Sequence record: ON470603.1 | Origin: Escherichia phage vB_EcoM-720R4 | Reading direction: 5' to 3' (one strand) | Length of the DNA stretch: 35,056 bases | Shown here: one piece after another, positions 1 through 35,056 of the stretch | Position numbering within the stretch: the stretch's first letter is position 1 | Layout: every line of letters starts with the position of its first letter | Notes under the pieces: model-generated | The model's input: only the letters and a program-made list of their open reading frames with translations | Told to the model about the DNA's origin: nothing | Database searches by the model: none | Made by a program: the position numbers and the translations under genes

Positions 1-10001: not shown

Positions 10002-11497
10002 TATGCAGACTCCTCTGAATACTGAAGACGGAACTGGTTAACCACGGCAAAGACACGCAACTGGTTAACATAGTCAGGCGGGAACAGCGTGTTCAGGCGG
10101 TTCGGATCGCTGGCATCACGCTCCACAACCAGGTACTGCTTAAACAGTTCGTAGTTTTCCACGATCCCCGCACGCTCAAGCTGACGGTAGGTTGCCAGCA
10201 GTTCCCCTTTGATCACCGCCGGGGTGACAATCGCCTGACCGGGACCAAAGCGGGTACCGTCACTGGCAAGCTTGTGACGCCCGTACTTACTGGTAATGAC
10301 GGATTTCAGTTTGCGCAGTACATACGCGCTGGTATGCAGTGTCTCACTGTCGAGGTAGCTGTTATCCGCAACCCCGTAAGCGTTTTTCCTGTACGTGGTG
10401 ACATCACGCTGAATGCGCAGTACCCCGCTTTCGACATACGCCGTTGCCACGCCATGAGACAGCAGGGTCTGTTGTTCGGTCATCGTGAACCGTTTCCCCT
10501 TCGGCGCAGGCAGCATACCCACCAGCTCACCGGTCTGCGTGGGACGTGCCGGATCGTTGCGGATAAACACCGCTGCGCGGGCGGTACGGCTGGCTGCCAG
10601 CTCGTCGGCAGGCGTCTGGGTCTCTTTTTCGTACCCCGCCAGGGTGATGTGCTGCTGGTTAAACTGGTCACCTGCGTTCACCAGTTCTGACAGTGTGCCG
10701 GCCTTTGCCGTATACACATGACCATACAGCTGACGCGCATAGCTCCAGCGACCGCTGGTATCGTTCATCTCGGTCACCAGCGTGTTAACAGAGGCCGTGT
10801 CGTTGAACGGCAGACCGATATAATCAAACGGCTCATCCGCCATTGCAGCCACCGCGCCGGTGAGAACCGGAGCGCCCGTTCCGGCGGTCCCCGTCGCCAC
10901 GGCAATCTGTACGCCCGCTGGCAGCACTTCGCCCCCACCGAAGCCGTAGTAATTGAGGCTGACAGGAATTTCATTCCCGCAAAGCCCCTTATGGCGAGCG
11001 GTCAGTGTAACCACACCAGCCGAAGATGAGGCCGTAAACGGCAGGGCCGGAACGGCATTGATGGCATCTTTGATACTGCTGGCAATCGTCGCGACGTTAT
11101 CGCCGTTGGTCACCGGTGCCTGCACGCGGGTACGTCCCACATAAACATTCACCGTGCCGGTTTCGGTTGCTGCCCCGGTCACCGTCAGCGTAACTGTTGC
11201 CGCCGCGCCTGTGGATTCAGGAACGGCAATCACATACAGTTCACCAAACGGGTCGGTCTGGCGATAAGCCTCGACCATACGCGCCAGCTGACTTCCCGCA
11301 CCACAAATCTGGCGTGCATAGTCTGCCGACGGCATCAGTACCAGACTGTTGGCAACAATCTCTGCACCGTTATTGGCATGACCAATCAGCAGCGATGCTC
11401 CGCTGTCCTGTGCAGTATTCGCCGCCTGGTTATCCATTTCCGCATAAAACAACGGAACCAGCGTATTCGACGGAATGGTGTTAAAGCTTATCGTCAT
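10001..11497 (-). CDS. contractile tail sheath protein
   Basis: 498-aa ORF; size and position upstream of the tube gene. Confidence 0.85.
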   Translation of the reverse strand: MTISFNTIPSNTLVPLFYAEMDNQAANTAQDSGASLLIGHANNGAEIVANSLVLMPSADYARQICGAGSQLARMVEAYRQTDPFGELYVIAVPESTGAAATVTLTVTGAATETGTVNVYVGRTRVQAPVTNGDNVATIASSIKDAINAVPALPFTASSSAGVVTLTARHKGLCGNEIPVSLNYYGFGGGEVLPAGVQIAVATGTAGTGAPVLTGAVAAMADEPFDYIGLPFNDTASVNTLVTEMNDTSGRWSYARQLYGHVYTAKAGTLSELVNAGDQFNQQHITLAGYEKETQTPADELAASRTARAAVFIRNDPARPTQTGELVGMLPAPKGKRFTMTEQQTLLSHGVATAYVESGVLRIQRDVTTYRKNAYGVADNSYLDSETLHTSAYVLRKLKSVITSKYGRHKLASDGTRFGPGQAIVTPAVIKGELLATYRQLERAGIVENYELFKQYLVVERDASDPNRLNTLFPPDYVNQLRVFAVVNQFRLQYSEESA

Positions 11498-11651
11498 CGG
11501 TATTCACCTTTTTATTCACGCGCCGGATATCACCCGCTGCTTCACGGCGCAGCCAGTAGTTGTTCTCGTCAACATTTCGCCCTTCGGCGGGCAAAAGGTC
11601 GCCGCGGGCAGGGTCAGGCACTGACCGCCCTTTAACAGGTTTGACAAACAT
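11481..11651 (-). CDS. small conserved phage protein (DUF2635-like), 56 aa
   Basis: Hand-translated ORF MFVKPVKGRSVPDPARGDLLPAEGRNVDENNYWLRREAAGDIRRVNKKVNTDDKL, below the 60-aa track cutoff; AGGA about 8 nt upstream of the ATG; 3' end overlaps the sheath start. Confidence 0.45.
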   Translation of the reverse strand: MFVKPVKGRSVPDPARGDLLPAEGRNVDENNYWLRREAAGDIRRVNKKVNTDDDKL

Positions 11652-11659
11652 GAGGATCC

Positions 11660-12220
11660 TCAGGAAGGAAGGGTTATTTCGGTGTGATGTTCGATATCGC
11701 CGTCAGGCCCGTTACCGGGCTCGAGATAATCAACATCAATCGCCAGCGTTTGCAGTTCATCCAGACTGTTCAGATCATCCTGCTGGCGGGTATCGTCTTC
11801 AGTCAGCTCGCTGATGACCGAAAAATCGAACTGATAAATCAGCTCATGACGATTCAGATCCAGCAGCGTGCCGCCGTCATAGGTAATCGGGTTACCGCAC
11901 GCTTCCGGGTTCCAGCCCAGCAGGGCCTTAAAGAGCATCTGCCGGACATCGTCCACCACATCATACGAGGCAAACTGACCGCGCTCATCACGCCCGTTAC
12001 TCAGTATGACAACCACGGAGAAGCCCTCTTTCAGCTCCTGCCAGTAGTCGGTCTGGCTTTTGTTTTCTCCCGGAGAGTCATCACCCGGTACCACATACGC
12101 CGCCGGGAGTCTCAGCTTTCCGACCTCCGGCAGATTTTTGAACTGTGCCGCGCCTGCCACCCGGTTTTCAAAATACGGGCAGCGGGCACGCAGCGCAGCA
12201 ATAACAGGCGTCAGTTTCAT
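11660..12220 (-). CDS. Mu gp37-like protein (DUF1834), tail completion or virion protein
   Basis: 186-aa acidic ORF upstream of the sheath gene; position-based assignment. Confidence 0.5.
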   Translation of the reverse strand: MKLTPVIAALRARCPYFENRVAGAAQFKNLPEVGKLRLPAAYVVPGDDSPGENKSQTDYWQELKEGFSVVVILSNGRDERGQFASYDVVDDVRQMLFKALLGWNPEACGNPITYDGGTLLDLNRHELIYQFDFSVISELTEDDTRQQDDLNSLDELQTLAIDVDYLEPGNGPDGDIEHHTEITLPS

Positions 12221-12723
12221 CTGTGTCGTCGCTCCGGCTTCAGTGATTTACGCAATTCCCGCGCCAGAAAATAGCGTGTCCAGCTGCGGTTCTTTTCAAG
12301 CGCTTCCACCATGAAGTTATTACGTGGAGCCAGTCGCCAGCCGCTGCCACCGGATGCACCACGATGATGACTACGACGACGTTTTGCTCCTCCCCGGACA
12401 CCAAAAAACAGAAACGCCGGATAGAAGTCACCAGAGATCATCCGGTTCCCCTTCCCTTTGCGCTGGTTAGGGGCAATGCGTGTCATAAAACCGGCTCGCT
12501 TTTTACTGGCTCTCGGCACCATATAACCAATCGAACGAGCCAGGCGTCCGGTCTGATAACCGGGGTTTTCACCCGGTGCCGACCGCGCACGGCGCATCAC
12601 CAGCCGACGGGCATCACGCATATGACGCTGCCCAATCGTGACAAACGCCCGCCGGACACGGGCGCGGTTAAAGCGCATCTCGGCGGGCTGCTGAACATCA
12701 ACGTGAAAAAAGGGAGTCGCCAT
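12217..12723 (-). CDS. HK97 gp10-like tail-component / virion morphogenesis protein
   Basis: 168-aa, very basic ORF between the head-completion genes and the tail module. Confidence 0.45.
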   Translation of the reverse strand: MATPFFHVDVQQPAEMRFNRARVRRAFVTIGQRHMRDARRLVMRRARSAPGENPGYQTGRLARSIGYMVPRASKKRAGFMTRIAPNQRKGKGNRMISGDFYPAFLFFGVRGGAKRRRSHHRGASGGSGWRLAPRNNFMVEALEKNRSWTRYFLARELRKSLKPERRHR

Positions 12724-13108
12724 TGCTGCCTCCGTGACTCTGCCTACATTCGCCCAGCTCCGTACACTCCAGCAGCAGAAAGCGCCGCGCCCCGTTCAGA
12801 TCGCGCTGACGTTTCACCCGGTACACACTGTCACCGCAGACCACCTCATAATCAGCGGTGATCCCCCGGCGGTAACGAATGGTGATGTAATGGGTGATGG
12901 CGTCCCCGGTCTGCGCGGTTTCCTGCCAGGTGGTGGCACTGGTCTGGATAACCTTCGCCCATGTCCGGAACGTAACCGGGTATTGAGGCTCCACGCCAAA
13001 GTTATCCGCGGGCATATCCACCCGCAGGCGGATCAGGACGCGTTTATTCAGTTCACCGGGGTCCGGCAGAATGTAGGTTGCGCTGGTCTGCGCCTGACGA
13101 ATTTTCAT
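12698..13108 (-). CDS. head-tail adaptor / head closure protein
   Basis: 136-aa ORF after the gp6-like connector gene; ATGA overlap. Confidence 0.5.
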   Translation of the reverse strand: MKIRQAQTSATYILPDPGELNKRVLIRLRVDMPADNFGVEPQYPVTFRTWAKVIQTSATTWQETAQTGDAITHYITIRYRRGITADYEVVCGDSVYRVKRQRDLNGARRFLLLECTELGECRQSHGGSNGDSLFSR

Positions 13109-13428
13109 TGCGGAAAGTACCTGTACGGGCCGACAAGCCAGCCAAAACTCTGCGGCATGTCGAGTTTCTCCACTTCCGTAACCGACGAGCGGTTTTCGTA
13201 AAAATGGCTGATAAGCATCAGAATCCCCAGACGAATATCATCCGGCAGGTGCAGCCCGTCCGGATCGCTGTCCGGAATGGTTTCATCCGGTGCATAGAGC
13301 TTCCGGTTCAGATACGTTTCCGTCCGCTTTTGTGCCGCACAGGCCAGCAGTTGCAGATGGCGGTCATCAGCATCGAAATCCTCATCCAGCCGGAGTTGGG
13401 CTTTAATCTCTCCCATTGTCAGAAGCAT
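13105..13428 (-). CDS. head-tail connector protein (gp6-like)
   Basis: 107-aa acidic ORF downstream of the capsid gene. Confidence 0.55.
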   Translation of the reverse strand: MLLTMGEIKAQLRLDEDFDADDRHLQLLACAAQKRTETYLNRKLYAPDETIPDSDPDGLHLPDDIRLGILMLISHFYENRSSVTEVEKLDMPQSFGWLVGPYRYFPQ

Positions 13429-13430
13429 AC

Positions 13431-13631
13431 TCAGCCCTCTTTACTGGTCGTGGCTTTTTTCTCTTTTGCCGCTTTACTGCTTTTTGCACTGATTCCGAGC
13501 TCTGCTAACCCGGCCTGAAGTGCAATCTCCTGCACCCGGGCAGGAAGCGCCCCGTCGCCATACTCACCGGCCCGAATGACCTCAACACGCATACCGTCCG
13601 GTGACCATTTCAGATCTTGTTTCAGGATCAT
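13431..13631 (-). CDS. hypothetical protein (66 aa) between capsid and connector genes
   Basis: Small ORF with a Lys/Ala-rich C-terminus, tightly packed in the operon. Confidence 0.4.
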   Translation of the reverse strand: MILKQDLKWSPDGMRVEVIRAGEYGDGALPARVQEIALQAGLAELGISAKSSKAAKEKKATTSKEG

Positions 13632-13654
13632 GATTCTTTCACCTGTCAGAACAG

Positions 13655-13675
13655 GGGGCGCGGTTCCGCGCCCCT
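13655..13675 (-). terminator. GC-rich stem-loop (GGGGCGCGG-TTC-CCGCGCCCC) immediately downstream of the major capsid gene; no clear U-tract
   Basis: Perfect 9-bp stem read directly from the sequence; placement after a highly expressed gene suggests an mRNA-stabilising or attenuating hairpin. Confidence 0.35.
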
Positions 13676-13681
13676 GAATGA

Positions 13682-14887
13682 TTACGCCGCAGCAATCTTC
13701 AGCAGTTTGATGGCCTGCGAATCGACCAGCATGCCGCCGGTGCGCTTGGTGGTATAAAAACCGACAAACGGTTTATTGGTGTACGGATCGCGAAGAATGC
13801 GGGTACCGATACGGTCAACGATGGTGTAACCCCGTTTGAAGTTACCAAATGCAATGGCTTTCGCATCCGCGGCAATATCCGGCATCTGCTCGTTTTCAGC
13901 GATACCGTAACCCGCCAGAGAGGATGGCTGCCCCAGTTCCAGCCCAGGACGCCACAGATAGTTACCCTCGGTGTCTTTCAGCAGACGGATGGCAAACAGG
14001 CTGTTGTTGTTCATCATGAACTTCGCGCCAGTGCGGTGTGCCTTACGCAGCGTGTAAATCAGTTTGATAATGGCATCAGCGGTCACCGCAGTCGCTTCAC
14101 CGGATACAATATGCTGAAGTTTGCCAAACGCCCGGACCTTGTCGGTTTCATCCGTGGATTCATACGCCAGAAACCCTTTCGGCTTCTTGGTGCCATCGCC
14201 GGAGGTAAAGGCAATTTCTTCCTGTTCGGCAAATTCGGTTGCCAGCTCGCTGTTGATCCAGGCCTCCACGTTGAAGAAGGCATCGTCCAGCATTTTCTGG
14301 GTGGCCTGCGGGTTGCCGTAGATTTCCCCCATGAGAGGTTCAATCAGCTCCAGTCTGGAGGTGGCAGTCTGGGATCGCGTATCCGTTTCCCCCACCCATC
14401 CGGAAGCCGTACCGCCCAGATTCACCAGTTTTTTGTAGTCAGAACCGCCAACGGTGATCACCGTGGCTTCCTGACGCATCACCACTTCATCTTTCAGCAG
14501 GTTAAGAATGTTGCGATCCAGTGCTTCCGGCACGGCGTAGCCACCGTCTTCATCGGTACCCACCTGCAATGCCTTACGCTCCAGATCGCGCAGACCGTCT
14601 TCACGGCCTTTACGCAGGAAGCCCACAAACGCCTCTTTATGCTCGGTGGCCAGTTTATTTTGCGCACCACCTGCCGGACGTTTCAGCTCAAGCAGCTCTT
14701 TTTCAAGGTCGCTTTTGAGATTTTCCAGCTCGCTGAGTTTCCCGTTCAGGGTTTCCACCTGCCCGGCAAGCTTGCCTTTTTCCTGCTCAATCGCATCCAC
14801 GCGCTTGTCGTTCTTTGCTTTGAAGTCGTCAAACTTCTGCTGCAGCTCCTGCGCGACCTGTTCGACATCTTTAATATCAACCGCCAT
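13682..14887 (-). CDS. major capsid protein, HK97 fold, with N-terminal coiled-coil delta (scaffolding) domain
   Basis: 401-aa ORF; N-terminal roughly 100 residues predicted coiled-coil (ELQQKFDDFKAKNDKRVDAIEQEKGKLAG...); directly downstream of the prohead protease. Confidence 0.9.
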   Translation of the reverse strand: MAVDIKDVEQVAQELQQKFDDFKAKNDKRVDAIEQEKGKLAGQVETLNGKLSELENLKSDLEKELLELKRPAGGAQNKLATEHKEAFVGFLRKGREDGLRDLERKALQVGTDEDGGYAVPEALDRNILNLLKDEVVMRQEATVITVGGSDYKKLVNLGGTASGWVGETDTRSQTATSRLELIEPLMGEIYGNPQATQKMLDDAFFNVEAWINSELATEFAEQEEIAFTSGDGTKKPKGFLAYESTDETDKVRAFGKLQHIVSGEATAVTADAIIKLIYTLRKAHRTGAKFMMNNNSLFAIRLLKDTEGNYLWRPGLELGQPSSLAGYGIAENEQMPDIAADAKAIAFGNFKRGYTIVDRIGTRILRDPYTNKPFVGFYTTKRTGGMLVDSQAIKLLKIAAA

Positions 14888-14901
14888 CGTATTTCTCCTG
14901 A

Positions 14902-15588
14902 TTAGAAGTTCAGATTTTTCAGTGCATTCAGTGCAGAGCCCACATCCTCAGCGTCGCGCAGGGACAGTGCGCCATAGCCCCCGGCCATGAATGCTTTGGC
15001 CTGGGTACGGGAGAGTCCGACATCACGCAGGACTCTTTCGATTTTTTTCTGTTCGGGGATTTCCCCGCGGGCCAGTGCGTTCTTGACGTCGCAGATCCGC
15101 GCCTCGTCGTTAGACGGGAACGTCACCAGGCTGACTTCCCAGAGGTCGATTTCTTTCAGCAGAAAGGCTTCTTTGCTCCGGTCGTATTCCCAGTCTTTCA
15201 GGACGTACCCAATAGAAAGGCCGGTTAACGAACCGGCCTTCATGTGTGCATGTGCGCGTTTTGCGAGGGGATCATCATCAATAAGCAACCGTCCCCTGAC
15301 GTAAAGCCCGACATCGTCTTCCTTCATTTCGGTGTAAACACCGATGGGTTCATCCATGCGGTGCTGCCAGAGCAGCGCAGGTAACGCTTTTCTGTCACTC
15401 CACGCCCGCAGGGAAGCAGCAAATGCCCCGGACATCACCACATCATCGTGGCTGTCCTTTACACCAAAGACGGAGCCATACCCTTCAAACTCACCGGAGT
15501 CACTGACAGATTTCAGACTCAGCGGTACATCAAGACGTTGTTTCGTCTGCATTGGCGTTATCCTTCTGCTTACCGGCTTTACTGCCAT
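14902..15588 (-). CDS. prohead protease (HK97 family)
   Basis: 228-aa ORF between portal and capsid; an alternative start at 15552 (MQTKQ...) has a better RBS (AAGGA) and avoids the 59-nt overlap with the portal gene. Confidence 0.8.
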   Translation of the reverse strand: MAVKPVSRRITPMQTKQRLDVPLSLKSVSDSGEFEGYGSVFGVKDSHDDVVMSGAFAASLRAWSDRKALPALLWQHRMDEPIGVYTEMKEDDVGLYVRGRLLIDDDPLAKRAHAHMKAGSLTGLSIGYVLKDWEYDRSKEAFLLKEIDLWEVSLVTFPSNDEARICDVKNALARGEIPEQKKIERVLRDVGLSRTQAKAFMAGGYGALSLRDAEDVGSALNALKNLNF

Positions 15589-16771
15589 CGGAGGGTTTCG
15601 TGGTCATGTTCATCGGTGTGAGATAGACATCACCACCGGGTCGTGGATTCATATCTTCCAGGTCGCGGCAGTCATTGGGAGAGTAAATTCCCCAGTTGAT
15701 CCCGGTGGCGTAGGCTTCAAAACGGGACTTCATATCCCCGCGCAGTAACGCCCCGGCGTTAAATTTGGCGTAATAAACGCCCTGCTTACTTTTTCGTACC
15801 AGTCCGGTGTTGATCCGCTGTTCGATGCGGGTCAGATACGGCACCAGTGAATAGTTGATAAATCCCAGCCCCAGCTCTTCGATATTGTTGAAGGTGGCGC
15901 GATCGGTGTTCTGCACCATGTGCAACGGCACCCGGAACAGACGACAGATTTCTTCAAGCTGAAACTTGCGGGTTTCCAGGAACTGGCTGTCCTCGGCGTT
16001 CAGCGCCATCGACTTCCAGTCCAGCCCCATCTCAAGGATCATCGGGCGGTGAGCATTGCCAAGCCCGGTGTGACGCTCCTCAAAATCTTTCTTCAGGCGC
16101 TCATAAGCCTGATCTGACAGCGTCTGCTCTGTACGCAACACACCCGACGTCACCGCGCCATTGCTGAACAGTCTGGCCCCGTGCTCTTCGGTCGCTGCCG
16201 CCAGCGATATTGCCTCGCGGGCATAGGCGATGGGATTCAGCCCCACCAGTCCGTCCAGCGTCAGCGTGCGCACATGCCAGATATCCTCCTGGCTCAGTAC
16301 ATCCGCGGAGCCATCCGGGAATGTGACCTGATAGACCGGTTCCCAGCTACTGTTAAGCTTCGGTACCACACAGCCGGGATCGACGGGCAGCAGTTCAGCC
16401 ACTTCGCCAAATGCTTTCACTTTGTAGGCGTAAAAGTTTCCCCGCAGGCACAGACAGGTGACCACCAGCTCCCAGAACTCCTGCGGCGTCATATAGCCAT
16501 TGGGATGCGTGGAGATCAGCTTATGCAGACGTTCGCCAGTGGCTCTCTGCTTCAGGCTGCCGTTCAGGTGATACAGGTTGCAGGGCAACATCCCGACCGA
16601 CTCCGCCAGCACCCTGACACAGGAAAAAACCGCCGTCAGTCGCATGGCCCGCTGGCTGCTGATCTGCTTTCCGGTATAGGTGTCGTAGGACAACCCGATA
16701 GCATCCGCCAGCTCTGCTGGCGTGGTCACCGGTGCGTCACTTTTTCGTTGAAATAATCCCGAAAAGAACAC
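15530..16771 (-). CDS. portal protein (HK97 family)
   Basis: 413-aa ORF downstream of the large terminase. Confidence 0.9.
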   Translation of the reverse strand: MFFSGLFQRKSDAPVTTPAELADAIGLSYDTYTGKQISSQRAMRLTAVFSCVRVLAESVGMLPCNLYHLNGSLKQRATGERLHKLISTHPNGYMTPQEFWELVVTCLCLRGNFYAYKVKAFGEVAELLPVDPGCVVPKLNSSWEPVYQVTFPDGSADVLSQEDIWHVRTLTLDGLVGLNPIAYAREAISLAAATEEHGARLFSNGAVTSGVLRTEQTLSDQAYERLKKDFEERHTGLGNAHRPMILEMGLDWKSMALNAEDSQFLETRKFQLEEICRLFRVPLHMVQNTDRATFNNIEELGLGFINYSLVPYLTRIEQRINTGLVRKSKQGVYYAKFNAGALLRGDMKSRFEAYATGINWGIYSPNDCRDLEDMNPRPGGDVYLTPMNMTTKPSDGSKAGKQKDNANADETTS

Positions 16772-16953
16772 TATTTACCTCCGCCGACAGACGACTGTGT
16801 ACGGTCGAGATATCGCGCCACCAGCCACGACCAGAACAGGCACAACGCCCCGGCAACAACAAACCCCGCCGGGGGATAAATCAGCCAGGCACCATACGCC
16901 AGCAAAAGCGCCCCCAGCACGCCCACCAGAGGCGCGAGAATCAGCATGATCAT
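16771..16953 (-). CDS. small hydrophobic protein (two predicted transmembrane helices)
   Basis: 60-aa ORF wedged between the large terminase and portal genes. Confidence 0.35.
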
Positions 16954-16964
16954 AATTACCTCAG

Positions 16965-18698
16965 TTAAAGCGAGCGGATCCCATAGGACTCAATGTGGTC
17001 AGACAGCGTGTCTTCTTTCTCGTACAGCATGGCTCTGCCAACCGCCATAATCAGCGCAACTGCACCATCGATTTTGTTTTCCGCCTGCTCTTTGACGGGC
17101 TTCACCACATCATCGTTACCCGGAATGGTTTTGCCGACCACGTTGCCGATACACCAGGTCATGATGGGATTACCATCATGATGAAAGCGCCCCGATTCAA
17201 TTGCCGCTTCCAGCTCTTTCATCGGGTCGGACATGTTGGTGTAATTCTGAATGATAGTGATGGGGTTCAGGTCTTCATCAGCAAGGTCATGTGACAACCC
17301 GGTCGCCCCGAAGGGGTCGATGGGTGACTCACTGACCGGGCTGATTTTGTTCGCCGCTTTGGCCTCCTCGAGGATGTAGCGATAATCCACCTCCGCACCA
17401 TCGGTAACGGTCAGAACGCCCATTTCCACCCATTTCTGAAAGCGTTCGGCTGTCCGTCGATCTTCATTTTTCTCGACGCTGTACACCGTGTCATACGGTA
17501 CCCAGAAACGCGGGGCCACACTGTAGTAATGCGTTTTACCGTCAATCTCGCGGGTATAAAGTCGCGCCATGCTGTTCATATCCAGCTTACGCGCCAGGTC
17601 AAAGGCCAGAATGCACGGCTGCCCCTCGAACTGCTCAAGGGTCAGTGATTTATCCTCGCAGCTCTGCCAGCTCACCAGGTTGAAATACGCCGAACGCGCC
17701 GACACCCAGATATTGAGGTGTTTTGTTTTAAAGACGTTTGCCAGACGGGCGTTATTTTTCGCACGCTGTTGCTGACTTAACAAAAACTCACGGTAAACCG
17801 ACACCCCGATATTCGGGTTGGCTTTTTCCAGCACCTGTGGGTTGGTCCAGTCGTCACCTTCGTCAACGGTATAGATGATCCCGAACAGTTCATCGTTAGG
17901 CACCGAGCCGTTGAGCATCTCGATGACTTCCCGCCGCTTGTCGTAGCACGGCCCCTCAATGTTGTACCCGGCGGTGGTGATGGCCCACATCAGTGGCTGA
18001 CGTCGCGCCCCCATCCCGGTAAGCATTGTGGTATAAAGCGCATCGGTGGCATGCTCGTGATATTCATCAACCACGGCACAGTGGGGTGATGAACCATCAC
18101 CGGGGTTGCCGATCAGCGGTTCAAACCGCGCGCCATCCTCCGGACGGTTCATGTTTGAGGCGTTAACCTCAATCCCGAACGCTTCCGTCAGCATGGGTGT
18201 GCGTTTACACATCAGTCGCGCCGGGCGAAAGACTTCCCACGCCTGTTTCTCTGTCGTGGCACCGGAATACACTTCCGCGCCAAACTCGTTATCACAGGCA
18301 AAACAATACAGGGCAACACCGGCAGAGATTGCCGATTTGCCGTTCTTACGGGGAATTTCGGTATACACCTCCCGGAAGCGGCGCAATCGGGTGCCTTTAT
18401 TGACCCAGCCAAACGCACAGCAGATCACAAATAGCTGCCACGGCTCCAGCGTGATGGGCATCCGTTTGAATGCCCACTCACCCTTGGTATGCGGCAACAG
18501 CTGAATAAATTTGGCGGCCCGTTCAGCCATGTCCTTGTCGAAGCGGTAACGAAACGACTTACTTTTTTCCGCCATCAGGTCATCAAGATGGCGCTGGCAG
18601 GCCTGAATCACAAACTGGCAGGCCACAATCTTTCCGCGCACGACATCCCGGGCATACTGATTTGCAGCATTTACGTTGGGGTAAGATTTCCGGCTCAT
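16965..18698 (-). CDS. terminase large subunit
   Basis: 577-aa ORF with ATGA overlap to the small terminase subunit; the portal gene follows. Confidence 0.9.
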
Positions 18699-19198
18699 GA
18701 TTCGATAATTTTCAGAAACGGGTTAGTGGCTTTCTTCTGCCCCGCCAGGCCAATCAGACGCTGGCGGCTGCTGGGGTCGAGTCCGAGCATTGCCCCCGTG
18801 CTGCTCATCTCGGACTCCTGTTCTTTTTTGGCGGTCAGCTCCGGATTTTTGACCCTGCCGCCCATTGCACCGGTGATGGTGTTGCCCTGTCTGGCAATAT
18901 TTTTCACGGCACGCCGCCAGAACTCGTAGGCCACGCACCACCGCTCAAGCACCGCGAGGTCAGTCACGCACAGCAGGCCCTGACCGCAGAGTTCTTTGGT
19001 TGTCAGTTGCCACATGATCGTGGCGAGAGGGAGATCTTCTTCAGCGAACCACTCCGGTGGCTCAACACCTTTGATGGGCGTAAAAACAGGTTCATCTTTA
19101 TTCAGGGCTCGCTTGCCGGGGTTTCCGGCCAGCGCCTTGCGCGCCGTTGGCTTGGGGCGACGCCCGGAACGCCCCGCCGTTCCAGCCATATGCGGCAC
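18695..19198 (-). CDS. terminase small subunit (P27-like)
   Basis: 167-aa ORF immediately upstream of the large terminase; basic N-terminus. Confidence 0.8.
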
Positions 19199-19239
19199 TC
19201 CTGGTTAAATTTCATTTTTCGCGGGTATAAAAAAACGAT

Positions 19240-19288
19240 GGGGCGGGCAGTCCGGAAGACGTCAGGTCACAGAGATTTGACCCGCCCC
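19240..19288. other. candidate packaging (cos-like) region: 8-bp GC inverted repeat GGGGCGGG ... CCCGCCCC
   Basis: The only non-coding gap (19199-19314) between the HNH gene and the small terminase; inverted repeat seen directly. Confidence 0.25.
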
Positions 19289-19314
19289 TCCCCTCAGGCA
19301 GTTGAGAATCATTA

Positions 19315-19665
19315 TCACTTCAACCGTTCACGGGCCGTCTTCGCCTTATGACACGGCCAGCACAGACTCTGCAGATTACTGTCGGCATCAGTGCCGCCAT
19401 GTGCTTTAGGGATGATGTGGTCAACGGTTTTCGCTTCACGCGCCACACCAGCACGCAGACATAACTGACACAGGCCTTTGTCACGTTGCAGCACACGCAC
19501 ACGGATAACATCCCACTTAGAACCATAACCGCGCTGATGACGGGATTGTCCCGACTTGTATTGCTTCCAGCCTTCGCTTTTGTGGCTTTCACAATAGCCT
19601 GACGAGTCAGTGGTGGTATGGCGGCAGCCGCGAACGCGGCAGGCTTTTGGGGTTCGTGGGGGCAT
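19315..19665 (-). CDS. HNH endonuclease (packaging-associated)
   Basis: 116-aa ORF with Cys pairs and H-N-H residues (DHIIPKAHGGTDADSNLQSLCWPCH); immediately upstream of the terminase genes. Confidence 0.85.
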   Translation of the reverse strand: MPPRTPKACRVRGCRHTTTDSSGYCESHKSEGWKQYKSGQSRHQRGYGSKWDVIRVRVLQRDKGLCQLCLRAGVAREAKTVDHIIPKAHGGTDADSNLQSLCWPCHKAKTARERLK

Positions 19666-19691
19666 AAATATATTCCTGTTCTTTGTCCGGA

Positions 19692-19964
19692 CTATTTGCC
19701 TGCTGCCAACAAAGCGTTACGGCGCATCTCGATACTTCGAATCCCCGCTTTGTCAATATTGCATTGTCCCAACGCCGAAAGCAGGCTCACATTCAGATCC
19801 AGACTGGCCCCATAGGTCAGCGGCTCGGGAATGACTGGCTGGGGAGTTTCAGTAGTCAGGCTTGCTGGCAACGGTACCGCCGGAATCGGTACGTAAACTG
19901 TTCGCGTACTTCCGCAACCGGTCAGCAGCGGCAGCAGGCACATGACGTGAAGCACAATCATCAT
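19692..19964 (-). CDS. o-spanin (Rz1-like outer-membrane lipoprotein)
   Basis: Lipobox LLTGC followed by a Pro-rich segment; starts inside the 3' part of the Rz-like gene in another frame and extends beyond it; start assigned to an internal Met. Confidence 0.55.
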   Translation of the reverse strand: MMIVLHVMCLLPLLTGCGSTRTVYVPIPAVPLPASLTTETPQPVIPEPLTYGASLDLNVSLLSALGQCNIDKAGIRSIEMRRNALLAAGK

Positions 19965-20241
19965 CCGCAACAGCCACTTTGATATCTTCCTCGGTTCTCT
20001 GTGACTCCAGTGCGATCTGCTGTTTTGCATGCTGGTTAGCCTCTATAACTGTATTGATGATTTGCAGTGATTGCAGAACATTACGGGTAATGGCAGTTGC
20101 TGATTCAGCATTTTGTACAGCCTCATCAGCACGTTTCTTTTCGTACTGATATTTGCTGTAGTAGTAGTTGGCTGACCAGATGAAAGAACCAATGGCAGTA
20201 ACGAAAAAAGCAGCGATAATCAGCTTATAACTCAACTTCAT
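19849..20241 (-). CDS. i-spanin (Rz-like)
   Basis: 130-aa ORF with N-terminal transmembrane helix followed by a charged coiled-coil region; directly downstream of the endolysin. Confidence 0.65.
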   Translation of the reverse strand: MKLSYKLIIAAFFVTAIGSFIWSANYYYSKYQYEKKRADEAVQNAESATAITRNVLQSLQIINTVIEANQHAKQQIALESQRTEEDIKVAVADDDCASRHVPAAAADRLRKYANSLRTDSGGTVASKPDY

Positions 20242-20701
20242 TTACCACCCCACCAGCCTCTTTAAATCGGGCAATCAGGTCACCGATTTTATGTTCATAC
20301 TGACCGTAACCTGCGCCCGGCAGTGAAGCCCAGATATTGCTGCAACGATCGATAGCCTGACGGATATCACCGCGATCAATCATCGGTAAAGCACCACGCT
20401 CTTTAATCTGCTGCAGAGCTACAGCGTCCTGGCTTTCTGGAGAAAAATCTTTCAGGCCAAGCTGTTTACGGTAAGCATCCCACCAGCGTGAAAGAAGCTG
20501 GTAACGTCCGGCGGCTGTTGATTTGAGTTTGGGGTTTAGCGTGACAAGTTTGCGAGGGTGATCGGAGTAATCAGTGAACAGTTCGCCACCAACAATAACA
20601 TCATAACCGTGGTTACGTGTCGGTTGTCGCCCGTTATCCGTTCCTTCTGACCATGCCACCATATCCAGGAAAGCTTTACGCTGGGAATTTAGTGCCTGCA
20701 T
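20225..20701 (-). CDS. endolysin, lambda R-like lytic transglycosylase
   Basis: 158-aa ORF matching the phage lambda R sequence as I recall it (QRKAFLDM.AWSEGTDNGRQ.TRNHGYDVIVGGELFTDYSDHPRKLV). Confidence 0.9.
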   Translation of the reverse strand: MQALNSQRKAFLDMVAWSEGTDNGRQPTRNHGYDVIVGGELFTDYSDHPRKLVTLNPKLKSTAAGRYQLLSRWWDAYRKQLGLKDFSPESQDAVALQQIKERGALPMIDRGDIRQAIDRCSNIWASLPGAGYGQYEHKIGDLIARFKEAGGVVNEVEL

Positions 20702-20704
20702 AAA

Positions 20705-21031
20705 TTACTCCTTCGAGCTACCAAATTTGTTACCGATTACTCGCATTGCAGCCCCACGAATAGCATCGACACCGATCAGCCCCACGCCACCACCAATGGC
20801 AACAGAAAGCGATTTAGGCCATCCGACATATTCAAGAGCGGATGCAAAGGTCAGCGTCAGAGCGCCACATAGCAAAATCTCGAGCGTTTTTCGCTTCCAG
20901 CCACCACCACCGCCAAAATAGGCGATGCGCAAACCAGCCATAACGATCGACATAATCACTGCACCCAGCGGTGTGTCTCCACGCCACCAGCTCTGGACCA
21001 AGTCCAGCCAGGTATTTGGGTTATGAGGCAT
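20705..21031 (-). CDS. holin (three predicted transmembrane segments)
   Basis: Hydrophobic ORF immediately upstream of the endolysin; start set at the internal ATG (MPHNPN...); the longer track ORF would start at a GTG overlapping the methyltransferase. Confidence 0.55.
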   Translation of the reverse strand: MPHNPNTWLDLVQSWWRGDTPLGAVIMSIVMAGLRIAYFGGGGGWKRKTLEILLCGALTLTFASALEYVGWPKSLSVAIGGGVGLIGVDAIRGAAMRVIGNKFGSSKE

Positions 21032-21107
21032 TTCGTCATCTCTCACCTCGCGATATTTGCGGGTGCTGTGTTGGAAATAAAAAGGCCACGCAACATGGCC
21101 ACCAGAA

Positions 21108-22160
21108 TTATTTCCCCACCAGTTCACTTACCTCTTTCACCGTCTGATTAAACCGCTCTGACTCAAGTTCAACACCTAACGCCCGACGCCCCAGCGCCAT
21201 TGCTGCTTTTATTGTGGAACCGGATCCCATAAAGAAATCAGCAACCAGATCACCAGGTCGACTACTGGCATTGATTATTTGCCGGAGCATATCCGCCGGT
21301 TTCTCGCACGGATGTTTACCCGGGTAGAACTGAACGGGCTTATGCGTCCAGACATCGGTATAAGGCACGGAGACTGATACGGAGAAATAGCGCCGGAGAG
21401 ATTTAAACTCATCCAGCAATTCAGAATATTTGCGATTCAGTGAATCATAAGATGCCACCAGCTGGTGGTGTGGTTGTTCCAGTTGTTGTTCCTGAAACTT
21501 CTCTGCCGCTATACGGGAAAACAGTGCCTGTAACTTCCGATAGTCAGCCTCATTCGGCAACTGCCACTGACTGGCACCAAACCAGTGGGAAACCATATTT
21601 TTCTTACCTGTGGCTTCGGCAATTTGTTTTGCCGTTATACCCAGTTCGGCACGAGCATCCCTGAAATACGATATCAGCGGTGCCATTATGTGCTGTTTGA
21701 GTTCCCTTTCTTTTGCCGCATAGCCGTCACTTTTGCCGCGATATGGCCCCTGGTAATGTTCAGCAAACAGAACGCGCTCTGTGGCAGGAAAATATGCGCG
21801 CAGACTTTCTTTATTACACCCATTCCAACGTCCGGACGGCTTCGCCCAGATGATATGGTTAAGCACGTTGAAACGTTCACGCATCATGATCTCAATATCA
21901 GATGCCAGGCGATGCCCACAGAACAGGTAAAGGCTTCCGGCAGGTTTCAACACCCGCCAGAACTGGGCCAGACAGTGGTCCAGCCACTTAAGGTAATCTT
22001 CGTCCCCTTTCCACTGATTGTCCCAACCGTTAGGTTTCACCTTGAAGTAAGGCGGATCGGTAACAATCAGGTCAATGGAATCATCAGGCAGGGACTGAAT
22101 AAAATGCAGGCAATCAGCGTTGATTAAATCAACACTGTTTATTTTTACAGTATTTTTCAT
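21108..22160 (-). CDS. DNA methyltransferase (N6-adenine/N4-cytosine class, DPPY motif)
   Basis: 350-aa ORF with VTDPPYF motif near the N-terminus and a C-terminal AdoMet-binding-like region (FFMGSGST); no adjacent restriction endonuclease. Confidence 0.85.
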   Translation of the reverse strand: MKNTVKINSVDLINADCLHFIQSLPDDSIDLIVTDPPYFKVKPNGWDNQWKGDEDYLKWLDHCLAQFWRVLKPAGSLYLFCGHRLASDIEIMMRERFNVLNHIIWAKPSGRWNGCNKESLRAYFPATERVLFAEHYQGPYRGKSDGYAAKERELKQHIMAPLISYFRDARAELGITAKQIAEATGKKNMVSHWFGASQWQLPNEADYRKLQALFSRIAAEKFQEQQLEQPHHQLVASYDSLNRKYSELLDEFKSLRRYFSVSVSVPYTDVWTHKPVQFYPGKHPCEKPADMLRQIINASSRPGDLVADFFMGSGSTIKAAMALGRRALGVELESERFNQTVKEVSELVGK

Positions 22161-22310
22161 GGATCAGTAAGCGTAACTCTGGTAGGCTCACTCTGCTTTT
22201 GCGCTAAAGCAGTGGGCCGTGGTTCGCTTGTGACCAGTAAGCATGAGCGAATGGCTGGCAGGTGCTACCAACACCCACCAGCCGCCCATTTTCACAGCAG
22301 GAAACCGCCA

Positions 22311-22514
22311 TTACTGGCAGCGTCTGAATTTATTCCCGTACCCGCCGTTATCCTTCGCCAGACCCGCCAGAACTAACTGAGTCAGTATTAACTGGCACCG
22401 GGCTTCGCTTACTCCGGTAGTTCTCGTCATCATGCGTGGCGTTACCCACTTGTCAGCAGGTAAGAAATGAAGGACTGCGGCGGCGGTTTCTGTCATATCT
22501 TGCTGTTTTAGCAT
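22311..22514 (-). CDS. hypothetical small protein, possibly winged-helix DNA-binding
   Basis: ORF downstream of the candidate late terminator; start set at the internal ATG preceded by AAGGGA. Confidence 0.35.
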   Translation of the reverse strand: MLKQQDMTETAAAVLHFLPADKWVTPRMMTRTTGVSEARCQLILTQLVLAGLAKDNGGYGNKFRRCQ

Positions 22515-22636
22515 GTCTTTTTCCCTTCTGGTTAACATGACATACCAATAACTCTTGTCTAAAAATCCAGCAAGATAAAAAGTCAGTATTCACGACCACC
22601 AGCGTGTTTACTGTACTGCACCAAGTTTACAGGTAC

Positions 22637-22660
22637 AAAAAACCCGCTCAGTGGCGGGTT
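22637..22660 (-). terminator. rho-independent terminator downstream of Q (tR'-like)
   Basis: Minus-strand stem CCCGC-CACTGA-GCGGG followed by TTTTTT; about 40-60 nt downstream of the putative late promoter. Confidence 0.5.
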
Positions 22661-22699
22661 CCTAAATCTTATCAACGGTAGACATACAAAGCCCATCGT

Positions 22700-22740
22700 T
22701 GGGAAAATCTTATCCATATTTTTTGAAAAATGCAAGCATC
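22700..22740 (-). promoter_or_regulatory. candidate Q-dependent late promoter (PR'-like)
   Basis: Minus-strand TTGCAT (22735-22730), 17-bp spacer, TAAGAT (22712-22707), between the Q stop and the terminator. Confidence 0.35.
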
Positions 22741-22766
22741 ATGTCGTCATCTTCGGCGAAAACCAT

Positions 22767-23519
22767 TTATCTTGTCACCTTTCTCAATTGTATCTCTGCA
22801 TATGCTTCTTCCTGCCAGCACTTTGTAACCAGTTTATCAATGACATCTGCATATCCTTTGTACCACTGATAATCCGTCAGGTCTGGTACCAGCTTCTGGA
22901 CATGATGCCGCGCCAGTGTGGTTGGTAAACGGCTAAACCGGTTTCCATTGCAACGCCCACAAATCTTATAAACAGGCGTGCCATGAAGCCGGGTCCTTTT
23001 TTCATCCAGGACAATACCTTTACCCTTACACCCTCTGCACGCTGTGCTGACTTCTCCCTTACCATGACAATGCTGACATAGTTCCTTCACCCACTCTTCC
23101 TTGATAACAGATTCCCCGCTTCTGGAGTGTTTCACCACTTCGCGCAATACATTATGAAATCCAGTACCAGCACAATGCTCACAGCGAGCCTTACTTGCCG
23201 CAGACCTGGAATAATCAGCAAAGGCAAAATTCACAAGGTAAGGGATGATCTGTAACCGGGTTTCTTCACTCAATTTGTTCAATGTCGGGTTATCCAGTGC
23301 CATCGCGTAATTGAGCAGACCTTCAATCGCAAATTGAGGATCCTGAACACCAACTTTTGCCAGGAATAAGGCAAACCCAAGCGGTGCTTTCGACTGCACC
23401 ATCCCCTGCGCAGCCATCACATCCGTAATCGTTAAACCACCTGAGCCTGTCGCCGGTGCGTCATCGCTCAATTTTGGAGATTTTGGGGAGTAATATTTTG
23501 GTAAGGCTTCAAGGTTCAT
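22767..23519 (-). CDS. late-gene antiterminator Q (lambdoid Q family, Cys-rich zinc-binding region)
   Basis: CEHCAGTG ... CQHCHGKGE ... CRGCKGKG ... CGRCNG cysteine clusters; last gene of the early rightward operon, ahead of the late promoter; start at an ATG with GGAG RBS; the track ORF extends to 23561. Confidence 0.75.
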   Translation of the reverse strand: MNLEALPKYYSPKSPKLSDDAPATGSGGLTITDVMAAQGMVQSKAPLGFALFLAKVGVQDPQFAIEGLLNYAMALDNPTLNKLSEETRLQIIPYLVNFAFADYSRSAASKARCEHCAGTGFHNVLREVVKHSRSGESVIKEEWVKELCQHCHGKGEVSTACRGCKGKGIVLDEKRTRLHGTPVYKICGRCNGNRFSRLPTTLARHHVQKLVPDLTDYQWYKGYADVIDKLVTKCWQEEAYAEIQLRKVTR

Positions 23520-23532
23520 GCTCGTTCTCCAC

Positions 23533-24528
23533 TTACGCCAATACGCCAATTGCCAGCGCACGATCGATAAAACGAAATATCAGCTCCAGCTGAGAGCCAT
23601 ACTTCTCTTCAAATGCCACGGTATCCGCATGCAGCTCGTCGTGATGCTTTCTGCACAAAGGCAACACAAAGAGGTCATGCGCTTTTGTACCCATTCCACC
23701 CTGACCGTGGCCTATCAGGTGGTGGGGATCATCAGCAGGCTTTCCACAACATGCACACGGCTGTGTCTTAACCCAGCGCGTGTACTTTTCATTAACCCAG
23801 CGGCGGCGTTTTGGGCGTAACATAAAAGACTCCGGCGACTCCGGATCCACTTTCAGCGCCAGCACCTTTTTCGCCTTATCCTGGATGATGCTGGTGGCAG
23901 GAACCGAAGGCACAAGGTCACTTTCCCGGGTGACAGACGGCACAACAGGCTTCGGTAATCTCAGTGCCTTACGGGCTGCACTTTCCGGTAAGGCATCCGC
24001 CAGGTCATTACGAATCAGCCACCAGCACAGTTCCGGCATTGTCACGGCATGGTTGTCATCAAAACCGAGATCCCGACGGACTACAGACAACACCCAGCGG
24101 GCACAGTTATCCGTTGCCATTGATTCCAGCCGTTCCGTGAACTGATCGCGCAGCTGGTTATCGCAGTGCCAGCACAGACGGATCGCGCCCGGCGCGTGTC
24201 GCATTGTGGTCATGTTCTCGCTGTGCCAGTCGGAATGAGGCCACTGGCAGCCTTTTTCACGAAGTAACCAGCTTTCAAGACATTCCACGCCACCAGCACG
24301 ACGGATCACTGCCTCATTGCGGAACACGGCCCTAACGGCAGGATCATCCGCCAGCGGTTGTGATGCCGCCGGAACGGCACCACTGGCGAAAGATGAATAA
24401 CGTTCCGGCTCAGGCTCCAGCAGGACACGCCCCTGCATAAACAGGGGCATCAGCTCTGAACCTGGTCTGAACAATACAATCCCCATACGCGGGGCTATTT
24501 CAGGGGTCAGTAGTGCTCTCACGGTCAC
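23533..24528 (-). CDS. DUF968-family protein (nin-region protein with C-terminal Cys/His motif)
   Basis: 331-aa ORF with CACCGKPADDPHHLIGHGQGGMGTKAHD...PLCRKHHDELH at the C-terminus; positioned between KilA-N and Q. Confidence 0.7.
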   Translation of the reverse strand: MTVRALLTPEIAPRMGIVLFRPGSELMPLFMQGRVLLEPEPERYSSFASGAVPAASQPLADDPAVRAVFRNEAVIRRAGGVECLESWLLREKGCQWPHSDWHSENMTTMRHAPGAIRLCWHCDNQLRDQFTERLESMATDNCARWVLSVVRRDLGFDDNHAVTMPELCWWLIRNDLADALPESAARKALRLPKPVVPSVTRESDLVPSVPATSIIQDKAKKVLALKVDPESPESFMLRPKRRRWVNEKYTRWVKTQPCACCGKPADDPHHLIGHGQGGMGTKAHDLFVLPLCRKHHDELHADTVAFEEKYGSQLELIFRFIDRALAIGVLA

Positions 24529-24529
24529 C

Positions 24530-25339
24530 TCAATGAACGGTATCGAGCAGCTTTAACAGCTCAGGGAATCGGGATTCGAAGAAATGCGGCTGCGTCTCAC
24601 GCGGATTTGCGGGACTGGTGATGTTCTTGCCGAACATGCAGCCTTTCGCCGTCAGCGACCAGAATTTTTTGATGTTGTTAATCCCGGTACGGCTGTATCG
24701 TTCGCGCTGCTCGACGATCCCCAGCTTCACCATCTGGTGATATGCCTGATTAGCCGTCAGGCGGATACCATACTGCTTCAGCAGTGCACTCAGCGACAGC
24801 GTCGGGCGGCTTGAGCCATCAGGCGCGTCAGCAGGTGCATCAATGGCATAGCGCGGTGCCAGATTCGGTAAGCCAACAGCCTCCTGGAGTTTCTGACAGG
24901 CCCCAAGCACAGATGAGTTAGACAGATTTAACTCCCGGCGCATAAAGTCCAGCAGAATCACGCCAGCCTGCATCTTGTCAGCCGCCTGTCCGGATAATTT
25001 TTCCGGTGCGCTGGTTACCATATCGAAAGTACGGATCACCTTCAGATGGAATGACGGGCTGATCCACATTGCATAGGCATACACCAGTTCCTTACAGACA
25101 TACGTTCCCCGTTCATTTCCCCCATGAATCACACTCACCGGGTCAACACCCAAATTCTGGGTGTTGGTTAATTCATGAACAAGCTCAACAGTTTGTTGGC
25201 TGGAAAGAAACTTTCCTGGCTCCTTGGTTCTGGCATTTGCACCAGATGCTACTGCTGCGCGATGCAGATCGTTCAGGCTGTAACGCCCATAAGCATCACG
25301 ACGAACTTCAATACCATCAATAACCATCAGATTATTCAT
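24530..25339 (-). CDS. KilA-N domain protein (antirepressor-like)
   Basis: 269-aa ORF whose N-terminus resembles KilA-N domains (GIEVRRDAYGRYSLNDLHRAA...). Confidence 0.7.
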   Translation of the reverse strand: MNNLMVIDGIEVRRDAYGRYSLNDLHRAAVASGANARTKEPGKFLSSQQTVELVHELTNTQNLGVDPVSVIHGGNERGTYVCKELVYAYAMWISPSFHLKVIRTFDMVTSAPEKLSGQAADKMQAGVILLDFMRRELNLSNSSVLGACQKLQEAVGLPNLAPRYAIDAPADAPDGSSRPTLSLSALLKQYGIRLTANQAYHQMVKLGIVEQRERYSRTGINNIKKFWSLTAKGCMFGKNITSPANPRETQPHFFESRFPELLKLLDTVH

Positions 25340-25358
25340 ACTTCGTTTCTCCTCTTAA

Positions 25359-25748
25359 TCAGGCGGCTGCACCCGCCGTTTTCTCGTACTTACTGATAGT
25401 GATTTCGACCTTCCCTTCCGGGATAACCGGCCCCCACTCCACCAGCATTCTTTTCACCTGGCTGTCGTCCACCCACACACCCGCGTGGGTCAGGGCGTCA
25501 AACAGCGCCTTGTTATAGTTGTCCAGATCGCGAAGCCGGTTATCCGGAGGAAACAACACGATCTCCACTGAAGCTGGTGCCGACGTTGGTTTCGGCAAAC
25601 GACGTAACTGCTCAATGATGGCTGCACACGCTGCGCTCTGGAATTTTCGCCCCGCCGCGCTTATCAGGCTCTTACCTGCAAGCGCCCCTTTGTTGGGGTG
25701 TCGCCAGTACGTGTTCACGCTGGGCGGAAAAGGCAGTATTAGCTTCAT
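25359..25748 (-). CDS. rusA: RusA-family Holliday junction resolvase
   Basis: 129-aa ORF with DLDNYNKALFDALTHAGVWVDDSQV, typical of RusA; nin-region position. Confidence 0.8.
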   Translation of the reverse strand: MKLILPFPPSVNTYWRHPNKGALAGKSLISAAGRKFQSAACAAIIEQLRRLPKPTSAPASVEIVLFPPDNRLRDLDNYNKALFDALTHAGVWVDDSQVKRMLVEWGPVIPEGKVEITISKYEKTAGAAA

Positions 25749-26071
25749 ACTTTCAGGCCCCTCTCATGTAACCAGTGGGCTGCACGCAGCCTGGCGTTTG
25801 CCTCACCGGCAAGCAGTGCGCGGATAATCCCGACCGCCTCGCTGTCGTCGTCCTTCACCGCGGTATGAAGCGTGATGCCCCGGGCCACGCCACGCTTTAT
25901 CGTGATGACGCCTTTTTTCTCCAGTGCGCGAAGATGCTCCACCGCTGCATTCACTGAACGGTATCCCAGCATGGTTGCCACCTCCTGATTGGTTGGCGGG
26001 AAGCCACGTTCTTTCTGATAAGAAATCAGCATATCCAGCACCTGCTGCTGGCATTGAGTTAACGTCGTCAT
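25745..26071 (-). CDS. LexA-DNA-binding-domain-like protein lacking a protease domain
   Basis: 108-aa ORF; N-terminal LTQCQQQVLDMLISYQKERGFPPTNQEVATMLGYRSVNAAVEHLRALEKKGVI resembles the LexA winged-helix domain; no S24 peptidase region. Confidence 0.55.
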   Translation of the reverse strand: MTTLTQCQQQVLDMLISYQKERGFPPTNQEVATMLGYRSVNAAVEHLRALEKKGVITIKRGVARGITLHTAVKDDDSEAVGIIRALLAGEANARLRAAHWLHERGLKV

Positions 26072-26754
26072 GCCGCCATCTCCCTGACCAGTTTTTCTGC
26101 CTGCTGGCGAACCTGCGCCAGAAAGGCCTCACCACATGCCTCAAGTTCATCGCGCCCGATGTAGCTGATTGCCGGTCCCTTCCAGGTCTTGTCGAAAACA
26201 GCAATAGCACCAGCGAAGAAAGCGCCTGTCGGCACCTGCTTCTCATCCTTCGGGATAAACCAGGCAGGCAGTTCAAAACCAATACGCCCGCGAATAAAAG
26301 CAATATGATCTGCATCTTCCGGCCACCACACTTCGCTGGTGGCAGCTTTGATCAGGAAAACATAGCGCCCGCCTTTATCACGCATGGCACTGGCATGCTT
26401 CATGATGTAACGCATGCCGGTGATGTATTGCCCCTCATGCTGACTGGCGCGGCTGTATGGGGGATTACCAAAGGCAGCACCTTTAAGCTCCGCAAGGCGT
26501 TCTGACCAGTCATGCGCCAGCGCGTTGTCTTCCGCCGTGTAATACGCAGCACATTTGGCGTTATCACCGTCAGTGAACAGATCCAGAACAAACGGGCCAA
26601 ACAGGGTGTTAATTCCCCAGAAAATGTTGTCCGGCGTGCGCCACTGATCGCCCACTTCCTTCAGTTCATGGGCTGGTTTGTTCCGCAGTTCCGCCAGCGC
26701 CTGGCAATATTTATTACTCATTAAGCCCCCACGTAATTCCCTGAGAGATACCAC
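26068..26754 (-). CDS. phage Dam-like DNA N6-adenine methyltransferase (NPPY motif)
   Basis: GNPPYSR catalytic motif; an alternative start at 26721 (MSNKYCQ...) would abut the upstream gene's stop. Confidence 0.85.
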   Translation of the reverse strand: MVSLRELRGGLMSNKYCQALAELRNKPAHELKEVGDQWRTPDNIFWGINTLFGPFVLDLFTDGDNAKCAAYYTAEDNALAHDWSERLAELKGAAFGNPPYSRASQHEGQYITGMRYIMKHASAMRDKGGRYVFLIKAATSEVWWPEDADHIAFIRGRIGFELPAWFIPKDEKQVPTGAFFAGAIAVFDKTWKGPAISYIGRDELEACGEAFLAQVRQQAEKLVREMAA

Positions 26755-27215
26755 TCTTCACCTGATGCAGCCCGCTTACTGCTTTTCCGTAAACACCGTT
26801 CACGACGCGCCAGAAAATTGTTTCGTTCTGGCTGGGAGTGGCTTTCACGGAATGCCGCCATCCACACCGTTGCAGCACGACGGTATAAGCCCCTCGACTC
26901 CAGTTCTTCAGCCTGGCGGGTCAGGCACAAAATCACCCGGGGGTCGTTAGTGCCGACATAGAACTTGCGCACAGGTCTGGTTTCACGAACTGGTTGTGGT
27001 TCCGGCTCCTGCGCTCTCTCAGTCAGGCGCGAGAAATGTCTGCGTGTATCTCCTTCACAACGGTGAGCCACACGCCCACTCTGACGTAACTTGCTTGCTG
27101 ACTGCAGAACGCGCTGCCGTGAGTAACCTGCAAAAGCATCCGCAATGTCTCCGGAAGTACACCCCGGATGGGCTTCAATGAATTTCTGAACTTCATTCAA
27201 AAGACTCATGATCAC
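26721..27215 (-). CDS. PerC/Pch-family transcriptional regulator-like protein (YfdN-like)
   Basis: C-terminal region LESRGLYRRAATVWMAAF...RRERCL resembles the PerC-family motif; 164 aa. Confidence 0.6.
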   Translation of the reverse strand: MIMSLLNEVQKFIEAHPGCTSGDIADAFAGYSRQRVLQSASKLRQSGRVAHRCEGDTRRHFSRLTERAQEPEPQPVRETRPVRKFYVGTNDPRVILCLTRQAEELESRGLYRRAATVWMAAFRESHSQPERNNFLARRERCLRKSSKRAASGEEWYLSGNYVGA

Positions 27216-28153
27216 CCCCTGAATCCTGCCGGGATCTGGCTGTAGTCCACGTTGTCGTAACTGGATTTGAAGTACGGATCTTCACGTTTTTCTGTGTATG
27301 TGCTGACGGACGGCGATAAGCGCAGGGAAAGCTCATCCCATTTTTCCCGCAGCTTCGACGGGCTGAGCACGTTACGGCACCAGAACGGATCGCGGCTGAC
27401 GCGGCTGTACATCTCGCAGATTTGTTTGTGAGTACGACCATCCTGCACACACATCAGGCGAATTTCGTTTGCCCAGGCTGTCCAGTTCGGTTCTTTGGGA
27501 CGAACCACCTCGCCGTCACATTCGGCAGCCTGCTCGTACAGGGCGATGATTTTTTTCCAGAGCCACTGTGCGCAGGTCAAATCATCCTGCGTCCCCCACT
27601 GGCGTTTTTTAGGGCTGAATACAACCGCATCAGGATGGCGAGTTAAAAAATCCTGTTCAGCCGTCTGCGTGTCCGGTTGCGAAGCGTCCGGACGAGAAGG
27701 TTTTTTATCTGACGGATCATGTTTTGATTTTACTGACGGATCCCCGCCAGATTCTGACGGGTGAAAACCCGCTTTTTTGCCAGATTTCGACGCATCAAAT
27801 TTTGACGGGTCAGATTTTGATGCGTCAGATTTTGACGGGTCAGAATCTGACAGTTGAGAAAATGCCGCTGCCTGAAGCTTCGCAACGTTAAGCTGATAAA
27901 CATTCGACGCATTGCGGTTACCCTGGCGACGCGCCTTACGCGTTAACCAGCCTTCTGCTTCCAGCCGTGCGATAGCCGTTCTGACGGTACTCATCCCCGC
28001 GCCAATCTGGCGGGCAATGGTTTCAATTGATGGCCAGCACACACCTTCGTCATTACTGAAATCAGCCAGGCGGGCCATAATTGCCACGCTGGATAATTTC
28101 ATGCCTGACGCTGCGCAACCATCCCATACATAGCCGGTTAATTTAGTGCTCAT
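27212..28153 (-). CDS. replication initiation protein (O-like, HTH N-terminal domain, iteron-containing)
   Basis: 313-aa ORF with N-terminal helix-turn-helix region and a central Ser/Asp/Lys repeat linker encoded by DNA iterons; located downstream of cro and the CII/YdaT-like gene. Confidence 0.7.
   Translation of the reverse strand: MSTKLTGYVWDGCAASGMKLSSVAIMARLADFSNDEGVCWPSIETIARQIGAGMSTVRTAIARLEAEGWLTRKARRQGNRNASNVYQLNVAKLQAAAFSQLSDSDPSKSDASKSDPSKFDASKSGKKAGFHPSESGGDPSVKSKHDPSDKKPSRPDASQPDTQTAEQDFLTRHPDAVVFSPKKRQWGTQDDLTCAQWLWKKIIALYEQAAECDGEVVRPKEPNWTAWANEIRLMCVQDGRTHKQICEMYSRVSRDPFWCRNVLSPSKLREKWDELSLRLSPSVSTYTEKREDPYFKSSYDNVDYSQIPAGFRG
27722..27853. repeat. iteron array (about 7 direct repeats, consensus TCAGATTTTGACGGG) inside the O-like gene: candidate replication origin
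   Basis: Tandem 14-15-bp repeats read directly (e.g. TCAAATTTTGACGGG TCAGATTTTGATGCG TCAGATTTTGACGGG TCAGAATCTGACAG). Confidence 0.55.
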
Positions 28154-28501
28154 GACCGACCTCTATTTCCCTGAATTTACGACGAAACTGTTCGAGCGGA
28201 CTGAAGCACTCATGCTCATAGCCTTCGCGGAGGTAGATAACCCGTTGTGTTTCCGGTTCCCAACGAATGACTCTGACGGGCACTCCGTAGTGATCTTTGA
28301 ACCAGCGGTTAACTTGTCGCAAAGGACTGTCTCCTTCTGCCGGTTGAAATCCCCCACAGCCCACTCTGCAAAGCTGTGGGTTACAATTTCCCTGTCACCT
28401 GGTACATTCACTGCATAGCAATACTCCACCTTCGCTTTTCCACCCGGTACAGGAAGCGCAATCAGTTGCGAGCGACGGTAGTGTGTTGTTAAACTGTTCA
28501 T
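28143..28501 (-). pseudogene. small early gene apparently split by a frameshift at a G5 run (two overlapping ORFs, 28163-28501 and 28143-28364)
   Basis: The N-terminal half of one frame and the C-terminal half of the other both look protein-like; the frames switch at the C5/G5 run at 28351-28355. Confidence 0.35.
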
Positions 28502-29082
28502 GCGTTAGTTTCTCCACAACCAGAAGCAATCGACGCCACGACGCCCGGAGCTGCACACTCGCGGGCGTTACTCTTTTCCGGCGCACAAAAAACACGAAAT
28601 AACAGTGTTAAATGCTCCTGCCACTTCGCCATTACTTGGTAGCTGTTCTCTTCGATTTGCTCACGCTCAGCTTGGTCAATAACTCCATCAGCAGTTGCCT
28701 TGCGTAAGTACTGGGAATGCTTGCCAATCCATTCTATTGACTCCATCAGCCGCTGATTAATGTCACCATTGTCAATGTCATCAATGACCACCAGCGGCAC
28801 AAACACCCCATTACTACGACGGGCTATTGCATCTGTTACATGCCTGGTACCACTGGCATCCTGTAAAACCATGGCCCACTCAAGTGGAAAAATTTGATCC
28901 CCACCGCTACGCAGTCTGTTATGCAATTGATCTTTTGCTGGGGTGATATCATCAGATTTATACAAACCAAGAATTTCTGCTGCTTCCTCATAGCCATGAG
29001 GTAAATCAGCAATCGTTCTTCGTATTGCTGCCACCAGCCATGCTGGTTGTTTATCAACTTTCCATTCAGGTTCTTTACCCAC
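28498..29082 (-). CDS. YdaT-like / phage CII-like regulatory protein
   Basis: 194-aa ORF immediately downstream of the Cro-like gene; assignment mainly by position and loose resemblance. Confidence 0.5.
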
Positions 29083-29109
29083 GGTTAATTCCTCATTTCT
29101 GTGGTGTTT

Positions 29110-29307
29110 TTATGCCGCAGCACTGTTAGTCTTTTGATATAAAGACACGTCAACTTTCAGTTTCCCGTTAGTAATTTTTTCTAACTGGTACGCTCGGCCT
29201 TCAGGAATAATCTCAGGCCACTCTGAAACAGACGGATGCTTAATACCTAGGGCTTCGGCGGTTTTACAAACTCCGCCGAAATAATTAATCACGTCGGATT
29301 TCCGCAT
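29110..29307 (-). CDS. Cro-like repressor (YdaS/Cro family HTH)
   Basis: 65-aa ORF divergent from the CI-like gene; HTH-like segment GGVCKTAEALGIKHPSVSEW; RBS GGGAGA. Confidence 0.7.
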   Translation of the reverse strand: MRKSDVINYFGGVCKTAEALGIKHPSVSEWPEIIPEGRAYQLEKITNGKLKVDVSLYQKTNSAAA

Positions 29308-29402
29308 TTCTGTCTCCCGTTAAATTACGTTAAGCAGAAATGTAGGATATCCAACATACCAATGTCAAGAATCCTACATGGGCATGTGGTAGGATTGCCT
29401 AC
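29308..29402. promoter_or_regulatory. right operator/promoter region: PR-like promoter for cro (minus strand: TTGACA 29368-29363, TACATT 29344-29339), 17-bp operator TGTAGGATATCCAACAT (29341-29357) plus additional TGTAGGAT-type half-sites
   Basis: Divergent cI/cro intergenic region; near-palindromic operator with GGATATCC core; promoter hexamers read directly. Confidence 0.6.
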
Positions 29403-30056
29403 ATGATGAACATGAGTGATCGTATTCGCCAAAGGCGAAAAGAACTGAACCTGACACAACAAGCACTGGCTGATTTGACTGGTGTGAACCGTGTCACGGT
29501 TACTGGATGGGAAAAGGACGACTACCAACCAAATGGAGCCAACCTTCAAGCCCTAGCCAACGCACTTAAATGCGATCCTCTGTGGCTTGTTAGCGGAAAA
29601 GGCTCGCCTGAACCAAAGATAAATCTAAAACCTGAAATATTCGCAGTTAAAAAAGTCCCCCTCATCTCGTGGGTTCAGGCGGGTTCATGGACAATGACGG
29701 AGCCTGGTGTCAGGAAAGAAGATGCTGAAGAGTGGGTTTATACTACCGCCCTTGTATCAGAAATGGCATTTGCACTACGGGTCCGTGGTGATTCAATGAC
29801 CAATCCCCTCGGCTCACCATCGATACCAGAAGGTTCTATCGTTATCGTAGAGCCAGATATTATTGATACAGAGTGTATTAACGGAAAAATCGTTGTTGCC
29901 CATATCAATGGTGGGCAAGAAGCGACACTCAAAAAATTTGTTGAGGACTGGCCGAACAGGTATCTCGTCCCACTAAATCCTAACTATAAAACTATTGAAT
30001 GCGGTGAGAACTGCAGAATAGTTGGTCTTGTCAAACAAGTAATAATGGATTTTTGA
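29403..30056 (+). CDS. CI-like repressor (N-terminal HTH, C-terminal S24 LexA-like peptidase domain)
   Basis: 217-aa ORF with HTH (LTQQALADLTGVNRVTVTGWE) and a C-terminal domain with Ser ... Lys catalytic residues (GDSM ... TLKKF); RBS AGGA 7 nt upstream. Confidence 0.9.
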   Translation: MMNMSDRIRQRRKELNLTQQALADLTGVNRVTVTGWEKDDYQPNGANLQALANALKCDPLWLVSGKGSPEPKINLKPEIFAVKKVPLISWVQAGSWTMTEPGVRKEDAEEWVYTTALVSEMAFALRVRGDSMTNPLGSPSIPEGSIVIVEPDIIDTECINGKIVVAHINGGQEATLKKFVEDWPNRYLVPLNPNYKTIECGENCRIVGLVKQVIMDF

Positions 30057-30080
30057 CACATCTTCCTCACTATCGCAAAA

Positions 30081-30102
30081 CCGGGGTATCCCCGGTTTTT
30101 TT
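30081..30102 (+). terminator. rho-independent terminator after cI
   Basis: CCGGGG-TAT-CCCCGG stem followed by TTTTTTT, 25 nt after the cI stop. Confidence 0.7.
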
Positions 30103-30119
30103 ATGAGCCTATCTTTTTA

Positions 30120-30172
30120 TGTAGGATAACCAACATAAACTCTTGACACTCACATGTTGGATATCCTACATT
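30120..30172 (+). promoter_or_regulatory. left operator/promoter region: PL-like promoter (TTGACA 30143-30148, TACATT 30167-30172) flanked by two 17-bp operators (30120-30136 variant; 30154-30170 identical to the OR operator, inverted)
   Basis: The exact 17-mer of the right operator recurs here as its reverse complement; same -35/-10 hexamers and spacing as the PR-like promoter. Confidence 0.55.
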
Positions 30173-30289
30173 TGTTTTTAGAGTTGTGGTGAATGCGCAG
30201 GCTGATGCGCGAAAGACATTGCAGCTATTGCGGAAAAGAGCTGTTCGGCGGGGCCATTAAACGCCCGTATCTGGAGGTTAAAGAACAAA

Positions 30290-30565
30290 ATGAAAGTCCA
30301 GATTTTAAACAATAGTGGTGAAGTCGTTTGGTCATACGACATAGCCGCTCCTGTAGATCAGAGCGGCGATAGCTGGACCAATGGGAAACATCAGATTATG
30401 GCTGGAGTTGTATTCTCTTTACGCCGTGCTTTGGAACAGGCTGAAGTATTTCCATCAGACCCTGAATGGAAATGGCCTTTTTCTATTTGTCCAAATTCGG
30501 AGAGCACATTTCAGAAAATTGGTCAGAAAGTCGCACTCGAAGAGCATCAGCCAACTGTTTCCTGA
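30290..30565 (+). CDS. hypothetical protein, first ORF of the leftward (PL-like) operon
   Basis: 91-aa ORF with GGAGG RBS; acidic, not N-like; its 3' end overlaps a convergent minus-strand ORF. Confidence 0.35.
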   Translation: MKVQILNNSGEVVWSYDIAAPVDQSGDSWTNGKHQIMAGVVFSLRRALEQAEVFPSDPEWKWPFSICPNSESTFQKIGQKVALEEHQPTVS

Positions 30566-30728
30566 TTTTTTCAGGTAACTCGTCGGCATCGCAGAAACAA
30601 CAACGCTCGATCATGTTGAAAGCCGATTCGTAGAACTGTTTCTGCTGAGTGTCGCTGAGACAGGAAAAGAGCGACGTTACGATGATTTTATTAATTGCAT
30701 TATCAAGTTCTTTTTCATCAAAAGTCAT
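30483..30728 (-). CDS. hypothetical protein encoded antisense to the PL-like operon
   Basis: 81-aa ORF with strong RBS (AAAGGAAAA, 6 nt spacer); opposite orientation to all neighbouring early-left genes. Confidence 0.4.
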   Translation of the reverse strand: MTFDEKELDNAINKIIVTSLFSCLSDTQQKQFYESAFNMIERCCFCDADELPEKIRKQLADALRVRLSDQFSEMCSPNLDK

Positions 30729-31165
30729 TTGATTTTCCTTTTATGTATACGGGCTTAAAAGGATACCACCGAGCCTGAAGTGGTGAAAAGACAGGCACAT
30801 AACAGCTAAGTATTTTCAACCAGAGAGAATCCTTAGCGTTGTGGTGAATGCGGCTCAGCGCACGCGGGTTAAGGTTGAGGCTGACAGTCGACCTTCTGTG
30901 GATACCCACCCGCCTGGTGTGCAACCTTCGCCAGGCACCGGGAGGCACCCGGCACCACAACTTTATGCTGTGTGTAGTCCTCGCGGTACCAGTTTGTACA
31001 CTTGCTTCCGGCTGGTACCGCTCTTTTTACAAAACAGAGAAGAGCATCACCGGACGACGGGCTCATAACCCAATCCATCCGGGCGGCTGCCACCGCAGGT
31101 GTTCTTCTCTGTTTTGTGGAGAAACCAACCGACCTTGCAGGGTCGATATGATGAGGAGCAGCAAA

Positions 31166-31528
31166 ATGGCTAGCGAACGCAGTACTGATGTGCAGGCATT
31201 TATCGGGGAGCTGGACGGCGGCGTATTTGAAACCAAAATCGGCGCAGTTCTCAGTGAAGTCGCTTCCGGTGTGATGAACACGAAAACCAAAGGGAAGGTC
31301 TCACTCAACCTGGAAATCGAACCATTTGATGAGAACCGTGTGAAAATCAAACACAAACTCTCATATGTTCGCCCGACTAACCGCGGGAAAATTTCCGAAG
31401 AAGACACCACCGAAACGCCGATGTATGTCAATCGCGGTGGTCGCCTGACTATTCTGCAGGAAGACCAGGGACAATTACTGACTCTTGCCGGTGAACCTGA
31501 CGGAAAACTCCGCGCAGCAGGTCATTAA
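31166..31528 (+). CDS. hypothetical conserved phage protein
   Basis: Start set at ATG 31166 preceded by GAGGAG; the track ORF 30848-31528 extends upstream through a structured non-coding region and is probably not translated there. Confidence 0.5.
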   Translation: MASERSTDVQAFIGELDGGVFETKIGAVLSEVASGVMNTKTKGKVSLNLEIEPFDENRVKIKHKLSYVRPTNRGKISEEDTTETPMYVNRGGRLTILQEDQGQLLTLAGEPDGKLRAAGH

Positions 31529-31593
31529 TATCGTTCTTAATTAACTGATTATTTATCTCATCACTGAATATCTTAATATAGTGAGGACTTATT

Positions 31594-32418
31594 ATGTCTC
31601 AGAACTTAGACTCAACCGCAATTAATCAAATCCATGCCCTTATTTCTGCTCAGGGTGTTAATGAAATTATCAGTAAGATTGGTGCCGATGCTGTGGCATT
31701 GCCTGAGAATTTCCGCATTCATGATCTGGAAAAATTTAATTTAAATCGCTTCCGTTTCCGTGGCGCGCTTTCCACTGCCAGCATCGATGATTTTACCCGT
31801 TATTCTAAAGATCTTGCAGATGAAGGCACCCGCTGCTTTATCGATGCTGATAATATGCGTGCCGTTAGTGTGCTTAACCTGGGTACTATTGATGAACCAG
31901 GTCACGCAGATAACACCGCCACTCTCAAACTGAAAAAGACAGCACCGTTCTCTGCTCTGTTGTCTGTTAACGGCGAGCGTAACTCCCAGAAGTCACTGGC
32001 AGAATGGATTGAAGACTGGGCCGACTACCTTGTGGGCTTTGATGCGAATGGTGACGCCATTCAGGCAACAAAAGCGGCTGCGGCAGTCCGTAAAATCACG
32101 ATTGAAGCAAACCAGACCGCTGATTTTGAAGATAATGACTTCAGCGGCAAACGCTCCCTGATGGAGTCTGTCGAAGCGAAGACCAAAGACATTATGCCAG
32201 TGGCATTTGAATTTAAATGCGTTCCGTTTGAAGGCCTTAAAGAACGTCCGTTTAAATTACGCCTCAGCATTATCACTGGCGATCGTCCTGTACTGGTTCT
32301 GCGCATTATTCAGCTGGAAGCGGTGCAGGAAGAAATGGCTAACGAATTTCGTGATCTGCTTGTTGAGAAATTTAAAGACAGCAAAGTAGAAACCTTTATT
32401 GGTACTTTCACCGCCTGA
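31594..32418 (+). CDS. YfdQ-like protein (DUF2303)
   Basis: 274-aa ORF; gene order with the following HD-domain gene matches the yfdQ-yfdR-yfdS-yfdT arrangement of the E. coli CPS-53 prophage as I recall it. Confidence 0.65.
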
Positions 32419-32545
32419 TTTCATTACTGCAAATGCCCCTGCGGGGGCATTTATGGAAACATAATTTACTCAATAATCGCCGGATAGTGAGGGCTTCCTT
32501 TTACCAGAATTCAGCGCGGTGCAGCGCATATACGTGGAGAATAAA

Positions 32546-33082
32546 ATGTCATTTATTAAAACTTTTTCCGGGAAGCATTTTTATTATGACAGGATAAATA
32601 AAGACGACATCGTTATTAACGATGTCGCGGTTTCCCTTTCAAATATCTGTCGCTTTGCAGGACATCTTTCACACTTCTACAGCGTCGCCCAACATGCGGT
32701 GCTTTGCAGCCAGCTGGTACCGCAGGAATTTGCTTTTGAAGCGTTAATGCATGATGCAACAGAAGCATATTGCCAGGACATCCCCGCACCACTGAAACGC
32801 CTTCTTCCTGACTATAAACGGATGGAAGAAAAAATAGACGCCGTAATCCGTGAGAAATACGGGTTACCTCCTGTTATGAGCACGCCAGTGAAATATGCCG
32901 ATCTCATTATGCTGGCAACCGAACGCCGCGATCTCGGGCTTGATGATGGCTCTTTCTGGCCTGTACTGGAAGGTATCCCGGCGACAGAGATGTTCAAAGT
33001 TATTCCACTGTCACCAGGCCATGCCTACGGGATGTTTATGGAACGTTTTAACGAGTTATCGGAGTTACGCAAATGCGCATGA
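32546..33082 (+). CDS. YfdR-like HD-domain phosphohydrolase (5'-deoxynucleotidase family)
   Basis: H...HD metal-binding signature (HFYSVAQHAVLCS ... MHDATEAY); start set at MSFIKTF with GGAGAA RBS. Confidence 0.65.
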   Translation: MSFIKTFSGKHFYYDRINKDDIVINDVAVSLSNICRFAGHLSHFYSVAQHAVLCSQLVPQEFAFEALMHDATEAYCQDIPAPLKRLLPDYKRMEEKIDAVIREKYGLPPVMSTPVKYADLIMLATERRDLGLDDGSFWPVLEGIPATEMFKVIPLSPGHAYGMFMERFNELSELRKCA

Positions 33083-33435
33083 ATGTTTTCGAAATGGAAG
33101 GGTTTCTTCGCGGGAAATGTGTACCGCGAGATCTGAAAGTGAACGAAACAAATGCTGAGTACCTGGTACGTAAATTCGATGCGCTTGAAGCTAAATGTAC
33201 GGCACTGGAAAACAAAATAATACCAGTGTCAGCTGAACTGCCACCAGCAAATGAAAGTGTTCTGTTATTTGATGCTAACGGAGAAGGCTGGCTAATTGGC
33301 TGGCGTTCTCTCTGGTACACCTGGGGACAAAAAGAAACCGGAGAATGGCAGTGGACATTTCAGGTCGGGGACCTTGAAAACGTCAATATCACTCACTGGG
33401 CAGTAATGCCAAAAGCACCGGAGAATAAGAAATGA
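33073..33435 (+). CDS. DUF551-like protein (YfdS-like)
   Basis: 120-aa ORF overlapping the preceding gene's stop; Trp-rich C-terminus. Confidence 0.5.
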   Translation: MRMNVFEMEGFLRGKCVPRDLKVNETNAEYLVRKFDALEAKCTALENKIIPVSAELPPANESVLLFDANGEGWLIGWRSLWYTWGQKETGEWQWTFQVGDLENVNITHWAVMPKAPENKK

Positions 33436-33635
33436 GCGTGATAAAAACTCATACAGGAATTGTTATCACCCGAGACGGTCCGCAGGTAAAAAAACTGCAC
33501 CAGACAAAGCGGATGTGGGTCGTCGGAAAAAACGAGTTTTACCACAAAGAAACCGGACGCCGCCACTTTGCAGAAAATACGCGCCGCCGACTGCTGATCG
33601 ACAGCATCAAGCCTATCGAGGTGAAGCATGTTTAA
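33432..33635 (+). CDS. hypothetical small protein (YfdT-like by position)
   Basis: 67-aa ORF with ATGA overlap to the upstream gene. Confidence 0.4.
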   Translation: MSVIKTHTGIVITRDGPQVKKLHQTKRMWVVGKNEFYHKETGRRHFAENTRRRLLIDSIKPIEVKHV

Positions 33636-33867
33636 ACAGAACGAAAAATCTATCGCTCAAATTGCTGAGTATATCCCGCGTGCGTGCCGGGGTATGCAGT
33701 TGCAGGAAGCCAAAGCGCGCCTGGAGAAAAAAATTGCGCTCTATATCGATGACGGCTGTGATGCTGCCGTTCTTAACGCAGCGTTCGCGCCAGCTCTTAA
33801 CAGTCATACGCGGGAGTCTTTTTTTTCGCGCATCGCAGCGCAGATCCGTAAAGGAGGCAACCAGTGA
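33628..33867 (+). CDS. hypothetical protein
   Basis: 79-aa ORF in operon context with overlapping start and stop. Confidence 0.4.
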   Translation: MFKQNEKSIAQIAEYIPRACRGMQLQEAKARLEKKIALYIDDGCDAAVLNAAFAPALNSHTRESFFSRIAAQIRKGGNQ

Positions 33868-34175
33868 GCAATTATCTGTACTGGTCTGGCTTAGTGGCTA
33901 ACATTGCGCTCATGTTGTTCGTGGCTCTTTGCATCTGGGTTTGGTTTATCTGGCCTTTTGTAGAGGCCATGAGCATAACTCGGTGCTTTATTTGCGCATC
34001 AAAGACTTCTGGATGCAAACCAACTGTAAGAGCAATTATCAGAACTTTAAAATACTGGTATCTGGATTTGCTTTTCGGCAGGGGCTGGACGCGAATTAGT
34101 AACCGCCAGTTTGAATGGGAAGGCGTCGGTAACTGGCGAATTCACAGCAGCAAAGAAACGCAGGAGGTGAAGTAA
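33864..34175 (+). CDS. hypothetical membrane protein
   Basis: 103-aa ORF with an N-terminal hydrophobic helix (LVANIALMLFVALCIWVWFIWPFV). Confidence 0.4.
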   Translation: MSNYLYWSGLVANIALMLFVALCIWVWFIWPFVEAMSITRCFICASKTSGCKPTVRAIIRTLKYWYLDLLFGRGWTRISNRQFEWEGVGNWRIHSSKETQEVK

Positions 34176-34747
34176 TGAACAACTTAATGATCGACCTTGA
34201 GACGATGGGGAAAAATAAGGATGCACCAATCGTTTCCATTGGCGCGGTGTTCTTCACCCCAGAAACCGGAGACATCGGACAAGAATTCTATACGGTTGTC
34301 AGCCTGGAAAGTGCTATGGAGCAAGGGGCCACACCTGACGGCGATACCATCCTGTGGTGGTTGAAACAGAGCCCTGAAGCACGAGCTGCAATCTGTATTG
34401 ATGATACTTTGTCGATCAGCGATGCACTCTCTGAACTGAGCCATTTCATTAATCAGCATGCAGACAATACAAAATATTTAAAAGTCTGGGGTAACGGGGC
34501 CACCTTCGACAACGTAATTTTACGTGGAGCTTATGAGCGAGCAGGACAAATCTGCCCGTGGGCATACTGGAATGACCACGATGTACGCACGATCGTTACG
34601 CTTGGGCGTTCCATCGGATTCGCCCCCAAAATGGACATGCCTTTCGATGGCGAACGGCACAACGCCCTGGCCGATGCCCGTCATCAGGCAAAATATGTTT
34701 CCGCTATCTGGCAGAAATTAATTCCTGCCACCAGCACAGAATTATGA
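34175..34747 (+). CDS. DnaQ-like 3'-5' exonuclease
   Basis: 190-aa ORF with exonuclease motifs (IDLETMG ... WGNGATFD ... H..ALADA). Confidence 0.7.
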   Translation: MNNLMIDLETMGKNKDAPIVSIGAVFFTPETGDIGQEFYTVVSLESAMEQGATPDGDTILWWLKQSPEARAAICIDDTLSISDALSELSHFINQHADNTKYLKVWGNGATFDNVILRGAYERAGQICPWAYWNDHDVRTIVTLGRSIGFAPKMDMPFDGERHNALADARHQAKYVSAIWQKLIPATSTEL

Positions 34748-34783
34748 TTTTCCCGGGTGCAGCCGGTTTTGATGGAGAAAATT

Positions 34784-35056
34784 ATGAACACCTTGTTTTT
34801 ACTGATGGCTGAATTCAATACCCCTAACATTGAACTCTCAGCAGTTAGCCAAAAGTACTTTGGCATGAGTCCAGCCACGGCAGAAGCAAAAGCAAACGCT
34901 TGTAAGTTGCCCGTTCCAACATATCGCATCGGCACATCACAAAAAGCAAAACGTTGCATCAATATTCAGGATCTTGCGGAATACATAGACAAAAGGCGAG
35001 AAGAAGGGCGTGCTGAGTGGGAAAGGGTCAGAACCCATAAACAAAGGCTCATTTAA
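34784..35056 (+). CDS. PrtN-family / excisionase-like DNA-binding protein
   Basis: Small basic ORF at the distal end of the leftward operon, the usual xis position; start set at MNTLFLL with GGAGAAA RBS; ends at the window edge with TAA. Confidence 0.5.
   Translation: MNTLFLLMAEFNTPNIELSAVSQKYFGMSPATAEAKANACKLPVPTYRIGTSQKAKRCINIQDLAEYIDKRREEGRAEWERVRTHKQRLI

Follow-up and report, generated by a model that had tools for sequence, protein, structure and literature searches.

Two orphan adenine methyltransferases of an SfV-like Escherichia coli prophage: an early Dam-type enzyme and a late relative of M.EcoGII

An SfV-like E. coli prophage encodes two intact, self-standing N6-adenine methyltransferases, and we consider it likely that they modify the phage's own DNA after induction, the one early and at GATC, the other late and on adenines in bulk. 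The window, by which we mean the whole stretch of 35,056 nucleotides that was analysed (Escherichia phage vB_EcoM-720R4, record ON470603.1), is an SfV/mEp460-like prophage, a temperate phage type of E. coli and Shigella. Its best DNA match is a chromosomal prophage of E. coli HH107 (99.1% identical), and the DNA around the methyltransferase genes is 97.9% identical to that of SfV. Judged by sequence, the pair is the one known from SfV, a phage Dam together with an enzyme closely related to M.EcoGII, a non-specific adenine methylase. The original prediction, made from the letters of the DNA, implied a novelty that has to be given up: the two genes are essentially identical to orf41 (dam) and orf48, both already annotated in the SfV record (U82619 / NC_003444). 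They also occur together in mEp460, PhiR phages and Stx2c phages. Reportedly, Allison et al. mentioned 'multiple DNA methylases' in their SfV genome paper of 2002, which is also said to have confirmed that orf41 has Dam activity.

The prediction did recognise correctly that the two ORFs encode methyltransferases of different families. Both ORFs lie on the minus strand, and both products are N6-adenine methyltransferases (beta-class PF01555 and phage Dam, PF05869/TIGR01712); matches to curated HMMs are too strong for chance motifs. The late gene (21108–22160, minus strand), whose coordinates stand as predicted, encodes a 350-aa beta-class enzyme of the M.EcoGII family. Its product matches PF01555 (N6_N4_Mtase) with 146.6 bits (cut-off 26.7) over profile positions 1–220 of 221, belongs to phrog_67 ('DNA methyltransferase') and is found by the PADLOC MTase_II model PDLC03265 with an E-value of 1.6e-152. 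Motif IV, in the form VTDPPYF (residues 33–39), is N-terminal and motif I (FxGxG), as FFMGSGST (residues 309–316), is C-terminal, matching the order of DPPY, central region and FxGxG in M.EcoGII. The protein shares 347 of its 350 residues (99%) with SfV orf48 and is 81.4% identical to the enzyme of phage 1720a-02, named in the M.EcoGII paper as very similar to M.EcoGII. Identity to M.EcoGII itself is about 81% over the full length (349 aa), a figure possibly off by ~1 percent, the M.EcoGII sequence being machine-read text of the SUPREM supplement. In keeping with membership of the M.EcoGII clade, the gene lies on a prophage and has no adjacent restriction enzyme.

The likely target follows from phylogenetic bracketing. 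Anc291, the first of the clade's reconstructed ancestors, shares 89% identity with the enzyme; it is active on DNA and RNA and shows no sequence motif on RNA, and non-specificity is kept in the deeper ancestor Anc284. Because the ancestors that bracket it are non-specific, the whole clade should be so, and we infer that the 350-aa enzyme methylates adenine in any sequence context. Consistent with this, homologues that reach 92–94% similarity to M.EcoGI/GII at the amino-acid level carry the entry 'nonspecific', and M.EcoGII methylates >85–99% of adenines. It seems unlikely, then, that the enzyme is a sequence-specific orphan guarding against one particular restriction system, even though it departs from M.EcoGII at ~19% of positions, with many of these changes falling in the central 130–260 region, the likely site of target recognition. 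Specificity of other methyltransferases can indeed shift with small changes in the target recognition domain (Type IIG enzymes are the case discussed), and M.PflMI, the nearest relative with confirmed site specificity, falls in the same wider cluster.

The late gene occupies a slot between Q and the lysis cassette, as predicted. Upstream lies the late-gene antiterminator Q (22767–23519, minus strand; PF03589 Antiterm, E-value 1.3e-53; phrog_127; 'antitermination protein' in PGAP). Next to it, a pR'-like arrangement picked out by eye (TTGCAT, a 17-nt spacer and TAAGAT; 22707–22735, minus strand) could be the late promoter; it is weak by consensus, with a -35 element that fits 3 of 6 positions, and a consensus promoter scan made no call there. 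The interval between Q and a small ORF holds a tR'-like, terminator-like hairpin with a T-run (22635–22659, minus strand; ACCCGC-CACTGA-GCGGGT-TTTTTGT), at the place where the SfV record has a putative rho-independent terminator. A second such hairpin, seen in the sequence and by a terminator scan (21074–21100, minus strand), separates the methyltransferase stop codon from the holin, and its equivalent is annotated as a terminator in SfV and Ayreon. The downstream border of the slot is the first gene of the lysis cassette (20705–21031, minus strand), labelled 'phage holin, lambda family' by PGAP in HH107 and S in SfV. The order read from the sequence, namely Q, terminator, small ORF, methyltransferase, terminator and holin, is conserved in SfV, Hafnia phage yong2, Morganella phage IME1369_02, 1720a-02 and N15, the last of these without the small ORF.

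The early gene encodes a phage Dam-type N6-adenine methyltransferase of 217 aa (26068–26721, minus strand). Here the predicted extent was too long: position 26754 is the GTG of the longest ORF, while PGAP and SfV both place the start at the ATG at 26721. This ATG shares bases with the TAA that ends the PerC-like gene upstream (TAATG); both the start and the stop codon of the gene overlap codons of its neighbours. The ORF is intact, with the catalytic NPPY present as FGNPPYS, and its product scores 155.7 bits against PF05869 (Dam; cut-off 28.1) and 255.3 bits against the equivalog TIGR01712, 'phage N-6-adenine-methyltransferase' (cut-off 97.05), covering profile positions 1–165 of 165. The match to PADLOC PDLC03263 spans residues 1–217 of 217, and the SfV gene product annotated 'dam: DNA adenine methylase' shares 97.8% identity with the protein. 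From this identity, and from the GATC target stated for M.EcoVT2Dam, a PF05869 enzyme that is only 31% identical to it, a specificity for GATC can be proposed. As predicted, the gene stands in the early region with replication and nin-type genes; the series runs O-like, PerC-like, Dam, LexA-DBD protein, RusA, KilA-N, DUF968 and Q. The difference in timing that the prediction read from the two locations fits the gene positions, one gene belonging to the early operon and the other to the late operon that depends on Q.

The lysogen probably expresses neither gene; for the late one, this fits its location behind a terminator-like hairpin that follows Q. The suggestion that such enzymes change the expression of host genes finds no support: in their native lysogen M.EcoGI and M.EcoGII are silent, both are harmful if expressed, M.EcoGII slowing growth, and the methylome of an O111 STEC strain with homologues of them shows no additional motifs. 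That one or both enzymes are made in the lysogen and regulate host or prophage genes epigenetically is accordingly very unlikely. Some observations do point that way, as the SfV record assigns dam its own -35/-10 signals within the upstream gene, prophage M.EcoGIII influences about 1,900 genes, and the MT-A70 enzyme of Stx phages alters induction frequency. However, methylation by M.EcoGI/M.EcoGII is not detectable in the native lysogen, and in a Dam-positive host a phage Dam would add nothing detectable.

Directly upstream of the late methyltransferase is a small conserved ORF of 67 aa (22311–22514, minus strand; phrog_331, unknown function). Its Pfam matches, all sub-threshold, are to winged-helix families, and its AF2 model consists of three helices at low confidence, so that it is a possible winged-helix protein. 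The ORF takes the same position directly upstream of the methyltransferase in phages of E. coli, Klebsiella, Hafnia and Morganella, and both genes are present in Providencia phages. The allele in the window is 100% identical to the mEp460 version and only 50.7% identical to SfV orf47. It is conceivable, if rather doubtful, that the ORF serves the M.EcoGII-family enzyme specifically, as its controller or its partner. As a controller, it might delay or limit expression of a toxic non-specific methyltransferase, comparable to the C proteins of restriction-modification systems; alternatively, it might steer the methyltransferase onto phage DNA. No description of the ORF is apparent in the literature, and work on M.EcoGII has treated the enzyme as self-sufficient.

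The presence of a small conserved ORF before the gene also bears on the idea that the late enzyme naturally acts on ribosomal or messenger RNA, with translation being tuned during lytic growth in place of DNA being protected. M.EcoGII and its ancestors methylate RNA in vitro, and a different prophage methyltransferase (MT-A70), when bound to a partner, is reported to prefer 16S rRNA. Nevertheless, M.EcoGII strongly favours DNA, where it methylates about 90% of adenines compared with about 30% in RNA, and it works without a partner, and the MT-A70 enzyme is from an unrelated family, making a role on RNA highly improbable.

With respect to restriction partners, the case that could have refuted the prediction was looked for. 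No restriction-enzyme model matched the neighbouring genes in the window, except for weak generic HNH matches (E-value about 1e-5, to the PADLOC REase_II and Type IV models) of a terminase-associated, 116-aa HNH protein (19315–19665), and the annotations of SfV and of the HH107 prophage list no restriction enzyme. Neither gene is adjoined by a cognate endonuclease gene of the kind that marks a Type II restriction-modification system. Because the neighbours in the window, SfV and HH107 include no restriction enzyme, both methyltransferases are orphans, as predicted. The region does encode two HNH-type proteins, the one just named and DUF968/HNH (23533–24528), but that either is the unrecognised nuclease of a restriction-modification or defence system to which one of the methyltransferases belongs is scarcely credible, as the smaller adjoins the small and large terminase genes on their upstream side, a known place of HNH proteins assisting cos packaging, DUF968 has no PADLOC match and is separated from each methyltransferase by other genes, and the same methyltransferases stand beside other neighbours elsewhere, including in N15 and Stx phages.

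We propose that the two enzymes act in succession on the phage genome. The Dam-type enzyme would be expressed from the early-right operon, alongside the nin-type and replication genes, and most likely methylates GATC on replicating phage DNA, which would make this methylation independent of limiting host Dam; virion DNA of lambda and P22 is known to be undermethylated by the host enzyme. On the late transcript antiterminated by Q, the M.EcoGII-type gene, framed by the two terminator-like hairpins, is the first of any size, and because of this Q-dependent late position its product would be made only after induction, when the proteins for lysis and packaging are made as well. Before packaging, it most likely methylates adenines in nearly or entirely any sequence context, and in the next host the packaged genomes would then withstand many Type I, II and III restriction systems that are sensitive to adenine methylation. 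In a stable lysogen, the host chromosome should carry no mark of either enzyme. Shielding of phage DNA from restriction, to which the prediction also pointed, is the accepted role of the M.EcoGII family; the authors of the M.EcoGII work proposed that induction switches the enzyme on to overcome restriction, and a 2025 review agrees. The extent of modification may be limited. E. coli is transformed 4–5 orders of magnitude less well by heavily M.EcoGII-methylated DNA, so near-complete methylation of the genome might harm the phage and the natural level may be partial.

The two targets are probably not distinct, as had been suggested, but nested: GATC is a subset of any adenine, so the likely sites of the Dam-like enzyme lie inside those of the M.EcoGII-like one. 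Since a non-specific adenine methylase also covers GATC, protection alone does not explain a separate Dam, and it is a puzzle that a phage with such a methylase also keeps an early Dam. As a discovery the pair carries little weight, the family of the late enzyme being that of a commercial, well-characterised enzyme. In practical terms, it is worth keeping in mind how common these prophage methyltransferases are: between about a quarter and two-fifths of complete E. coli genomes have them (23% and 39% for the two genes among 5,426 genomes). Induction can turn the enzymes on, which would then alter how sensitive released phage and transduced DNA are to restriction.

Among known systems, SfV is the closest, with the same order and neighbours on the late side (Q, small ORF, methyltransferase, terminator and S) and on the early side (orf40, PerC-like; dam; orf42, LexA-DBD; and RusA). 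It differs in being a Shigella flexneri phage, whereas the host here is E. coli, and in carrying another allele of the small upstream ORF. M.EcoGII and M.EcoGI, from prophages of E. coli O104:H4 C227-11, share the beta-class layout and prophage location with the late enzyme; M.EcoGII is one residue shorter, and the activity of the 350-aa allele is a prediction. M.EcoVT2Dam (orf32 of phage VT2-Sakai) resembles the early enzyme in its PF05869 domain, its NPPY motif, its small size, the lack of a separate recognition domain and its place in a lambdoid nin region, but the identity of only 31% extends over 144 aligned residues and the protein has 175 aa in place of 217. The linear-plasmid prophages N15 (gp52), PY54 and phiKO2 encode methyltransferases 56–61% identical to the late enzyme, and N15 gp52 sits in the same slot of late promoter, terminator, methyltransferase, terminator and holin, although N15 is another phage type and lacks the small upstream ORF. 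Finally, Mom of phage Mu and the promiscuous alpha-class methylases Hia5 and Hin1523 are unrelated as proteins, Mom adding an acetamido adduct and Hia5 having the reverse motif order to the beta-class enzyme here, but the logic is analogous: a temperate phage applies a broad-spectrum adenine modification late, keeps it silent in lysogens and would suffer toxicity from its mis-expression.

Both methyltransferase reading frames lie on the minus strand of the window, exactly where the original prediction had placed them, one in the late and one in the early region. The late gene (21108-22160, minus strand) encodes a DPPY methyltransferase of 350 aa, with VTDPPYF near the N-terminus and FFMGSGST near the C-terminus. 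The protein matches Pfam PF01555 (N6_N4_Mtase) at 146.6 bits (cut-off 26.7), PHROG DNA-methyltransferase families, and a PADLOC Type II methyltransferase model with an E value of 1.6e-152. It is identical to the product of orf48 of Shigella phage SfV at 347 of 350 positions and to a protein of phage 1720a-02 at 81.4% of positions. Identity with M.EcoGII is 81% over the whole length, as computed with a sequence machine-read from the SUPREM supplementary tables (PMC11551740) in which a few letters may be wrong, and it rises to 89% with Anc291, the first reconstructed ancestor of the M.EcoGII clade.

M.EcoGII, a beta-class enzyme of 349 aa encoded by an E. coli O104:H4 prophage, targets adenine in any context, modifying 85% to over 99% of adenines; it is silent in the native lysogen, and its expression slows growth (PMC5778455). 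The same authors placed it in 'a very large family' found in E. coli prophages and enterobacterial phages, 1720a-02 included (PMC5778455). In the SUPREM study, every ancestor reconstructed along the line leading back toward the divergence from the site-specific M.PflMI acted on both DNA and RNA, and Anc291 as well as Anc284 methylated RNA without a sequence motif (PMC11551740). Because the late enzyme falls inside this ancestor bracket, we consider non-specific adenine methylation to be its most likely activity, and a highly probable one. Searches of solved structures returned only distant beta-class methyltransferases for the late enzyme (RsrI, MboIIA, and CcrM, at E of about 1e-24) and no match at E up to 0.01 for the early one, so that structure offers no shortcut to the specificity of either.

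The Dam-like gene had been predicted at 26068-26754, and its location holds, while its start does not: the GTG at 26754 is only the start of the longest ORF, whereas PGAP and the SfV record use an ATG at 26721, which shares bases with the TAA that ends the PerC-like gene upstream (TAATG). The resulting product of 26068-26721 (minus strand) is 217 aa long, carries the motif FGNPPYS, and scores 155.7 bits against PF05869 (Dam) and 255 bits (cut-off 97) against the NCBIfam equivalog TIGR01712 ('phage N-6-adenine-methyltransferase'); it also fits a PADLOC profile of exactly 217 positions from end to end. It is 97.8% identical to the product of an SfV gene annotated as 'dam: DNA adenine methylase', for which the SfV record also marks -35 and -10 signals of its own. 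SfV reportedly encodes multiple DNA methylases, of which orf41 is said to have been confirmed experimentally as a Dam methylase (Allison et al. 2002). By comparison, M.EcoVT2Dam, a PF05869 member with documented GATC specificity, is only 31% identical to the early enzyme, and the probable GATC specificity of the latter therefore leans mainly on the SfV homologue. Other candidates for a closer model or relative were rejected: M.EcoGV, which is discussed with the MT-A70 family in a paper on STEC rRNA methyltransferases; M.EcoGIX, which is plasmid-borne and single-strand-specific; and Hia5 and Hin1523, since these are alpha-class.

In the RefSeq re-annotations of SfV and SfII and in phages such as Kati, the same gene (6808-7461 in the coordinates of locus L001) is labelled 'phosphoadenosine phosphosulfate reductase'. 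This label is an annotation-transfer error, and its source appears to be phrog_33262, a 495-position profile which the early enzyme matches only in the C-terminal part (283-492). A match confined to that part suggests that some members of the family are fusion proteins.

Over 25 kb, the window shares 99.1% identity with a prophage in the E. coli HH107 chromosome; in the methyltransferase region, SfV and the coliphages mEp460 and Ayreon match it at 97-98% identity. Read from right to left on the minus strand, the genes encode an O-like replication protein, the PerC-like YfdN, the Dam-type methyltransferase, a LexA DNA-binding-domain protein, RusA, KilA-N, DUF968/HNH, and Q, followed by a 67-aa ORF, the DPPY methyltransferase, holin, endolysin, Rz/Rz1, HNH, and the small and large terminase subunits. 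Start and stop codons overlap from the O-like gene through YfdN, Dam, and LexA-DBD to RusA, which places the Dam-type gene within the early-right gene string. The 108-aa LexA-DBD protein (25745-26071, minus strand; PF01726, 69 bits), whose start overlaps the Dam stop and whose stop overlaps the rusA start, comes without a protease domain and could bind SOS boxes. Inside the O-like gene, a 15-bp unit (consensus CAGATTTTGACGGGT) is present in four copies at 27781-27844, which encode a repetitive DPSKSDASKS stretch and look like origin iterons of the kind present in the lambda O gene. Immediately past the stretch that corresponds to the right end of the window, HH107, the best-matching genome, carries a hypothetical gene and a Panacea-domain gene (36991-38284 of locus L003), adjoining a truncated, dusA-like tRNA-dihydrouridine synthase fragment; at that end, the annotation contains no integrase.

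Downstream of Q, a weak promoter-like element (TTGCAT-17-TAAGAT, 22735-22707, minus strand), found by eye and missed by the scan, is followed by a hairpin with a T-run (22659-22635, minus strand), and a second terminator-like hairpin (21100-21084, minus strand) separates the DPPY methyltransferase from the holin. Terminators are annotated at both hairpin positions in the SfV record, and gp52 of N15, a homologue of the late enzyme, sits in the same layout of late promoter, terminator, methyltransferase, terminator, and holin. In the window, the DPPY gene thus comes first among the sizeable genes on the Q-dependent late transcript. A search between Q and the lysis genes for tRNA genes, as present in Stx phages, found none.

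The 67-aa ORF (22311-22514, minus strand) belongs to phrog_331, a family of unknown function. Every phage seen with both genes has it upstream of the late methyltransferase, at a distance of roughly 140-350 bp; among them are phages of E. coli, Klebsiella, Hafnia, and Morganella in which it lies 5' of an M.EcoGII-type gene. N15, on the other hand, lacks it. Two alleles of it exist, sharing about 50% identity, and their recombination is independent of which methyltransferase allele is present: in SfV, the other allele stands beside a 99%-identical methyltransferase. Its Pfam matches are all sub-threshold and all to winged-helix families, and a single-sequence AlphaFold model gave three helices at low confidence (pLDDT 57, too low for a fold search). 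We speculate that this small protein might control the toxic late enzyme or act as its partner.

The predicted orphan status of both enzymes is borne out. Models of restriction enzymes matched none of the neighbouring genes, save for a weak generic HNH match to the 116-aa protein (19315-19665, minus strand) adjoining the terminase genes, a position typical of HNH proteins assisting cos packaging. Neither this protein nor the 331-aa DUF968 protein of HNH type just upstream of Q (23533-24528, minus strand) looks like a restriction partner of the methyltransferases. A cognate restriction gene was likewise sought in relatives: the annotations of SfV and the HH107 prophage contain no restriction enzyme, and in more distant phages the late methyltransferase again lies between Q and the lysis or stx genes without a nuclease.

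Of the two functions originally named for orphan phage methyltransferases, a role in host gene expression found no support, whereas protection agrees with the literature, having been proposed by the M.EcoGII authors (PMC5778455) and repeated in a 2025 review. On the best-supported view, the early operon would supply phage Dam after derepression, while genome replication outpaces the host Dam; virion DNA of lambda and P22 is undermethylated. Once Q acts, the late transcript would read through both hairpins and deliver a non-specific methylase alongside lysis and packaging proteins, such that DNA due for packaging would gain adenine methylation at many sites and could resist adenine-sensitive Type I, II, and III systems of the next host. 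Plasmid modified by M.EcoGII transforms E. coli with an efficiency lower by 4-5 orders of magnitude, so natural phage methylation may be partial. Protection alone does not explain a separate Dam, because GATC is a subset of 'any A'.

Restriction-site avoidance was tried as an indirect indicator of what the methyltransferases do. GATC is near its random frequency in the window (134 sites, observed/expected 0.76). Adenine methylation offers no protection to palindromic hexamers composed only of G and C, and these are strongly depleted (0.33 overall), with GGCGCC absent against 11 expected and GCCGGC seen once against 16. The same depletion occurs in VT2-Sakai (0.42), whose examined 50 kb contain no annotated M.EcoGII-type gene, and in the HH107 locus (0.45), which is mostly the same prophage with about 11 kb of host flank. 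It is therefore a general enterobacterial signature unrelated to the methyltransferases, and oligonucleotide statistics gave no independent support for their function.

Of 5,426 complete E. coli genomes, 1,256 carry the late methyltransferase gene and 2,120 the Dam-type gene. The whole 5.6-kb segment was found at a coverage of at least 80% in 776, an upper bound on co-occurrence, because a genome at that coverage may still narrowly lack one of the two. Among sequenced phages, SfV, mEp460-type phages, PhiR55_1, and Stx2c-converting phages carry the two genes about 5 kb apart. The arrangement is already known: what we describe here are SfV orf41 and orf48, and the M.EcoGII family, seen once again.

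Follow-up and report, generated by a model that had tools for sequence, protein, structure and literature searches.

We found that the 108-aa protein encoded at positions 25745 to 26071 of the window, the whole 35,056-nt stretch of Escherichia phage vB_EcoM-720R4 DNA (ON470603.1), is a LexA-type winged helix without the S24 autoprotease domain. This identity is confirmed by profile searches and by a structural model. Outside the LexA DNA-binding domain, about 35 of its residues make up a conserved tail, which the earlier sequence-only reading of this DNA had left out. That reading suggested that the protein could bind SOS boxes or phage operators as a decoy or as an SOS-insensitive regulator, and such a role seems plausible from the retained residues. 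We tentatively propose, as a serious possibility, that the protein would mimic LexA in a RecA-proof way, binding SOS boxes of the CTGT type in lytic growth; the proposal draws on annotation-level homology and comparative genomics.

The window is an E. coli lambdoid prophage of the SfV-like type. The 1.5-kb segment around the LexA-like gene is 99.9% identical to E. coli HH107 (NZ_CP116405.1), and the gene itself is 100% identical. The gene and the features around it are as follows.

25745 to 26071, minus strand: LexA-like gene, 108 aa plus stop codon, from the ORF list; homologue of SfV orf42; PHROG 362.
26068 to 26754, minus strand: Dam-like phage N6-adenine methyltransferase (Pfam Dam, 1.2e-45; TIGR01712, 1.7e-76, above cutoff).
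25359 to 25748, minus strand: RusA Holliday-junction resolvase (Pfam RusA, 1.1e-14).
23533 to 24528, minus strand: DUF968 gene, Orf-like domain plus HNH (Pfam DUF968, 2.8e-81).
26080 to 26084, minus strand: GGGAG Shine-Dalgarno, read from the sequence, within the 3' end of the Dam-like gene.
29339 to 29368, minus strand: pR-like promoter TTGACA-18-TACATT, from a consensus scan (10 of 12 matches), adjoining the divergent cI-type repressor gene.
29403 to 30056, plus strand: cI-type repressor gene (HTH_3 and Peptidase_S24).

The ATG of the LexA-like gene lies 8 nt from the GGGAG Shine-Dalgarno and overlaps the stop codon of the Dam-like gene in an ATGA, and its TGA stop overlaps the rusA ATG in another. 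These 4-nt overlaps at both ends bear out the earlier claim that the gene is translationally coupled between the Dam-like gene and rusA, and the coordinates given at that time (25745-26071) were also correct. The minus-strand order is cII-like gene, replication gene, PerC/yfdN-like gene, Dam-like gene, LexA-like gene and rusA, followed by KilA-N, DUF968/HNH, Q, a small ORF, an N6_N4 DNA methyltransferase and holin; the genes overlap across the conserved block, which leaves nearly zero intergenic DNA. The LexA-like gene is situated about 3.3 kb downstream of the pR-like promoter, with a minus-strand gene order without long gaps between them. The transcript that covers the gene probably starts at this promoter, a link that we infer. 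In the leftward early region of the prophage, positions 30808 to 31030 (plus strand) matched the Rfam STnc100 sRNA at 49.1 bits against a gathering score of 47 bits. Among the database proteins, predicted Dam/LexA-like and RusA/LexA-like fusions are rare (P0024, P0092, P0121, P0254, P0266 and P0253; 179-243 aa, in clusters of 1-7 sequences), and frameshifts at the ATGA overlaps, not true fusions, probably account for them.

Residues 1-65 of the protein matched positions 1-65 of the 65 positions of the Pfam LexA_DNA_bind profile (PF01726; E = 2.9e-19; 69 bits, cutoff 23.7). A search of PDB chains by sequence returned the E. coli LexA DNA-binding domain (E = 6e-16), and phrog_362 ('transcriptional repressor') aligned residues 1-108 with its positions 1-106 of 106 (E = 4.2e-59). 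The NCBIfam LexA equivalog TIGR00498 scored 70.7 bits, which is below its cutoff of 110.95, and was covered only at positions 1-91 of 203. An AlphaFold2 model was run on a 30-sequence alignment and reached a pLDDT of 82.6; a single-sequence model (pLDDT 52) was discarded. Over residues 1-68, the model can be superposed on DNA-bound E. coli LexA at 0.9 Å with 50% identity. Helices are formed by residues 6-22, 28-35 and 40-52 and wing strands by residues 56-58 and 66-68, and the recognition helix reads SVNAAVEHLR; the linker at residues 71-74 was modelled with low confidence. The two parts of the protein are as follows.

Residues 1-69, 25865 to 26071, minus strand: LexA-type winged helix-turn-helix.
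Residues 74-108, 25748 to 25852, minus strand: amphipathic two-helix tail, from the alignment, the per-column hydrophobicity and the model.

Thus, the resemblance to the LexA N-terminal winged helix was borne out by the PF01726 match and the superposition, and structure prediction with alignment to LexA, which had been proposed as the check, gave the LexA fold and no unrelated fold. The absence of the autoprotease was likewise verified, since the Pfam scan found no Peptidase_S24 match in the 108-aa protein. The protein stops at residue 108, where rusA begins at its stop codon, and it is without the catalytic Ser119/Lys156 dyad. Because it has no S24 domain, it cannot undergo RecA-stimulated self-cleavage, and it was rightly described as non-cleavable. 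We compared it with E. coli LexA (PDB 1lea, 3jso): the winged-helix fold is shared, whereas the S24 autoprotease/dimerisation domain and the hinge of LexA are replaced by the two-helix tail. PADLOC, which searches for defence systems, gave only a weak generic winged-helix match (E = 3.6e-4), and membership in a defence system was rejected on this result.

The gene is already known as an object, and is annotated as "LexA DNA binding domain protein", "LexA-like protein", "transcriptional repressor" or "LexA family transcriptional regulator" in many phage records. Using tblastn, we found 49 phage records with a 95-99% identical protein, among them SfV (orf42), SfII, SfIV, mEp460, cdtI, three Stx2-converting and 15 Stx2c-converting phages. 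SfV orf42 and the SfII and mEp460 genes are the same gene, annotated by similarity, and the order Dam-like/LexA-like/RusA is found in most of the listed records. A survey of Stx phages listed a pfam01726 "LexA family" pham 237 in 15 phages without functional comment (PMC8136144). Full-text literature searches found no experimental or functional study of the enterobacterial family, and returned only GIL01 gp6 and mentions in genome surveys. Among 5426 complete E. coli genomes, 2233 (41%) carry the gene (at least 95% nucleotide identity), in up to four copies and under the name "LexA family transcriptional regulator".

The family was defined as the relatives found by profile search. According to their source annotations, these come from E. 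coli, Citrobacter, Salmonella, Cronobacter, Klebsiella, Atlantibacter, Kosakonia, Enterobacter and Hafnia, and no S24 domain was found in the relatives of 105-135 aa. Thirty members with 40-89% identity to the window protein were aligned, and Q8, G23, P26, E30, G36, S39, N41, L50, K53, I56, R64, G65, I66, A97 and L101 were invariant. The median pairwise dN/dS was 0.09-0.22 over 155 distinct alleles, which shows that the gene is under purifying selection; by part, the value was 0.23 for the N-terminal domain and 0.58 for the tail, the latter being a short and noisy estimate. These data bear on the idea that the gene is a decaying, functionless remnant of a captured lexA. The first tail helix does align weakly with the LexA hinge, with A-G-E at the Ala84-Gly85 position, as would be consistent with a truncated lexA. 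However, the dN/dS is well below 1, the length is constant at 105-135 aa over at least seven genera (by source annotation), the tail has a conserved consensus, and 41% of complete E. coli genomes carry the gene. A remnant is therefore highly improbable.

The tail consists of helices 74-88 and 93-103, modelled with a pLDDT of about 88, and has the consensus EAVxLLRALxAGExxARERAIxFLxxRG. Its hydrophobic positions (79, 80, 82, 83, 86, 87, 93, 97, 98, 100 and 101) are conserved in relatives with as little as 40% identity, with A97 and L101 invariant as listed above. A structure search with the tail returned generic wHTH regulators only and no specific match. The conserved apolar surface exceeds what a 70-residue domain would need, so a dimer interface is the simplest reading. 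We suggest from this pattern that the family-conserved two-helix tail, an addition of the present analysis, probably serves dimerisation.

Residues 86-90 of the tail (LLAGE) align with VAAGE at the Ala84-Gly85 cleavage site of LexA, in a weak hinge alignment. We considered the tail as a LexA cleavage loop or pseudo-substrate and rejected this for the family, because the AGE triplet varies among members and takes a helical form in the model. At this site other members have VERES, IAEEP or LNNEP; the model places the site where a helix ends, and the protein has no protease in cis.

Direct readout of CTGT by LexA has been ascribed mainly to S39, N41, A42 and E45 (PMC11442139). N41 and E45 are described as key base contacts and R28 as a backbone contact, and the E45K change abolishes specific binding (bioRxiv 10.1101/2020.07.14.201889). 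The window protein is identical to LexA at S39, N41, A42 and E45 and in the RGI wing. Because all four reading residues are retained, SOS-box binding is favoured in the E. coli type, which looks competent for CTGT reading as judged from these residues. R28 is replaced by N and E44 by V in the window protein, and the LexA residues at these two positions are kept in none of the 30 diverse family members.

S39 and N41 do not vary across the 30 members, but at position 45 twelve have E, eight have D and the other ten have L, T, I or G. It is L in the Klebsiella type, which sits in a dinI operon. By subfamily, positions 42-45 of the recognition helix read AAVE, AATD, AVLL, TVFI and AALT. All the hosts share one SOS box while position 45 varies; thus, the family as a whole is not constrained to CTGT. 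This variation is the main argument against a universal role as an SOS mimic.

It may be asked whether the protein is a site-specific regulator whose specificity has drifted from the SOS box, and which activates or represses a phage or host promoter through a non-LexA operator. Differences at positions 42-45 between subfamilies are typical of phage regulators with private operators, and the loss of R28 and E44 points in the same direction. There is also a precedent: gp6 of the Bacillus tectivirus GIL01, a truncated homologue of LexA, recognises GaCACAnnTGTGaC and switches on the late promoter P3 (PMC6182141). Like the window protein, gp6 is a phage-encoded LexA DNA-binding domain without the protease domain and is not RecA-cleavable. 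It is the closest studied case, and it acts as an activator, not as a decoy. However, gp6 has 66 aa, no tail and an origin from a Gram-positive LexA, whereas the window protein carries an extra 35-aa tail; gp6 serves a tectivirus as an activator at a non-SOS palindrome, and the window protein belongs to a lambdoid/SfV-like phage with Q antitermination. BLASTP between them gave no alignment at E ≤ 100; the relation runs through the LexA domain only.

Other data speak against drift. Perfect palindromes with 6-nt arms did not recur above the shuffle expectation in the window and four representative loci (L093, L173, L185 and L003), and the overlapping genes leave scant intergenic DNA in the conserved block. 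The E. coli type has kept the four primary reading residues. We regard a drifted specificity as possible but doubtful; the independence of the allele from immunity and late modules, described below, also counts against it. If a private operator does exist, the protein would be a further case of phages reusing the LexA domain as a regulator, as in GIL01.

Under the proposed LexA mimicry, the protein would be a small DNA-binding regulator derived from a gammaproteobacterial LexA, in which a phage-specific tail has replaced the S24 domain. It would be expressed from the rightward (pR) operon as a delayed-early protein, with translation coupled to the Dam-like gene and rusA. It would then dimerise through the amphipathic tail, and its S39, N41, A42 and E45 would read the CTGT-type half-sites of SOS boxes. 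Without an S24 domain or a functional cleavage site it would be insensitive to RecA*. After host LexA has been destroyed in prophage induction, the protein may re-occupy LexA operators on the host chromosome and in resident phages, with the outcome that SOS-controlled genes are damped or time-limited.

LexA bacterial two-hybrid systems work on the principle that the LexA(1-87) DNA-binding domain represses SOS promoters when joined to any module that dimerises. Such engineered fusions have the same proposed architecture and are non-cleavable, although they are artificial, whereas the phage tail is natural and its dimerisation is predicted. Cleaved LexA fragments are removed by ClpXP and Lon (PMC6590174). 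The mimic is workable because a LexA domain with a dimeriser makes a good repressor and because cells clear the cleaved fragments. A more far-reaching form of the proposal is a natural 'uncleavable LexA', in which a dimeric phage LexA domain re-silences the host SOS regulon together with the LexA-controlled genes of co-resident prophages, after RecA* has destroyed host LexA. This wider form is conceivable rather than likely. If it holds, a lytic phage would control SOS output.

If SOS-box binding is true, many E. coli strains, Stx-phage lysogens included, would carry a RecA-insensitive second LexA during prophage induction. The SOS response could then be shortened or reshaped, and neighbouring prophages with LexA-controlled antirepressors could be induced differently. 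Toxin output and antibiotic-induced mutagenesis could also change.

A search of the prophage for LexA-box-like sites, which had been suggested earlier as a check, was made using a PSSM built from 25 E. coli LexA boxes, whose training sites score 13-27.6 bits. It returned one strong box.

22133 to 22152, strand not assigned: SOS box TACTGTAAAAATAAACAGTG (minus-strand reading), exact CTGT-N8-ACAG, the only strong site in the window.

The box scored 23 bits, whereas the best score in 200 shuffles was 18.8. It falls across codons 3-9 of the N6_N4 DNA methyltransferase, which is located between Q and the holin gene. The box is kept in Citrobacter phiNP, Klebsiella Kp4866-6, Morganella IME1369_02 and Providencia PSTRCR_117lys, where the changes preserve the box quality. 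The LexA-like gene is absent from the phiNP, Morganella and Providencia loci within the 9 kb or less covered on either side of the box, and this methyltransferase occurs within 10 kb in only 22 of 80 E. coli-type loci. We therefore rejected the box as a dedicated target of the phage protein. It is best explained as a host-LexA operator, and possibly it is also a candidate, though not dedicated, target of the phage protein. Its position and conservation suggest that the methyltransferase is an accessory gene of the late region under LexA control.

Two other elements were noted beside this box. Upstream of the methyltransferase, about 150 nt of non-coding DNA (22161 to 22310, minus strand) are highly conserved, in the Morganella and Providencia phages as well. 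The stretch begins GGGCGGCTGGTGGGTGTTGG...CCAGCC and has predicted stem-loops, of which only 2 pairs covary; no Rfam family matched it, and it could be a leader or an antitermination-type RNA. Between a terminator-like hairpin after Q and the methyltransferase lies a 67-aa ORF (22311 to 22514, minus strand), a homologue of SfV orf47 for which no Pfam match was found.

We collected 218 viral-contig loci in three subfamilies, and the counts were made over 80 E. coli-type, 80 Klebsiella-type and 56 Cronobacter-type loci. DUF968 was present in 74 of 80, 80 of 80 and 52 of 56 loci, respectively, and was the only neighbour common to all three subfamilies. RusA was found in 80 of 80 E. coli-type, none of 80 Klebsiella-type and 55 of 56 Cronobacter-type loci. 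The linkage of the LexA-like gene to the DUF968 gene is constant, and there is none to any single immunity or Q module.

This linkage raises the question of whether the protein is an accessory DNA- or protein-binding subunit of the nin-region recombination and repair set (Dam-like, RusA and the DUF968 Orf-HNH protein) rather than a transcription factor. In DUF968, an Orf-like recombination mediator is joined to HNH (PMC4118853). DUF968 adjoins the gene in 206 of 216 loci, although the subfamilies share only 40-50% identity, and RusA does so in 135 of the 136 E. coli-type and Cronobacter-type loci; the translational coupling to the Dam-like gene and rusA would fit as well. However, the order of nin-region genes is commonly conserved and is no sign of partnership, and the Morganella and Providencia loci have DUF968 but no LexA-like gene. 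The invariant S39, N41 and RGI wing also indicate sequence-specific reading of the major groove. We consider an accessory subunit to be unlikely.

For the E. coli-type allele (97-100% identical), the cI gene was at least 90% identical in only 8 of 70 loci and the same Q/late module was present in only 19 of 59, whereas RusA and DUF968 were found in 59 of 59. Because the allele travels with differing immunity and Q/late modules, its function is not tied to one phage's operators or late promoter. A target independent of any one phage's operators would agree with a universal host site, as LexA mimicry would have it. With no recurring palindrome and this low Q/late linkage, a role as late-promoter activator like that of gp6 is unsupported.

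LexA-controlled promoters recur near the gene in other loci. Of the 80 Klebsiella-type loci, 72 have dinI driven by a sigma-70 promoter (TTGAAC-17-TATACT) that a strong SOS box overlaps; the order is dinI-orf96-LexA-like-orf67-DUF968-Q, and no gap exceeds 40 nt. In Edwardsiella EPP-1, rha (Rha-family), lexA_2 and DUF968 come after an SOS box; lexA_2 encodes a 71-aa LexA domain without a tail, with the recognition helix SPNAAEDHLK. In the E. coli type, a KilA-N gene directly after rusA has an SOS-box promoter in 12 of 80 loci. Cronobacter-type loci are poor in SOS boxes (9 in 0.9 Mb). The recurrent juxtaposition with LexA-controlled promoters and DinI accords with a role in an SOS circuit, in a scan whose loci all bear the gene. 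This is no proof of such a role, because temperate enterobacterial phages often carry accessory genes under LexA control (PMC7556043).

Several observations concern individual loci. The KilA-N allele with the SOS box has its own upstream region with the strong box TACTGTATTTATGAACAGTG (L010, 10656 to 10675, and 11 other loci), and from this arrangement it looks like a LexA-controlled antirepressor-type gene; the KilA-N allele of the window (24530 to 25339) is without this upstream region. In mEp460 (L002), the very strong SOS box TACTGTTTTTACATACAGTA (25 bits, 31970 to 31989) lies inside or at the 5' part of an annotated cI-like S24 repressor gene. Twenty-three E. coli-type loci have this box, -3 to -5 kb from the LexA-like gene; it belongs to another immunity type and is absent from the window. 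In the Klebsiella-type locus L093, positions 6271 to 8833 encode a reverse transcriptase (RVT_1, YADD motif) and a 541-aa protein on the opposite strand, upstream of the dinI/LexA-like operon, and this region is probably a retron-type defence insertion.

Follow-up and report, generated by a model that had tools for sequence, protein, structure and literature searches.

A YfdN-type PerC-family gene directly downstream of an O-like replication initiator gene in a temperate Escherichia coli phage

PerC, encoded on the EPEC pEAF/pMAR2 plasmid, and the EHEC proteins PchA, PchB and PchC consist of one domain of ~90–104 aa. Their genes belong to mobile elements and neighbour virulence genes (perAB; effector genes). 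Pch lacks a known DNA-binding domain, and it activates LEE1 solely by lifting the silencing exerted by H-NS, StpA and Hha, reducing the occupancy of H-NS in the process (PMC4764244). Activation of ler is confined to PerC and the group 1 proteins PchA, PchB and PchC, with little or none by PchD and PchE (PMC5931665, PMC6265319). LEE1 fusions are unaffected by the PerC-like genes that the islands EcCIEDL933 and EcCICFT073 carry, and EcCIMP1_025, another PerC-family protein, represses LEE1 (PMC11773190). The AraC negative regulators (ANR; Aar, Rnr and Cnr) are single-domain proteins of <10 kDa from genomes with AraC-type virulence regulators, have a predicted three-helix layout and, like Pch, act on H-NS; Aar and Rnr directly bind H-NS, Ler and AraC-type regulators (PMC5570504, PMC10148876, PMC4983702). 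The published ANR signature includes the pattern A-x3-E-x7-A-x3-W-x2-A, and its residues are A10, E14, A22, W26, A29, W43 and R47 (PMC4983702). An overlap between the two families was noticed earlier, when ANR matches were reported for a LEE1-repressing PerC-family protein of a phage-inducible island (PMC11773190). The E. coli K-12 member of the PerC family is YfdN, encoded in the cryptic prophage CPS-53 (KpLE1) and termed "the K12 unique PerC homologue" by Uhlich et al. (PMC5931665). Experiments on YfdN itself are limited, in the searchable literature, to overexpression screens, and the data are indirect. Glycogen accumulation was altered on overexpression of yfdN from the ASKA collection, filamentation is caused by a UTI89 fragment of several genes, the gene is listed in a CFT073 nitric-oxide transcriptome table, and a computed interactome lists the protein as uncharacterised.

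We analysed a stretch of 35,056 nucleotides from Escherichia phage vB_EcoM-720R4 (ON470603.1; hereafter the window), which as a whole resembles temperate phages of the SfV/mEp460/vB_EcoM-689R6 type. The open frame that the first-pass annotation had placed at 26721–27215, without giving a strand, was recovered from the ORF list of the window on the minus strand, and the peptide ELESRGLYRRAATVWMAAF...RRERCL corresponds to residues 102–140 of its product. This product matches phrog_1324 ("transcriptional activator") over its full length (PHROGs; residues 1–161, E=5.9e-78). The DNA is 97–100% identical to yfdN of CPS-53, to SfV orf40 and to the mEp460 gene, and 100% identical to some RefSeq loci annotated yfdN, where the product is named "yfdN: PerC family transcriptional regulator". 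The homologues in K-12 CPS-53, SfV and mEp460, all within phrog_1324, have the same length and the same neighbours as the gene in the window, with an O-like initiator upstream and Dam, LexA-DBD and RusA downstream; no substantive difference was found apart from the GTG start used by RefSeq. By these matches, the ORF is a YfdN-type member of the PerC family from an SfV/mEp460/CPS-53-like temperate E. coli phage. The gene is thus already known, as a widespread and previously annotated prophage gene. yfdN DNA was detected in 2664 of 5426 complete E. coli genomes (~49%), K-12 included; further carriers are the phages SfV (where orf40 is annotated "unknown"), mEp460, Ayreon and Kati and a series of Stx2c phages, and the gene is also present in Salmonella, Citrobacter and Hafnia.

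Two start codons have to be considered. The RefSeq CDS begins at GTG 27215, two codons earlier than ATG 27209, and yields a protein of 164 aa. This GTG overlaps the TGA stop codon with which the upstream gene ends and follows the Shine-Dalgarno-like sequence with zero spacer, whereas translation from ATG 27209 generates the N-terminus MSL..., which is common to nearly all homologues, and the equivalent of this ATG is the start annotated by the SfV depositors. Because of the Shine-Dalgarno spacing, the shared N-terminus, the choice of the SfV depositors and the missing spacer before the GTG, we consider ATG 27209 the most likely start and 162 aa, rather than 164, the most likely length (Table 1). 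Other frames overlap the gene. An out-of-frame 57-aa ORF (27023–27196, minus strand) matches phrog_2383, yet it is closed in all divergent homologues and was rejected as a gene; the overlapping plus-strand ORFs and the other overlapping minus-strand ORF are without a PHROG match.

Table 1 Features of the yfdN-like locus and of the early-right region (window coordinates)
Feature	Coordinates	Strand	Description
YfdN-type CDS	26721–27209	-	162 aa; most likely start ATG 27209, stop TAA 26723–26721; from ORF list, end sequences, phrog_1324 match and DNA identity
Shine-Dalgarno-like AGGGGG	27216–27221	-	6 nt 5' of ATG 27209; within the final codons of the O-like gene; read from the sequence
N-terminal winged-helix domain	27012–27209	-	residues 1–66; predicted H3-13, H19-25, H31-44 and beta-hairpin 47–60; likely distantly Ren-like
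Pro/Glu-rich linker	26943–27011	-	residues 67–89; pLDDT ~60; length and sequence vary in alignment A2
PerC/ANR-like three-helix (TPR-like) domain	26775–26942	-	residues 90–145
C-terminal tail	26724–26774	-	residues 146–162; conserved motif W-x-L-(S/A)-G-x-(Y/F)-x-G; low pLDDT
O-like replication initiator	27212–28153	-	313 aa; Pfam HTH_36 in N-terminal part; phrog_391 'replication initiation O-like', E=8e-136
Dam-type N6-adenine methyltransferase	26068–26721	-	downstream of YfdN-type CDS; Pfam Dam, E=1.2e-45; RefSeq annotation of identical locus
LexA DNA-binding-domain-only protein	25745–26071	-	after Dam
cII/CP76-like gene	28498–29082	-	after cro; followed by DUF4222 ORF
cro-like gene	29110–29307	-	first gene after pR-like promoter
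pR-like promoter	29339–29368	-	TTGACA-18-TACATT, 10/12 consensus matches; before cro; likely operon start
cI-like gene	29403–30056	+	divergent from cro-like gene, with the pR-like site between

The first-pass annotation had likened the C-terminal region to PerC-family activators, and profile searches bear this resemblance out. Residues 98–149 (26763–26918) match Pfam PerC (PF06069) with 36.2 bits (E=7.2e-9), which is above the gathering cut-off of 22.6 bits, and the same model is matched by all 37 members of the divergent family alignment described below. EPEC PerC (strain E2348/69, plasmid pMAR2) aligns with the protein at 37% identity over 46 residues (BLASTP, E=1e-6), and a profile comparison with EPEC PerC gave a probability of 97.6% (hhalign, E=2.7e-12). 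On these alignments the C-terminal domain is homologous to PerC and Pch, with which it shares the three-helix core. The homology is limited to PerC residues 5–55 and to positions 5–56 of the 90 in the Pfam model, and the C-terminal third of PerC is absent here, its place being taken by a conserved tail that belongs to the YfdN-type proteins. In contrast to the small single-domain PerC and Pch proteins, the 162-aa product does not cover the full PerC model and carries in addition an N-terminal winged-helix domain and a linker.

The same core also resembles the ANR proteins. The C-terminal domain scored 23.7 bits (E=3.1e-5) against the NCBIfam ANR model NF033650, below its cut-off of 32, and 25 of the 37 family members match the ANR profile at E<=0.01 (best value, 4e-9). 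The first block of the ANR signature is reproduced exactly by A100, E104, A112, W116 and A119. An alignment by eye gives F132 and R136 the same spacing as W43 and R47, but one residue nearer to the first block, and C139 is displaced by one further residue relative to the cysteine at position 51 of the ANR signature. The predicted three-helix layout is likewise shared, whereas the two-domain protein of 162 aa exceeds the <10 kDa size of the one-domain ANR proteins.

Among 1.84 billion cluster representatives, searched exhaustively, only 99 hits were obtained; they include full-length relatives of 24–48% identity, from which an alignment of 37 sequences (A2) was assembled. A2 retains four parts, namely an N-terminal domain, a linker whose length varies, the PerC-like core and a tail motif, and both domains persist down to 24% identity. 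The extra N-terminal extension that the first-pass annotation had seen is therefore a real part of the family: residues 1 to ~95, which the PerC match does not reach, are kept in these distant homologues. The consensus of the N-terminal domain reads ...FI..NPG.T...IA.AF......V......L...G...R......Y and that of the core A..LE..GL.RRAATVWL.AF..S.....R.....RR..CL, the PerC-like domain being the most conserved portion of the family. An AlphaFold2 model built from the family alignment had a mean pLDDT of 85.5, with residues 90–144 modelled as three helices at a pLDDT of 96–98, the linker predicted to be flexible and the tail predicted to be disordered. The tail motif recurs in some short PerC-like proteins (P0179, P0183 and P0199). 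No PDB sequence matched the full protein even at E<=10, and a Foldseek comparison with the BFVD viral models gave none at E<=0.001 and generic winged-helix matches only.

The modelled N-terminal domain has the layout of a MarR/ArsR-like winged helix, with three helices and a beta-hairpin wing, and is basic (pI 9.8). Its best structural match is the N-terminal domain of MotA, which binds protein and not DNA, and the winged-helix fold as such does not prove DNA binding. A distant relationship to lambda Ren emerged from the profile searches. The N-terminal domain matches phrog_142 (lambda Ren) weakly (E=0.0069), and the homologue P0208 matches the Ren PHROG with E=7.7e-4. In a family-against-family comparison (hhalign) of A2 with a Ren alignment of 14 sequences (A3), residues 1–63 were placed on Ren residues 1–62, so that both families align from residue 1; the match is weak, with 74% probability, E=2.8e-5 and ~16% identity. 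Ren is shorter (96 aa) and has no PerC-like domain, and its likeness to the YfdN-type protein is marginal, but it occupies the same slot directly 3' of the replication genes: lambda ren directly follows P, with overlapping signals. These observations suggest that the N-terminal domain is likely, although not proven, to be distantly related to Ren.

The minus strand of the window carries, in order, the pR-like promoter, cro, the cII/CP76-like gene, DUF4222, the O-like initiator, the YfdN-like gene, Dam, LexA-DBD, RusA, KilA-N, DUF968 and Q. The YfdN-like gene thus lies in the early-right operon, directly downstream of a replication gene. ATG 27209 is situated only 2 nt past the TGA of the O-like initiator gene, and the TAA of the yfdN-like gene has one base in common with the ATG of Dam (TAATG). 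By these signals, translation of the gene is coupled to that of both its neighbours, the initiator upstream and Dam downstream. A consensus scan revealed the pR-like site as the sole strong sigma-70-like promoter upstream on the minus strand, and a search of 25500–29500 with Rfam at gathering thresholds yielded zero matches. The proposal in the first-pass annotation that the gene is transcribed together with the replication genes fits this arrangement. From the coupling and the position downstream of the pR-like promoter, delayed-early expression is therefore expected, and YfdN should be a delayed-early protein on infection or induction.

To see how far this arrangement extends, the gene context was checked around six distant homologues. 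Four of the six (29–48% identity) keep the local gene order as far as each contig extends, the recurring order, or the part of it present on the contig, being cI - cro - cII-like - (DUF4222) - initiator - YfdN-like - (methylase) - LexA-DBD - RusA - KilA-N - DUF968 - Q. A 4-nt overlap at the start of the YfdN-like gene occurs in at least three of these four contexts. The fifth context, on a short contig, retains the downstream order methylase - LexA-DBD - RusA, and in the sixth (P0147, 40% identical) a lambda-P-type loader gene lies directly upstream. In three of the six contexts (L008, L009 and L011) the upstream gene encodes the same single type of initiator, with HTH_36 and Phg_2220_C. In the six independent contexts, as in the window, the YfdN-like gene comes immediately downstream of the replication gene(s). 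The YfdN-type protein is thus a regular occupant of this slot, and its gene lies within a phage replication/nin region, in contrast to the virulence-gene neighbourhoods of PerC and Pch.

We infer, almost wholly from homology, that YfdN is a delayed-early regulator that acts through protein–protein contacts on nucleoid or transcription factors, and we assign this reading a probability of roughly 50%. In this mechanism, YfdN would be synthesised alongside the replication proteins after infection or induction, and its TPR-like PerC/ANR module would contact an H-NS-family or possibly an AraC-type protein rather than act as a classical DNA-binding activator. H-NS-family nucleoid proteins are proposed as the most likely targets, with AraC-type regulators as possible ones, because the studied relatives Pch, Aar and Rnr act on the nucleoid via protein contacts; binding of H-NS by YfdN is in this way extrapolated from relatives that are ~35–40% identical over ~50 residues. 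The basic winged-helix domain may provide targeting to DNA or to a partner. During lytic development, AT-rich DNA of the phage or the host would in consequence be silenced or transcribed differently; the model does not predict whether a particular promoter would gain or lose activity. A reprogramming of host transcription, as raised in the first-pass annotation, would be plausible. Phage-encoded H-NS antagonists include T7 gp5.5 (cited in PMC5570504) and others. YfdN would resemble them in its proposed mode of action, as a small protein made early by the phage that contacts H-NS and not DNA; the analogy is one of function only. Should YfdN modulate H-NS or AraC-type regulators when a prophage is induced, such induction would alter host silencing in a large fraction of E. 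coli strains, given that the gene is very common, being found in about half of the complete genomes, in Stx2c phages and in the serotype-converting Shigella phage SfV.

The position of the gene would also suit two other early functions. The alignment with Ren from the first residue, the phrog_142 matches and the lambda-like placement right behind the replication genes, with start and stop signals overlapping, are consistent with a Ren-like early protein that protects against exclusion or abortive infection by a resident prophage (Rex-type), to which the PerC-like domain has been added as a module. We regard this as unlikely: the likeness, itself weak, goes no further than a generic winged-helix fold, the part of the family that is conserved best has no counterpart in Ren, and the analogy predicts little. 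The coupling to the initiator gene could instead point to an auxiliary function in replication. The protein might, for instance, be an adaptor through which the O-like initiator recruits host DnaB, taking the place of lambda P in a phage without a helicase loader gene. Homologues of P, DnaC and DnaB were absent from the scanned early-right genes of the window, and the recurrence of the HTH_36 + Phg_2220_C initiator upstream of distant relatives is in line with such a role. However, P0147 follows a P-type gene, and the YfdN-type protein is therefore not a stand-in for P. Comparison of the YfdN-type protein with loaders revealed no similarity in sequence or fold, and its C-terminal domain is homologous to modulators of transcription and the nucleoid, which together make the replication role decidedly improbable.

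The homology to PerC over the conserved core is genuine, Pch genes reside on prophages, and Uhlich et al. removed yfdN from their K-12 ler::lacZ reporter strain (PMC5931665), all of which would accord with an equivalent of PerC and PchABC that activates ler (LEE1) and switches on type III secretion upon prophage induction. A link to LEE had been implied by the first-pass annotation, and it is the least supported part of that reading. [quoted passage not shown] Further arguments against such a role are that the region shared with PerC ends at residue 55, that the gene is spread over nearly half of E. coli, including K-12, and over three other genera, and that it is conserved together with genes of the phage replication and nin-like type and not with effector genes. 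Most strains that carry a yfdN-type gene are not known to have LEE. The YfdN-type protein probably does not control LEE virulence genes, and a function as ler activator appears very unlikely. That the gene is a decaying or functionless passenger, with a PerC match of no consequence, might be suspected from the K-12 copy, which resides in a cryptic prophage, and from the many database entries that are truncated or frameshifted. This is extremely improbable, since homologues of 24–48% identity have preserved the two domains as well as the position of the start and the order of the genes, and since active phages such as SfV, mEp460 and Ayreon carry the gene.

Reading the protein as a Ren-like domain joined to a PerC/ANR-like domain makes the function of a gene present in half of E. 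coli accessible to experiment. A wider reading, which we put forward as speculative and rather unlikely, is that YfdN-type proteins represent a class of early factors of temperate phages in which the Ren-like winged helix tethers the PerC/ANR module, that this module would bind H-NS or AraC-type regulators at particular DNA sites or partners and so lift or redirect xenogeneic silencing during phage replication, and that PerC/Pch, ANR and Ren are stand-alone fragments of one ancestral phage module. If true, this would provide a first mechanistic handle on lambda Ren and on the opposite effects, activation and repression, that proteins of the PerC family can have.

The replication initiator gene directly upstream of the yfdN-like gene resembles lambda O and contains 4.3 copies of a 15-bp unit, CAGATTTTGACGGGT (+ strand), with further, looser copies of the unit located near the array. 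The same DNA encodes a peptide repeat, DPSKSDASKSDPSKFDASKS. The 15-bp repeats are probably the iterons of the phage origin situated within the initiator gene, an arrangement like that of lambda O, in which the iterons also lie inside the initiator gene.

Features in and around the yfdN-like gene, with their coordinates in the window
Feature	Coordinates	Strand	Match or location
LexA DNA-binding-domain-only protein, 108 aa	25745-26071	minus	Pfam LexA_DNA_bind, E=2.9e-19
Dam-type methyltransferase	26068-26721	minus	Pfam Dam, E=1.2e-45
Site equivalent to the SfV dam promoter	26786-26812	minus	In the 3' portion of the yfdN-like gene
57-aa ORF	27023-27196	minus	Out of frame inside the yfdN-like gene; phrog_2383 match
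Array of 15-bp repeats	27781-27844		Within the O-like gene, 27212-28153 (minus)

The 57-aa ORF matched phrog_2383, a family annotated as 'unknown function', over its full length (E=2.4e-44). We rejected this ORF as an overlapping gene because its frame was closed in all six of the divergent homologues examined; an open frame occurred only where the DNA was nearly identical, as in SfV. The phrog_2383 family looks like a mis-call that has been propagated rather than an overlapping gene. The database proteins P0020-P0036 and P0105 include many singleton 'fusions' of YfdN sequence with the neighbouring HTH_36 initiator, Dam or RusA. Since the stops and starts of the adjoining genes overlap, frameshifts or assembly errors most likely account for these entries, rather than real fusions. 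For the Dam-type methyltransferase, the PHROG-derived name 'phosphoadenosine phosphosulfate reductase' appears in several RefSeq records of phages, among them lambda NinC-type entries; this name seems to have been transferred from fusion proteins.

In the SfV record, the depositors marked the -35 and -10 signals of a dam promoter within orf40, which is the same gene as yfdN. A consensus scan reported no promoter-like site at the equivalent position in the window. Terminator-like hairpins identified by consensus scan between 22500 and 30200 numbered 20, compared with 8.2 ± 2.9 in shuffled sequence, and most of them lay within coding sequence or on the strand that does not carry the early-right genes.

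A second domain architecture was found in P0181, a 214-aa relative from the representative library that has two tandem winged-helix domains ahead of the PerC-like domain. Along the phrog_1687 ('MarR family') profile, Ren matched positions 1-65 and YfdN matched positions 70-123, a pattern suggestive of a family in which Ren-like winged helices occur in tandem. The protein made up only of a LexA DNA-binding domain lacks the S24 peptidase domain; during induction it could mimic LexA or compete with it while being uncleavable itself. Wherever the contig extended far enough, its gene was located downstream of the YfdN-like gene.

What the first reader, a model, noticed from the sequence alone, without database searches (positions are those of the whole stretch)
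29308..30172. Immunity region with identical 17-bp operators and identical promoter geometry on both sides of cI
The 17-mer TGTAGGATATCCAACAT (palindromic core GGATATCC) occurs at 29341-29357 and, as its exact reverse complement, at 30154-30170, with a one-mismatch variant at 30120-30136. Both the PR-like promoter (minus strand, toward cro) and the PL-like promoter (plus strand) read TTGACA-N18-TACATT, with the operator overlapping the spacer and -10. cI is followed by its own terminator. This gives a directly testable model of the genetic switch and of the immunity specificity of this phage.
Basis: seen in the sequence. Interest (0 to 1): 0.45.

Follow-up and report, generated by a model that had tools for sequence, protein, structure and literature searches.

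The report
P22-like prophage switch, new operator specificity
This is the on/off control region of a dormant E. coli virus, built like the textbook phage P22 switch but reading a different, so far uncharacterised DNA password; it is real and testable, but it is an ordinary kind of thing.

Summary
The 17-mer occurs at 29341-57 and, reverse-complemented, at 30154-70, with a one-mismatch copy at 30120-36 (0.05 expected). Both promoters read TTGACA-N18-TACATT, and cI ends in a strong terminator.

The interpretation as a lambdoid immunity region holds, with refinements:
- **Unit:** an 18-bp near-palindrome, ATGTWGGAT|ATCCWACAT.
- **Sites:** five, not three. O_R1 is 29340-57, a weak O_R2 is 29362-79, O_R3 is 29387-404 (overlapping the cI ATG), O_L2 is 30119-36 and O_L1 is 30154-71.
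- **Conservation:** the site blocks are conserved in Enterobacter, Pantoea and Erwinia relatives, while the spacers have diverged.
- **Family:** repressor N-domain, Cro, site length, spacings (22/25/35 bp versus 23/25/35) and P_L construction match phage P22/21 immC. The half-site differs (ATGTAGG versus ATTTAAG).
- **Co-variation:** across ten genomes the half-site tracks the recognition helix, giving three specificity classes.

Differences from P22: no O_L3, P_R copies the P_L geometry, and no N gene. P_L instead runs into an STnc100-like RNA fragment.

The cassette is near-identical in 140 of 5,426 complete E. coli genomes, in phages SKA5 and Lys8385Vzw, and in three Stx2c phages. No paper held the operator sequence. 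Verdict: a new member of a known kind, of modest interest.

The parts
28498..29082 (-). cII-like (YmfL-like) gene, second gene of the P_R operon. Its N-terminal two-thirds belong to the swapped immunity cassette.
   Evidence: PHROG 101 'CII-like transcriptional activator', E 3e-62. Pfam Phage_CP76, E 1e-6. Homology to the heteroimmune phages SfIV and PhiR49_1 ends at 28568-28628.
29110..29307 (-). cro (65 aa, P22 Cro type)
   Evidence: Pfam P22_Cro E 7.6e-22. PDB 1RZS P22 Cro E 7e-12 over residues 1-59.
29339..29368 (-). P_R: -35 TTGACA (29368-63), 18-nt spacer, -10 TACATT (29344-39). The start is predicted near 29332. The leader of about 25 nt carries the SD GGGAGA.
   Evidence: 10/12 match. 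Both hexamers are invariant in four genera. The start site and SD are read from the sequence and are inferred.
29340..29357 (.). O_R1, ATGTAGGATATCCAACAT. It lies in the P_R spacer and -10, centred near -16.5.
   Evidence: score 31.8. 18/18 columns are invariant in four genera. It is the exact reverse complement of O_L1.
29362..29379 (.). O_R2 (weak, provisional), ATGTCAAGAATCCTACAT. The right half is a perfect half-site; the left half carries the P_R -35.
   Evidence: Matrix score 6.7, not significant alone (1.35 expected per window). 15/18 columns invariant. The right half is a good half-site in the window, E. soli, mEp390 and YeP1. Its position matches P22 O_R2.
29387..29404 (.). O_R3, TGGTAGGATTGCCTACAT. 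Its last two bases are the AT of the cI ATG.
   Evidence: score 21.9. 17/18 columns invariant. The sequence is identical in mEp390. The position is equivalent to P22 O_R3, which abuts the c2 ATG.
29387..29395 (+). Candidate P_RM extended -10 (TGgTAGGAT) inside O_R3. The A of the cI ATG (29403) lies 8 nt after the hexamer, so a leaderless or near-leaderless cI mRNA is predicted.
   Evidence: O_R3 departs from the operator consensus (TG instead of AT at positions 1-2) in 6 of 6 genomes of this specificity class. No -35 match was found. Inferred, not mapped.
29403..30056 (+). cI repressor (217 aa): an HTH N-domain of P22 C2 type and a LexA/lambda-cI-type self-cleaving C-domain (Ala93-Gly94, Ser131, Lys177).
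   Evidence: 100% identical to the repressor of phages SKA5, Lys8385Vzw and three Stx2c phages.
30077..30106 (+). Intrinsic terminator of cI: a 10-bp stem, a 3-nt loop and U7.
   Evidence: I21; dG -17, z -4.1. All seven enterobacterial relatives and the phage-21-type locus have a different GC hairpin plus T-run at this position; the P22-type (SE1) locus has the hairpin without a clear T-run.
30119..30136 (.). O_L2, ATGTAGGATAACCAACAT. It lies upstream of the P_L -35, centred near -52.
   Evidence: score 29.3. 11/18 columns are invariant, but every relative has a 13-14/14 consensus match at this spot. It starts 35 bp from O_L1, as in P22.
30143..30172 (+). P_L: -35 TTGACA, 18-nt spacer, -10 TACATT (the last 5 nt of O_L1 plus T). 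The start is predicted at 30179/30180.
   Evidence: The -35 is 6/6 invariant. The same construction is seen in all ten genomes compared.
30154..30171 (.). O_L1, ATGTTGGATATCCTACAT. It lies in the P_L spacer and -10.
   Evidence: score 31.8. 15/18 columns invariant.
30180..30268 (+). P_L leader: the 5' fragment of an STnc100-like structured RNA unit, beginning at the predicted +1.
   Evidence: It is 97-100% identical to a piece in P1, mEp460, Lys8385Vzw and Stx2a phages. In Lys8385Vzw it continues into a roughly 195-nt unit with a closing stem and a terminator. No Rfam hit.
30269..30982 (.). A 714-bp insertion relative to Lys8385Vzw and mEp460. It holds orf91 (+, 30290-30565), the convergent orf81 (-, 30483-30728), and the 5' part of the STnc100 match.
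   Evidence: blastn boundaries. (PHROGs 3195 and 3311, function unknown).
30808..31030 (+). STnc100-family sRNA gene ending in a terminator hairpin (30985-31020 plus a U-run). It lies inside the leftward operon, ahead of yfdP/Q/R.
   Evidence: Rfam RF02076, 49.1 bits against a gathering score of 47, E 8e-8.

Best explanation
This is the immunity (lysis-lysogeny) switch of a lambdoid, SfV/SfIV/mEp460-like temperate phage. It is a P22/phage-21-type immC cassette with its own operator specificity.

**Proposed mechanism**
1. Dimers of the 217-aa cI read 18-bp near-palindromes, ATGTWGGAT|ATCCWACAT. The helix-turn-helix contacts the outer bases. The A/T-rich centre is probably read indirectly, as in P22.
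2. At O_R, cI fills O_R1 (29340-57), which sits between the -35 and -10 of P_R. It probably also fills the weak O_R2 (29362-79), which lies over the -35. Together these shut off cro and the cII-like gene.
3. At O_L, cI fills O_L1 (30154-71, the same sequence as O_R1) and O_L2 (30119-36), which flank and overlap P_L.
4. O_R3 (29387-404) covers the candidate P_RM -10 and the cI start. cI can therefore limit its own synthesis there, and Cro can shut off cI.
5. cI is probably made from a leaderless or near-leaderless message, and its transcription stops at its own terminator (30077-30106).
6. SOS-activated RecA triggers cI self-cleavage at Ala93-Gly94, using Ser131 and Lys177. That releases P_R and P_L.
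7. P_L then transcribes an STnc100-like RNA fragment, two small genes and an STnc100-family sRNA with a terminator. No N-type antiterminator gene follows it.

**Shown:** the sequences, geometry, conservation, homology and co-variation.
**Inferred:** actual binding, the affinity order (predicted O_R1 = O_L1 > O_L2 > O_R3 > O_R2), the transcription start sites, P_RM, and cooperativity.
For: **Motif statistics.** Six strand-hits at three loci against 0.05 expected. Four sites score 22-32 in a half-site matrix, against a shuffle-maximum mean of 9.0.

**Promoters.** Two promoters at 10/12, of identical geometry.

**Proteins.** HTH_3 + Peptidase_S24. The N-domain matches P22 C2 (2R1J/3JXB, E 6e-14) and the C-domain matches lambda cI (3BDN, E 7e-25). 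Cro matches P22 Cro.

**Footprint in four genera.** Invariant columns: O_R1 18/18, O_R2 15/18, O_R3 17/18, O_L2 11/18, O_L1 15/18, P_L -35 6/6. Spacers: 0/4, 0/7, 1/6, 1/5. The cro leader is 5/32 and the sequence after O_L1 is 2/29.

**Layout compared with P22/21.** P22 has exactly six 18-bp sites. Its O_R spacings are 23 and 25 bp, against 22 and 25 here. O_L1 to O_L2 is 35 bp in both. In both, O_R3 sits next to the repressor ATG and the P_L -10 is formed by the end of O_L1 plus a T.

**Co-variation across ten genomes.**
- Helix SNVAISQ goes with half-site ATTTAAG.
- Helix (N/S)RVTVTG goes with ATGT(A/T/C)(G/A)G.
- Helix SRVSVTK goes with ATGTA(A/C)C.

**P22 reference facts.** The consensus is ATTTAAGATATCTTAAAT. 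Positions 2-7 and 12-17 are contacted and the centre is not. A T-to-C change at position 3 lowers binding at least 16-fold (PMC5175364; PMC4267663). This operator has G at position 3, so heteroimmunity to P22 is expected.

**Cleavage residues.** Ala-Gly, Ser and Lys are invariant in the alignment with P22, phage 21 and lambda.

**Terminator.** dG -17, z -4.1.

**Evidence the cassette works.** The same cassette is present in phages deposited as complete genomes: SKA5, Lys8385Vzw and three Stx2c phages.
Against: - There are no binding or transcript data of any kind.
- O_R2 is not significant on its own (score 6.7; 1.35 such sites expected per window). Its invariant left half could be conserved simply because it carries the P_R -35. 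Its right half is degenerate in Pantoea and Erwinia.
- The matrix was built from the four strong sites, so their scores are circular.
- The footprint uses only four related sequences, and one of them (Erwinia) carries a frameshifted cI.
- P_RM has no recognisable -35 and rests on one conserved dinucleotide.
- Unlike P22, there is no O_L3.
- P_R is placed about 15 bp differently relative to the operators. The P22 P_R position was read by me from the sequence, not taken from a paper.
- No antiterminator was found, so how P_L transcription passes the terminator at about 31030 to reach yfdP/Q/R is unexplained.
Confidence: 0.85

Rival explanations
1. The right operator has two sites rather than three. 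Only O_R1 and O_R3 are real repressor sites. The middle block (29362-79) is conserved because it carries the P_R -35, plus a chance half-site.
For: The matrix score of 6.7 is within chance (1.35 expected per window). The invariant part coincides with TGTCAA, the -35. The right half carries changes at two contacted positions in both Erwinia (ATCTTACCT) and Pantoea (TTCTTACCT), plus one central change in Pantoea.
Against: - The position matches P22 O_R2 to within 1 bp (22 and 25 bp spacing against 23 and 25).
- The right half is a perfect or near-perfect half-site in the window, E. soli, mEp390 and YeP1.
- YeP1 uses GTCAG half-sites elsewhere, which are close to the GTCAA of the left half.
- O_R1 and O_R3 centres are 47 bp apart (4.5 helical turns), an awkward spacing for direct cooperation without a middle site.
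Confidence: 0.3
2. The downstream promoter (30143-72) is mainly a repressor-controlled promoter for a small structured RNA of the STnc100/PasD family. It is not the start of a lambda-style, N-dependent early-left operon. In this window that RNA gene has been broken by a 714-bp insertion.
For: - Homology to the widely shared RNA piece begins exactly at the predicted +1 (30180).
- In Lys8385Vzw, which has the same cassette, the promoter is followed by a roughly 195-nt unit with a 9-bp closing stem and a strong terminator.
- GTTGTGGTGAATGCG recurs at the 5' end of the Rfam STnc100 match.
- No N-like protein was found.
Against: - The unit is not recognised by the Rfam STnc100 model.
- Its fold is not exceptional (z -1.8).
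- Copies are 97-100% identical, so no covariation test is possible.
- In mEp390, YeP1, AH07, E. soli and Erwinia the same promoter type is followed by other leaders, several resembling the e14 leader and the start of the P22 leader. The RNA is therefore an exchangeable passenger, not part of the switch.
- The yfdP/Q/R, exonuclease and excision genes lie downstream on the same strand and need a promoter.
Confidence: 0.3
3. The inverted 40-nt repeat is only a relic of a promoter duplication or recombination event. The palindromes are not protein-binding sites.
For: The two promoter/operator units are 83% identical over 40 nt (I1), as a recent duplication would leave. The region is highly mosaic.
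Against: - There are five sites, two of them (O_R3, O_L2) outside the 40-nt repeat.
- The sites are conserved while the spacers are scrambled across four genera.
- The sites change in step with the repressor's recognition helix in other phages.
- The layout equals that of the experimentally defined P22 operators.
Confidence: 0.03

Closest known systems
Phage P22 immC region (c2 repressor, Cro, O_R1-3, O_L1-3) and the near-identical imm21 region of phage 21
   Same: - The repressor N-domain is homologous (43-44% identity over the whole protein; 2R1J/3JXB E 6e-14), and Cro is of the same fold family (1RZS).
[quoted passage not shown]
- Seven of nine half-site bases are the same (ATGTAGGAT against ATTTAAGAT).
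- O_R spacings are 22 and 25 bp against 23 and 25. O_L1 to O_L2 is 35 bp in both.
- O_R3 sits at the repressor ATG in both.
- The P_L -35 lies between O_L2 and O_L1, and the -10 is made from the end of O_L1 plus a T.
- Val33 and Asn46 of P22 C2 are retained, and the RecA-type cleavage residues are retained.
   Different: - Half-site positions 3 and 6 are G instead of T and A.
- The recognition helix is NRVTVTG instead of SNVAISQ.
- Glu44 and Glu48, which P22 uses for indirect readout, are Gln and Ala here.
- There is no O_L3.
- The P_R -35 lies at the left of O_R2, so O_R1 sits in the spacer as in lambda. In P22 it lies at the right end of O_R2, with O_R1 over the start site (my reading).
- No gene 24/N antiterminator follows P_L.
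Phage lambda O_R/O_L-cI-Cro switch
   Same: - The gene order and logic are the same: cro <- P_R/O_R/P_RM -> cI -> P_L/O_L.
- The C-domain is homologous (3BDN E 7e-25), with the Ala-Gly cleavage site and the Ser/Lys dyad.
- Operator centres relative to P_R are about -16.5, -38.5 and -63.5, against about -17, -41 and -64 in lambda (lambda values from established knowledge).
- The predicted leaderless cI message resembles lambda P_RM.
   Different: - The N-domain and operators are unrelated in sequence: 17-bp TATCACCGC-type sites in lambda against 18-bp sites here.
- O_L has two sites, not three.
- O_L and O_R are about 0.8 kb apart, not 2.4 kb. There is no rexAB and no N/nutL.
Stx phage 933W switch (Koudelka laboratory)
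   Same: Three O_R sites and only two O_L sites, with no O_L3 (PMC5977221). Like 933W, this cassette is carried by Shiga-toxin phages (Stx2c_EH0430, EH0474, JNE082796).
   Different: The repressor specificity and operator sequences differ. Whether this repressor lacks O_R1-O_R2 cooperativity, or has a strong O_R3 ('hair trigger'), is unknown.
Phage mEp390 immunity region (uncharacterised)
   Same: The recognition helix (NRVTVTG) is identical, O_R3 is identical, and the GTAGGAT/GTAAGAT half-sites and promoter geometry are the same. It probably has the same or an overlapping immunity specificity.
   Different: The repressor is only 60% identical overall, and the phage backbone is different (HK97-like). 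No published analysis of its switch was found.
e14 cryptic prophage switch of E. coli K-12 (ymfK/cohE - ymfT/croE)
   Same: The neighbouring ymfL (56% identity) and ymfM modules are the same, and so is the general layout: terminator, then TTGACA, then operators downstream of the repressor.
   Different: The repressor N-domain and Cro are unrelated. The operators are of the TGTACC..GGTACA type. It is a heteroimmune cassette in a related backbone.

Membership tests
P22/21-type immC lambdoid switch | Repressor with a P22 C2-type HTH N-domain and an S24 self-cleaving C-domain | tested here: met
   Pfam HTH_3 1e-15 and Peptidase_S24 4e-25. PDB 2R1J/3JXB/1ADR at E about 5e-14, and 3BDN at 7e-25. Ala-Gly, Ser and Lys are invariant.
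P22/21-type immC lambdoid switch | Divergently transcribed Cro of the P22 Cro (all-alpha) family | tested here: met
   Pfam P22_Cro 7.6e-22. PDB 1RZS 7e-12.
P22/21-type immC lambdoid switch | 18-bp rotationally symmetric operators with contacted outer bases and an A/T-rich uncontacted centre | tested here: met
   The sequence shows ATGTWGGAT|ATCCWACAT with centre ATAT or ATAA. The P22 reference facts come from PMC5175364 and PMC4267663. The contacts themselves were not tested.
P22/21-type immC lambdoid switch | Three sites in O_R at about 23 and 25 bp spacing, with O_R3 next to the repressor start codon | tested here: inconclusive
   O_R1 and O_R3 are clear and spaced 22 + 25 bp. O_R3 overlaps the ATG. 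O_R2 is weak and rests on position and conservation only.
P22/21-type immC lambdoid switch | Three sites in O_L | tested here: not met
   Only O_L1 and O_L2 are present. The terminator T-run ends 13-20 nt before O_L2 in the window and its relatives, and no third match was found.
P22/21-type immC lambdoid switch | Same immunity specificity as P22/21 (half-site ATTTAAG) | tested here: not met
   No P22-type site lies in the immunity region, and no window-type site lies in the P22 locus. The half-site differs at positions 3 and 6, and a position-3 change alone lowers P22R binding at least 16-fold. This is therefore a separate specificity class within the family.
P22/21-type immC lambdoid switch | P_L followed by an N-type antiterminator gene and nutL | tested here: not met
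   No antiterminator family hit for any ORF in 30172-31528. The leader is an STnc100-like RNA fragment. A nut-like site was not excluded rigorously.
P22/21-type immC lambdoid switch | Repressor and Cro actually bind the sites and control P_R, P_L and P_RM | not testable with these tools
   This needs EMSA or footprinting, reporter fusions and 5' end mapping.
Rfam RF02076 STnc100 sRNA | Score at or above the family gathering threshold | tested here: met
   Window 30808-31030 scores 49.1 bits against a threshold of 47, full length 1-206.
Rfam RF02076 STnc100 sRNA | The same test for the P_L-proximal 86-nt leader (30180-30268) and its full-length form in Lys8385Vzw | tested here: not met
   No STnc100 hit, even at E <= 10. 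The resemblance is architectural only: a shared 15-nt 5' end, a closing stem and a shared terminator.
HK022 put-type antiterminator RNA | Sequence similarity to putL located just downstream of P_L | tested here: not met
   blastn with word size 7 against the HK022 nun-P_L-cI-P_R region gave only chance matches. Structural similarity was not tested.

The most novel reading that the evidence does not exclude
In this immunity type the repressor-controlled leftward promoter does not lead into an N/nut system. It directly transcribes an STnc100/PasD-family structured RNA. That unit is intact in Lys8385Vzw and the Stx2c phages, and split by a 714-bp insertion here. Loss of cI on SOS induction would then release a phage RNA that acts either as a trans-acting regulator of host or phage genes, or as a put-like cis element. 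A put-like element would let RNA polymerase read through the terminator at about 31030 into yfdP/Q/R and the recombination genes without any N protein.
Probability: 0.15. Interest if true: 0.55.

Novelty: new member of a known kind. Interest (0 to 1): 0.3.

Why it matters
**Annotation and Stx phages.** The work gives a complete, base-level and falsifiable map of the switch for an immunity type found in about 2.6% of complete E. coli genomes. The same type is carried by inducible phages, including Shiga-toxin 2c phages. In Stx phages, the number and relative strength of operators (three O_R, two O_L and no O_L3, as in 933W) has been linked to how easily toxin phages are induced.

**Protein-DNA recognition.** P22 C2 is one of the best-studied models of direct and indirect readout. 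Here nature supplies a graded series on the same scaffold, with three helix and half-site classes. The 'valine' and Asn46 are kept, but the TTAA valine cleft and the Glu44/Glu48 pair are changed. That makes a ready-made specificity-swap experiment.

**Limits.** None of this overturns current understanding. It is a well-behaved new member of a textbook family.

Tried and rejected
1. **HK022 put-like antiterminator as the P_L leader.** No sequence similarity to the HK022 nun-P_L-cI interval, and no Rfam family at E <= 10. The STnc100/PasD literature says nothing about P_L, repressors or antitermination. I dropped this as an explanation and keep it only as a low-probability reading.
2. **The 40-aa ORF 30193-30315 (Arg-rich N-terminus) as an N-like protein.** It has no family hit. 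Its reading frame is cut to 25 aa in the P1 and mEp460 copies. There is no usable SD. Rejected.
3. **e14 (K-12) as the same immunity type.** Rejected. The YmfK N-domain and YmfT are unrelated and the operators differ.
4. **Further operator copies elsewhere in the prophage.** None found. The best other matrix hit (20812-29, score 12.5) is within the shuffle range.
5. **Literature searches.** The operator sequence, the leader sequence and mEp390 turned up no relevant paper. A search for the P22 P_RM position found nothing usable, and one search failed on syntax.
6. **Failed or repeated computations.** The first matrix scan timed out and was redone. Including the Erwinia cI in the protein alignment failed because the gene is frameshifted.
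7. **'Termite-leu' and microRNA Rfam matches** over the terminator and operators are far below threshold and were dismissed.
Full report
**1. The observation**

Reading 28800-30700 shows TGTAGGATATCCAACAT at 29341-57. Its exact reverse complement is at 30154-70, and TGTAGGATAACCAACAT is at 30120-36. A scan of the whole 35-kb window allowing up to 3 mismatches finds six strand-hits, all at these three loci. Shuffles gave 0.05 expected, and none reached six.

The promoter scan returns exactly the two promoters described. Each reads TTGACA-N18-TACATT at 10/12: 30143-72 on the + strand and 29368-39 on the - strand. The two units form a 40-nt inverted repeat.

The cI terminator is a perfect 10-bp stem (30077-86/30090-99) followed by a U-run. 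Its dG is -17 kcal/mol and z is -4.1.

Two things were missed. The unit is an 18-bp near-palindrome, ATGTWGGAT|ATCCWACAT. There are also more sites. TGGTAGGATTGCCTACAT at 29387-404 overlaps the cI ATG. A weak site, ATGTCAAGAATCCTACAT, lies at 29362-79.

In a half-site matrix the four strong sites score 31.8, 31.8, 29.3 and 21.9, against a shuffle-maximum mean of 9.0 (sd 3.1). The weak site scores 6.7, which chance alone would give 1.35 times per window. No other part of the window holds a credible copy.

**2. The genes**

The ORF at 29403-30056 has HTH_3 and Peptidase_S24 domains. Its N-domain matches the solved P22 C2 N-domain (2R1J, 3JXB, 1ADR; E about 5e-14). Its C-domain matches lambda cI (3BDN, E 7e-25), and the Ala-Gly cleavage site and the Ser/Lys dyad are aligned.

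The divergent 65-aa gene belongs to Pfam P22_Cro (E 8e-22) and matches P22 Cro, 1RZS. The next gene is a CII-like activator family member related to e14 YmfL.

The setting is an SfV/SfIV/mEp460-like prophage.

**3. Phylogenetic footprint**

A scan of one genome per species found relatives of cI in three other genera:
- Erwinia tracheiphila (90% identity; the gene is frameshifted)
- Enterobacter soli (84%)
- Pantoea brenneri (76%)

In alignments of the non-coding DNA the invariant columns were counted:

| Region | Invariant columns |
|---|---|
| O_R1 | 18/18 |
| O_R2 | 15/18 |
| O_R3 | 17/18 |
| O_L2 | 11/18 |
| O_L1 | 15/18 |
| P_L -35 | 6/6 |
| Spacers | 0/4, 0/7, 1/6, 1/5 |
| cro leader | 5/32 |
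| After O_L1 | 2/29 |

The sample is small and the sequences are related. Even so, conserved blocks separated by scrambled spacers are what operators should look like. O_R3 and O_L2 lie outside the P_R and P_L hexamers, so promoter conservation cannot explain them.

**4. Family assignment**

The nearest characterised repressors are P22 C2 and phage 21 cI, at 43-44% identity.

The literature gives the P22 reference points. There are six natural 18-bp operators with consensus ATTTAAGATATCTTAAAT. [quoted passage not shown] Positions 2-7 and 12-17 are contacted and the central four bases are read indirectly. The key residues are Val33, Gln37, Glu42, Glu44, Asn46 and Glu48. A T-to-C change at position 3 lowers binding at least 16-fold (PMC5175364; PMC4267663).

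Scanning a P22-type locus (phage SE1) and the imm21 locus (DE3) recovers exactly six sites in each. The geometry compares as follows:

| Feature | P22-type locus | This window |
|---|---|---|
| O_R start-to-start spacing | 23 and 25 bp | 22 and 25 bp |
| O_R3 and repressor ATG | abuts the c2 ATG | last two bases are the AT of the ATG |
| O_L1 to O_L2 | 35 bp | 35 bp |
| P_L -35 | between O_L2 and O_L1 | between O_L2 and O_L1 |
| P_L -10 | last 5 nt of O_L1 + T | last 5 nt of O_L1 + T |

The half-site shares seven of nine bases with P22 (ATGTAGGAT against ATTTAAGAT). It differs at positions 3 and 6.

The recognition helix differs accordingly. P22 S31-N32-V33-A34-I35-S36-Q37 becomes N29-R30-V31-T32-V33-T34-G35. 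The valine and Asn46 are kept, but Glu44 and Glu48 become Gln and Ala.

**5. Co-variation**

Deposited phages supply a graded series:

| Genome(s) | cI identity to the window | Recognition helix | Half-sites |
|---|---|---|---|
| Window, E. soli, Pantoea, Erwinia | 76-100% | NRVTVTG | ATGTWGG |
| mEp390 | 60% | NRVTVTG | GTAGGAT/GTAAGAT; O_R3 identical to the window |
| Yersinia phage YeP1 | 64% | SRVTVTG | GTAGG/GTCAG/GTTGG |
| Klebsiella ST101-KPC2phi6.3, Pantoea AH07 | 50-51% | SRVSVTK | ATGTAAC/ATGTACC |
| P22-type and 21-type | 43-44% | SNVAISQ | ATTTAAG |

Using the shared architecture as a coordinate frame, an operator-like 18-mer is found at the O_L1, O_L2 and O_R3 positions in all ten genomes.

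The DNA sites therefore change when the reading helix changes, and stay when it stays. This is the strongest available evidence, short of an experiment, that these are the repressor's operators.

**6. Differences from P22**
- There is no O_L3. The terminator's T-run ends 13-20 nt before O_L2 in the window and its relatives. The Stx phage 933W also lacks O_L3 (PMC5977221).
- P_R is built like P_L. O_R1 lies in the spacer and -10, centred near -16.5, which is lambda-like. In the P22-type locus the only TTGAC-like hexamer facing cro lies at the right end of O_R2. That would put O_R1 over the start site. This is my reading, not a literature value.
- No N-type antiterminator follows P_L.

**7. P_RM**

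No consensus promoter faces cI. However, O_R3's left half reads TGGTAGGAT, not the consensus ATGTAGGAT, in all six genomes of this specificity class. This conserved departure from the operator consensus creates an extended -10 (TGnTAGGAT). The A of the cI ATG lies 8 nt after the hexamer.

I therefore propose a weak promoter giving a leaderless or near-leaderless message, occluded by O_R3, as at lambda P_RM. The same AGGA could serve as a Shine-Dalgarno for transcripts that arrive from further upstream. All of this is inference.

**8. Cassette boundaries and what P_L drives**

SfIV, PhiR49_1 and mEp460 have flanks 97-99% identical to the window but different immunity regions. Homology stops at 28568-28628, inside the cII-like gene, and resumes at 30766. 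The exchangeable cassette is therefore roughly 28.6-30.77 kb.

Homology to a widely distributed 86-bp piece begins at 30180, which is the predicted +1 of P_L. That piece occurs in P1 between tRNA-Thr and tciA, in mEp460, and in Stx2a phages. In all, 925 of 5,426 E. coli genomes match some part of the query, mostly through this piece.

In Lys8385Vzw, which has the same cassette, the piece continues for 62 nt. It closes a 9-bp stem (GUUGUGGUG...CACCACAAC) and ends in a strong terminator, giving a unit of about 195 nt.

In the window, 714 bp (30269-30982) are inserted between the 5' piece and that terminator. The insertion holds:
- orf91 (PHROG 3195)
- the convergent orf81 (PHROG 3311)
- the 5' part of a bona fide STnc100 match (30808-31030; 49.1 bits against a gathering score of 47)

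The 86-nt piece shares its first 15 nt with the STnc100 copy, but Rfam does not recognise it. A put-like role was tested at the sequence level and not supported. The literature treats STnc100 as a prophage sRNA related to PasD, with no mention of P_L. How transcription passes the terminator at about 31030 is unexplained.

**9. Distribution and novelty**

The cassette is at least 99% identical in 140 of 5,426 complete E. coli genomes. It is also present in phages SKA5 and Lys8385Vzw and in three Stx2c phages, where cI is 100% identical.

No paper in the library holds the operator sequence in a phage context. None describes the mEp390 switch.

This is an uncharacterised immunity specificity inside a very well-known family: a new member of a known kind.

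**10. Verdict**

Interest is modest, at 0.3. The model is unusually complete and testable, and it bears on Stx2c phage induction and on P22-type DNA recognition. A specialist would not be surprised by it.

Noticed in passing
window 30180-30268; L015 (Lys8385Vzw) 4579-4780; L003 (mEp460) 2498-2650; L004 (P1) 2001-2150: An 86-bp piece that starts exactly at the predicted P_L +1 is 97-100% identical in P1 (beside its tRNA genes), mEp460, Stx2a phages and hundreds of E. coli genomes. Elsewhere it is the 5' part of a roughly 195-nt unit with a 9-bp closing stem and a strong terminator. The architecture is STnc100-like, but Rfam does not recognise it and no paper held its sequence.
   Followed up: partly
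window 30808-31030 (+): A full-length Rfam STnc100 match (49.1 bits; gathering score 47) lies inside the leftward operon, ahead of yfdP/Q/R, and ends in a terminator hairpin. How P_L transcription gets past it is unclear.
   Followed up: partly
window 30269-30982: A 714-bp insertion relative to Lys8385Vzw and mEp460 carries two convergent, overlapping small genes: orf91 (+, PHROG 3195) and orf81 (-, PHROG 3311). Both are of unknown function. It looks like a moron-like module that splits the RNA unit.
   Followed up: partly
window 28568-28628 and 30766: These are the sharp mosaic boundaries of the immunity cassette against the heteroimmune phages SfIV and PhiR49_1, whose flanks are 97-99% identical. 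The left junction lies inside the cII-like (YmfL-like) gene, so that protein is a natural chimera.
   Followed up: yes
window 27781-27844 (inside the O-like replication gene 27212-28153, - strand): There are four and a bit tandem copies of a 15-bp unit (CAGATTTTGACGGGT; 81% matches). They probably represent origin iterons inside the replication initiator gene, as in lambda.
   Followed up: no
L009 (Erwinia tracheiphila) 1501-2150: The cI homologue (90% identical) is frameshifted, with three in-frame stops. All five operator positions are still recognisable, so this is probably a decaying prophage.
   Followed up: no
L018 (mEp390) about 425-440: In mEp390 the annotated cro ATG begins only 2-3 nt after the predicted P_R -10 (TACTAT). 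Either the annotated start is wrong or cro is translated from a leaderless message.
   Followed up: no
window 20812-20829: ATTTAGGCCATCCGACAT is the best operator-like match outside the immunity region (matrix score 12.5). It is within the range of shuffled sequence and is probably chance.
   Followed up: no

Follow-up and report, generated by a model that had tools for sequence, protein, structure and literature searches.

The window analyzed here, which comprises the 35,056 nucleotides of Escherichia phage vB_EcoM-720R4 in sequence record ON470603.1, is an SfV/CPS-53-like lambdoid prophage. Its repressor gene cI occupies 29403-30056 on the + strand and is followed by an intrinsic terminator (30077-30106, +) in which the inverted repeat AAAACCGGGG/CCCCGGTTTT precedes a T run. 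The operators take the form of an 18-bp palindrome, ATGTWGGATAWCCWACAT, for which a scan returned six matches versus 0.06 expected. An exact match of OR type is located between cro and cI (29340-29357), while two OL operators with the same palindrome (30119-30136 and 30154-30171) bracket the PL promoter (TTGACA-18-TACATT, 30143-30172, +; 10/12 matches), whose start we place near 30179-30180. Because PL is bracketed by two copies of the palindrome that is also sited between cro and cI, it is repressor-controlled. It is additionally the sole sigma-70-like promoter found on the + strand in the interval 29950-31250.

Downstream of PL there is a recombination joint, ATCTGGAGGTTAAAGAACAAA (30269-30289, +), that bears the ribosome-binding site of an orf33-like gene belonging to an SfV-type module (30290-30565, +; 91 aa). 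The end of this gene is overlapped by a convergent ORF of 81 aa (30483-30728, - strand), and neither product is assigned to a Pfam family. In identical E. coli genomes, RefSeq places two hypothetical proteins in this same stretch. The RNA region described below extends to a terminator that is followed by a very stable long hairpin (31024-31122, +; stem of ~25 bp, -59.7 kcal/mol, z = -4.9), which includes the U tract of that terminator and which is identical in Stx2c phage and mEp460 and near-identical in SfV. The first gene past the RNA region in the PL operon is yfdP (31166-31528, +), with yfdQ and yfdR following in that order on its 3' side.

An earlier note on this DNA had drawn attention to a 15-bp direct repeat, and GTTGTGGTGAATGCG is indeed present as exact + strand matches at 30183-30197 (copy 1) and 30838-30852 (copy 2), with no further match of up to two mismatches in the window besides these two. 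The copies are alike over 20 nt with one mismatch, TTAG[A/C]GTTGTGGTGAATGCG. The 15-mer is not a palindrome and is absent from the PR/OR region. The earlier note was also correct in regarding the promoter ahead of copy 1 as a PL and in placing copy 1 about 4 nt past the PL start, and the small hairpin that it described after this copy is real (GCGCA at 30195-30199, loop GGCTGA, TGCGC at 30206-30210). Its remark that no N-like gene is evident agrees with a Pfam scan of ten ORFs, among which no N-like protein was found and a Q-type antiterminator at 22767-23561 was the sole antitermination factor recognised. The exact 15-mer repeat alone is not beyond chance expectation: the window contains three exact direct repeats of at least 15 nt, and Markov-1 simulations yield a mean of 0.7, with 52% of them giving at least one. 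The significance of the repeat is thus due solely to homology, as each copy forms the 5' end of one of two related RNA genes.

Copy 2 is the start of a complete STnc100-family sRNA that has its own terminator. Rfam family RF02076 (STnc100) matches 30808-31030 with 49.1 bits (E 8.2e-08; gathering score 47) and is the single Rfam family matched in the whole window, and a covariance model of the canonical core that we built in this analysis (R1) scores the copy 2 core at 81.1 bits. This canonical core of 124 nt (30838-30961, +) is a multi-helix junction closed by helix P1. In the MFE fold, GUUGUGGUG at 30838-30846 pairs with CACCACAAC at 30953-30961 and thereby encloses a junction of five inner hairpins. 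The 15-mer at 30838-30852 (+) provides the 5' strand of P1, an AAU junction and the first three nucleotides of hairpin P2, which extends over 30850-30865 (+) in a GCGGC/GCACGC form. Directly before the 3' strand of P1 is the 3' hairpin CCGGG-AGGCA-CCCGG (30938-30952, +) that is expected of STnc100, as is the intrinsic terminator at 30983-31028 (+; GCGGTACCAG...CTGGTACCGC, then TCTTTTT). Between P1 and this terminator there is a linker of 21 nt, UUUAUGCUGUGUGUAGUCCUC (30962-30982, +), which is unpaired in the centroid fold and is a candidate seed region, given that the published PasD2 seed is located in the same place. No sigma-70-like promoter directly before copy 2 passed our scan, so expression of this RNA would need read-through from PL over 655 nt. 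By eye, a weak GAGAAT -10-like hexamer can be seen at 30825-30830, 5' of copy 2.

The fold was also assessed by covariation in a canonical set of 82 distinct members, which come from SfV, phage P1 and viral contigs. In this set 97.2% of cells are paired, versus no more than 48.6% after sliding of the partners, and none of 500 shuffles equalled the observed covariation. The outer pairs of helix P1 vary across the 82 members (CG 29, UA 24, UG 10; GC 37, AU 33), and P2 covaries as well, with forms such as CCC.CC, GCG.GC and CUU.UC that give CG, GC and UA pairs. Viewed against these members the 15-mer can be dissected into GTTGT, the outer and covarying part of P1; GGTG, its invariant inner part; AAT, the invariant junction; and GCG, the start of hairpin P2. 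Copy 2 exhibits the STnc100 arrangement of a P1 5' strand followed by an invariant GGUGAAU, with compensatory changes in the helix. For example, phage P1 carries GUUGCGGUG/CACCGCAAC, which is a clean compensatory change in helix P1. The invariance of the 3' hairpin in the canonical alignment is by selection, as this hairpin served as the search pattern. Weak R1 matches at 32420-32531 (15-17 bits, kept in relatives) were considered as a third family copy and rejected, as they represent a GCCCC-UGC-GGGGC terminator hairpin after yfdQ.

Copy 1 belongs to a divergent STnc100 relative not in Rfam, to which we give the name type A. In Stx2c-converting phages an identical PL is directly followed by a complete type A RNA that starts with the same 20-mer and GCGCA hairpin, and mEp460 carries the same intact RNA behind a different upstream sequence. 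The window retains the first 86-90 nt of this element (30179-30268, +), including the P2 hairpin at 30195-30210, and comparison of 30179-30268 with the intact type A RNAs of Stx2c_EH0430 (L001 2620-2709) and mEp460 reveals one mismatch followed by divergence. Within this remnant, the 15-mer at 30183-30197 (+) comprises the 5' strand of P1 (GTTGTGGTG), the AAU junction and the first three nucleotides of P2. Intact type A elements are 58-212 nt in length and have GCGCA-GGCUGA-UGCGC as P2 and GCCGGAGAUCAGCACCGG as the 3' hairpin. In the Stx2c RNA the 5' part gives way to a different interior, which is followed by CCGG-AGAUCAGCA-CCGG, UCACCACAAC and then a terminator identical to that of copy 2. 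The features that type A shares with the canonical RNAs are P1, AAU, the P2 hairpin, the 3' hairpin, CACCACAAC and the identical terminator. R1 assigns 20.7 bits to intact type A over its full length and 4.7 bits to the window fragment, while Rfam searches left intact type A undetected at E up to 0.1 and returned no match to copy 1 even at E up to 10.

A type A member is defined by a 5' GGUGAAUGCGCAGGCUGAUGCGC and a 3' GCCGGAGAUCAGCACCGG(N)CACC that together close a 7-bp P1. The 5' half of this definition is present exactly in copy 1, whereas no type A 3' end is found anywhere in the window within 3 mismatches, and the CCGGG-AGGCA-CCCGG hairpin is likewise absent after copy 1. Since the window is without the type A 3' half, copy 1 is a fragment and not a member of type A. 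Covariation of type A itself was analyzed in 62 distinct members from viral contigs, with an anchor at each of the two conserved ends. The three pairs of P1 adjacent to GGUG/CACC are standard in 62, 62 and 61 of the 62 members, with G-U occurring in one, two and one of them and with 4, 4 and 6 pair types, respectively.

The truncation of type A coincides with a change in ancestry. Past 30268 the window departs from type A into ATCTGGAGGTTAAAGAACAAAATG, where orf33 has its ribosome-binding site and start, and from 30287 its identity to SfV is 98% across both orf33 and the complete RNA. SfV contains orf33 and the complete RNA and is devoid of copy 1. The joint ATCTGGAGGTTAAAGAACAAA is absent from intact type A, and E. 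coli 730V1 has the same sequence, the ATCTGGAGG joint, behind a ClpX zinc-finger gene. In this strain a crossover has also taken place inside the shared 15-20-mer, so that the sequence preceding the complete copy runs into a type A interior. The end of homology at 30268, the missing 3' end and the 4.7-bit score of the fragment indicate that copy 1 is the 5' remnant that was left when a type A phage recombined with an SfV-type module. The intact type A arrangement is present in 572 of 5,426 complete E. coli genomes and that of the window in 90, and the latter is also found in one sequenced phage, SKA5; elsewhere, tandem cores are present at 9 of 120 viral loci with two or three cores each. E. 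coli K-12 CPS-53 was rejected as a source of transcript data, because what lies ahead of its yfdP is a rearranged fragment of a replication gene, with no RNA copy.

The two 15-mers are accordingly the homologous 5' ends of two RNAs of the STnc100/PasD superfamily that are located in tandem on the PL transcript. Type A, which is intact in Stx2c phages, is there the very first product of this same PL, and recombination cut it at 30268 while joining it to an SfV-type module composed of orf33, the complete RNA and, between them, the antisense ORF. The repeat thus marks, as a genuine feature, a complete sRNA of a known family and a truncated relative that have been set in tandem by phage mosaicism. 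It results from conservation within the family together with mosaic recombination, and not from a pair of signals that cooperate. Two of the checks on the repeat that the earlier note had suggested bear on this. RNA structure prediction confirmed a structured element, with copy 2 closing P1 in the MFE fold and hairpin P2 following copy 1, while a survey of relatives established that the pair is not kept, as SfV has copy 2 alone and Stx2c phages have an intact copy 1 alone.

Members of this family are widespread. The 5' and 3' ends of type A are 93-100% identical in 131 phage records that include T1-like Klebsiella phages, ~158-kb Klebsiella myophages, N4-like phages and Erwinia phiEt88, and type A is also present in IME207 and in many E. 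coli genomes. The interior, on the other hand, is hypervariable, and no conserved ORF was found in it. Of 132 canonical and 120 type A elements, 45 and 13, respectively, have a tRNA gene no more than 1 kb away, which in every case shares their strand; in IME207, for example, a type A RNA lies ~100 nt upstream of tRNA-Ser and tRNA-Arg. Phage P1 has a canonical core in its ban operon, which C1 controls, with tRNA genes on one side and tciA on the other, and the contexts of the family (the P1 ban operon, the region downstream of stx2 and the tRNA clusters of T1-like phages) are unrelated to one another (PMC12370729). What is new here is only mildly so, namely the existence of type A as an uncurated element in many unrelated phages that has conserved ends and a hypervariable middle.

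The evidence presented above establishes the identity and origin of the two RNAs, and for the function of the complete one we infer from its relatives. STnc100 and its relative PasD are described in the literature as Hfq-binding prophage sRNAs, relatives of this kind are reported to stop at their own terminators and to accumulate as discrete Hfq-bound RNAs, and both Hfq-dependent stability and northern blots have been reported for PasD, STnc100_4 and EcOnc27 (PMC8550237, PMC5331693, PMC12711010). E. coli EDL933 harbors eleven STnc100 copies, the majority of which are transcribed and one of which is confirmed by northern blot (PMC5331693), and Hfq also binds EcOnc27, an RNA downstream of stx2 that overlaps STnc100 (PMC12711010). 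High abundance, stabilisation by Hfq and many RIL-seq partners are documented for PasD1 and PasD2 (PMC8550237). PasD2 additionally dominates CsrA-bound chimeras and is reported to be CsrA-bound (bioRxiv 10.64898/2026.08.12.744399), and a common ancestor of PasD and STnc100 has recently been proposed (bioRxiv 10.64898/2026.05.13.724894). PasD2 scores 28.6 bits against R1. Our own reading of its sequence identifies a TTGACT / TAAAAA promoter just 5' of P1, and its published estimated start is at the first bases of P1, with the seed in the linker that separates P1 from the terminator (PMC8550237 supplement). By analogy, loss of the repressor would allow transcription from PL to generate the complete sRNA, which would fold via P1 and stop at its own terminator. 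This RNA would presumably act in trans with Hfq through the single-stranded linker at 30962-30982, as reported for PasD, with the structured core serving as a stabilising or protein-binding scaffold. The repeats may also have a role in processing. An sRNA that acts by base pairing alone would not usually combine a very conserved core with a variable middle. Taken as a whole, we consider it probable that this locus encodes tandem STnc100/PasD-family RNAs, complete downstream and truncated upstream, of which the complete one would function as a trans-acting sRNA.

Several other explanations of the repeat deserve consideration. One is that the remnant is itself a riboregulator: copies 1 and 2 would compete for the single 3' strand CACCACAAC, so that transcripts from PL would contain either a misfolded downstream core or a giant 780-nt loop, and the sRNA would be matured or terminated differently. 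A 13-nt helix of 92% complementarity is possible between copy 1 and 30953-30965, and because this is the longer helix the 3' strand prefers copy 1 in the equilibrium ensemble of 30179-31030, with P ~0.999 for copy 1 pairing versus ~0.001 for copy 2 pairing. On this basis the remnant may not be inert and could interfere with maturation of the downstream RNA. However, an equilibrium fold of an 852-nt RNA ignores both co-transcriptional folding and the ribosomes on orf33, which together probably prevent copy 1 pairing. The arrangement is moreover a minority one (90 vs 572 genomes), and recombination explains it without selection on the pair, so a regulatory function of the remnant is unlikely. 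The earlier note had instead proposed nut- or put-like antitermination. A put-like RNA would bind polymerase in cis and permit read-through of the structures at 30983-31028 and 31024-31122 into yfdP and the early-left operon. The presence of two terminator-like structures between PL and yfdP does imply that some read-through is needed, and the failure to find an N gene, as well as a structured RNA that starts at +4 of PL in Stx2c phages, would suit such a mechanism. We nevertheless judge it to be very unlikely, as the PR operon has no family copy, R1 finds nothing in the HK022 immunity region expected to hold putL/putR, and put RNA consists of two stems in ~70 nt while the copy 2 fold has five or six helices in 124 nt (PMC9378689). 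Furthermore, the same family occurs in the unrelated ban operon, stx2-downstream and tRNA-cluster contexts (PMC12370729), and its relatives are discrete RNAs, each stopping at a terminator of its own (PMC8550237, PMC5331693). Lambda-type nut sites recognised by an N-like protein would likewise be expected at the start of the PL transcript, which is where copy 1 lies, yet the probability of this is close to nil: the boxA/boxB arrangement is absent at both copies, the sole boxA-like string, GCTCTTTTTAC, is the U tract of the terminator, the scan of the ORFs revealed no N-like protein and there is no copy in the PR operon. What survives of the earlier proposal of an RNA-level signal is that the repeats do belong to structured RNA elements that are not protein-coding; the nut and put functions assigned to them are unsupported.

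A role at the level of DNA, either as binding sites for an early regulator, which the earlier note had also raised, or as terminal inverted repeats of a small mobile element, has in its favor the inverted repeat that GTTGTGGTG makes with CACCACAAC in DNA and the use of the shared 15-20-mer as a crossover point in 730V1. The repressor sites, however, are the 18-bp palindromes, whereas the 15-mer is not palindromic and is missing from the PR/OR region. In addition, G-U pairs are tolerated far more than A-C, the internal hairpin P2 covaries too, and all tRNA-adjacent elements (45/45 canonical and 13/13 type A) are on the strand of the tRNA gene, which together argue for an element that acts as RNA; family RNAs are indeed visible on northern blots. 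A DNA-level role is thus highly improbable. Even less credible is that copy 1 starts a small protein gene, MRRLMRERHCSYCGKELFGG..., with the 15-mer carrying the start codon. An ATG at 30193 does open a 40-codon ORF with a CxxC motif, and E. coli 730V1 has a ClpX zinc-finger gene at this locus. But the ORF has no significant Pfam match and shows no ClpX zinc-finger signal, while the 730V1 protein matches zf-C4_ClpX at 1e-10; the variable type A interior holds no conserved ORF, and canonical members are without an ATG at that position. A riboswitch-like leader was rejected as well, since the downstream genes are wholly different from one context to another (yfdP, tciA, an esterase gene or tRNAs).

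Our preferred reading of two tandem STnc100/PasD-family RNAs replaces a candidate antitermination system with a documented sRNA family. It follows that in N-less lambdoid prophages of this type the first product of PL is a small structured RNA, which genome annotations often overlay with "hypothetical protein" ORFs. Type A is absent from Rfam and yet has near-identical ends in very different phages, and the function of its conserved scaffold consequently merits direct experiment. A more speculative possibility, which we regard as doubtful though worth stating, is that STnc100, PasD and type A constitute one phage-wide modular class in which a 7-bp closing-helix scaffold with end hairpins carries a hypervariable cargo. 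The conserved scaffold would recruit Hfq, CsrA or an RNA-processing enzyme rather than serve as a seed, and the orphan copy 1 strand could gate folding of copy 2 as a built-in competitor. If true, this class would span temperate, T1-, T4- and N4-like phages of enterobacteria and beyond, with its RNAs made either as the first product of an early promoter or within tRNA operons.

For completeness, we compare the locus with known systems. The small stable RNAs rnaC and rnaD of phage T4 (species 1 and 2) are co-oriented with tRNA genes, as is part of this family, and homology to them was tried because the family often adjoins tRNA genes. It was rejected, as R1 has no match at either RNA; at E up to 1 its matches in the T4 tRNA region are elsewhere, with a best E of 0.15, and rnaC differs in having a true tRNA-like T arm. 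The HK022 putL/putR system resembles the locus in having a structured RNA immediately after PL in an N-less lambdoid phage. It differs in sequence, structure, architecture and size, and it has a copy in the PR operon, whereas the copies detected by R1 and Rfam in the window are on the PL side only and not after both PL and PR. A one-way search of HK022 with the R1 model gave nothing better than E 0.49 in 27600-33000 and no match in 22000-30000, and relatives of the window RNAs do not suppress their own terminator. With respect to type A of the Stx2c phages, mEp460, IME207 and many other phages, copy 1 and the next 71 to 75 nt match its 5' part with one mismatch. P1 and the terminator do not differ between type A and the complete copy of the window; of type A itself the window keeps the 5' part only. 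PasD1 and PasD2 (EcOnc13, from EPEC, associated with Hfq and CsrA) share the P1 5' strand, GGUGAAU, P2, linker and terminator, and the PasD transcript begins at P1 as type A does at PL (PMC8550237; bioRxiv 10.64898/2026.05.13.724894). PasD differs in its degenerate 3' hairpin, its own constitutive-looking promoter, its location near Q and a sialate esterase gene, and its UGUGAG seed, which is absent from the linker of the window. STnc100 (RF02076) is a gammaproteobacterial prophage sRNA family that includes EcOnc27/sRNA103 downstream of stx2 and whose P1, GGUGAAU junction, P2, invariant CACCGGGAGGCACCCGGCACC and terminator are all present in the copy 2 RNA. Unlike the STnc100 copies downstream of stx2 or Q, that of the window sits in the PL leader 5' of yfdP, and it is further distinguished from STnc100 elsewhere by its GCGGC/GCACGC P2, by having no evident promoter of its own and by the truncated relative that lies ahead of it.

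Between the terminator of the complete STnc100 sRNA (30983-31028) and yfdP, the first gene 3' of the RNA region in the PL operon, the window is predicted to fold at 31024-31122 into a long, highly stable hairpin that includes the U tract of the terminator and has a stem of approximately 25 bp (-59.7 kcal/mol, z = -4.9). The Stx2c phage and mEp460 carry this hairpin unchanged, and SfV carries a near-identical one. Within the PL leader it could serve as an additional terminator or as a processing site of the RNase III type. The same region is also spanned by a 226-codon open reading frame (30848-31528) that opens inside the second copy of the 15-mer, crosses the RNA together with its terminator and then the long hairpin, and continues in frame into yfdP. 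In E. coli 730V1, RefSeq annotates a "frameshifted hypothetical protein" across the RNA, and hypothetical proteins are annotated over it in several phage records as well; these annotations likely represent mis-annotated sRNA. Two further reading frames lie within 30290-30728, orf33 on the plus strand (91 aa, with a strong GGAGG ribosome-binding site) and a convergent 81-aa frame on the minus strand that overlaps it by 83 nt, with no Pfam family found for either.

Other genomes contain additional arrangements of these elements. The E. coli 730V1 locus (L005, 1310-2160) is a further mosaic form of this locus. There an XRE-family repressor gene is followed by a ClpX-type zinc-finger gene, then the truncated beginning of orf33 and unrelated sequence, after which the sequence that flanks the complete RNA on its upstream side is fused within the 15-mer to the type A fragment; orf33 and the complete RNA come next. 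The 158-kb Klebsiella phage Bullseye (L129) has a type A-like element at 1999-2111 (28.4 bits) and a canonical core at 2930-3061 (78.8 bits), located approximately 900 nt apart near a tRNA-Met gene. This stretch is annotated as a series of 33-60-aa hypothetical proteins, calls that probably overlie non-coding RNAs. The viral contigs L016, L024, L043, L058, L079, L085, L067 and L023 have two or three canonical cores each, all on one strand and 255-971 nt apart; in four loci the distance is exactly 484 nt. The 222-nt type A element of viral contig L237 carries a tRNA-like T arm (GCGGGTTCGATTCCCGC) inside its variable interior.

Elsewhere in the window, three copies of the 18-bp palindrome ATGTWGGATAWCCWACAT (29340-29357, 30119-30136 and 30154-30171) define the repressor operators at OR and OL, with partial copies at approximately 29371-29404. 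The O-like replication gene (27212-28153) contains about four tandem 15-bp units (CAGATTTTGACGGGT) at 27781-27844, which probably represent origin iterons. The CPS-53 remnant of K-12 (L128, 4440-4510) has these repeats as well, 5' of yfdP. On the PR side of the immunity region, a C4 antisense RNA and isrK are found in three relatives, the Stx2c phage (L001, 394-582), mEp460 (L002, 1-157) and SfV (L003, 204-392), while neither gave a match in the window at gathering thresholds. Consequently, the PR-side module of this prophage differs from those of the Stx2c phage, mEp460 and SfV.

Follow-up and report, generated by a model that had tools for sequence, protein, structure and literature searches.

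Two small convergent genes immediately downstream of the PL promoter of Escherichia phage vB_EcoM-720R4 (ON470603.1) probably form one accessory, moron-like cassette that is organised as an excludon and switched between lysogeny and lysis, a reading to which we assign a probability of about 0.6. Comparison of eight lineages shows both ORFs to be real protein-coding genes under frame-specific purifying selection. Within the 35,056-nucleotide stretch that was analysed (the window), the plus-strand gene (30290–30565) encodes 91 aa, belongs to phrog_3195, and corresponds to SfV orf33 and WP_001514782.1, while the minus-strand gene (30483–30728) encodes 81 aa and belongs to phrog_3311. The two genes overlap by 83 bp at their 3′ ends (30483–30565). 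The coordinates, strands, lengths, and overlap given by the sequence-only reading proved exact, and so did its ribosome-binding sites: the Shine-Dalgarno sequence GGAGG of the plus gene lies at 30273–30277, 12 nt before the ATG, and that of the minus gene, AAAAGGAAAA (reverse complement), lies on the minus strand at 30733–30742, 4 nt before the ATG. In other lineages, the plus gene is preceded by GAGG, 6 nt before the ATG.

Immunity region and early promoter

The window contains the immunity region of an SfV/SKA5-type lambdoid prophage. A CII-like gene (28498–29082, minus strand), a P22-Cro-type cro (29110–29307, minus strand), and a cI gene encoding an HTH and S24-peptidase protein (29403–30056, plus strand) precede the gene pair, which is followed downstream by a YfdP-family gene (31166–31528) and a DUF2303/YfdQ gene (31594–32418). 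The nearest phage records for 30060–31170 are those of SKA5 (99.2% over 96%) and SfV (98.3%). A perfect 10-bp inverted repeat, AAAACCGGGG-TAT-CCCCGGTTTT, with T runs on both strands, is located 3′ of cI at 30077–30099 and, judging from its form, is likely a bidirectional terminator that ends the cI transcripts. The same hairpin is the first candidate stop for transcripts of the minus gene, for which no terminator was predicted downstream before this point. Intrinsic terminator prediction over 30290–30728 also returned none on either strand.

The early promoter, described from the sequence as PL-like, consists of TTGACA (30143–30148) and TACATT (30167–30172) separated by 18 nt, reads rightward on the plus strand of the window, and gave a 10/12 match in the promoter scan. 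The palindromic operator of 16–19 bp that occurs twice between cI and cro (29340–29358 and 29389–29404) recurs at this promoter in two OL copies, one just upstream (30119–30137) and one over the spacer and the −10 hexamer (30154–30172), and PL is therefore regarded as a true early promoter under repressor control. The plus gene comes first among the ORFs of its transcript. The minus gene is antisense to that transcript, as the sequence-only reading had recognised, and it occupies an accessory slot and has a conserved upstream module of its own.

The PL leader (30183–30268, plus strand) matches that of phage mEp460 at about 99% identity and ends at the left junction of the cassette, near 30269. 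It starts with GTTGTGGTGAATGCG, and the same sequence appears again at 30838, at the start of an STnc100-like RNA. A single-sequence fold of the leader was no better than those of shuffled sequences. The STnc100-family structured RNA (30808–31030, plus strand; Rfam RF02076, 49.1 bits vs. a gathering threshold of 47, E 7e-09) ends in a strong intrinsic terminator, with a stem at 30983–30992/31012–31021 followed by TCTTTTT (to ~31028; fold z = −2.75), which is the first terminator facing PL transcripts past the cassette.

Coding status of the overlapping ORFs

The comparison comprised the window and seven diverged lineages, L004, L006, L008, L011, L098, L104, and L107, whose copies were gathered by protein searches and contig look-ups and share 50–68% protein identity and ~68% DNA identity with the window. 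Both ORFs are open in 8/8 lineages, and the ATGs of the two genes lie exactly 439 nt apart in each of them, with zero indels. Within the part occupied by the plus gene only (cassette 0–192), the plus frame has a mean pairwise pN/pS of 0.34 and 0 stops; four of the wrong frames give 0.90–1.55 and the mirror antisense frame 0.49, with 15–37 stops in all five. The minus-only part (cassette 276–439) has a pN/pS of 0.32 in the minus frame, again with 0 stops, vs. 0.86–1.47 in four wrong frames and 0.42 in the mirror frame, with 12–52 stops in all of them. Low values in the mirror frame are expected because third codon positions are common to both frames. With both ORFs open in eight lineages, 439 nt free of indels, and purifying selection specific to the frame, the pair is far beyond chance. 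GC3 scoring, which had been suggested as a further check, was uninformative, as neither ORF could be separated from the neighbouring genes.

The length of the plus ORF varies from 91 to 122 aa, with extension to 107–122 aa in six lineages, and the conserved core of the protein comprises residues 1–85. The C-terminal extension has a pN/pS of 1.47 and is unconstrained; therefore, the functional plus protein ends near residue 85 (...VALEE). The overlap measures 74–83 nt where the plus ORF is short (91–93 aa) and 110–176 nt where it carries the 107–122-aa tail. The doubly coding core (block 231–252), which encodes ...VALEE of the plus protein and ...F/L-x-E-M/L of the minus protein, is the best-conserved DNA of the cassette, with a mean identity of 0.78. 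Loss of the minus ORF from relatives that keep the plus gene was not observed: the 81-aa minus ORF is intact in 80/80 IMG/VR loci retrieved with the plus protein, and the seven further diverged lineages also keep both genes.

Public annotation is split over the pair. SfV and PGAP call the plus ORF only, and the minus gene is annotated in phage SKA5 only, where the plus ORF is not called. If the 122-aa read-through of the plus ORF is called, it hides the minus gene completely from annotation. PHROG HMM searches assigned the plus protein to phrog_3195 (E 8e-64, residues 1–91) and the minus protein to phrog_3311 (E 1.2e-55, residues 1–81), both families of unknown function.

Properties of the two proteins

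The minus protein is acidic (pI 4.6) and hydrophilic (GRAVY −0.40), has no membrane segment or enzymatic motif, and is modelled as a soluble three-helix bundle (H5-22, H26-46, H53-75) with a pLDDT of 84. Its RCC[FY]C motif is conserved among close relatives only. The plus protein is also acidic (pI 4.95), is Trp-rich, and lacks an arginine-rich motif. Structure prediction, another of the proposed checks, was thus useful for the minus protein and unusable for the plus protein, whose AlphaFold2 model from 5 sequences reached a pLDDT of only 44.

Neither protein had been recognisable from its sequence, and database searches agree. No match to Pfam or NCBIfam was obtained for either protein, profile searches against PDB sequences returned noise only, and PADLOC 2.0 gave none for the plus protein and, for the minus protein, only a noise-level SspC hit (E 0.035, 10 bits). 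The exclusion or abortive-infection function suggested earlier for the minus gene consequently gained no direct support from the PADLOC, Pfam, NCBIfam, and PDB searches, nor from the BssS and YdiH families found among the alternative cargos of the slot. Several specific candidates were rejected. Homology of the pair to YmfJ/YmfI is not indicated by BLASTP (nothing, or E 5.8) or by hhalign (probability 0.1–0.2%). Membership of the SieB family finds no match in Pfam, PHROG, NCBIfam, or PADLOC, and the minus protein is hydrophilic and modelled as soluble. A type II toxin-antitoxin system does not fit genes that are convergent rather than co-directional and that match no toxin or antitoxin family.

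Distribution and accessory status

With presence defined as at least 80% of 30270–30800, the pair occurs in 404 of 5426 complete E. coli genomes (about 7%), while the right-hand flank (30800–31170) occurs in 1823. Phages mEp460, SfIV, and PhiR49 and several of the Stx2c phages lack the cassette, despite a shared PL leader and/or right flank. The pair is accessory, judging by these flank-sharing phages that lack it and by the genome counts of 404 vs. 1823. The plus gene comes first after the repressor gene in at least six different immunity regions. In L098, by contrast, the whole pair lies just upstream of holin genes, far from any immunity region, with the 439-nt geometry kept; there, too, the plus gene has the orientation of the surrounding operon, to which the minus gene is antisense.

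Distant homologues of the minus gene (P0060, P0062, and P0059; 38–41% identity) are solo, without a plus partner. P0060 and P0062 lie in moron regions of the Q-to-holin interval and run antisense to the late operon, whereas the P0059 contigs are too short for placement. Exhaustive phmmer searching with the minus protein yielded no more than 19 proteins, none of them annotated, which take the family to 35–41% identity; the minus-protein alignment had no relative when searched against one genome per species. Matches of the plus-alignment profile were confined to Enterobacteriaceae prophages, at 50% identity or more.

Conserved module upstream of the minus gene

A conserved module (30733–30796, minus strand) lies just upstream of the minus gene and contains the element GCCTGTC-TTTTCACC-16 nt-TATCCT (30760–30796, minus strand). 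The block reads GCCTGTCTTTTCACCACTTCAGGCTCGGTGGTATCCTT on the minus strand (30759–30796) and is far better conserved across the diverged lineages than the coding DNA; its 32-nt core (30765–30796) is shared by phages of Klebsiella and Salmonella and by E. coli K-12. The element includes a −35-like TTCACC (30782–30787, minus strand), a −10-like TATCCT (30760–30765, minus strand), and an inverted repeat, ACCAC/GTGGT (30765–30769/30780–30784), in the 16-nt spacer. Across cargo types, the consensus is TTCACC-16 nt-TA[T/C][C/G/T][C/T]T. In the second hexamer, the initial T, the A, and the final T never change, unlike the remaining positions, as would be expected of a sigma-70 −10 hexamer. The diverged elements of L098, L104, L097, and L101 retain TT(A)ACC-15/16-TAnnCT. 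The spacer repeat shows compensatory variants, ACCGC/GCGGT in L006, ACCACA/TGTGGT in L098, and ACCACGC/GCGTGGT in L104. Nothing is conserved across cargo types upstream of the block. The putative promoter TTCACC-16-TATCCT matches the consensus at 8/12 positions, below the threshold of the promoter scan.

The leader of the minus gene may also form a hairpin, UCCUUUU (30757–30763)/AAAAGGA (30736–30742) on the minus strand, that pairs with the Shine-Dalgarno sequence and spans from inside the putative −10 hexamer to it. Per-sequence folds place a hairpin at the same position, with differing stems, in 18/20 homologous or analogous leaders; the stems seen are UCCUUUU/AAAAGGA, UCUUGG/CCAAGA, UGCUGG/CCAGCA, UCCUCU/AGAGGA, and CCUUGC/GCAAGG. 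RNAalifold, run on 12 leaders aligned with MAFFT, gave no pairs and missed this hairpin, and a single-sequence fold of the region upstream of the minus gene was no better than shuffles. A test of G-U vs. A-C pairs for the strand that forms the hairpin was evenly split, with one case for each strand (t147 and t94). Were the hairpin to form in the cargo mRNA, transcription would have to start upstream of TATCCT, which conflicts with the promoter reading. Leaving the exact start site apart, it is solid that the module supplies the expression signals of the cargo at a fixed distance. A LexA box, an alternative sigma-factor promoter, an intrinsic terminator, and an integron attC-like site were each considered for the element and rejected by inspection as misfits to its sequence or to its single-copy arrangement.

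Interchangeable cassettes at the PL-proximal slot

The element was used as an anchor against IMG/VR and retrieved at least 120 loci. Among the matches listed, a minus-sense ORF starts 34–41 nt from the element in 112 of the 113 analysable loci, and these cargo ORFs group into at least 13 families that are not related to one another (blastp 1e-5). The commonest cargo is the window type, with 50 loci among the matches listed, and the window-type plus ORF is present at all 50 of them; YmfI-like cargo (16 loci), the 63-aa SfII type (14), and a 104-aa type (14) follow among the same matches. Among the sister cargos, one belongs to the BssS family (Pfam E 2e-16) and one to the YdiH family (E 1.5e-9), while several are orphans. 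PADLOC gave no match for ten of the 12 sister families, the 104-aa and 66-aa types being left out. At nearly all 13 types, a convergent sense-strand ORF overlaps the 3′ end of the cargo, with plausible overlaps measuring 4–83 nt. Apart from the window type, where selection supports them, and YmfJ, which has been detected as a protein, these partners come from mechanical ORF calling. The slot of SfII holds a third pair (68 aa and 63 aa, with a 39-bp overlap) that adjoins a 14-codon remnant of the window-type plus gene, which shows that cassettes are replaced by recombination.

Prophage e14 of E. coli K-12 offers the closest parallel in layout. As in the window, the ymfK repressor gene, a terminator, PL, and a leader are followed by ymfJ on the plus strand converging on ymfI on the minus strand, with the same conserved element upstream of the antisense ymfI and an STnc100-like RNA downstream. 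The overlap of ymfJ and ymfI is 63 bp vs. 83 bp in the window pair. The e14 proteins differ in length (102/113 aa vs. 91/81 aa), neither is similar to its window counterpart by sequence or profile, and YmfI represents a cargo family (NCBIfam YmfI_phage) other than that of the minus protein. The ymfI-ymfJ pair is included in the MG1655 excludome as a convergent excludon (PMC12288877). In K-12, ymfJ RNA rises by ~4.8 log2 units late in the SOS response and the YmfJ protein is detected, while ymfI is little changed (PMC11002266).

Proposed lysogeny/lysis switch and related systems

In the lysogen, PL would be repressed and the minus gene would be transcribed from its conserved module, with the sigma-70-like TTCACC-16-TATCCT, the leader hairpin, and a strong Shine-Dalgarno sequence, to give a small acidic three-helix protein; we infer that the expression of the minus gene is lysogen-specific. 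Upon induction or infection, PL transcripts would start near 30179 and, since no terminator is predicted inside the cassette, would run through the whole minus gene to the STnc100 terminator. The plus protein would be made first, and PL transcription would silence the minus gene through polymerase collision and full-length antisense pairing. Minus-strand transcripts would cover the plus gene and PL, because no terminator is predicted for them before the cI hairpin. Given the invariant geometry and the co-inheritance, the two proteins may act on the same process, for example as a lysogen-state effector and a lytic-state antagonist. Functional coupling is favoured by the invariant geometry and the joint relocation of the pair, while caution is called for by the distant homologues that stand alone and by the linkage that any overlap imposes; the overlap alone could explain co-inheritance without functional coupling.

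The sieB gene is an instructive comparison. Ranade and Poteete are said to have described in 1993 that sieB is expressed in lysogens and lies antisense inside the PL operon, with sas arising from the PL transcript. SieB is a larger membrane protein, and its antidote, Esc, is made in frame from within the sieB gene. The window differs in having two separate small proteins, predicted to be soluble, on opposite strands, with no homology to that system. The sas RNA is an antisense RNA that switches the translation of sieB (PMC12197685). In P22, this control, reportedly PL-derived, is a precedent that resembles the antisense control of a lysogen gene envisaged here.

The proposed switch would follow the excludon logic reported for ymfI-ymfJ in MG1655. 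Like excludons, which pair convergent or divergent genes through overlapping transcripts, the window genes are convergent neighbours whose transcripts are predicted to overlap, with potentially mutually exclusive expression; they differ in that the coding sequences themselves overlap (83 bp) and one partner is under the control of a phage repressor. The pair also shares with morons its absence from close relatives, its position between conserved segments, candidate expression signals of its own upstream, and the variable content at a fixed site. In contrast to typical morons, the cargo of the slot is antisense to the host operon, is preceded by one near-identical putative promoter/leader module, and mostly has a convergent sense partner; the terminator of its own that marks a moron is not predicted for the window pair.

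Alternative explanations

The cassette might instead comprise two unrelated accessory genes, with the overlap and co-inheritance reflecting only genome compaction and how hard it is to recombine inside an overlap, and with a minus gene that is constitutive rather than PL-switched. The solo homologues of the minus gene in Q-holin regions, the unconstrained C-terminal tail of the plus protein (91 to 122 aa), and the range of overlaps at other cassettes (4 to 83 nt) would all fit such an origin. It accounts poorly for zero indels in 439 nt over eight lineages at ~68% DNA identity, for a pair that moved as a unit to the late region with its orientation to the operon kept, and for the recurrence of convergent sense partners across almost all of the 13 cargo types; recombination within the plus gene in SfII moreover indicates that separation is possible, and this explanation is considered rather unlikely. 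Far less credible is the suggestion, made in the sequence-only reading, that one ORF is spurious and merely a non-coding by-product of the other strand. Every public annotation does call just one of the two, and antisense frames of real genes are often open, as the 122-aa plus extensions illustrate, but a frame-specific synonymous excess without stops in eight lineages, measured outside the overlap, a conserved start codon and Shine-Dalgarno sequence for each gene, assignment to separate PHROG families, and the confident fold of the minus protein (pLDDT 84) effectively refute it.

Another possibility is that the plus gene is an essential early regulator of the N or Nun type, modulated by the minus gene. 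The plus gene is first after PL in at least six immunity types and a strong terminator lies downstream; like nun of HK022, it takes the first coding position after PL in a lambdoid phage without an obvious N gene. Nun, which has an exclusion function, is encoded in the direction of PL, is rich in arginine, and acts on the nut RNA of lambda, whereas the plus protein is acidic, has no arginine-rich motif, and is accessory, the similarity being assessed by family searches only. Close relatives share this PL, its leader, the STnc100 RNA, and the yfdP genes but not the cassette, unrelated genes fill the slot in e14 and SfII, and the L098 pair is far from any immunity region, all of which makes an essential regulator very unlikely. 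The excludon cassette could also be given a sharper form of the exclusion or abortive-infection type, in line with the sequence-only reading, in which the minus gene encodes an anti-phage or toxic effector of the lysogen and the plus gene, as the first product from PL, neutralises it for the growth of the resident phage. This form would explain the strict co-inheritance and joint relocation of the pair, and it is consistent with a variable hotspot that holds many two-gene cassettes, as prophage defence hotspots do, and with the positional analogies to sieB-esc-sas of P22/lambda and to sieB-ydaF of Rac, which is listed as a convergent excludon. The pair and 10/12 sister cargo families nevertheless have no PADLOC match, the BssS and YdiH sister cargos are not known defence proteins, the minus protein lacks a membrane segment or enzymatic motif, and solo minus homologues exist without an antidote, so that the effector-antidote form of the excludon cassette is possible but doubtful.

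Implications for lambdoid prophages

Both proteins are already in the databases as hypothetical, and sieB-type antisense genes in PL operons, excludons, and morons are likewise known; no paper was found on these protein families or accessions. Selection on both overlapping ORFs and the fixed 439-nt architecture appear to be new, as does the near-identical module before at least 13 unrelated antisense cargos in a PL-proximal slot, usually with convergent partners, ymfI/ymfJ included. More tentatively, the stretch from the PL leader to the 37-nt element may be a so far unrecognised hotspot in SfV/e14-type lambdoid prophages for interchangeable two-gene cassettes that separate lysogeny from lysis. 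The antisense cargo, expressed from a portable promoter/leader module, would then be an anti-phage or host-modulating effector of the lysogen, the convergent first PL product its antidote, and the switch between them a matter of transcriptional collision and antisense pairing. If so, the window pair would be the commonest member of the hotspot and ymfI/ymfJ its K-12 member.

With the module as a sequence anchor, at least 13 alternative cassettes beside the prophage immunity switch can be located simply, and exclusion, host modulation, or other functions expressed by the lysogen are expected at this slot. Since one of the cassettes, ymfI/ymfJ, resides in E. coli K-12, the expression switch and the functions of the small proteins are open to standard genetics.

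Structured RNA around the cassette

Immediately between the cassette of convergent plus and minus genes and the YfdP-family gene yfdP, the plus strand of the window carries an Rfam match to the STnc100 RNA family (RF02076) at 30808–31030, scoring 49.1 bits against a gathering score of 47. The closing stem of this STnc100-like RNA is formed by GUUGUGGUG and CACCACAAC, and a strong terminator at 30983–31028 makes up its 3' end. A 2026 preprint describes STnc100 as a relative of PasD and as an sRNA of prophages. In its location between the early promoter PL and a terminator, the window RNA may also be likened to the put-type antiterminator RNA of HK022.

The 15-mer GTTGTGGTGAATGCG, with which the PL transcript starts, recurs 655 nt downstream (30838–30853) at the start of the STnc100-like RNA. 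As the same leader (window 30183–30268) runs on in phage mEp460 into the CACCACAAC closing stem and then the same terminator, the window leader resembles the 5' half of another copy of the STnc100-like RNA, one of the mEp460 type that is cut short by the cassette. Most of the leader (30200–30268, 69 nt) also matches phage P1 and the P1-like plasmid prophages RCS47 and JL22 at 98.6%, close to the lipoprotein gene plp. The leader further contains a plus-strand ORF of 40 aa with a CSYCGK motif, which begins at 30193 and ends at 30315 and is either a remnant or a chance ORF. In E. coli JNE131328 (L094), a 73-aa gene annotated as a "ClpX C4-type zinc finger protein" (2291–2512) separates PL from the plus gene.

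Exchange, solo homologues and possible decay of the cassette genes

In phage SfII, the window-type plus gene is reduced to 14 codons (MKVQILNNNCEVVW, then a stop; L111 1503–1550), and this remnant adjoins a different convergent pair. The remnant is direct evidence that the cassette was replaced via recombination inside the plus gene. Alternative cargo genes at this hotspot, behind the conserved upstream element, include one of the BssS family (Pfam E-value 2e-16) and one of the YdiH family (1.5e-9) at the element-anchored loci L125 and L183. Both families are also represented on the E. coli chromosome, by proteins whose function is poorly known. A third cargo protein weakly resembles the Lar restriction-alleviation protein (E-value 0.008).

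Distant homologues of the minus protein (38–41% identity) occur without a plus partner at three loci (L097 3001–3219, L103 2265–2519 and L101 1009–1236), of which L097 and L103 place the gene in a moron region between Q and the holin genes, on the strand opposite to the late operon. These solo homologues have the upstream element in a diverged form, with a terminator in the lytic sense just past it. Frameshifted or internally deleted versions of the plus or minus gene were found in L007 (1607–1831, a minus gene with a 54-nt deletion) and in five database protein entries (P0013, P0020, P0035, P0046 and P0050), and reflect either the decay of prophage copies or faulty assembly.

Consequences for annotation

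In five loci (L006, L008, L011, L104 and L107), gene callers extend the plus ORF across the minus gene to 122 aa and therefore leave the minus gene out. The extension of this plus ORF has a pN/pS of 1.47 and evolves without selection. The minus family is thus systematically missed in annotation. In the E. coli K-12 prophage e14, the annotated ymfH CDS (L095 2579–2890) covers the STnc100-like structured RNA together with its terminator. The equivalent window ORFs, 30841–31068 and 30848–31528, look like by-products of the STnc100-like RNA, and ymfH itself may be a mis-annotation.

Follow-up and report, generated by a model that had tools for sequence, protein, structure and literature searches.

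The window, a 35,056-nt stretch of Escherichia phage vB_EcoM-720R4 (ON470603.1), belongs to an SfV-like phage and is 98% identical to SfV over positions 30730-31170. The CI repressor gene (29403-30056; Peptidase_S24 and HTH) and the cI terminator (30080-30102) come before a sigma-70 promoter on the + strand (30119-30172; TTGACA at 30143-30148 and TACATT at 30167-30172). Two copies of a 19-bp palindrome, the CI operators, overlap this promoter, and a third copy at 29340-29358 (OR) overlaps a divergent promoter (29339-29368). Since the palindromes represent OL and OR, the promoter at 30143-30172 is PL. Downstream on the + strand lies a leader sRNA of the STnc100 family (30808-31030; Rfam RF02076), which matches model positions 1-206 of 206 with 49.1 bits against a gathering score of 47. 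Its intrinsic terminator (30983-31028, +) consists of the hairpin GCGGUACCAG / CUGGUACCGC followed by UCUUUUU. The element described here comes next, and is separated from the ribosome-binding site (RBS) GAGGAG (31153-31158, +) by a small GC hairpin, H2 (31130-31145, +), at the place where relatives carry GGCGGUGGCAGCCGCC. The first gene after the element is yfdP (ATG at 31166, stop at 31528, + strand), followed by yfdQ (DUF2303) and yfdR.

In the related contig L177, cI, a terminator, a PL-like promoter, a structured leader of about 330 nt with its own terminator, the junction and yfdP are found in this same order, which identifies the sRNA and terminator of the window as the PL leader. With PL and its CI operators upstream, and with the element between the leader terminator and yfdP in this relative, its assignment to an early-operon leader by an earlier note on this DNA is borne out. 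No N-like gene was found between PL and the first terminator in L177 and in these phages. This PL-leader arrangement makes the junction the first product of polymerases escaping the leader terminator, and the junction RNA is therefore present only in transcripts that read through it. Known relatives of the leader sRNA are PasD and 'sRNA-17' (bioRxiv 10.64898/2026.05.13.724894; PMC7719688), the latter of which was assigned by its authors to the opposite strand in E. coli K1 (PMC7719688). Deletion or replacement of the leader body in K1 raised yfdP expression with a log2 fold change of 6.58, about 96-fold (PMC7719688). This result points to a cis dependence of yfdP but is ambiguous, as it is confounded by a resistance cassette that, from our reading of the primers, appears to be co-oriented with yfdP.

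A three-way junction behind the leader terminator

The earlier note had described the interval as a perfect hairpin with a 15-bp stem and a loop of about 59 nt. Its two 15-nt arms, ACAAAACAGAGAAGA (31029-31043) and TCTTCTCTGTTTTGT (31103-31117), lie where the note placed them and are fully complementary, and the stem indeed ends close before the RBS of the next gene, 35 nt from GAGGAG where the note had counted about 36. Its length had been understated. Folding and a repeat search lengthen the stem to 20 bp, or to 25 bp when pairing of the terminator U-tract with a downstream GGAGA is included, and the supposed loop is itself structured in the predicted fold, holding an arm (P2) and a hairpin (P3). 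The repeat search alone extends the arms to 25 nt with 84% complementarity (31029-31053 / 31093-31117). Folding, which the note had proposed as a check, yielded one dominant structure of −51 kcal/mol for 31024-31123 (RNAfold), compared with −24.9 ± 3.2 kcal/mol for 200 dinucleotide shuffles, none of which was as stable (z = −8.25). What the note described as a hairpin forms the basal helix, P1, of a three-way-junction RNA of about 95 nt (31024-31122).

Both strands of P1 (31024-31048 and 31098-31122, +) are supported by the fold, the inverted repeat and covariation. Within them, the long-stem arm ACAAAACAGAGAAGAGCAUC (31029-31048, +; fold and inverted repeat) pairs with GGUGUUCUUCUCUGUUUUGU (31098-31117, +) over 20 bp, two of which are G-U. 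At the base of P1, the terminator U-tract (31024-31028) could form five further U-A or U-G pairs with the conserved GGAGA at 31118-31122 (+); the data are only compatible with this pairing, since the U's are invariant. P1 directly abuts the leader sRNA terminator, and the STnc100 model match ends at 31030, where the long-stem arm has just started (31029), so that the hairpin lies outside the model. After P1 the window reads GGAGAAACC, without the U-run of an intrinsic terminator. The P2 arm (31050-31082, +), delimited by invariant columns and covariation, has a 7-bp stem with one mismatch and carries the near-invariant cap motif ACGGGCUCAUAACCCAAUC (31057-31075, +; invariant columns), in which GGG/CCC closes the 7-nt loop CUCAUAA (31062-31068). 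The P3 hairpin, GCGG CUGCCA CCGC (31083-31096, +), rests on the fold and on covariation of its closing pairs, and varies in length (10 to about 40 nt) and sequence among relatives. Other phages carry, as their H2 hairpin, the reverse complement of the window's P3. Single A residues at 31049 and 31097 form the junction linkers.

Relatives were collected from annotated phages (ST64B, 118970_sal3, mEp460, phiNP, LLS and Eeyore), from genomes reached via YfdP, one per species (Mangrovibacter, Enterobacter, Atlantibacter, Leclercia, Kosakonia, Phytobacter, Superficieibacter, Scandinavium, Pseudocitrobacter and Providencia), and from IMG/VR contigs. They share the junction fold, except that the Providencia relatives form a plain hairpin without inner arms. 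In an alignment of 19 long-stem relatives (A1), pairing is seen in 92.8% of the cells, compared with 40-57% after sliding of the partners, and 12 of 39 pairs have changed on both sides; none of 500 shuffles reached the observed values of paired cells, double-change pairs or covariation score. A second alignment (A3), made of 87 matches to R1, a covariance model of the core, of which 29 are distinct, gave 85.4% paired cells against 31-44% with slid partners and double-sided changes in 8 of 21 pairs, including five of seven in P2. Here 0 of 500 shuffles reached the observed paired cells and covariation score, and 75 of 500 reached the observed number of double-change pairs. Three of the four closing pairs of P3 have changed on both sides in A1, and compensatory changes in P1 are exemplified by AAGAGCA/UGCUCUU becoming AAGGGCA/UGCCCUU and by ACACAAG/CUUUUGUGU becoming AUGUGAG/CUCACAU. 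According to the earlier note, pairing broken without compensation in relatives would have spoken against the stem; we observed the opposite, pairing kept through compensatory changes. Because core pairs hold 31 G-U cells against 6 A-C cells, we place the RNA on the + strand, and both kinds of evidence uphold the view that the structure acts at the RNA level. The earlier reading is supported in part: + strand RNA structure, leader position and non-coding open reading frames (ORFs) stand, and the junction, the tRNA-like arm, the adjacency to the terminator of an STnc100-family sRNA and the recurrence of the core with a short stem in other settings had been missed.

Translation of the overlapping ORFs, 30841-31068 (+), 30869-31093 (−) or the 5′ extension of 30848-31528, is the reading that the earlier note had already thought improbable. 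These ORFs are mechanically present and hypothetical proteins are annotated over the stretch in some phage records, but the element measures 103-131 nt in relatives and spans all three residue classes modulo 3, a GG/GGG indel falls within its most conserved motif, the substitutions track base pairing, and in all yfdP relatives the start codon is the ATG behind the RBS. The length classes, the motif indel and the compensatory substitutions argue strongly against coding, which we consider extremely improbable. We also regard as very unlikely that the element is an inert relic or a DNA-level feature, such as a decayed phage tRNA gene, a hitch-hiking inverted repeat or a protein-binding DNA palindrome. 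Positions 30983-31170 do move with yfdP as a nearly identical mosaic block in many phages, and traces of tRNA ancestry are present; against this, all three helices show compensatory changes across genera, the G-U asymmetry fits only a one-strand RNA, the core occurs in three genomic contexts with different flanks, and ARAGORN calls no tRNA.

Genomic settings of the family

The family was searched by a literal motif scan of viral contigs and with model R1, and the short-stem class described below was uncovered by a contig pattern that used the GG variant of the motif. R1 matches the window once (31042-31104, 74 bits), a first set of loci (L121-L220) 87 times and a second set 47 times; it finds no match in HK022 and phi80, which are within the second set, and none above chance level in the late region of 933W. 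By BLAST, the 103-nt element is present in 2,490 of 5,426 complete E. coli genomes (46%), at up to five places per genome, and no annotation lies under it at the five best matches listed. Other carriers are phages and prophages of Salmonella, Shigella, Klebsiella, Citrobacter, Enterobacter, Kosakonia and related genera.

The long-stem form, with a P1 of 20-25 bp, lies between the terminator of the PL leader and the first early-left gene, which is yfdP or another. A T-run lies at most 45 nt upstream in all 36 unique long-stem variants, and in 32 of them it ends 13 nt before the core and touches P1. The first RBS-preceded ATG follows the core by 57-64 nt in 31 of the 34 variants that have one (range 46-69). 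In most of the long-stem relatives shown, P1 is followed by GGAG(A/U)A, exceptions being GGGGAA in L296 and CGGAGAA in L311. P1 is at least 20 bp long in 36 of 36 variants, and at the yfdP position of Providencia a plain hairpin of about 21-25 bp precedes GGAGUAA, the inner arms being absent. From these two observations we conclude that selection acts on the long helix itself, and the retention of the hairpin without inner arms in Providencia indicates that the long duplex and the tRNA-like core are separable modules.

The short-stem form has a P1 of 6-7 bp, as in GGGCUC-G-CUGACGG-ACGGCUCAUAACCCAAUC-CGCCAG-GCGCUUGCGC-A-GAGCCC, and lies 6-8 nt past a terminator U-tract in 12 of 14 variants. In phage vB_EcoM-689R2, for instance, a short-stem copy is found between the genes of the Q antiterminator and the holin, 40 nt before an MKM dual-start motif. 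RCC follows P1 in 11 of the 16 E. coli-type short-stem variants. In Klebsiella phages, the core is found downstream of Q as the last unit of a tRNA array, 5 nt past a tRNA-Arg or tRNA-Asn, and all the copies examined end in P1 followed by ACCA or GCCA. The copy of phage GZ7 has its 12-nt 3′ end, GGCCACCATATC, in common with ileZ of 933W. Contigs L127 and L177 each contain both the long-stem and the short-stem form, about 9 kb apart and on opposite strands, one copy heading the early-left operon and one the late operon. In these temperate enterobacterial phages the element marks the start of read-through transcription in early-left and late (lysis) operons.

Two regular associations were considered and set aside. 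tRNA genes are neighbours of the element only in Klebsiella phages, and the junction is no obligatory partner of STnc100: an Rfam search of the loci detected no STnc100 upstream of short-stem copies, and 933W, whose canonical STnc100 copy scores 207.7 bits, has no junction behind it. STnc100, PasD and sRNA-17 (RF02076) resemble the element in being immediately adjacent to it on the same transcript; the literature found on them does not mention the junction. Model R1 can be used to annotate the element and to separate it from STnc100.

The P2 arm and the initiator tRNA

The P2 motif, ACGG(G)CUCAUAACCCAAUC, is almost invariant among relatives. Positions 31058-31071 (CGGGCUCAUAACCC) are identical to 14 consecutive nucleotides of the anticodon arm of the E. 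coli initiator tRNA-Met. The tRNA sequence was confirmed with a 49-mer found at 100% identity in 5,426 of 5,426 genomes, in a median of four copies annotated as tRNA-Met, which we take to be the initiator tRNA. Within this match, GGG-CUCAUAA-CCC (31059-31071) has the anticodon-like combination of a 7-nt loop, U33, a purine at 37 and a G-C stem; read by tRNA numbering, CUCAUAA places U at 33, the anticodon CAU and A at 37.

The apparent mimicry of a tRNA by P2, as judged from sequence, is partial. Only two G-C pairs are present in many copies, the loop is CUCAUUC or CUCAUUA in some copies, U stands at 37 in some relatives, the conserved 3′ flank CAAUC is not tRNA-like, and a D arm and a T arm are absent from the element. 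ARAGORN called no tRNA gene in the window, nor any at the element of relatives; in 30730-31200, the Rfam models of tRNA and C4 gave no match at E ≤ 10. In the window P1 leads into GGAGAA and not into an acceptor stem with RCCA. The match to the initiator tRNA and the RCCA-ended array copies nevertheless raise the possibility that phages make a truncated tRNA mimic.

Possible functions and comparison with known systems

We tentatively favor a role of the element as an RNA-processing cassette, in which RNase III would act on the long stem and tRNA enzymes on the short-stem and Klebsiella forms. With 20 bp, or 25 bp with the terminator U-tract that it absorbs, P1 attains the length of about two helical turns (~20 bp or more) associated with RNase III, and is likely to be cut by a nuclease specific for double strands, of which host RNase III is the most probable. 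The view that P1 is a natural RNase III substrate follows from its being far longer than the 6-7 bp of its relatives and from its conservation as a plain hairpin without the core. After double cleavage, the Hfq-type leader sRNA would part from the operon mRNA together with its terminator, the yfdP mRNA would acquire a new 5′ end by GGAGAA and hairpin H2, and the upper junction would be set free as a small tRNA-like RNA containing P2, with its CAU loop, and P3. The short-stem and Klebsiella forms would instead be released by tRNA-processing enzymes (RNase P and 3′ trimming). RNase P cannot be invoked in the window because GGAGAA rather than RCCA follows P1, and RNase III provides no explanation for the short-stem copies of late leaders and tRNA arrays because a stem of 6-7 bp cannot be its substrate. 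A single mechanism would be more economical for the family than two different enzymes. Processing also leaves the apical motif of P2, the most conserved part, unexplained, which implies a partner. The suggestion of the earlier note that the hairpin serves RNase III processing or translational control can be called plausible only.

A different role, to which we give a lesser but still appreciable chance, is that of a non-excised cis-acting leader structure that would govern the stability or the translation of the first gene, acting as a 5′ stabilizer or through binding of a host or phage protein or the 30S subunit to P2. The constrained start-codon spacing of long-stem variants and the conserved H2 and RBS directly downstream fit such a role, as does the apical motif itself, near-invariant on a covarying stem, as is typical of protein- or ribosome-binding sites. 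For some short-stem copies, too, the distance to the first ATG with an RBS before it is 39-47 nt, and in L242 this ATG is the start of a holin reading frame that has a dual-start MKM motif; other short-stem copies, however, are 88-142 nt from the next ATG, and the downstream gene varies between yfdP, other early genes and the holin gene. A pairing of CUCAUAA with the start-codon region was rejected, as no covarying loop-start pairing was found and start contexts are constant across loop variants (CUCAUAA versus CUCAUUC). Moreover, the Klebsiella copies, with their tRNA arrays and RCCA ends, look like released RNA. Quite unlikely, in our estimate, is a cis-acting RNA that would modify RNA polymerase in the manner of HK022 put and confer resistance to later terminators. 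This proposal would suit phages in which N is missing between PL and the first terminator, and an element that heads two long operons in need of processive transcription, but the element comes after the nearest terminator and not before it, the late copies lie downstream of the Q antiterminator gene, which would make them redundant, and no motif is shared with the HK022 early region, where R1 finds nothing; put furthermore consists of two stem-loops without a closing helix (PMC9378689). The same lack of a shared motif and of an R1 match led us to reject outright identity with put, which resembles the element in being structured and in opening the early-left operon of a phage without N, and differs from it in topology and in position relative to the terminator.

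It is also possible, though unlikely, that transcripts of both the early-left and the late operon yield the excised junction, which would act in trans by mimicking a tRNA anticodon arm with a CAU loop, initiator- or Ile2-like. Such an RNA would be a decoy or inhibitor of a host factor that reads the anticodon arm, for which examples would be a VapC-type anticodon nuclease cleaving initiator tRNA, TilS, MetRS and the 30S P site. If true, the element would be an RNA-based counter-defence or host-takeover device supplied early and late in infection. The remaining probability falls to mechanisms outside those considered here.

Several specific identities were examined and discarded. The M3 RNA of phi80 is a classic non-tRNA substrate of RNase P, and was a candidate identity of the short-stem form; in the phi80 record, M3 is annotated as the oop homologue, and R1 finds nothing in that phage. 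Antisense control of the C4/CI type is disfavored by the lack of any complementary site to the 17-nt motif with up to 3 mismatches on both strands of the window; the sole long match to the loop, 12 nt at 21016-21027, has the same sense inside the holin mRNA and cannot pair. The loops of P3 and H2 do not covary, as kissing would require. An RfaH ops site in H2 and a boxA in the 3′ strand of P1 (UGCUCUUU) were both dismissed, their sequences being variable, with compensatory changes or loss in the window.

Systems in which leader RNAs are cut are among those closest to the element. The RNase III sites of the lambda N leader and of T7 early transcripts are likewise long, near-perfect duplexes located in the untranslated leader that separates an early promoter from the first gene, and the 20-25 bp of the element are long enough for RNase III. 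In contrast to those sites, the duplex of the element closes a conserved three-way junction with a tRNA-like arm and starts at a terminator U-tract, and its relatives of 6-7 bp cannot be substrates. The C4 RNAs of P1 and P7 and the CI RNA of P4 are tRNA-like RNAs cut by RNase P from an operon leader. The element resembles them as a small structured leader RNA co-transcribed with the genes behind it, with relatives ending in RCCA, but it has no Rfam C4 match at E ≤ 10 and the window copy lacks RCCA. Unlike in C4/CI, its loop cannot encode immunity specificity, because it is identical between otherwise different phages. The ileZ-argN-argO tRNA array of 933W, downstream of Q, occupies the same genomic slot as the short-stem copies, and the loop CUCAUAA matches both 933W ileZ and tRNA-Met; in contrast to phage tRNAs, the element is not called as a tRNA, and the window copy has a 25-bp duplex without CCA in place of the acceptor-like stem. 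The element may work like the lambda and T7 RNase III sites, P1 C4 or P4 CI, while being a member of none of these groups.

No paper containing the conserved motif was found by a literal sequence search of a paper library. Rfam, another check that the earlier note had proposed, holds no family that matches 31029-31117: Rfam 15 gave only chance-level matches over this interval (Hairpin ribozyme, 14.5 bits against a gathering score of 65), and none reached its gathering score at the element in the window and in eight related loci. We infer that the element represents a previously undescribed structured-RNA family of a phage-leader, tRNA-like processing type. On sequence grounds it appears to be a widespread, well-supported and oddly tRNA-like element, the function of which is only proposed here. 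If this reading holds, a structured RNA has been left unannotated in about 46% of complete E. coli genomes, and it would provide a handle on how N-less phages separate an abundant Hfq-binding leader sRNA from the operon mRNA. The STnc100/PasD family to which that sRNA belongs has been studied in EHEC, EPEC and Salmonella.

Organization of the early-left promoter and leader

A 19-bp palindromic operator, ATGTAGGATATCCAACATA, is present in three copies in the window (29340-29358, 30119-30137 and 30154-30172), distributed between the divergent cro/cI promoter region and the CI-controlled early-left promoter PL. PL and the PR-like promoter carry identical hexamers, TTGACA and TACATT, separated by 18 nt. 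The leader sRNA belongs to the STnc100 family, and its 5′ motif, beginning with GTTGTGGTGAATGCG, is present twice in the window. The PL-proximal copy (30183-30270), of the type found in mEp460 and in 'sRNA-17', an STnc100 relative of E. coli K1, starts 11 nt past the −10 hexamer of PL and is preserved for only about 85 nt before giving way to the ribosome-binding site of orf33, while the second copy (30838-30852) forms the start of the full STnc100-like RNA.

Two convergent ORFs, orf33 (30290-30565, +) and a minus-strand gene (30483-30728, −), overlap by about 80 nt between PL and the leader sRNA. They match separate PHROG families of unknown function (phrog_3195 and phrog_3311), neither contains a Pfam domain, and orf33 is the only one of the two covered by the annotation of SfV. 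With the 5′ motif of the sRNA present on either side of them, orf33 and the minus-strand gene look like an insertion of about 600 bp into an ancestral arrangement of PL and leader. A terminator-like hairpin followed by a T-run is also present on the minus strand at 30765-30784 (−), just upstream of the minus-strand gene starting at 30728, and is oriented against any antisense transcripts that arrive from the leader.

Variation of the junction hairpins and loss of the element

P3, one of the arms of the three-way-junction RNA that precedes yfdP, is formed in the window by GCGGCUGCCACCGC (31083-31096), which is the reverse complement of H2, a small GC hairpin of other phages (GCGGUGGCAGCCGC) located upstream of yfdP in relatives such as those at loci L015 and L019, where it separates the junction from the ribosome-binding site. 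In Phytobacter prophages, one sequence (GCGGUUGCAGCCGC) serves as both P3 and H2. Comparison of the P3 of the window with the H2 of relatives revealed no consistent case of loop-loop covariation. Many relatives share a recurring P3 end loop, YUCCUAAC or CUCCUAC, as in GCGG-CUUCCUAA-CCGC (for example L019, L227, L278, L311 and L328; L015 and L270), which is similar to the 16S anti-Shine-Dalgarno sequence; the P3 loop of the window, CUGCCA, lacks it.

In two E. coli chromosomes (L009 and L017), a repetitive stretch of GACGGATC and GACGGGTCAGA repeats replaces the leader and junction in the 240 nt upstream of yfdP, and the gene retains only its ribosome-binding site. This prophage remnant has thus lost the junction element.

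The holin gene and neighboring sRNAs

Twelve nucleotides of the conserved loop of the P2 arm, CUCAUAACCCAA, recur in the same sense in the holin mRNA at 21016-21027 (+), where they cover codons 2-5; the holin gene is on the minus strand, with its ATG at about 21026. By our own estimate, about 0.07 such 12-nt matches are expected by chance. In relatives, the short-stem form of the junction immediately precedes the holin gene, but the window has no junction at that position. The match may have arisen by chance or may be the scar of a recombination event.

In viral contig L128, the Hfq-binding sRNA isrI (13836-13932, −; Rfam, 99.9 bits) follows a short-stem junction on the same strand at a distance of about 320 nt downstream. 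In phage 933W (L244), a canonical STnc100 copy (4278-4483, 207.7 bits) directly follows stx2B, and its terminator region is common to an antisense sRNA gene because AsxR (4485-4537) lies 1 nt away on the opposite strand.
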